Origin: Dehalococcoidia bacterium
GTDB lineage: Bacteria > Chloroflexota > Dehalococcoidia > GIF9 > AB-539-J10
Length of the DNA stretch: 22,442 nt
Direction of reading: 5' to 3'
NCBI GenBank assembly: GCA_030612025.1
Contig: JAUWOR010000012.1
Location: 1-22,442 of the forward strand
Shown: positions 1-22,442 of the stretch, piece by piece
Numbering within the stretch: position 1 is the first letter of the stretch
How the letters are laid out: every line of letters starts with the position of its first letter
Notes under the pieces: model-generated
The model's input: only the letters and a program-made list of their open reading frames with translations
What the model was told of the DNA's origin: nothing
The model's database searches: none
Made by a program: the position numbers and the translations under genes

Positions 1-125
1 TGTTTAATTTTGCCTCAATCAGATTTTCGTAGTGCGACCTTTTAAGGTCGTGCACGAGGCTAAAGCCTCGCACTACATTTGTAAACAGTCGCCCAATAAA
101 TTGGGCAACTACACTTTTAAACGGC
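1..125 (+). mobile_element. MITE-like element, copy 1 (left end cut by the window): REP-like module A (29-76) plus right half of module B (85-112)
   Basis: 1-122 is identical to 9396-9517; GTAG...CTAC-bounded double hairpin; ends in tttttaaacggc like the copy at 5564-5695. Confidence 0.75.
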
Positions 126-171
126 TGCTCTCAATTTTGTCACCTTGCCTTTGATAAATTCTACCACATCC

Positions 172-208
172 ATCAATAGTCATCAGTCGATAGTCATTAG
201 TCAATAGT
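172..208. repeat. Degenerate 7-bp tandem repeat (agtcaat/agtcatc/agtcgat/agtcatt)
   Basis: atcaatagtcatcagtcgatagtcattagtcaatagt; same motif at 437-460 and inverted at 828-864. Confidence 0.75.
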
Positions 209-211
209 TCA

Positions 212-337
212 GTTGGGGTAGTTGAGATGGTTGAGATGGTTGAGACGGTTGAGACGGTTGAGATAGTTGGGATGGTTGAGATAGTTGAGATGGTTGGGAT
301 GGTTGGGATGGTTGAGATAGTTGAGATAGTTGAGATG
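212..337. repeat. 9-bp tandem repeat GTTG(A/G)GA(T/C)(G/A), 14 units
   Basis: Read directly; minus strand encodes (Q-P/L-S)n within a mini-ORF at 201-347. Confidence 0.95.
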
Positions 338-343
338 GTTGGT

Positions 344-457
344 TCATTTGCTGGCTCCTTTTGATCTTTGGTGAGAGCGAAGATAGGTCATAAAAGCATT
401 GATTAACTTGGATACCTTAGTTGCGATGAAGTCGGCAGTCAATAGTCTAGTAGTCAT
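344..457 (-). pseudogene. C-terminal fragment of an outer four-helix-bundle (23S rRNA IVS-like) gene
   Basis: Translates ..IATKVSKLINAFMTYLRSHQRSKGASK*, resembling the last helix of the family (compare TETARLIAGFIKYLK next door). Confidence 0.6.
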
Positions 458-824
458 TAGCCAGTTCCCTTTAAGTATTTTATGAAACCGGCGATAAGCC
501 GCGCCGTTTCAGTTCCTAGCTCGTGAATTTTATCGAAATCCCCTTTTGAAATATAGTTCAGGTCTTGAGCTATATAAAGCTGACTCTGAACTTCGGCGAC
601 AGAACCCAAAGCGATATACAAAAACTGGATGAATTCTTTGTCGGTTTGTCGTGCATAGCCCTCAGCGATGTTGCTCATCACAGAGATGGAAGCCCCTCTA
701 ATCTGGTCCTTCAGGCTGTAGTCTCCTTAGCAAAATCCCCTCCGCCTGTAATTTCATATATGCTCCTCACCATCTTTCTCGCTTTTTGCCATGCTTGAAT
801 GTCCTCGAATTTCTCTATTTTCAT
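457..824 (-). pseudogene. Four-helix-bundle protein (23S rRNA intervening sequence family), frameshifted near 724
   Basis: [29 protein letters not shown], then shifts frame to [42 protein letters not shown]; the 368-nt span is not a multiple of 3. Confidence 0.88.
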
Positions 825-961
825 TTGTGACTATCTGACTGTGGACTAGCGGCTGATTGACTAGCCTTGGCTTCTTGCCAGGCAATGATGTCTTCGAAGC
901 GAGTTAGTTTGGTTGGTTGGGATGGTTGGGATAGTTGGGATAGTTGAGTTGGTGTTTTCAT
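821..961 (-). pseudogene. N-terminal fragment of the outer four-helix-bundle gene with a QPS-repeat leader
   Basis: MKTPTQLSQLSQPSQPTKLTRFEDIIAWQEAK then runs into 7-mer repeats; FEDxxAWQ is the family N-terminal motif; 9-mer units at 916-951. Confidence 0.7.
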
Positions 962-1048
962 TTCTGCTGCTTTATCTGGGTTCCGTGTATTAGTTGCTTG
1001 ATTTTGGCTTCATTCTTGCCTACTACTGGCATTCATGCCTCCAGATTC

Positions 1049-1282
1049 TTATTTTCGTTTGCCACCTGTCAACCATTGCTCTCGATTTATGCTGGCACGC
1101 TTAAGTATCTCCTTCAATAGAGGAACATCAATATCTTGAGCATGAGGATTAGGAATGGTTAACCTAAAATCACCCTTTAGCATGAAATAGTGCTTCCCAC
1201 CGCGGTAAGGCCCTTCAAAAGTCATATTGCGTAGCTTTCGCACCAAGGTGTCCCAAGATACTGGCGTAAGGCGTTGAGTCAT
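1049..1282 (-). CDS. hicA: HicA-family toxin
   Basis: 77 aa, GGKH motif, LTIPNPH, LLKEILKRA; overlaps hicB by 4 nt. Confidence 0.88.
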   Translation of the reverse strand: MTQRLTPVSWDTLVRKLRNMTFEGPYRGGKHYFMLKGDFRLTIPNPHAQDIDVPLLKEILKRASINREQWLTGGKRK

Positions 1283-1530
1283 TTTGACTGGGTCACCTTA
1301 ACCTCCATATTCAGGTCAATGTCTCCTAAAGGAGTAATATTATGCCCCAGCCTTAGACCTAGAAGCAGCCAATCTTCAACCACCGACGCTAGCTCATCCC
1401 TGCATTCTTCAAGATTATTAGCAGCAGCCCACACACCAGGCAGCTCCTCAATCCACCCATAATAAGTCCCGTCTTCTAAGATTTTATATTTGGCCCGACG
1501 TGTAGCTTCACGCAAATATCTAGTAATCAT
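1279..1530 (-). CDS. hicB: Short HicB-family antitoxin
   Basis: YKILEDGTYYGWIEELPGVWA..LEECRDELASVVEDW. Confidence 0.88.
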   Translation of the reverse strand: MITRYLREATRRAKYKILEDGTYYGWIEELPGVWAAANNLEECRDELASVVEDWLLLGLRLGHNITPLGDIDLNMEVKVTQSK

Positions 1531-1550
1531 CGAAAACCTCCCTGAATTAT

Positions 1551-1640
1551 TTATCCTGCCTTGTCTTGGCTACCAATATATCCTTTGCTTATCATATAAT
1601 CCTTGAGTGCTTCTTGCCAAGCGTTCAAGTCATGCAAAGT
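1551..1640 (-). pseudogene. 3' fragment of dTDP-4-dehydrorhamnose reductase (rmlD-like), fused in frame to a QPS repeat (ORF 1551-1742)
   Basis: LHDLNAWQEALKDYMISKGYI matches the RmlD C-terminal WQEAL motif and the second fragment at 7191-7295. Confidence 0.7.
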
Positions 1641-1642
1641 TA

Positions 1643-1732
1643 GTTGAGATGGTTGGGATAGTTGAGATGGTTGGGATGGTTGGGATGGTTGAGATGGTTG
1701 AGATGGTTGGGATAGTTGAGATGGTTGAGATA
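1643..1732. repeat. 9-bp tandem repeat GTTG(A/G)GAT(G/A), 10 units
   Basis: Read directly; followed by gttggttcatttgct, identical to 338-352. Confidence 0.95.
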
Positions 1733-1745
1733 GTTGGTTCATTTG

Positions 1746-2192
1746 CTAATCTTGCTTCTTTGGTAAGATTTCAAATCCCAAGTTTACCTCTTCGAAATGG
1801 GTATCTCCAGTAAACACCTTGGCTATTCCCAGCTCCTGCATTAAAACAAAAGAGGTCAGGTCGGTAAAAGAGACGTCTGGCTTATCCTGGTATCTTTTTC
1901 TCAGCGACCAAGCAGCCTTAAATCTTGGCTCGCTTATTACTTCTAGCCTCAGTTTGCCGCTTTCTATCATAGCCAGTAGAGATTCAATAAATTTGACTGC
2001 GCTACTATAGACAACGCTTTGGAATAAAGCAGTTATTGTTTCATCGAGCACATAATCTGAGGTAACTAATCTCCGCCCTTTCGCCTTTAGCTCCGCATAA
2101 CCTTCCCTGGCGCATTCATGGTGGGTATCTTTTCGATTCGCTAACGCTAGCCATGCCCAGGTATCTATGAAGACCAGCTTACCTCGTTCCAT
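1746..2192 (-). CDS. vapC: PIN-domain (VapC-family) toxin
   Basis: VFIDT, DYVLDET, SFTDLTSF, FTGDTHF acidic PIN motifs. Confidence 0.9.
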   Translation of the reverse strand: MERGKLVFIDTWAWLALANRKDTHHECAREGYAELKAKGRRLVTSDYVLDETITALFQSVVYSSAVKFIESLLAMIESGKLRLEVISEPRFKAAWSLRKRYQDKPDVSFTDLTSFVLMQELGIAKVFTGDTHFEEVNLGFEILPKKQD

Positions 2193-2412
2193 AGATGTAT
2201 TTGTCGTGCCTTTCTGCTAAATCTGAAGGGCCTTCACAGATTCCAATTACCTGAGATAGGGTTTCAGCTTTCTCTTTCTCCATGCTCTCAGGTATTGCCT
2301 CCGGCTTCCTCTTTTTCCTCGTCCCCACAAACTCGATAAAATCGGCAATCTCTTCGAGGCTTTCCTCAGGCAGCGACCTTAGCTTTTCTATAATGTAATC
2401 TCTTGACACCAT
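2179..2412 (-). CDS. Putative antitoxin (DUF2281-like)
   Basis: LPEESLEEIADFIEF motif, C-terminal DLAERHDKYIYG; overlaps the PIN gene start. Confidence 0.75.
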   Translation of the reverse strand: MVSRDYIIEKLRSLPEESLEEIADFIEFVGTRKKRKPEAIPESMEKEKAETLSQVIGICEGPSDLAERHDKYIYGTR

Positions 2413-2486
2413 TTCTAATTACCTCCCATAACATAAATTCCCAGTTCTTCGTAATGGTAAGGTTTTTCACATAGCTTTTTTGCTTC

Positions 2487-2558
2487 TCATTTTATCACTA
2501 TTTGCGCCGAAGCCAAAGGCAAGCCAACATAGCCCAGGCCGATAACGATGAGATTCAT
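2487..2558 (-). pseudogene. 5' fragment of a nucleotide-sugar dehydrogenase (UDP-glucose/GDP-mannose dehydrogenase family)
   Basis: MNLIVIGLGYVGLPLA Rossmann signature, stops after 23 aa. Confidence 0.8.
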
Positions 2559-2565
2559 TATTCAC

Positions 2566-2595
2566 ATTATAGGCAAGCTAATAGGGATAAAGCAA
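2566..2595 (-). promoter_or_regulatory. Putative sigma70 promoter TTGCTT-18-TATAAT
   Basis: Perfect -10 box 7 nt upstream of the ATG at 2558 (leaderless geometry). Confidence 0.5.
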
Positions 2596-2601
2596 TCTTT
2601 G

Positions 2602-2936
2602 GTAAGGCGGGGATAAACCCCGCTGCATTTACCCTCATCCTTCGATAAACTCAGGACGGGCTCTTATTCCTCTCCCTTCAAGCGAGAGGGTAGTTGCCCA
2701 ATTTATTGGGCGATTGTGCCTGATGAATCAGGCAACTACAAACATCTGGGGGTGAAAGGCTTCCAAAACGCCCAAAATCGAACGGAAAATCAAAATTAAA
2801 CAGCCTTCTCCCTTCAAGGGAGAGGTTAGGTGAGGGGTAAGTGTCTCGTAGAGTCGGGGCTTGTCCCCGACTGAGGTATGAAAGTGAAGCAATTTCGCCT
2901 TGAGATTGCCTCGGGGCTTCACCCCTCGCAATGACA
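2602..2936. repeat. Patchwork of short palindromic (REP-like) elements
   Basis: gcggggataaaccccgc; cctctcccttcaagcgagagg and tctcccttcaagggaga; gtagagtcggggcttgtccccgact; gaagcaat..attgcctc..ctcgcaatgaca. Confidence 0.7.
2690..2806 (-). mobile_element. MITE-like element, copy 2 (module B at 2690-2739; far end missing)
   Basis: Reverse complement begins aggctgtttaattttg and continues ..tttcaccccca..gtagttgcc. Confidence 0.75.
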
Positions 2937-2976
2937 AGAGGGGTGTCGTTTTCACAGGCTCCGATAGTGAAATCCT

Positions 2977-3360
2977 TTAAGGGGCTAATATTTCCTTATC
3001 CCAGAACTTCTTGTCCTCTTCGTAAAACATCCTCTTGGCCCGAGCGTAATCAATTTCCGTAGATTTGCACTTAATCCTCTTTTGACAAAAGTCAAAGACA
3101 GGCATGTGGACAAAACAGTGAAAAACCTGGCTCAGATCACCATACCAATCCCTTAGGGTTGTCCAATTACCTCCCCCATTCAATTCGATATCCTCTCTAT
3201 CTTTTAGCCTCATTTTAATTTTGGGCAAAGGAATAGGGGGGCTAAGGTTACATAAAAACTCAACAATCCTATCTATTGTAAATACCCACCAGGGGGCTTG
3301 TTCAAGATAAATGTTTGCCTTCTTATAGATTGAATTTATGCCATAACTCCAGTTTTTCAT
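2977..3360 (-). CDS. Hypothetical protein
   Basis: 127-aa ATG ORF co-oriented with the array; no family recognised. Confidence 0.65.
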   Translation of the reverse strand: MKNWSYGINSIYKKANIYLEQAPWWVFTIDRIVEFLCNLSPPIPLPKIKMRLKDREDIELNGGGNWTTLRDWYGDLSQVFHCFVHMPVFDFCQKRIKCKSTEIDYARAKRMFYEEDKKFWDKEILAP

Positions 3361-3544
3361 TAGAACCGATTCACCTGATTGGAATAATCAATCCACACTT
3401 TTGTTCTATAATGCTTGCCATTCCCTTTGTTTTCCCTTCATAGGTAGCTTAGTCTCCTTAATCTTTCTCTTACTGCTCTTATCTCTTCCATTGTTTAGCT
3501 TATCATCCCCCTTATTTCATTACTCAATAAAGCCGATGTAGAGT

Positions 3545-3612
3545 TTAGTCCTGCTTCAAAGCCCAGTCATAGGGGATATCGTTATCAAAGGGGGGTCTAT
3601 GCGGAATTCATC
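3545..3612 (-). repeat. rmlC-like gene 3'-end copy C1
   Basis: DEFRIDP/FDNDIPYDWALKQD*, with 2 extra nt in the G-run. Confidence 0.85.
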
Positions 3613-3634
3613 ATGGCTATAATGTTAAGGGGGC

Positions 3635-4007
3635 TCACTCTTGCTTTTCAATTGGCAATGAACGCAGGCGTATGCGCGTTGCCTCCAATACCACGACACT
3701 GCCCTGCTCCAGCGATTCCCTGATAGTGGGCAAATTAGCAAGCAACAGAGCCAGCTGTGACTCAGGTTTCTTATACGGATGGCGTAGCAGGATTACCGAA
3801 GGCTTTTCATCATGCCACAATGCTAGCAGTGTGCCAAAGTCCGTGTCTGTTGAAACCAGTACACGGTTTTCTGCTGCCGCACGTTTAAATATCTCTTCGT
3901 CTGAAGCAGATTGTATTCCATAATCCCGCACATGTAGCATCATATCTAGCGTGCCTTAATCCTTCAGCGATGATAGGCGAAAGCACATTATCTATTAAGA
4001 ACCTCAC
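3635..4007 (-). pseudogene. DUF5615 PIN-like toxin, frameshifted near 3935
   Basis: GTG start MRFLIDNVLSP..RYDA is out of frame with [23 protein letters not shown]; span 373 nt. Confidence 0.85.
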
Positions 4008-4234
4008 GAAATGCGCACCAACGGAAGTTCACGTTCCCTTACTGCCTCAGCAGCGTAGCGTAGAACTTGGTGAATATCTTCAGTCTCAAGATCGGGATAT
4101 GCCTTTAATATCTCCTCCTCGCTCATCCCGTCAGCTACCATTCCTACCACCGTCGCCACTGGGATACGCAATCCACGAATACAAGGAAGTCCACCCATCT
4201 TATTCGACTCGACCGTAATACGTGTGAATTTCAT
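4004..4234 (-). CDS. DUF433 antitoxin
   Basis: MGGLPCIRGLRIPV..EEILKAYPDL..ED; TATAAT 10 nt upstream (4245-4250). Confidence 0.93.
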   Translation of the reverse strand: MKFTRITVESNKMGGLPCIRGLRIPVATVVGMVADGMSEEEILKAYPDLETEDIHQVLRYAAEAVRERELPLVRIS

Positions 4235-4311
4235 TTGTTTAACAATTATAGCTCAAAATCCCGTCTTTGGAAACATCATATCTACGAAGGTGAAGTTCCT
4301 AATCCACTTTT

Positions 4312-4342
4312 TTAGCCCTGCTTCAGTGCCCAATCATAGGGA
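4312..4342 (-). repeat. rmlC-like gene 3'-end copy C2
   Basis: PYDWALKQG*. Confidence 0.8.
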
Positions 4343-4365
4343 GTTGTTTAGCAACCACGCCTCTA

Positions 4366-4442
4366 GTCATTCTGAGCAAAGCGAAGAATCTAGACCCTTC
4401 GCTTGCCTCTTCGCTTCGCTCAGAGCTTTGACTCAGGGTGAC
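4366..4442. repeat. Palindromic REP-like element GTCATTCTGAG...CTCAGGGTGAC
   Basis: Imperfect terminal inverted repeats with an internal gcgaag/cttcgc stem. Confidence 0.65.
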
Positions 4443-4449
4443 AGAGTAA

Positions 4450-4560
4450 TTAAGACCAGTCATAGGGAATATCGTTGCCGAAGGGGTCGATGTGGAATTC
4501 ATCGGGCTCCTGGTGATTGTAAGGCTGGGTGACGGTATTTACCACATAGGCGGGCTGCAT
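4450..4560 (-). repeat. rmlC-like gene 3'-end copy C3 (longest)
   Basis: QPAYVVNTVTQPYNHQEPDEFHIDPFGNDIPYDWS*, typical C-terminus of the dTDP-4-dehydrorhamnose 3,5-epimerase family. Confidence 0.85.
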
Positions 4561-4876
4561 TTAGTTAAACCTTTACTCCCTCCTTTATCGCCTGTCTCAC
4601 TAGACCTATTTCCTTTCCTTTGGAACTCTTCTGGCGTATATCCTAAGATATCTAAATCATAGTCGTGGTCCCAGAGCTGATAAAGCATGAAAATCCTTTC
4701 CAGGAAATGCACCCCTTCGAATTTCTTACTCACTAGTAATATGTCGAAATCGCTTTCCTTAAACTCATCCCCTCTGGCTCTGCTGCCAAATAATATTCTT
4801 CCACTTCTAGATTCTTTTCAGCACTTTGGAGATCCTTTAAAGCTTGTTGCCACCATCTCTCTGCTTCTTTTCTCAT
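4539..4876 (-). pseudogene. Deleted HEPN-MNT module: HEPN N-terminus joined out of frame to a nucleotidyltransferase core
   Basis: MRKEAERWWQQALKDLQSAEKNLEVEEYYLAA, then in another frame ILFGSRARGDEFKESDFDILLVS..YTPEEF. Confidence 0.82.
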
Positions 4877-4909
4877 TTCCAGCCTCTTTGCATCTTTTCT
4901 ATGTCTATT

Positions 4910-4975
4910 TTAACCCTGCTTCAATGTCCAGGCATAGGGGATATCGTTATCGAAGGGGTCGATGGGGAATTCATC
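4910..4975 (-). repeat. rmlC-like gene 3'-end copy C4
   Basis: DEFPIDPFDNDIPYAWTLKQG*. Confidence 0.85.
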
Positions 4976-5028
4976 AGTTTTCCTACGCTTATAAAGTTAG
5001 TTGATGGTGTTAAACAAAGCCTCCAAAG

Positions 5029-5334
5029 CTACTTAACCCGCCGTCTCAAAGCTTCGTAAAGTCGCCCTCTACTTCCAATCATAATCACCAGAGCAATTCG
5101 AGCTTCAGGATAGATCTCATATATGATTCTATATTGAGTTCCCTTATAATTAAGATGATAAGACCAGAGTCCTTTAAATTCATAAAGAAGAGGGACAGCC
5201 TCAAAAGGGTCCCTCTCAATATTAGCAAAATGTTCCTCTTTGATTATCCTTTGTAATTGCTTATCTAGTTTACGGATATCGCTTTTGACGGCACTGGCAA
5301 ACTTGATAGTATACGTCGGTCTGTTAGTCAACAA
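5029..5334 (-). CDS. RelE/ParE-family toxin
   Basis: YTIKF..KSDIRKLD..L..KGLWSYH..YRIIYEI..IGSR; TTG start overlapping the antitoxin. Confidence 0.85.
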   Translation of the reverse strand: MLTNRPTYTIKFASAVKSDIRKLDKQLQRIIKEEHFANIERDPFEAVPLLYEFKGLWSYHLNYKGTQYRIIYEIYPEARIALVIMIGSRGRLYEALRRRVK

Positions 5335-5548
5335 ACAGCTCTACTTTGGATAAAGTTTTCCCTTCCTTAAGCTCTACCTTTGCTTTACGTCGCCTTTGCT
5401 TAAGCTCGGTTGCTAGCTCTGGTTGTAGTAGAAACTCCAGGGTTTCAAGCTCTGCTGAGCTAAGACCTTTCAGTAGATGAGCCAGTCGTTCGAGATTAAC
5501 CAGTTCAGCCCTATCCATTTCCTTTAAAGCACTGGACATTTTAATCAC
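5324..5548 (-). CDS. Putative antitoxin of the RelE-like toxin (start may be ATG 5539)
   Basis: Small ORF upstream of and overlapping the toxin; ELETLE.., C-terminal GKTLS..ELF. Confidence 0.7.
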   Translation of the reverse strand: MIKMSSALKEMDRAELVNLERLAHLLKGLSSAELETLEFLLQPELATELKQRRRKAKVELKEGKTLSKVELFVD

Positions 5549-5563
5549 CCCCTACTCTACTAC

Positions 5564-5695
5564 AGGCTGTTTAATTTTGATTCGTCGTTCAATTTCAGCC
5601 ATCTCAGAGGTGTTTCACCCCCAAATTTTTGTAGTTGCCTGATTTATCAGGCACAGTCGCCCAATAAATTGGGCAACTACATTTTTAAACGGCCT
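5564..5695 (+). mobile_element. MITE-like element, copy 3 (most complete; module B at 5631-5680)
   Basis: Terminal inverted repeats aggctgtttaa / ttaaacggcct (10/11), flanked by a ctac direct repeat (5560-5563, 5696-5699). Confidence 0.8.
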
Positions 5696-5764
5696 CTACT
5701 AAGCTTAGCATCATCTTCACTTGCCAGATTTTATCACATTTGTATTCTTTTAATAGTCTCATGT

Positions 5765-5818
5765 TTAGCCTTGTTTCGGGGCCCAGTCGTAGGGTATATC
5801 ATTGTCGAAAGGGTCAAT
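5765..5818 (-). repeat. rmlC-like gene 3'-end copy C5
   Basis: IDPFDNDIPYDWAPKQG*. Confidence 0.85.
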
Positions 5819-5860
5819 GATAAGGGTCGTCTAGTAACATGTTCCTGGTAGGCTCTGACC

Positions 5861-6238
5861 CTAGACACTCACATAATTTCTTGCCAACTTCTTATACCAT
5901 TCAGATTCTTTCTTCGTTACTAAATGCAATTCAAATGGATGGAAATATCCTAATGTCTTGTTAATTTTAGAGAGTATTTTTGCCCTTTCATCTAATCCCT
6001 TAGGAACATCATCAGAGATGATCAAAACGTCTATATCCGAAGCCATGGTATGTTTATCTTCTATAACAGAACCAAGAATTCCTACTTCTACATTCTCTAA
6101 ATTAACTGTGTCCTTGATTAATTTGGCATAATGTTTATAGTTGTCAAAATTTTTCCTTCTCTCTTTAGAGATTTCAGCAACTGTGTCTAGAAATGCAGCA
6201 GCCCTTTCTTGGAATATTTTGATTTCTTGTTTTCTCAT
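5861..6238 (-). CDS. Minimal nucleotidyltransferase (MNT) domain protein, possibly with a HEPN-derived N-terminus
   Basis: LGSV..SDIDVLII..PFELHLV. Confidence 0.82.
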   Translation of the reverse strand: MRKQEIKIFQERAAAFLDTVAEISKERRKNFDNYKHYAKLIKDTVNLENVEVGILGSVIEDKHTMASDIDVLIISDDVPKGLDERAKILSKINKTLGYFHPFELHLVTKKESEWYKKLARNYVSV

Positions 6239-6597
6239 CTTTGGTCTTTCTCCCGGCTATAGAGAACCTTTCCTGTGGCGATGATTTCGGTAATGAAGCG
6301 ATTTCCCTCAGCGGACATTTTTTCTAGCTCTTCTTCAGTATAGCCAATGGGCTCGAGAGGAAGCCCAAACTGGTTCATATCCAGTAAAACCTTGATTCTG
6401 TCAAGAAAATCTTCCTGCCAAGCAGATATCACAATCAGGTCAACATCAGACCCCTCGTTGAAATCCCCCTTGGCCAAAGAGCCAAACAAGATGATTTTTT
6501 TCGGCTTTAGCTCCTGGATTACCTTGTTTTTATATCTTTCTATTCTTTCAAATATTTCTTGACTTCTGCCAATATCAATGTTGCATAGCTTAAGCAT
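6235..6597 (-). CDS. Minimal nucleotidyltransferase (MNT) antitoxin
   Basis: IILFGSLAKGDFNEGSDVDLIVI..YTEEE..GKVLY. Confidence 0.9.
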   Translation of the reverse strand: MLKLCNIDIGRSQEIFERIERYKNKVIQELKPKKIILFGSLAKGDFNEGSDVDLIVISAWQEDFLDRIKVLLDMNQFGLPLEPIGYTEEELEKMSAEGNRFITEIIATGKVLYSREKDQR

Positions 6598-6947
6598 GTC
6601 TTGGCCATCTCCTCGGTATAGTATCTATATGGAGCACCGGAGGGGTAAAAATTGGGATATCTTGAAGCTATATAATGCCTATCAAGCTCTTTAGCGAAAT
6701 CGATGAATTGCCTGAATTTTCCCCCAAATTTTGAACACTCCTCAATTAAATCAACGACTGAATGTGTTATCAGCGCCCTGAATCCTTGGGAATATAAAAT
6801 CCCCTTAAGTCCCTTTTCAGCCAACTGCTGACTAAAAAATGCAGAGGCGTAGTAGTTTCCGTCTCGGAGGCAATCTTGAGCTGTTTTCAGGTCGGCTTCT
6901 GCTTGCTCAAGCCACCTTAAACCTTCTCTCAAATTATTGTTCATCAT
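6540..6947 (-). CDS. HEPN domain protein
   Basis: WLEQAEADL..YYASAFFSQQLAEKGLKG..TH..LDRHYIASRYP. Confidence 0.9.
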   Translation of the reverse strand: MMNNNLREGLRWLEQAEADLKTAQDCLRDGNYYASAFFSQQLAEKGLKGILYSQGFRALITHSVVDLIEECSKFGGKFRQFIDFAKELDRHYIASRYPNFYPSGAPYRYYTEEMAKTCLSYATLILAEVKKYLKE

Positions 6948-7074
6948 TTATCCCTTTCCACTACCGCGCATTATATAGAATTTATTACTCTAAAGATAGA
7001 ATGGCTATGGCAAGTTTGAATGTCTAGGATTGCTCTTTTTGTGGATGGGGCTTGAGCCTTGATTTAGAAGTTTT

Positions 7075-7192
7075 AGGCTGTTTAATTTTGCTCGTCCAGT
7101 TTTAATAATCTTCACCCCCAAGATTCTCGTAGTGCGACCCTTTAGGGTCGTGCACGAGGCTAAAGCCTCGCACTACGTTTTTAAACACCCTC
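7075..7192 (+). mobile_element. MITE-like element, copy 4 (module A at 7129-7176)
   Basis: aggctgtttaattttg..ttcaccccca..GTAG module..tttttaaacaccctc. Confidence 0.78.
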
Positions 7193-7295
7193 ATTGTTTA
7201 ATATGTCCTTTCTCTATCATATAACCTTTGAGCGCCTCTTGCTAAGTTCTCATGTCGTCCATACCTAAAAGTTTGGGAAGGTAGTTATCAAGCAG
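7191..7295 (-). pseudogene. 3' fragment of rmlD-like reductase with a W-to-TAG change
   Basis: LLDNYLPKLLGMDDMRT*QEALKGYMIEKGHIKQ*. Confidence 0.75.
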
Positions 7296-8600
7296 CTATA
7301 TGGAGAGTCTGCGGGCAAGGACATAGATGGCTACTGCAGCCTGGGCTCCAAGCCAGGCATAGCCAATGCCCATTATGCCGCTGGCGGGCATAATTAGATA
7401 GCTGACTAGAAGCACCGCTAAAGCGATAAATCCCCAGATTGCCATGAGCTCCTTTAGTCTGCTTTTTACCCGCAGTATGCTGGTGTATAGGTGGTTAATC
7501 GCTAACGGCAGGCTGGAGAGGCTCAGAATCCAGAGCAGCCTTAAGGCATTTAAGGAATAGCTTTGCCCAAAGGCAAGCAGCAGCCATTTGCCCACCAAAA
7601 TAAGCACGGTCACTGCCGGAACCAGGAGCAGGAAGGTGAATTTGAGAGATTTGGTTACATTTTCCCTCAGCTTGTTTTCGAAGTGAGAGCCCTCGGCAAA
7701 TAAGGATTGGGAAACTGCTAGAGGGATGGCGGAAAGCAAGCCAGCTATCGCCCAGGCGATGTAGAAGTAAGCATTTTGCTCAGCGCCCAGAAGGTTGACC
7801 ACCATTAGGGGTAAGATAAGTGGTGGAGAGGATGCCAATAGATTGGCTAAGTAATTGCCTCCAGAATATCGCCACATATCCTTGATTAAGCCTAACCTTA
7901 GATTGGGTGCGGGCTTATAAAGTTTCTGGACTCTGGGCAGAAACAAGAAAATAGAAATAGCTAGAGCTACGGCGATGGCGATGCCCCAAGAAGCAACTAT
8001 GCCAAAGGTGCGGAAGAATAGAACGAAAAGAATGGGCAGGGGGATTTTGAGCACCGAGTAGATGGTGTTCTTGGATAAGACAAAGCCGGCTCGCCTTTTG
8101 GCTATGAAGGTATAGTCTACTAAACTTGATAATGTCCAGAGTAAGGCGAAAATGATGAAGGCTGCGGTGAAGATGGCATTTTGCCTGACGAAGGCTAAGG
8201 CTGGCGACCAGAAACCCAGGCCAACAATGAAGATACTGGCTACCACCAGGCTGACGAGGCCGCTCAGGGTATAGCAGGAGTTTATCAATTGTTGTGGTTT
8301 GTCTGCCTGAGGCAGGAAGCGGATAAGCGAGGTATTTAAGCCGACCAGGCTTATGGCGGCGATGAGACTGATGGCTGATATTATGGCGGAGCTGAAGCCC
8401 ACCTCGGCTTCGGGATAAAATCTAGCCACCACCATCCAGAAGAAGAAGCCACAAAAAGCCATGACCGCGGTATTGAGCATGAGGTAAAAGGCATTGCTAT
8501 AAAGGGGGGTAGTAACAACTTGCTTCAGCTTCCGTCTGGAGGTAATGGTATCTATGGCTTCAGTGACTACCTTGAGGAAAGTGAAGTTGGTTGATTTCAA
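7296..8600 (-). CDS. Oligosaccharide flippase (Wzx/MOP family); start uncertain
   Basis: About 12 hydrophobic segments; GFFFWMVVAR, GLNTSLIRFLP; glycan-locus context. Confidence 0.85.
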   Translation of the reverse strand: MKSTNFTFLKVVTEAIDTITSRRKLKQVVTTPLYSNAFYLMLNTAVMAFCGFFFWMVVARFYPEAEVGFSSAIISAISLIAAISLVGLNTSLIRFLPQADKPQQLINSCYTLSGLVSLVVASIFIVGLGFWSPALAFVRQNAIFTAAFIIFALLWTLSSLVDYTFIAKRRAGFVLSKNTIYSVLKIPLPILFVLFFRTFGIVASWGIAIAVALAISIFLFLPRVQKLYKPAPNLRLGLIKDMWRYSGGNYLANLLASSPPLILPLMVVNLLGAEQNAYFYIAWAIAGLLSAIPLAVSQSLFAEGSHFENKLRENVTKSLKFTFLLLVPAVTVLILVGKWLLLAFGQSYSLNALRLLWILSLSSLPLAINHLYTSILRVKSRLKELMAIWGFIALAVLLVSYLIMPASGIMGIGYAWLGAQAAVAIYVLARRLSI

Positions 8601-8610
8601 TATCGCCTCG

Positions 8611-9297
8611 TTATGATAAGTCCTCCAGGCTTCCTATATCAATCCAGGATTCAGTGAAGGGGTAGGCGTGGACTTCATCCTTATCTATCAGGTAAACGAT
8701 AAAGCTGCCCAAGTTATCTCTTTTGCCCCGCTGGCAATATTGGTGGAGGAGGGGAAATATCCGTTGAGGGAAGATATAGCAGGCGGTAGCAACAAGGCTT
8801 GACTTGGGCTTGGCTGGCTTTTCCTGGAATTCAGCTATCCTGTGCCCATCCAGTTGCACCACGCCAAACTGGCTGGCCTTACCTTTGTCGCCGATATCGT
8901 AAACAGCTACCAGGGTATGCTTGCCATCATATCTGGCTATGAATTGAGCCAAATCGAACTCAAAATAGTTATCCCCGGCGATAACCAAGAGGTCTTCATC
9001 TATGGTTTTTTTCCCAATCCAGAAGTTAAGCGAGCCAACAGCGCCTAGCTTCTGATCCTCGCTTAAAACTTCCTCTACCAGGATTTCCACCTTTCTGTTT
9101 ATTGTTCCTTGCCAGTGATGAAAATCAGCCTCAAACTTTTTGTTGGTGTTAACCATGATGTCTATATTTTTGGGAATCTTAGCCACGATATGGCTTATTA
9201 TCGGGTTGCCTTTATATCCCAGTAAGGCTTTTGCCCGGTTAATGGTCAAGGGATATAACCTGGTGCCAAAGCCGCCAGCCAGTATTAAGCATTTCAT
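8611..9297 (-). CDS. Sugar-phosphate nucleotidyltransferase (NTP_transferase family)
   Basis: ILAGGFGTRLYPLT, GDN, FGVV, FQEKP, WIDIG. Confidence 0.93.
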   Translation of the reverse strand: MKCLILAGGFGTRLYPLTINRAKALLGYKGNPIISHIVAKIPKNIDIMVNTNKKFEADFHHWQGTINRKVEILVEEVLSEDQKLGAVGSLNFWIGKKTIDEDLLVIAGDNYFEFDLAQFIARYDGKHTLVAVYDIGDKGKASQFGVVQLDGHRIAEFQEKPAKPKSSLVATACYIFPQRIFPLLHQYCQRGKRDNLGSFIVYLIDKDEVHAYPFTESWIDIGSLEDLS

Positions 9298-9314
9298 AGT
9301 TTAGCAACCTCAAC

Positions 9315-9365
9315 TAGCGTGTAGCGCGTAGCGGGTAGCGGGTAGATGCTATGTGCATATTCACT
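9315..9365. repeat. 7-bp tandem repeat (tagcgNg) and copy 1 of a ~36-bp direct repeat (copy 2 at 9719-9754)
   Basis: tagcgggtagcgggtagatgctatgtgcatattcact vs tagcgggtagggggtagatactatgcgctattcact. Confidence 0.75.
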
Positions 9366-9391
9366 ATCCATCACCTTCCAGCCGGCTAAAC

Positions 9392-9517
9392 AGGCTGTTT
9401 AATTTTGCCTCAATCAGATTTTCGTAGTGCGACCTTTTAAGGTCGTGCACGAGGCTAAAGCCTCGCACTACATTTGTAAACAGTCGCCCAATAAATTGGG
9501 CAACTACATTTTTAAAC
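9392..9517 (+). mobile_element. MITE-like element, copy 5 (module A plus half of module B)
   Basis: Identical to 1-122 over 9396-9517. Confidence 0.8.
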
Positions 9518-9701
9518 TATCCGCTACCCTCTAGTTTACTAATATAGCTCGATAAAAGTCGTCCCACTTCCTCATTCATTTCATAAACTTTCTTGAATTT
9601 GACTCAGAAGAAGGGAATCCTGAGGTCACCTGATAAACTAAAAGTGCGACTTTGTAGCTTTTCTGATAAGCTAATAAATCCTTGTAATTCTTTATCTTCA
9701 T
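9517..9701 (-). pseudogene. Internally deleted four-helix-bundle gene
   Basis: MKIKNYKDLLAYQKSYKVALLVYQVTSGFPSSE joined out of frame to KFKKVYEMNEEVGRLLSSYISKLEGSG*. Confidence 0.8.
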
Positions 9702-9745
9702 TCTACCTTTCTAGCATATAGCGGGTAGGGGGTAGATACTATGCG

Positions 9746-12139
9746 CTATTCACTTCTAATGTACTCGAATATCTTCACCGCTGGCTTGCCTTGCCATTTC
9801 TGTGCTGAGCTATAAACCAGCTGGTAATGCGTCATTTCTTCCAGGGGCACAGGAGTAACGAATGGGTCAGAATTCCCAATGACATACTTCCCAGATTCCT
9901 GGCTCAAGATGTAGGCTTTGGCTTCTTCATAGCCGGGGAAGGACCAAGAATTGCTGACCTCCTTATACTGTACCCCTTCTTTGCTTGTTTTCCATTCCCA
10001 GGAGATGACTATGGTGGAGTTCTCCGAAGGAACGGCAGCCTGGCCATTAAAATTGTATAGCCTGACAACAGTGGAACAATAGTAGCTGGGATAAAAGAAG
10101 GATACCCGCTTTAATTCTCCCCCTTCCTGCGGCACATAGTAAGTTCCATGAAAGTCATCGGGGCTGCCGCCAATAAATTGTGGCATGGCATAGAATTTTG
10201 TAGTGGGCATGGCATAATCAATTATGACATATCTTGAGCCCAGCTTGTCCATCATCTGATTAGCCGAGCCCTCATCTTGAGCAGTGAAGAAGCGGGCTGC
10301 CTCTGAGGCGCCCTGCTGAAATGGGTTAGAAATGGGTATGCGGTGGGCAATACGAGTTATCCAATGTCCATAATCCCACCAGGATATTATGCTATAGGCA
10401 GATTCCGGGTAGTGGAATGGAGTTTGGTATAATTCATAATAAGAATTGGGGTCAGCAAAGGGTTCGGGGCTGTTATCCTTGAGCCACAGAAGGGAGTCAT
10501 ACCAGGCATGGTCAATGAGAGCAGGTTCACTGGCAAGTGGCTGTGTCAACTTAACAGGTAGTCCCAGAACCTTGGTGTAGGGCTTAATGCCAGGGAGTCC
10601 AATACAAGGGAAGAAAACCAGGAAAAAGATAACCACGCCGGCTGCAAGCACCTTTGTCCAGGTGGCTCTGCGTTGCTGCAGTGCTTTTTCTCGTGCCCTC
10701 GCTTCAGCCTTCCTCCATTTCTTGGCTTTCTTGACCACTTCGACTACCGCTGCAGGCGGGGCGAGCAATTTTTTTAAGCCAGCAAAGTCGAGGATTCTCC
10801 AGGAGAAGTATCCCGTGAGCAAAGCAGCATTTATGGCGTAGTAATAGCTGAAGCGGCGTTGCCCCAGGACGGCTGCCAGCATGACGATACTCCATACCAG
10901 GAACAACGTCTTGCCAGCACTTTCTTCTCTGATATTGCGGTAAATGAGCCAGCCGAGTGAAATGAAGGAGATGAAAAAGGTAGTGGTAAAGTTAAACCAG
11001 GCTATTTGGAGAGAGAAGTGACCGTAGGGGAAAAGAAGAGGATGCACCTCTAGGATAGTCAGCGAGGCGCCAGCGGGAGTGAAGACGCGAAATCTGCCGA
11101 GCATCGAGTGCAGCAAAGAAGGGTTAATGATATAGAAAGCGGCAAAGCCGATTGCAGCGAGGGCAAATATTGCTGGCAGGTAATAAATGGGCTTTATGGC
11201 CTTGCTTGTCATAAGTCGCGAAATACTACTTAGCACCAAGGGTGTTACTATGGCAATTATCAGAGATGCATGCTGGATAGTCGATACCCAAATTTGACCT
11301 AAGAGGGGAAGGGAGATTATGCAGGCAACAAGGAAGGATAGGGTGCCGGTGATACATAAGTAATCAGTTGGTTTACCTTTCAGGTGGTCTATGAGGAATT
11401 GAATTACTACATAGGTGAAGATGATAAACACAAGTAGCAACCCACCCACCCAGGTGAGAAGGTAAATGCCGAGGAAGATGCCAGCTAACAAGGTATAGAT
11501 GAGAGGCTTGGTGATAATCTGCCAACTTCTGTTTATTAAGTGAGCAAACGATATTTCCCTTTCTCTGGCTGTTTTGACCGCCAGAATCAAAAATAGTATG
11601 GTTAGCGTGGTAAACAAAGTCTCGGCCACATGGTGGTCGGTAAAGCCAAGCAGGGAGCGATTTAAAAACTCGCCGGGCAGTATAACGACTAAGGCAGCCG
11701 ATAACAAACCCACCCAGCGGTTAAATAACTCCTTGCCAATGAAATAGACCGGGATAATGGTTAGAGTGCCCAAAATAGCGGGAATATAGGCACCAACGAG
11801 GTCTATGGTATGCTGACTTGGTGAACCTAAGCCAACAAGCCGAATAACGCCAGCGACGAGCCAGTCAAAGAATGGAGGCCAGGGCACTGTGGTGCCGTGG
11901 GGATAGAAGGTATAAGGGTCGAAGGTGATATGGTGAGGAAAGTGGTGGAGCAGGTTATCCACCAATCTCATGTGATACCAGGCATCAGTTCCTTTGAACC
12001 AGACTGAACCATTGACGAAAACCTGGTCATAGGGCAGAGCTATGCGTATATATAATGAGATGCCGCAGAGGATGAATAAAATTATACCAATTATAGCTGC
12101 AAGAGGAATTTTACCCTTCTGACTTGGTTGCTCGCTCAC
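9746..12139 (-). CDS. Oligosaccharyltransferase STT3 subunit, AglB-like
   Basis: 797 aa, multi-TM; GTDAWYH, DHHVAE, RFSYY, SWWDYGHWI, SNPFQQG. Confidence 0.95.
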   Translation of the reverse strand: MSEQPSQKGKIPLAAIIGIILFILCGISLYIRIALPYDQVFVNGSVWFKGTDAWYHMRLVDNLLHHFPHHITFDPYTFYPHGTTVPWPPFFDWLVAGVIRLVGLGSPSQHTIDLVGAYIPAILGTLTIIPVYFIGKELFNRWVGLLSAALVVILPGEFLNRSLLGFTDHHVAETLFTTLTILFLILAVKTAREREISFAHLINRSWQIITKPLIYTLLAGIFLGIYLLTWVGGLLLVFIIFTYVVIQFLIDHLKGKPTDYLCITGTLSFLVACIISLPLLGQIWVSTIQHASLIIAIVTPLVLSSISRLMTSKAIKPIYYLPAIFALAAIGFAAFYIINPSLLHSMLGRFRVFTPAGASLTILEVHPLLFPYGHFSLQIAWFNFTTTFFISFISLGWLIYRNIREESAGKTLFLVWSIVMLAAVLGQRRFSYYYAINAALLTGYFSWRILDFAGLKKLLAPPAAVVEVVKKAKKWRKAEARAREKALQQRRATWTKVLAAGVVIFFLVFFPCIGLPGIKPYTKVLGLPVKLTQPLASEPALIDHAWYDSLLWLKDNSPEPFADPNSYYELYQTPFHYPESAYSIISWWDYGHWITRIAHRIPISNPFQQGASEAARFFTAQDEGSANQMMDKLGSRYVIIDYAMPTTKFYAMPQFIGGSPDDFHGTYYVPQEGGELKRVSFFYPSYYCSTVVRLYNFNGQAAVPSENSTIVISWEWKTSKEGVQYKEVSNSWSFPGYEEAKAYILSQESGKYVIGNSDPFVTPVPLEEMTHYQLVYSSAQKWQGKPAVKIFEYIRSE

Positions 12140-12175
12140 TTAGCTACCTTTCAAACAAGATTTTACCAAATTTTT

Positions 12176-12225
12176 GTAGTTGCCTGATTTATCAGGCACA
12201 GTCGCCCAATAAATTGGGCAACTAC
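12176..12225 (+). repeat. REP-like module B
   Basis: gtagttgcctgatttatcaggcacagtcgcccaataaattgggcaactac, identical to 5631-5680. Confidence 0.9.
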
Positions 12226-12555
12226 ATGTTTATTACTATCTATATATTCAGCAGGAATGCCAGTTGCCCAGCTATTGGGATATCTGGCCGGAATATAAAA
12301 TCTGTCTAACTGTTTGGCTCCATCCACCAACTCGTCCGGAACATTTATCTTTTCTCTACTCACCTTTAACAAATCAGTTACTGAATGTCCCCATGCTTCA
12401 GCTCCCATCTTTTGGTAAATTGCCTTAATCGCCTTCTCTGGCGCTTGTTGGGCTATAAAACAGGACCATTCAAAAAAACCGTCTTCCATCTATGCTCGGG
12501 CACTATCTAAATCTCTCCAAGCTTGCTTGATCCAATCACTGCTTCTTTCTGGCAT
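12226..12555 (-). pseudogene. HEPN domain gene with an internal TAG (12490-12492) and a truncated 3' end
   Basis: MPERSSDWIKQAWRDLDSARA*MEDGFFEWSCFIAQQAPEKAIKA..GH..LDRFYIPARYPN; no MNT partner follows. Confidence 0.85.
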
Positions 12556-12718
12556 CTTGTCTTCTCTGTCTGGCTTTAGATTATAACACTGTGTGGAAAC
12601 GTTACCATAAATTCTAATTTCTAAACAATGCCAAAATTCGAATAACGAAAACGGTTTTGAGTTTTTGATATTTGAGCTTGCTTAGCTTAGGATTTGGTAT
12701 TCCGGATTTCATGCGCTC

Positions 12719-12760
12719 AGGCGGGGATGAACCCCGCCACTACGAAGTGAAGCAATCTCA
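12719..12760. repeat. REP-like hairpin ggcggggatgaaccccgcc-actac plus aagtgaagcaat
   Basis: Similar to 2605-2623 and 2882-2893; lies downstream of tRNA-Gly. Confidence 0.55.
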
Positions 12761-12790
12761 GTGGGATAGCTATGAGGCTAAAAATGAGAA

Positions 12791-12862
12791 AGCGGGTGAT
12801 GGGATTCGAACCCACGACGTCTTGCTTGGGAAGCAAGCACTCTACCGCTGAGTTACACCCGC
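12791..12862 (-). tRNA. tRNA-Gly(CCC)
   Basis: Cloverleaf: GCGGGTG acceptor stem, CTTGC-TTCCCAA-GCAAG anticodon arm, GTTCGAATC; CCA not encoded. Confidence 0.97.
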
Positions 12863-12872
12863 AATTAAATAT

Positions 12873-12951
12873 ATTATCAAACTAGAGGGGTGTCGGTGTC
12901 AAGGATGGCAAAAAATTGGCTTATTGACCACCATTCGCTATATAGTATAAT
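12873..12951. promoter_or_regulatory. Back-to-back sigma70 promoters for tRNA-Gly (TTGACA-18-GATAAT, minus) and argC (TTGACC-16-TATAAT, plus)
   Basis: Near-consensus hexamers at 12897-12902/12873-12878 and 12924-12929/12946-12951. Confidence 0.6.
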
Positions 12952-12961
12952 AGGATTTGCT

Positions 12962-14005
12962 ATGCCACGAATAAAAGCAGGCATTATAAATGTCAGCGGA
13001 TATGCGGGAAGTGAGTTAGCTCGCTTGCTCCATCAACATCCTCAAGTAGAGCTCAAGTCGGTTACCGGGCGAGGTGCTGCAGGTCAAAAGCTGGGTGATG
13101 TTTTCCCGCATCTTGCCGATACTGGCCAGTTAATAAAAACTGAGCTCGATAGCGATATCGATATTGCCTTCTCAGCGATGCCGCATAAAGCCAGTGTCGG
13201 TGTAGTGCCATCTTTGCTAAGGCAAGGCATCAAGGTTATCGATGTTAGCGCTGATTTCAGGCTAAAGATTGCCGCTGAATATCCCAAATGGTATGGTTTT
13301 GACCATCCATTACCTGGACTACTACAGGAGGCAGTTTATGGCTTGCCTGAGCTGCACGGAGGTGAGATTGCCTCAGCATCTCTGGTGGCTAATCCTGGTT
13401 GCTATAGCACCGGCGCTATCCTGGCATTAGCACCAGTGGTTAAGGAAGGGCTCATTTACCCTGATGTAATAATTGACAGCAAATCGGGTATCTCCGGTGC
13501 TGGTAGAACTCCCAGCCTGGCTACCCATTATTCTGAAGCCAATGAGAATACATGTGCTTATTCCCTTGAGGGTCATCGCCACCTACCTGAAATAGAACAA
13601 GAACTGAGAGGATTAAATCCTGGGCTTTCCTTATTGATAACCTTTGTGCCTTACTTGGTGCCAATGACCCGGGGTATATTAAGTTCTTGCTATGCCAAAT
13701 TAAAAGGTGGTAAACTAGCTGAAAGTGTTAAGGCTGAAGAAGAGCTACAGCAGCTCTATCAGGAATTTTATAAAAATGCTCCCTTTGTTCGGGTAACAAA
13801 TAAGCCTCCGCAGACCAAACATGCTTGGGGAAATAACTTTTGCCTTATTTACCCTACTATCGATTTAAAGACCGGGAGGCTCATAGTTATTAGCTGCCTT
13901 GATAATCTAGTGAAGGGTGGGGCAGGGCAAGCTGTTCAGAATATGAATTTGATGTTTAATTTACCTGAGACAACTGGCCTTGAAGCTCTAGCTATTTGCC
14001 CTTAG
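12962..14005 (+). CDS. argC: N-acetyl-gamma-glutamyl-phosphate reductase
   Basis: SGYAGSEL, IDVSADFR, ANPGCY, SGISGAGR, DNLVKGGAGQAVQNMN; start set at ATG 12962. Confidence 0.97.
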   Translation: MPRIKAGIINVSGYAGSELARLLHQHPQVELKSVTGRGAAGQKLGDVFPHLADTGQLIKTELDSDIDIAFSAMPHKASVGVVPSLLRQGIKVIDVSADFRLKIAAEYPKWYGFDHPLPGLLQEAVYGLPELHGGEIASASLVANPGCYSTGAILALAPVVKEGLIYPDVIIDSKSGISGAGRTPSLATHYSEANENTCAYSLEGHRHLPEIEQELRGLNPGLSLLITFVPYLVPMTRGILSSCYAKLKGGKLAESVKAEEELQQLYQEFYKNAPFVRVTNKPPQTKHAWGNNFCLIYPTIDLKTGRLIVISCLDNLVKGGAGQAVQNMNLMFNLPETTGLEALAICP

Positions 14006-14014
14006 AATGTTCTT

Positions 14015-14087
14015 GCCCCCATCGTCTAGTGGACCAGGACGTCAGCCTTTCAAGCTGAAGACAGGGGTTCGAATTCCCTTGGGGGCA
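14015..14087 (+). tRNA. tRNA-Glu(TTC)
   Basis: GCCCCCA acceptor stem, TCAGC-CTTTCAA-GCTGA anticodon arm, GGTTCGAATT. Confidence 0.97.
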
Positions 14088-14104
14088 TTTTAATCTTTTA
14101 ACCT

Positions 14105-14650
14105 TTAGCGGTAACTTTCACGAAATACTAGTTCAGAGAATTTCTTCCTGGACGGTGTTTTTGCCTCTTTCGCAGGGTAACCTAAGGGAGTCATCTCAAC
14201 TACGACTACACCTTGTGGCACATTCAAAAGCTAGGCAGCTTTCTGGGCATCAAAGTGGCCCACGTGTACAGTTCCCAAACCAAGCGAGTGAGCGGCCAGG
14301 GTGAGGTTTTGCATAGCTAAAGCTACATCGAACATATACCACCAATCACCCTTGTCTGTGACTAGCTTACCTTCGTGAAAGCCAGATTTGCCTAGTTCTG
14401 CGCCGGCCACGATGATTACTGGTGCCTCTTTAATAGCTGAGCGCGCTGGGTTTCCAGGCCCAAGAGTTTCAGCTAATCTAGCTTTCTTTTCACTATCCTT
14501 AACTATTACGAATCTCCAGCACTGACTGTTCTTTTAAGAAGGTGTCCAGCGAGCTGCTTCCAGAACTGTGTTGAGTTTCTTTTCGGATATGGCATCGGGT
14601 TTATAATGCCGAATGCTACGCCTTGTTTTTATTGCTTCAAGCACCTCCAT
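14105..14650 (-). pseudogene. Nitroreductase family gene with two in-frame stops
   Basis: [56 protein letters not shown]; stops at 14534-14536 and 14231-14233. Confidence 0.9.
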
Positions 14651-14668
14651 CAGCCTTTTACCTACTTT

Positions 14669-14816
14669 TATTTAAGAGTGCGACCCTTTAAGGTCGTGCA
14701 CGAGGCTAAAGCCTCGCACTACATTTTTAAACACCCGCTATTTAAGCTGCCTGATTTATCAGGCATAATCGCCCAATAAATTGGGCAACTACATTTTTAA
14801 ACACCCGCTATTTAAG
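14669..14816 (+). repeat. Tandem of two 70-bp units carrying module A then module B
   Basis: tatttaag at 14669, 14739 and 14809; 29-bp direct repeat at 14718-14746 and 14788-14816. Confidence 0.85.
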
Positions 14817-14817
14817 T

Positions 14818-15480
14818 CTATTCCTTCCAAGCGCCTTCACCGATAAGTGGCACAAAATAACAGGCGCCAAGGTTCTCCACTTTGTTTCCTTCCTTGTTTT
14901 TGCTAATCTTCATCAGCTCTTGTTGCCAGTGAGAGCCTACCGGAATTACCAATCGGCCACCCCATGATAGTTGTCCCAACAGGATTTGAGGGATGGAAGG
15001 GGCACCAGCAGAAACTATAATAGCATCATAGGGCGCATCTTCCAGCCAACCCAAGGTCTTGCCAGCGCTGTGAACTTCAACATTGGAGTAGCCAAGTTTT
15101 TCCAAAACTCGTTTAGCCGATTCTACTAGTTCAGGTATAATTTCTACAGTAACTACTTGCTTGGCTAGCTCGGCTAATACAGCCGCTTCGTAGCCACTTC
15201 CTGTACCTAGCTCCAAGACCTTTTCGTCACCTTTAAGCTCTAGGGCCTGTATCATCAGAGCTACAATGAAAGGTTGGGAAATGGTTTGCCCAAAACCAAT
15301 GCTTAACGGCCTATCCTCATAAGCGGCATGGTAATACTCTTGAGGCACGAAGGCTTCACGTGGAACACGCTTCATGGCTTCAACCACACGCTTATCGGCA
15401 ATCTCCCAACTGAGATGTTTGATTAGCGCGGCTTTGGCTTTCTCTAAGTCTATGCCGGTCATGACAAAAAAATTAGCCAA
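14818..15480 (-). CDS. pcm: Protein-L-isoaspartate O-methyltransferase (start may be ATG 15462)
   Basis: VPREAFV, GQTISQP, VLELGTGSGY, APYDAIIV, GGRLVIPVG. Confidence 0.95.
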   Translation of the reverse strand: MANFFVMTGIDLEKAKAALIKHLSWEIADKRVVEAMKRVPREAFVPQEYYHAAYEDRPLSIGFGQTISQPFIVALMIQALELKGDEKVLELGTGSGYEAAVLAELAKQVVTVEIIPELVESAKRVLEKLGYSNVEVHSAGKTLGWLEDAPYDAIIVSAGAPSIPQILLGQLSWGGRLVIPVGSHWQQELMKISKNKEGNKVENLGACYFVPLIGEGAWKE

Positions 15481-15718
15481 GGATAAAGGATAGCACTACA
15501 AGGACCAGTATTATCGCTCCGGCAAGAATACCGATGCGTCGTAGCTCAGGCATCAAGTATTGATAGTATTTTGCAGGATCTTTGACCTCAGGAGACACCT
15601 TACCGGCTAATTGAAGTTGGGCAGTTACTGGCTTGAGTGATTGGGAATACTTCCTCTGTGTTTCTTGTGCTAACTTGGCACGGTGTTTCGCTTTAGCCCG
15701 ACGCGATTTCTTAGGCAT
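15473..15718 (-). CDS. Hypothetical small protein with a basic N-terminus and C-terminal TM helix
   Basis: Translationally coupled between the recombinase and pcm. Confidence 0.75.
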   Translation of the reverse strand: MPKKSRRAKAKHRAKLAQETQRKYSQSLKPVTAQLQLAGKVSPEVKDPAKYYQYLMPELRRIGILAGAIILVLVVLSFILG

Positions 15719-16581
15719 TATTCACTTACCTTAGCTAAGGGCGAGGACTGCTTGTAGATTCTAGTACTGGAAATATAGGCATGGCCTAAAGCTCGCTGGA
15801 TGGATTGAAGGTCAGCACCACTTTGTAATTTGCGTGCCGCGAAGCTATGACGCAAGGTGTGCGGCGTAATCTTAGCACTAAACCCAGCTTTAGAAGCATG
15901 GTTTTTAACAATCTGCCAAAATCCCTGCCGGGTAAGCCGACCACCACGCCGGTTGAGAAATAGCGCTTTTTCCTTTTCATCATATAATAAATCAAGTCTA
16001 TCATTCTCAAGGAAATTTCTTAATATCTGGTTTATATGGTGGTCAAAGGGGATCTGCCTTTTAGAGCTACCATGGGCACAGTGTACACAAGAACGCTCCA
16101 AGTCTATATCCTTCACGTTTAGAGATACTAGCTCACTAGCACGCAAACCAGTAGCGTAAAGTAACTCTAACATCACCACATCTCTCCTGGCTTCTGGAGT
16201 GGATAGTTTTTTTGGCTCTGCCAGCAAACAGCGATACTCAGACGGAGACAAAAATTTAGGCGAATGCTTGCTAACTCGAGGAGAAATTAAATTCCTTGTT
16301 GGATTCTCTCTTAGCTTGCCTGAAGCAACCATAAATTTAAAAAAAGACTTGGCCGAGGCTACTTTGCGAGCTACTGTAGCAGTGGAATATCTCCTTTCCC
16401 TGAGGTTAAGCAGATAGCTCTTTAAAAGCTCGCCACTTGACTTAATTATTCCTTTTGCCCTCTCTGCTTCAGTGTAAGCCATTAGCTGGTTCAAATCATT
16501 ACGATAAGCAGCCAAGGTATTCTGTGAGCAATTTTTCTTCTTAGCTAGATAGCCAAGGAAAGCTTCAATATCTTCCTTCAT
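15718..16581 (-). CDS. Tyrosine recombinase, XerD/XerC-like
   Basis: SAM-like N-domain (SQNTLAAYRNDL), LYATGLRASEL, HTLRHSFA, LGH, STRIY. Confidence 0.92.
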   Translation of the reverse strand: MKEDIEAFLGYLAKKKNCSQNTLAAYRNDLNQLMAYTEAERAKGIIKSSGELLKSYLLNLRERRYSTATVARKVASAKSFFKFMVASGKLRENPTRNLISPRVSKHSPKFLSPSEYRCLLAEPKKLSTPEARRDVVMLELLYATGLRASELVSLNVKDIDLERSCVHCAHGSSKRQIPFDHHINQILRNFLENDRLDLLYDEKEKALFLNRRGGRLTRQGFWQIVKNHASKAGFSAKITPHTLRHSFAARKLQSGADLQSIQRALGHAYISSTRIYKQSSPLAKVSE

Positions 16582-16652
16582 TAAATATTATTTTAGCATA
16601 ACTCAGACTATTTTTGTCTGCATCCAAGTCTCCTGTTACAATAAAATTTACC

Positions 16653-18464
16653 ATGCAGGCACAGTTAGAGGAACAAATAAAAGCCTTGCCAGCAAGTCTA
16701 GGAGTCTATTTATTCAAGGATAACCAAGGTAAGGTTATTTATATCGGTAAGGCTGCCAATTTGAGCCATAGGGTAAGGAGCTATTTTGGTGCCTCTGGTA
16801 ACTTGTCATCAAAAATTCAACAGTTGGTGTTGAAGATAAATGACCTCGAGTTTATGGTTACGGACTCTGAGCAAGAAGCGCTTATCTTAGAATGCAATCT
16901 GATAAAGAAATATCACCCGAAGTACAATGTGCGCCTTAAAGACGATAAGACCTTCCCTTACCTTAAGATAGATATTAGTGAAGATTGGCCAGGCGTTTAC
17001 ATCACGCGCCATTTTAAGGGTGGTGGAGCGAGATACTTTGGACCTTTTGCTAGTGCTGGGTCAGTACGTAAAACCTTGAAGCTGGTAAAGAAAATTTTTC
17101 CCTTTCGCTCTTGCACCAAGTCCATCGATGGCAGAGATAAGCGACCTTGCCTTGACTATTATATTCACCGCTGTCTCGGGCCATGCATTGGCGCGGTGAG
17201 TAAACAGGAATACCGGGAGGTAATAAACCAAGTTATTTTATTTTTGCAAGGTAAGCAGGAACTGGTGCTTCGTGAATTAAGTAGTAAGATGAGAGCATCA
17301 GCCCAGCAACTTCAATTTGAAAAAGCAGCTTTGCTCCGTGACCAAATTCGGGCAATAGAGAGAATCATAGAGGGGCAGAGGATTGCTATCATGGCTAAAG
17401 GCGAGCAAGATGTCATTGCTATGGTGCAAAATGAGGGGCAGGCTTATGTGGAAGTCTTTTTCATTCGCAATAATAAGCTTATTGGCCGTGACCATTTCAT
17501 CATGGAAGGTATCCATGATGAAATGCCAGGTCAAATAATGGCAAGTTTCGTAAAGCAATATTATGCCTCAGCTTCCTATATATCATCAGTAATATTACTT
17601 CAATATCCCGTGGACGAAATGTCAGTACTGGCTGAATGGCTTAAGGAACGAAGGGGAGGGAAGGTGAAACTTCAAGTGCCACAGCGAGGAGCTAAAAAAC
17701 GGCTAGTAAGTATGGTAGCTGAAAACGCCGATAAAGGTTTGCTATTGGCTAAAGCTAAACAAATAAATTTAGAGGCTATAACTTCAGGCTTGCAAGAGTT
17801 AAAAGATAGGCTTTGCTTGCCAAGAATCCCGCTGAGGATAGAGGGTTATGATATTTCTGATATTCGAGGCACTTTGGCTGTGGGCAGCATGGTTGTTCTG
17901 GAAAAGGGCTTACCCAAACCAAGTCTCTATCGTCGTTTTCGAGTGAAAATGGTAGCCGGGGCTGATGATTATGCCATGATTCAAGAGATATTAAGGCGCC
18001 GATTCAAGAGAGGCATAGCTGGTGAGGGTAGCTGGGCAGTTACGCCTGACCTTATCCTTATTGACGGTGGTAAGGGACACCTCAATGCTGCTTTAGAAGT
18101 AAGGCAAGGGTTAGGAGTTGATTCTGTTCCTATGGCTAGCTTGGCTAAAGAAAATGAGGATGTCTTCATACCAGGCGAGCCTGACCCAGTTAATATACCT
18201 AAAGGTTCTCCTGCTCTTCACATACTGCAAAGGGCAAGGGATGAGGCACATCGCTTCGCTATAAGTTATCATCAAAAATTGCGGAGTAAGAGAAGCACAG
18301 CCTCCATCCTAGATGATATTTCTGGTATTGGTCCGAAACGGAAGAAAGCCTTGCTGAAGAAATTTGGCTCAATCGAAGCCATTAAAGAGGCTTCAATTAA
18401 TCAGCTCAGCCAAGTGGAAAGAATACCCCCAGCTCTAGCTCAGAGGATCAAGCAATATTTATAA
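16653..18464 (+). CDS. uvrC: Excinuclease ABC subunit C
   Basis: GVY..YIGKA GIY-YIG domain, UVR domain, RIEGYDIS, IDGGKG, RDEAHRFA, HhH; start set at ATG 16653. Confidence 0.98.
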   Translation: MQAQLEEQIKALPASLGVYLFKDNQGKVIYIGKAANLSHRVRSYFGASGNLSSKIQQLVLKINDLEFMVTDSEQEALILECNLIKKYHPKYNVRLKDDKTFPYLKIDISEDWPGVYITRHFKGGGARYFGPFASAGSVRKTLKLVKKIFPFRSCTKSIDGRDKRPCLDYYIHRCLGPCIGAVSKQEYREVINQVILFLQGKQELVLRELSSKMRASAQQLQFEKAALLRDQIRAIERIIEGQRIAIMAKGEQDVIAMVQNEGQAYVEVFFIRNNKLIGRDHFIMEGIHDEMPGQIMASFVKQYYASASYISSVILLQYPVDEMSVLAEWLKERRGGKVKLQVPQRGAKKRLVSMVAENADKGLLLAKAKQINLEAITSGLQELKDRLCLPRIPLRIEGYDISDIRGTLAVGSMVVLEKGLPKPSLYRRFRVKMVAGADDYAMIQEILRRRFKRGIAGEGSWAVTPDLILIDGGKGHLNAALEVRQGLGVDSVPMASLAKENEDVFIPGEPDPVNIPKGSPALHILQRARDEAHRFAISYHQKLRSKRSTASILDDISGIGPKRKKALLKKFGSIEAIKEASINQLSQVERIPPALAQRIKQYL

Positions 18465-19191
18465 GTTTTGTTAAAGTCAAAGCATTTTTAACTGCAAAGG
18501 CTTCAGCATCGTTATTAAAGTAAATATAAACGGCTTTAACTTTTTCACCTAATCGAGCGATTTTTTGTGCCCAGTGGGAAAGCTCCTCATTAGAGTAGCA
18601 GCTTGAATATAAGCTAGCACTGCCGTGAAAACGGATGTAGGCGAAGTCGCTAGTGGCTACAAGAGGGCAAGTAAAGCCAGGCATATCAAAGACACACAAG
18701 CCAGCATTGTATTGTTGTAAGATGTGGAAGATGTGGAAGATAGAATCATCAAGCCAGGATTCGTGGCGAAATTCAAACACATGCTGATATTTTTGAGGTA
18801 ATGAAGATAGGAAGCTTTCCAATACCTCATCATTACGTTTCATGTTAGGTGGTAGTTGGTACAGAAGGGGGCCTAGCTTATCTTGGAGCAAACAAGCCCG
18901 TGATAAGAAGTTTTCCACTGCTGAGCCCAAATTTTTCAATCTTTTTATATGGGTAATGAAGCGGCTTACCTTAACGGCAAAGATAAAGTCTTCAGGTGCA
19001 GATTCCCGCCAGGTGGCGAAAGCCTTCTCAGAAGGGAGATGGTAAAAACTGTTGTTAAGCTCTACAGTGTTAAATTGCTTGACATAAAATTGCAGCCATT
19101 TCGATTTGGGTAATCCTTCGGGGTAATAAAGGCTACGCCAGTGGTCATAATGCCAACCACTAGTGCCAATATGATATTTTGGTGATACCAT
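18448..19191 (-). CDS. DUF72 domain protein
   Basis: IGTSGWHY, TVELNNSFY, ITHIKRL, QLPP, FEFRHESW, YIRFHG, YFNND. Confidence 0.93.
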   Translation of the reverse strand: MVSPKYHIGTSGWHYDHWRSLYYPEGLPKSKWLQFYVKQFNTVELNNSFYHLPSEKAFATWRESAPEDFIFAVKVSRFITHIKRLKNLGSAVENFLSRACLLQDKLGPLLYQLPPNMKRNDEVLESFLSSLPQKYQHVFEFRHESWLDDSIFHIFHILQQYNAGLCVFDMPGFTCPLVATSDFAYIRFHGSASLYSSCYSNEELSHWAQKIARLGEKVKAVYIYFNNDAEAFAVKNALTLTKLINIA

Positions 19192-19201
19192 TTGAATCCT
19201 C

Positions 19202-19975
19202 TTAAGGCGAGCTAAAGTCAATGTAGGCGGTATAATCTGGAATGGCATGAAAGCCAAGAACCATAGGCCAATTCTTGCCTTTATATTCACGCCCTAATCC
19301 TATAGACAGATAGACTTTTTCAAAGTGGAGCAGTTCCTTTAGTTGCCCCTCAGTCAAGTTAATAATATTGGCTTTCTCCCCAAGCAATCTTTTCCCCAAT
19401 GCTCTGAATTTCAAGTCAGTGCAGGGAAGACCTGGACTTTTTGGAGTCCCTAAATAATCTTGCCCGGCAAAGTCAAAGATAACACGTGCCTCATACTTGC
19501 CATAACGAATACCCGGATCAAAGATTACCTTTTTAATCTCGTCAGGCTTAATAAGACATAAGGAGCGACAAGGAAGAGATTGTAAGACATCGTTCGGGGA
19601 AGCATCTAGGAGAGAATCTAGTAATTCAGCACGCTGATATTCAGGAACATTTTTCAAAATGACTGGCTTTGCACGATCAAAGTCTATGACCCAATCTTCT
19701 ATATGCGGTGTTTTTGGGAGCCATGCTAGCAAGTTCATCTTAACAATATCAAAATTGCTGATTCTCTTTCCACCGGCGTCTATAAGATCATCCGGCTGAA
19801 GAGTTCCATAGGATTTGACTAGCCTGACCCAACGGTAAGTCTCAGGAGCCATCCTCTTAGCCAAAAAGTGAGGGATAAAATGTTCCCAGCGATGTGTTGT
19901 TATGTTAATCCCGGCTAAGCAAACTCCCGAGTGCATCCGAGTTACGGCCAGAATTAATATATCTTCTTTCCTCAT
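19202..19975 (-). CDS. Putative dual OB-fold domain protein
   Basis: LAVTRMHSGVCLAG..WVR..PHIED..SLCLIKP..LPCTD..LSIGLGR pattern recognised from memory; start set at ATG 19975 behind GAGGAG. Confidence 0.65.
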   Translation of the reverse strand: MRKEDILILAVTRMHSGVCLAGINITTHRWEHFIPHFLAKRMAPETYRWVRLVKSYGTLQPDDLIDAGGKRISNFDIVKMNLLAWLPKTPHIEDWVIDFDRAKPVILKNVPEYQRAELLDSLLDASPNDVLQSLPCRSLCLIKPDEIKKVIFDPGIRYGKYEARVIFDFAGQDYLGTPKSPGLPCTDLKFRALGKRLLGEKANIINLTEGQLKELLHFEKVYLSIGLGREYKGKNWPMVLGFHAIPDYTAYIDFSSP

Positions 19976-20078
19976 CTCCTCTCGAGTGTCCTGAAAACTC
20001 AAGGACTTTGATGTCTTGCTCGCATTCCGCTTTGGTGCTTCAAGCGGAGATTTTATCCTCGGTTTTGCTAACCTTGAC

Positions 20079-20477
20079 TCAGGTAACACCTCTTTGTTTG
20101 GCTTTACTGTAAGGAACCTTAATTTTATGCTGTTCCCATAGAATTCTTGCTGCTAACTTTCTGCTGTAATCGGCAGCATCCGCCATAGCGATATTATTTA
20201 ATAAATTAATCTCCTCTGAAGGGACTTTTAGTCCAAGTAGCGCCTTAAAAGTGTATTGACGGACTTAGTTAGCAGGCTCCTTGAGGTTTGCCAAAAGAAA
20301 TGGCACTGCCTCTTGGCACCTACCAGGATATTTTGGTGTCAGTTTTCTAATAGCCGAAGCTGCTAGTCGTTTTTCATTATTCCTGCCATATAAAAGAAAA
20401 TTTATTAATCTAGGAATAGCACTTTCCTCACTTGATTCACCTAGTTCATATGGTCCTAACCTATCTATTTCTCTCAT
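20079..20477 (-). pseudogene. HEAT-repeat-like protein interrupted by TAA at 20265-20267
   Basis: EKRLAASAIRKL..AVPFLLANL..AN*VRQYTFKAL; the frame stays open for a further ~60 codons. Confidence 0.65.
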
Positions 20478-20619
20478 AGCGATCTTCCTTCAAAGTAAAG
20501 CACTCCCGTTCATCGTAGAAAAGAGGTGGCATCGTCTCCAAATACCTTCGCAACATCATAAGCTCGAATGGAATCCTTCAAGGATTTTACTTCCTTCTTC
20601 ATCCTAAAATAAAAGAGCC

Positions 20620-21063
20620 TCAAAGATGGTAAACTTCTATATTAGAGAAATGAGACTGCATATATTCAGCGAGCAAGCGTCGATGACATTGATCGGGCTT
20701 ATCTTCGGAACATAGGAAACAAATCACTTGGTTAGTTACAAAAAATTGCTCAAAGAGAGCAAGAGCATCTCGCTCGTCTAGCAATTGAAGATATATCCTC
20801 TCATATGCATCCCAGTTTTTGTCCTGTTTAAATTTTTTACGCAGCTCTTCAGTAGGTGCTAATTGAGGCAGATGCTCATATTCAATGCCAACTAATTCTA
20901 AAACAAAAGCAAGATCATCCTTCTTGGCAAACCCCACTAGTTGGGATCTATTGTTCAGCCTAACATCTATGACCTTGGTGACCTGAGCTTGATGCAGCAA
21001 CTCAATAAATTTGCGAAGGCTCTTCTTATTATGTCCAATGGTATATATTTTATCCATACTCAA
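20620..21063 (-). CDS. DUF488 family protein
   Basis: IYTIGH, IDVRL, LAPT, LCSE..CHRRL. Confidence 0.9.
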   Translation of the reverse strand: MSMDKIYTIGHNKKSLRKFIELLHQAQVTKVIDVRLNNRSQLVGFAKKDDLAFVLELVGIEYEHLPQLAPTEELRKKFKQDKNWDAYERIYLQLLDERDALALFEQFFVTNQVICFLCSEDKPDQCHRRLLAEYMQSHFSNIEVYHL

Positions 21064-21527
21064 ACTTGTAGGGAAAGTTGCACTCCGGGGTTATCACAGA
21101 GCGAGCCATCACTTTGAATGTGCCTCACATCCACTCCCTGGAGCACTAATGTTTTGGATATTAGGTGGTAACGATGGCATTCTTTAAAATCACCTTCGCT
21201 ACACATTATAGCAGTCCTTTCCTGTTCAGCAATTTGGATTAATTCGGTGATTCCTTCTTGGTATACCTGTGTTGATTCTACTCTAAGGTGACCGGGGCTA
21301 GAGGATCCTTTATGCTTGGGGCGCCCCCCAAGTTTATCCCCCAAAAACTTGTATTTTATGTGATTAAGCTTCAGATGACTAGCTAAATTGCGTTGATTAA
21401 ATTGCGGACTATAGCTACTAAATGGCTGACCTCTCACATCAACAAGAGTTGTGATAACATGCTGCTTCAAAAGATTTGTAAAAGTATCTAGCGGTAAGTT
21501 GCTGTGACCAATAGTGAATATCAGCAT
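21060..21527 (-). CDS. DUF488 family protein
   Basis: IFTIGHSN, LVDVR, PQFN, LGGR, MCSE..CHR. Confidence 0.9.
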   Translation of the reverse strand: MLIFTIGHSNLPLDTFTNLLKQHVITTLVDVRGQPFSSYSPQFNQRNLASHLKLNHIKYKFLGDKLGGRPKHKGSSSPGHLRVESTQVYQEGITELIQIAEQERTAIMCSEGDFKECHRYHLISKTLVLQGVDVRHIQSDGSLCDNPGVQLSLQV

Positions 21528-21591
21528 TTGATTAATTCACTTGTTTGCATATTCTTCTTAAAATACATTATACTCCTTAATCAGAGGGGCT

Positions 21592-21709
21592 TCTTGGTGA
21601 CTAGAGCGGAGTGGAACCACCCGTTCCCATCCCGAATACGGAAGTGAAACGCTCCAGCGCAGACGATACTTAAGGGGCAACCCTTTGGGAAAATAGGCCG
21701 TTGCCAGGA
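21592..21709 (+). rRNA. rrf: 5S rRNA (stand-alone)
   Basis: cacccgttcccatcccgaatacggaagtgaaac..gcgcagacgatact..gggaaaatagg..ttgccagg; terminal helix I pairs. Confidence 0.95.
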
Positions 21710-21718
21710 AGCTTCTCT

Positions 21719-22442
21719 TTATTTCAATTGCGCCAAATCGAAGCGCATGCCATCCCGAGCAGCTATAACTGTAATTCCAGTTTCCATGGTTAATTTTTGG
21801 GCTAATTCCCAAGGCTTAGCTCGCCACATGGTCATGCCAAAATGAGTAACTATGGCTGTCTTTGGTTTTATTTCTTCGATTATTCCCTTGGCTTCAGGGA
21901 GAGATAAGTGATCAATGGGAGCTCCGGGAGTTAACCTGACAACATTGATAATCAGTAACTCTCCCGTATAATAACTAGGTAACTCATCAAAATATTTAGT
22001 ATCAGTGATCCAAGAGAAGGTATGTCGTGCTGTTCGAAAGATAAAGCCATATGTTTCCACAGGATGCCGATGCCTAATTGGCGTCTCAAAAGAAATGTTA
22101 GCTAATTTGTAGGAGCCCCCCTCAGTCAAAATTTCTGCCCTTTCGGGGTAGGAGCGCAAATAAGATAAGATAACAGGCTCTTGATTTAAAGTATCAGCAG
22201 GAGTAAAGACTATGCCCCGCTTTTTTTTGCCACCGTTGGTCATAGCTTCGATCATAATATTGATATCCCCACTGTGGTCTAGATGCTTATGAGATTAAAT
22301 AATAGCTTCTAGCTTAGAGGGGTCAAGTTTTCTCTTAGCAGCTTGAACTAAACTGCCAGGGCCGGGATCGAGAAGTATTTGAGTGTTGCCAAGGCTAAGC
22401 CAGGCACCGCCGGAAGCTAGAAATTGGCGGGTAACTACAAAT
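21719..22442 (-). pseudogene. MBL-fold metallo-hydrolase with an in-frame TAA at 22295-22297 (5' end outside the window)
   Basis: LDPGPG..AII*SHKHLDH..RHPVETYG..TDT..HL..THFG. Confidence 0.85.

Follow-up and report, generated by a model that had tools for sequence, protein, structure and literature searches.

Toxin-antitoxin cassettes alternating with displaced 3′ ends of an RmlC-like gene in a Dehalococcoidia genome

Four 3′ ends of an RmlC-like gene, each comprising the last 17-37 codons, alternate with small cassettes on the minus strand of a Dehalococcoidia contig (positions 5818-3545 of the window). The window, which is the whole stretch of 22,442 nucleotides analysed here, is one entire short contig of a metagenome-assembled genome (MAG). 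Judged from their protein domains, most of the cassettes are predicted type II toxin-antitoxin (TA) pairs (ParDE, HEPN/MNT and DUF433/DUF5615). The alternation of gene ends and cassettes is real, and the window is best read as a decaying array that has lost its head gene, the working copy of which lies on contig C13 of the same MAG. We think that the array probably arose by homology-driven accretion, in which the gene end served as a portable homology arm for host homologous recombination, insertions were repeated and the head gene was later lost.

Gene ends and cassettes of the array

The intact paralogue (G000:C13:5433-5933) encodes a protein of 166 aa that matches PF00908 with 53.3 bits (cut-off 27) and PF14667 with 56.4 bits; the FdtA profile gave 21.5 bits, which is under its cut-off of 23. 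By inspection, its neighbours on C13 resemble rmlA, rmlB and rmlD and are putatively assigned as such. The C-terminal motif is conserved across many phyla in this RmlC-like subfamily (71 intact genes among 80 loci). The window fragments match residues 128-166 of the intact protein with 60-100% identity (tblastn, E = 5e-18 to 1e-6), in agreement with a preliminary description of this DNA that had assigned them to the C-terminus of an RmlC-like gene. A back-translated motif, with up to three mismatches allowed, found five matches in the genome (G000), four in the window and one on C13, and the reversed control pattern had 0 matches across all 202 genomes of the order. The gene-end copies are not chance matches. 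The features of the window are as follows.

961..1032, minus strand: 5′ relic of the RmlC-like gene, residues 2-26 (64% identity, E 0.003)
1049-1282 and 1279-1530, minus strand: HicA (PF07927, 29.7 bits) and HicB (PF21748, 90.7 bits)
1575..1643, minus strand: second rmlD-like 3′ relic, residues 266-288 (tblastn, 74% identity, E 5.9e-5)
3438..3524, minus strand: remnant of a ribbon-helix-helix-like gene, last 29 codons with one internal stop (tblastn, 66% identity, E 1.6e-10)
3545..3612, minus strand: displaced end c1, residues 146-166 with a 1-base frameshift; oldest end of the array, orthologous to the single relic of relatives
3635-3943 and 4004-4234, minus strand: DUF5615 (PF18480, 62.9 bits) and DUF433 (PF04255, 83.8 bits) cassette
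4312..4342, minus strand: c2, last 9 codons and TAA
4450..4560, minus strand: c3, residues 128-162, then S and a stop
4312..4560, minus strand: c3, a 107-nt palindromic repeat (4449-4343) and c2, best read as a single displaced end (residues 128-166) split by an insert
4539-4733 and 4733-4876, minus strand: decayed nucleotidyltransferase (MNT1 residues 36-100 by tblastn) and HEPN (PF05168, 23.4 bits on 47 aa) cassette
4910..5017, minus strand: displaced end c4, well preserved over residues 146-166 (4975-4910) and decayed over residues 132-145 (5017-4976)
5029-5334 and 5324-5548, minus strand: ParDE-type cassette, ParE toxin and 74-aa partner (PF15781, 28 bits; PF05016, 27.8 bits)
5621..5687, no strand assigned: MITE-like dispersed repeat between c5 and the ParD-like gene (family D4, 4 copies in the window)
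5765..5818, minus strand: displaced end c5, residues 150-166 and TAA; 5′-truncated former head of the array
5861-6238, 6235-6597 and 6540-6947, minus strand: second nucleotidyltransferase (PF01909, 40 bits), nucleotidyltransferase (PF18765/PF01909, 49.6/46.2 bits) and HEPN (PF05168, 103 bits)
7197..7316, minus strand: rmlD-like 3′ relic, residues 250-289 (tblastn with the C13 rmlD-like protein, 70% identity, E 2.8e-9)

The preliminary description counted five co-oriented copies. All five stretches are present on the same (minus) strand, but c3 and c2 most plausibly represent a single gene-end copy interrupted by a 107-nt dispersed repeat, and the displaced ends therefore number four. The palindromic repeat (4343-4449) has on either side a 13-nt stretch, the two being alike but for one mismatch, and its family is represented in G000 by 35 partial and 3 long copies. 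A split of the c3/c2 type was also seen in L107 and L125. The palindrome had been taken for the unit of an interval of its own between two copies; it lies instead inside one split end. The frameshift of c1 recurs in the metagenome contig L104, and c4, which is 60% identical to the intact protein over residues 132-166 (tblastn, E 2.8e-10), has an orthologous relic in L158. The c5 end is 94% identical to residues 150-166 of the C13 protein, and the 20 nt downstream of it also match the sequence downstream of the C13 gene. The array is headless here, with no intact gene ahead of c5; because c5 is cut at residue 150, the target gene is not restored in this window. One or more HEPN-nucleotidyltransferase cassettes (5861..6947) stand before c5, where the gene body would be.

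Pfam identified ParE, DUF433/DUF5615, HEPN/nucleotidyltransferase, HicAB and PIN/DUF2281 as adjacent small genes from known toxin and antitoxin families. The cassette labels given earlier were borne out for ParE, the HEPN relic, DUF433 and DUF5615, and an MNT relic lies beside the HEPN relic. The 74-aa partner of ParE had no Pfam match; PF15781 (28 bits) is recorded for the cassette as a whole. The ParDE-type cassette, with a c4-type relic, also stands behind an intact gene in L158, and L150 carries a fuller version of the decayed HEPN/nucleotidyltransferase cassette with the matching type of relic. The N-terminus of DUF5615 is out of frame at 3885-4007, so that its ORF is split.

Occupied and empty sites in related populations

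The repeating unit consists of the sequence right behind the gene's stop codon, the cassette, and a partial gene end that runs through to the stop. In related Dehalococcoidales populations, the same units stand behind intact genes in differing orders and in three downstream contexts, each of which was also found empty. The order is gene, HicB-like, relic in G015, with the same cassette and relic in G018, and gene, ParDE, relic in G001. As read from the maps, at least one displaced end is present at at least 22 of 59 metagenome loci; L102, L125, L137, L141, L149 and L154 have two, and L150 has three. Direct repeats of the target 3′ end, with the target restored, are found in G001, G015, L102, L128, L158 and other relatives. 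Every cassette class is joined to the copy behind it at a constant junction of its own, yet occurs in at least three different downstream contexts. On empty contigs, the flank behind the intact gene aligned with the flank behind the relic of occupied contigs, with matches of 107/130 (L127 versus L014), 102/135 (L127 versus L144), 115/146 (L110 versus L134) and 147/150 (C13 versus L158); its alignment with the flank behind the intact gene of the occupied contig covered 14 nt at most. The polymorphism that the preliminary description expected downstream of the intact gene in relatives was found: cassettes vary in number and order, and empty sites are present.

One could envision that a gene and its TA region were duplicated in tandem within one genome and then suffered deletion and decay, without any insertion from outside. 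The window does have a circularly permuted look, in that a 5′ relic of the gene lies downstream of 3′ relics of that gene and the entire block is enclosed by two rmlD-like relics. However, the cassettes between the copies belong to unrelated families, other populations have the same units one at a time behind an intact gene and arranged in different orders, empty sites exist, and the copies differ in the way that alleles do. This explanation was already disfavoured, and we consider it very improbable.

Another scenario is that the contig is a chimera in which strain variants of one locus were joined via shared repeats. Besides the fact that the window is a whole short MAG contig, unitigs break at dispersed repeats (4278-4398 and 5616-5668), and the order of the blocks therefore rests on assembly through repeats. 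In the independent sample X2, however, every relic-cassette junction lies within one unitig with 0 differences (records 2-5), and depth is even, at about 20-24 outside repeats. Furthermore, record 11 of X4 bridges DUF433, c2 and the repeat, and orthologous junctions are present in the independent JGI contigs L104 (c1), L158 (c4) and L150 (c3). In contigs from other studies (X5 and X6), these blocks are connected in a different order. The relic-cassette junctions are real, and an assembly artefact is exceedingly unlikely to account for the array.

Allelic divergence and the route of insertion

Comparison of the intact gene with the relic on the same contig in 8 pairs gave 47 synonymous and 19 non-synonymous differences (71% synonymous, 47/66; 40:15 without L116, a duplicate of L014), compared with 18.5% synonymous expected for random changes. 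The earlier remark that many differences are synonymous is confirmed by this count. Since the differences are mostly synonymous, the ends derive from different working alleles. Intact and relic copies differ in 4-11 of 21 codons, with a minimum of 4 differences in 63 nt, and no identical or near-identical pair was found among the same-contig pairs. The relic codons that are absent from all intact genes are residue-changing in 31 of 35 cases; displaced ends decay neutrally after displacement.

One hypothesis is de novo insertion with long target duplication, as proposed for restriction-modification units: at breaks staggered by about 55-120 nt around the stop codon, repair synthesis would have duplicated the gene end, and later exchange of alleles in the intact gene would have set the copies apart. 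The arrays fit the published pattern of a selfish unit that has no mobility genes and sits between direct repeats longer than 30 bp, of which the empty-site genome has one copy (PMC2853133), and the repeat length varies between host genes (59-139 nt). Duplication and neutral decay of one copy, however, predicts about 30% synonymous differences (calculated from the 18.5% above) and not the 71% observed, and the lack of any near-identical pair likewise speaks against it. That the same cassette has the same junction in at least three contexts implies that the unit was mostly transferred ready-made rather than duplicated anew. We regard this hypothesis as distinctly unlikely.

The preliminary description placed the arrangement at one sugar-gene end and confined it to small cassettes. 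Both restrictions proved too narrow. In G000, an rmlD-like gene is followed by a ParE-type cassette and its own 121-nt end (13 synonymous to 4 non-synonymous differences), an 864-aa gene by a ParE cassette and its own 59-nt end (7:1), and a 456-aa gene by HicBA and its own 110-nt end; moreover, sugar-gene blocks of 5-6.6 kb are likewise bracketed by gene-end copies. The occurrence of the pattern at several genes argues against one site-specific att.

No recombinase ORF was found in any cassette or unit, or beside any array examined in this window and its relatives, and neither an integron integrase (IntI) nor a PF00589 match was found in the array. The nearest PF00589 match, 10 kb away at 15718-16581, is a XerD-like tyrosine recombinase. 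G000, which is 95.6% complete, encodes two full Xer-like tyrosine recombinases and one fragment (PF00589, 3 matches) and 0 serine recombinases. When c1, c3, c4, c5 and the intact end were each folded on both strands (ten folds), no attC-like hairpin was seen (MFE −1.8 to −11.4 kcal/mol, z from −2.3 to +1.2). No inverted-repeat core was found in the gene-end copies, the array has no match to an Rfam family, and viral contigs yielded no carrier of the units. The runs examined for circular or excised cassettes showed none, but they consist of assembled contigs, in which such forms would not be visible. ComEC and DprA are present in G000 but are also matched in non-competent control genomes. The earlier statement that no intact epimerase, integrase or attC lies in the array is correct for the array itself, but an intact gene is on C13 and the XerD-like gene is in the window. 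As for the integron-like capture platform proposed earlier, its topology, in which an incoming replacement end pushes the resident end and older cassettes downstream, fits the synonymous divergence, the polymorphism and the empty sites, but an integron mechanism does not agree with the lack of an integrase in or beside the array and of an attC-like hairpin.

Under the homology-driven accretion that we favour, the incoming DNA would carry the cassette together with a working gene-end allele of its own. It would pair on the left with the resident gene, and on the right the short end copy behind the cassette would pair with the resident gene end, which would thereby be duplicated and shifted downstream. 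Repeated insertion and unequal exchange between copies could then stack and reshuffle the cassettes. The engine would most likely be host homologous recombination, with a dedicated integrase unnecessary. With a gene-end copy of 54-122 nt as a portable homology arm, a cassette could be received by every genome with this gene, irrespective of the downstream sequence. The head gene of the present array would have been lost later; c5 now begins only at residue 150, and the working copy is the one on C13.

The left borders of the copies are a point against it. In four cassette classes, good homology of the displaced end begins within about 10 nt of a 9-nt site (GATGAATTC); in the c4 and c1 types, decayed homology runs on upstream of it. 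Such a shared left limit would not be predicted by plain homologous recombination; it would be predicted by a fixed crossover site or by a single founder relic. Relics of ParE class A show varied host-like synonymous variants nearly to the left border, which suits a crossover near the border. A position-by-position linkage test on a small set (15 relics) gave z of 2.3 or less.

An alternative interpretation is that a recombinase acting in trans, either one of the two Xer-like enzymes or one from an unknown family, inserts circular cassettes at a core near GATGAATTC, the end copy being the att; by analogy, the cassettes might resemble integrase-less satellites of islands that target tRNA genes or gene ends. 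The clustered left borders, with older, decayed homology upstream in two classes, and the host-like alleles of the class-A relics agree with this, as do the XerD-like gene in the window and the homology that always ends exactly at the stop codon, as it does for elements obliged to restore their target. Against it stand the few recombinases of the genome and their absence from the cassettes and arrays examined, the unequal left ends (copies of 54 to 122 nt; c5 +6, c3 −58), and the failure to find an inverted-repeat core or hairpin. In addition, the structure occurs at unrelated gene ends (rmlD-like, 864-aa and 456-aa) without shared sequence, and several att sites would therefore be needed. We think that this alternative is unlikely.

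A broader proposal, which we put forward only tentatively, is that TA pairs and other small selfish genes of these Dehalococcoidia are integrase-free, "homology-addressed" cassettes. A 55-120-nt copy of the end of a conserved housekeeping or sugar gene would be the portable attachment site, through which a unit could enter genomes that have this gene; the target would be restored with the cassette's own allele, stacking would be integron-like, and the process would be general, with several gene ends used in this genome alone (RmlC-like, rmlD-like, 864-aa and 456-aa). Given the shared left limit at one 9-nt site, a still unknown enzyme may help.

Relation to known systems and neighbouring features

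Insertion of restriction-modification (RM) units with long target duplication, reportedly described by Nobusato et al. in 2000, is the closest parallel described. RM units without a mobility gene lie between direct repeats, from >30 to about 420 bp long, of which the empty site has a single copy; some of these repeats overlap a gene 3′ end, and the authors proposed a later role in amplification (Furuta, Abe & Kobayashi 2010, PMC2853133; review PMC3874152). The inserts here are comparable, being addiction-type selfish units that lack mobility genes and lie between direct repeats of >30 bp, with one copy in genomes whose site is empty. On the other hand, the described cases have RM cargo and near-identical duplicates, whereas here the cargo is TA pairs and their relatives, the flanking repeats are not near-identical, the upstream copy is a different allele, and units are stacked up to four and recur in several contexts. 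Among the papers listed for long target duplication, and for TA combined with target duplication, none was seen to describe it for classical TA pairs.

Tandem site-specific islands at the 3′ ends of tRNA, tmRNA or protein genes include the tycheposons of Prochlorococcus and, in Dehalococcoides, islands targeted to ssrA. As here, a replacement 3′ end is brought in, the resident end is displaced and the arrays are punctuated by partial target copies, and the Dehalococcoides islands have the lineage (Dehalococcoidia) in common with this array. Such islands, however, encode or are served by a dedicated integrase, which is found in no unit here, and our units measure 0.4-0.9 kb and use several unrelated protein genes. 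Integron arrays and integrase-less attC clusters consist of small co-oriented cassettes, many of them TA pairs, with a repeat after each and an order and content that vary between strains. The array shares these features but has neither IntI nor attI, and its repeat is a piece of coding sequence without an attC-like hairpin. Neisseria minimal mobile elements and defence hotspots flanked by core genes exchange whole-gene cassettes between strains without mobility genes, through homologous recombination in their conserved flanks, as we propose here. There, each flank belongs to a different gene and one cassette takes the place of another, whereas in our case a single gene end is copied on both sides, so that cassettes would add up and the array would grow. 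The pdif modules of Acinetobacter plasmids are also small, often TA pairs, and occur in varying combinations between short recombination sites (28-bp XerC/XerD sites in alternating orientation); the repeats here are direct, are gene ends of 54-122 nt and are chromosomal, and no dif-like site was noticed.

Chromosomal TA pairs are plainly mobile yet usually lack a mobility gene, and their mode of transfer has long been a loose end. The locus and its relatives form a natural series, from the empty site through one unit and several to reshuffled and decayed arrays, which reveals the topology of the move, with the end of the working gene replaced by the incoming allele, and shows selfish genes piling up behind a gene without an integrase of their own. 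If the end copy is a portable homology arm, then selfish and defence genes would have a simple route in lineages with few classical mobile elements, and "TA islands" beside polysaccharide genes would be accounted for. The displaced ends could be used as markers to date and order acquisitions in uncultured genomes.

Several neighbouring features have counterparts in relatives. The remnant at 3438..3524 belongs to a gene that comes after the relic in G001, G015 and G018, and the HicBA pair stands before the intact RmlC-like gene in G001. The rmlD-like relic at 7197..7316 directly follows a flippase gene (7296-8600), an order also found in G001 and L116. The MITE-like repeat (5621..5687) is absent from one contig of run X6, in which position 5542 is joined to 5694.

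Copies of an RmlC-like gene end in the window

The MAG that holds the window (1.40 Mb in 19 contigs, 95.6% complete, 1.7% contaminated; the window is all of contig C16) carries an intact RmlC-like gene of 166 aa on a different contig (C13:5433-5933), which we used as the reference for the gene-end copies. Its product matches PF00908 (dTDP-4-dehydrorhamnose 3,5-epimerase) with 53.3 bits, the cut-off being 27, and PF14667 with 56.4 bits. We call it RmlC-like, a putative epimerase-family protein, and the preliminary description was right to read the repeated peptide as the C-terminus of such a protein. The five stretches proposed there are all present:

5818-5765, minus strand: c5, reference residues 150-166 and TAA
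4975-4910, minus strand: c4, residues 146-166; decayed homology reaches residue 132 at 5017
4560-4450, minus strand: c3, residues 128-162
4342-4312, minus strand: c2, the final nine codons
3612-3545, minus strand: c1, residues 146-166, with a one-base frameshift

They do not, however, amount to five copies, as c3 and c2 are, to judge from the sequence, a single copy interrupted by a 107-nt palindromic repeat of a dispersed family (the genome has 35 partial copies and 3 long ones). A 13-nt stretch, with one mismatch, lies on either side of this repeat, and contigs L107 and L125 show the same split. The back-translated copy motif gave five matches in the MAG, and the copies are not due to chance because the reversed control motif had no match in the 202 genomes of the order. 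With a promoter or small-ORF role in mind, sequence inspection of the copies showed −35/−10-like hexamers with an 11-13-nt spacer, and in all copies an out-of-frame ATG opens a 17-codon frame.

Pfam searches confirmed the cassettes recognized earlier between the copies: ParE and its 74-aa partner, DUF433/DUF5615, and an HEPN/nucleotidyltransferase pair in decay. On the 5′ side of c5, an HEPN gene and two nucleotidyltransferase genes stand in place of the gene body. The window array is thus a headless, decaying example of toxin-antitoxin (TA)/gene-end arrays, with decay evident in the c1 frameshift, the repeat insertion in c3/c2, the broken DUF5615, the decayed HEPN/MNT pair and the truncated c5. 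Further gene remnants lie in or around it:

7316-7197, minus strand: rmlD-like 3′ relic
3524-3438, minus strand: ribbon-helix-helix (RHH)-like gene remnant, last 29 codons, behind c1 (E 1.6e-10)
1643-1575, minus strand: second rmlD-like 3′ relic
1032-961, minus strand: 5′ relic of the RmlC-like gene, residues 2-26, immediately behind a HicBA pair

The block 7316-1575 as a whole therefore has one rmlD-like end at each side; rmlD-like relics also occur in metagenome contigs. In relatives, an RHH-like gene stands after the gene end, and the remnant behind c1 therefore makes c1 orthologous to their single relic. A 127-aa ORF without a Pfam match (2977-3360) follows c1, as it follows c1-type relics in metagenome contigs L104 and L115. 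The 5′ relic, comprising the first 25 codons, was seen behind a HicB(A) pair both in the window (961-1032) and in a related genome, G003 (L020, 7093-7167). It runs into an IVP-family gene in the former and an aminotransferase-like 387-aa ORF in the latter; 5′ ends therefore also travel with cassettes.

Cassette classes, empty sites and distribution

A near-identical gene (at least 79% identity over the full length) was found in 5 of 41 related genomes. The gene-end motif occurs in 9 of the 202 genomes of the order, and its distribution is therefore patchy.

Arrangement at the gene end in four related genomes
G015: gene, HicB-like gene, relic
G001: flippase, rmlD relic, HicBA, gene, ParDE, relic
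G018: HicB-like cassette and relic, as in G015
G029: gene followed directly by flippase; no cassette

A metagenome scan yielded 59 loci, at least 22 of which have one or more displaced ends (protein maps, read by eye), with two ends in six loci and three in L150; five loci start within the gene end at a contig edge and are unclassed. Among 71 intact genes of many phyla, taken as 8-kb chunks from the 80 loci listed, a second copy of the gene's own last 36 residues was present once, in G015 (L078), so within this set displaced ends are lineage-specific and no property of the gene itself. Weak second-end matches in L060 and L067 proved to be unrelated sequences.

Flank alignments showed that in every case the stop codon of an intact or displaced gene end directly precedes the cassette. 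Behind every cassette there is a partial gene end, and the point at which the two are joined is constant within each cassette class.

Cassette classes, assigned by reading alignments (automatic labels gave class C and several class D as 'other' and called c3 'intact')
Class A: ParE whose own TGA stop falls among the copy's first bases; nine rows
Class B: a different ParE and a decayed stretch; c4, L158
Class C: HicB-like gene; five rows
Class D: DUF5615; c1, L104 and four more
Class E: HEPN/MNT with a long copy; c3, L150

Every class was found in at least three downstream contexts (RHH genes, flippase, ugd or another cassette), and the first three also exist empty, that is, with no cassette behind the gene: RHH in L120 and L127, flippase in L015, L110, L124, L147 and L153, and ugd in L131. 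The cassette polymorphism expected in relatives at this gene end was therefore found. The sequence after the gene in empty contigs matches the sequence after the relic in occupied ones (107/130, 102/135, 115/146 and 147/150), whereas no more than 14 nt could be aligned with the sequence after the intact gene of occupied contigs. These alignments uphold the proposed topology, in which an incoming replacement end takes over the gene and the resident end is pushed downstream. C13 itself is the empty counterpart of L158. Gene-end copies also bracket large blocks, namely 5 kb of flippase/glycosyltransferase genes in L125 and 6.6 kb of sugar genes in L137.

Could the arrangement be an assembly artefact? 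We find this hardly credible: in contigs of sequencing run X2, from an independent sample, every relic-cassette junction is identical to the window. In runs X5 and X6, from other studies, whose coverage excludes window positions 4561-4862, the DUF5615 cassette is joined to a c5-type copy (as in L102) and the class-B ParDE to a c1-type copy. Logan joints with short sides were left out of these comparisons (X2, 4980 to 5726; X6, 2935 to 7341, side 35-40).

The 23S-IVP-family gene acts as one more cassette. It directly follows the stop codon of the intact gene in L136, and in G013 (L016, 7753-7812) and L137 (12786-12836) it adjoins a gene-end copy, truncated in both at one and the same internal base. 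The copy in G013 continues in frame from the N-terminal half of a HicB-like gene. G002 (L018, 8849-9088) and L103 (583-757) share one kind of internal deletion in the RmlC-like gene, where residues ~2-31/47 are joined to 127/138-166 and a head and tail stub remains.

Divergence of the gene ends and the route of movement

In codons 146-166, 18.5% of random single changes are expected to be synonymous. The synonymous share of differing codons was 82% between intact genes (4877/5947), 65% between intact genes and relics (4030/6230) and 52% between relics (779/1488). Within the same contig, eight intact-relic pairs gave 47 synonymous and 19 non-synonymous differences (40:15 without one duplicate record), in keeping with the synonymous enrichment claimed for the copies. 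Of 35 codons seen solely in relics, 31 change the residue. Divergence between the two ends at a locus thus arose mostly while both were working gene ends in separate lineages, and relic drift begins only after displacement. The result also supports the proposal that the replacement end arrives with the incoming DNA and stems from a different donor allele. Had one copy arisen by fresh duplication and evolved neutrally, we estimate that about 30% of the differences would be synonymous. An internal tandem duplication appears very improbable.

Displacement was supposed to be specific to the end of a sugar gene, and this part of the proposal did not hold, since like structures occur at other genes. 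Self-comparison of the MAG identified 10 places, low in copy number, where a long ORF has another copy of its 3′ end 0.5-2.5 kb farther downstream. An rmlD-like gene is followed by a ParE-type pair and a 121-nt copy of the gene's end (13 synonymous to 4 non-synonymous differences), an 864-aa gene, by reading putatively SecA-like, by a ParE pair and a 59-nt copy of that gene's end (C1:107999-111225; 7 to 1), and a 456-aa gene by HicBA and its own 110-nt end (C4:68441-70464). We counted four of the 10 (on C1, C4, C13 and C14) as the same phenomenon, and C5:126289 is a possible addition. The two C12 loci and C18:6709 look more like paralogues or larger insertions than displaced ends, as perhaps do C18:55294 and C5:27994.

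The analogy with an integron had to be abandoned, as no integrase lies in the units and the gene-end copies showed no attC-like folding. The MAG has two full Xer-type tyrosine recombinases (one in the window, 15718-16581) and one fragment; no serine recombinase was found in it, and no recombinase within any unit of the contigs examined. Nor did any Rfam family match within the array, the contig-wide matches being a 5S rRNA and two tRNAs, all elsewhere. The lack of a recombinase, an attC fold and Rfam families, together with the involvement of several unrelated gene ends, favours host homologous recombination as the engine. The gene would provide the left arm and the short gene-end copy behind the cassette the right arm. 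Recombination would leave the gene carrying the incoming end, followed by the cassette and, behind it, the resident end. Units would be gained, lost and rearranged through unequal exchange among the copies.

One observation argues against homology as the sole driver. In four classes, the left limit of good homology lies no more than ~10 nt from one site, although decayed homology can be traced beyond it in two of them, and class-A relics carry host-like variants almost up to this shared left border. One explanation is a fixed crossover made by a site-specific recombinase, which we think unlikely. Alternatively, the classes could descend from one founder relic whose right part was repeatedly refreshed. 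A position-by-position comparison of how variants are linked to the neighbours on either side, over 15 relics with a classed upstream neighbour and under labels that lumped both ParE classes, reached z of at most 2.3. Restriction-ligation at the GAATTC inside the border was rejected because homology extends 2-12 nt past the site in all four classes. Competence genes were discarded as evidence, as they also match in non-competent control genomes. No viral-contig relatives of class-A ParE or the RmlC-like protein were confirmed among the 42 and 2 pattern stretches scanned.

Insertion with long target duplication of restriction-modification genes was reportedly described by Nobusato et al. in 2000. 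In two later papers, the restriction-modification units have no mobility genes and lie between direct repeats of >30 to ~420 bp, of which the empty-site genome has one copy, and such insertion is seen mostly in competent species (PMC2853133; PMC3874152). Among the papers listed on target duplication, TA/direct repeats and Dehalococcoidia, it is the closest described case, and none was found to report it for classical TA pairs. A de novo long target duplication would match this published pattern but is at odds with the allelic differences of the copies, and we regard it as quite improbable. Homologous recombination between alleles remains the reading we prefer. Islands that integrate in tandem at the ends of tRNA, tmRNA or other genes by means of their own integrase are alike in topology, but the array lacks their integrase; integron arrays are also alike, but the window array has neither integrase nor attC. 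The likely engine most resembles that of the Neisseria minimal mobile elements, except that here both flanks are the same sequence, which is why cassettes accumulate. Because natural states of the process can be lined up in a series, the long-standing question of TA-pair movement becomes open to direct testing, but the engine of movement is likely to be ordinary recombination.

Other features of the window

Runs of a 9-nt tandem repeat (families D1/D2; 171-393, 892-981 and 1602-1797) encode, on the minus strand, (P/L)SQ repeats with which small ORFs begin. Two of these ORFs are joined to genes of the 23S-rRNA-intervening-sequence family (four-helix bundle; PF05635, 74.9 bits for 457-681). C13 starts with a nearly identical gene of this kind, so the 9-nt repeat probably broke the assembly. 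Dispersed, MITE-like repeats of 50-120 nt with internal palindromes (families D3-D6) are covered very deeply by each of the four sequencing runs, and unitigs break there:

1-122, 7101-7222, 9396-9517 and 14647-14768
5621-5687, 12166-12232 and 14733-14799
2690-2740

An HEPN gene lacking the first ~18 profile positions (12163-12489; PF05168, 71.5 bits) ends within the copy at 12166-12232 and forms a lone cassette beside tRNA-Gly (12791-12862). The 5S rRNA gene lies at 21593-21709 (88.5 bits), and the same scan gave no 23S or 16S rRNA match on the contig. A 797-aa STT3/AglB-type oligosaccharyltransferase, here in a bacterial genome, is encoded at 9746-12139 (PF02516, 112 bits; PF22627, 102 bits); it adjoins a sugar nucleotidyltransferase and a flippase, and homologues lie beside rml genes in G013 and L137.
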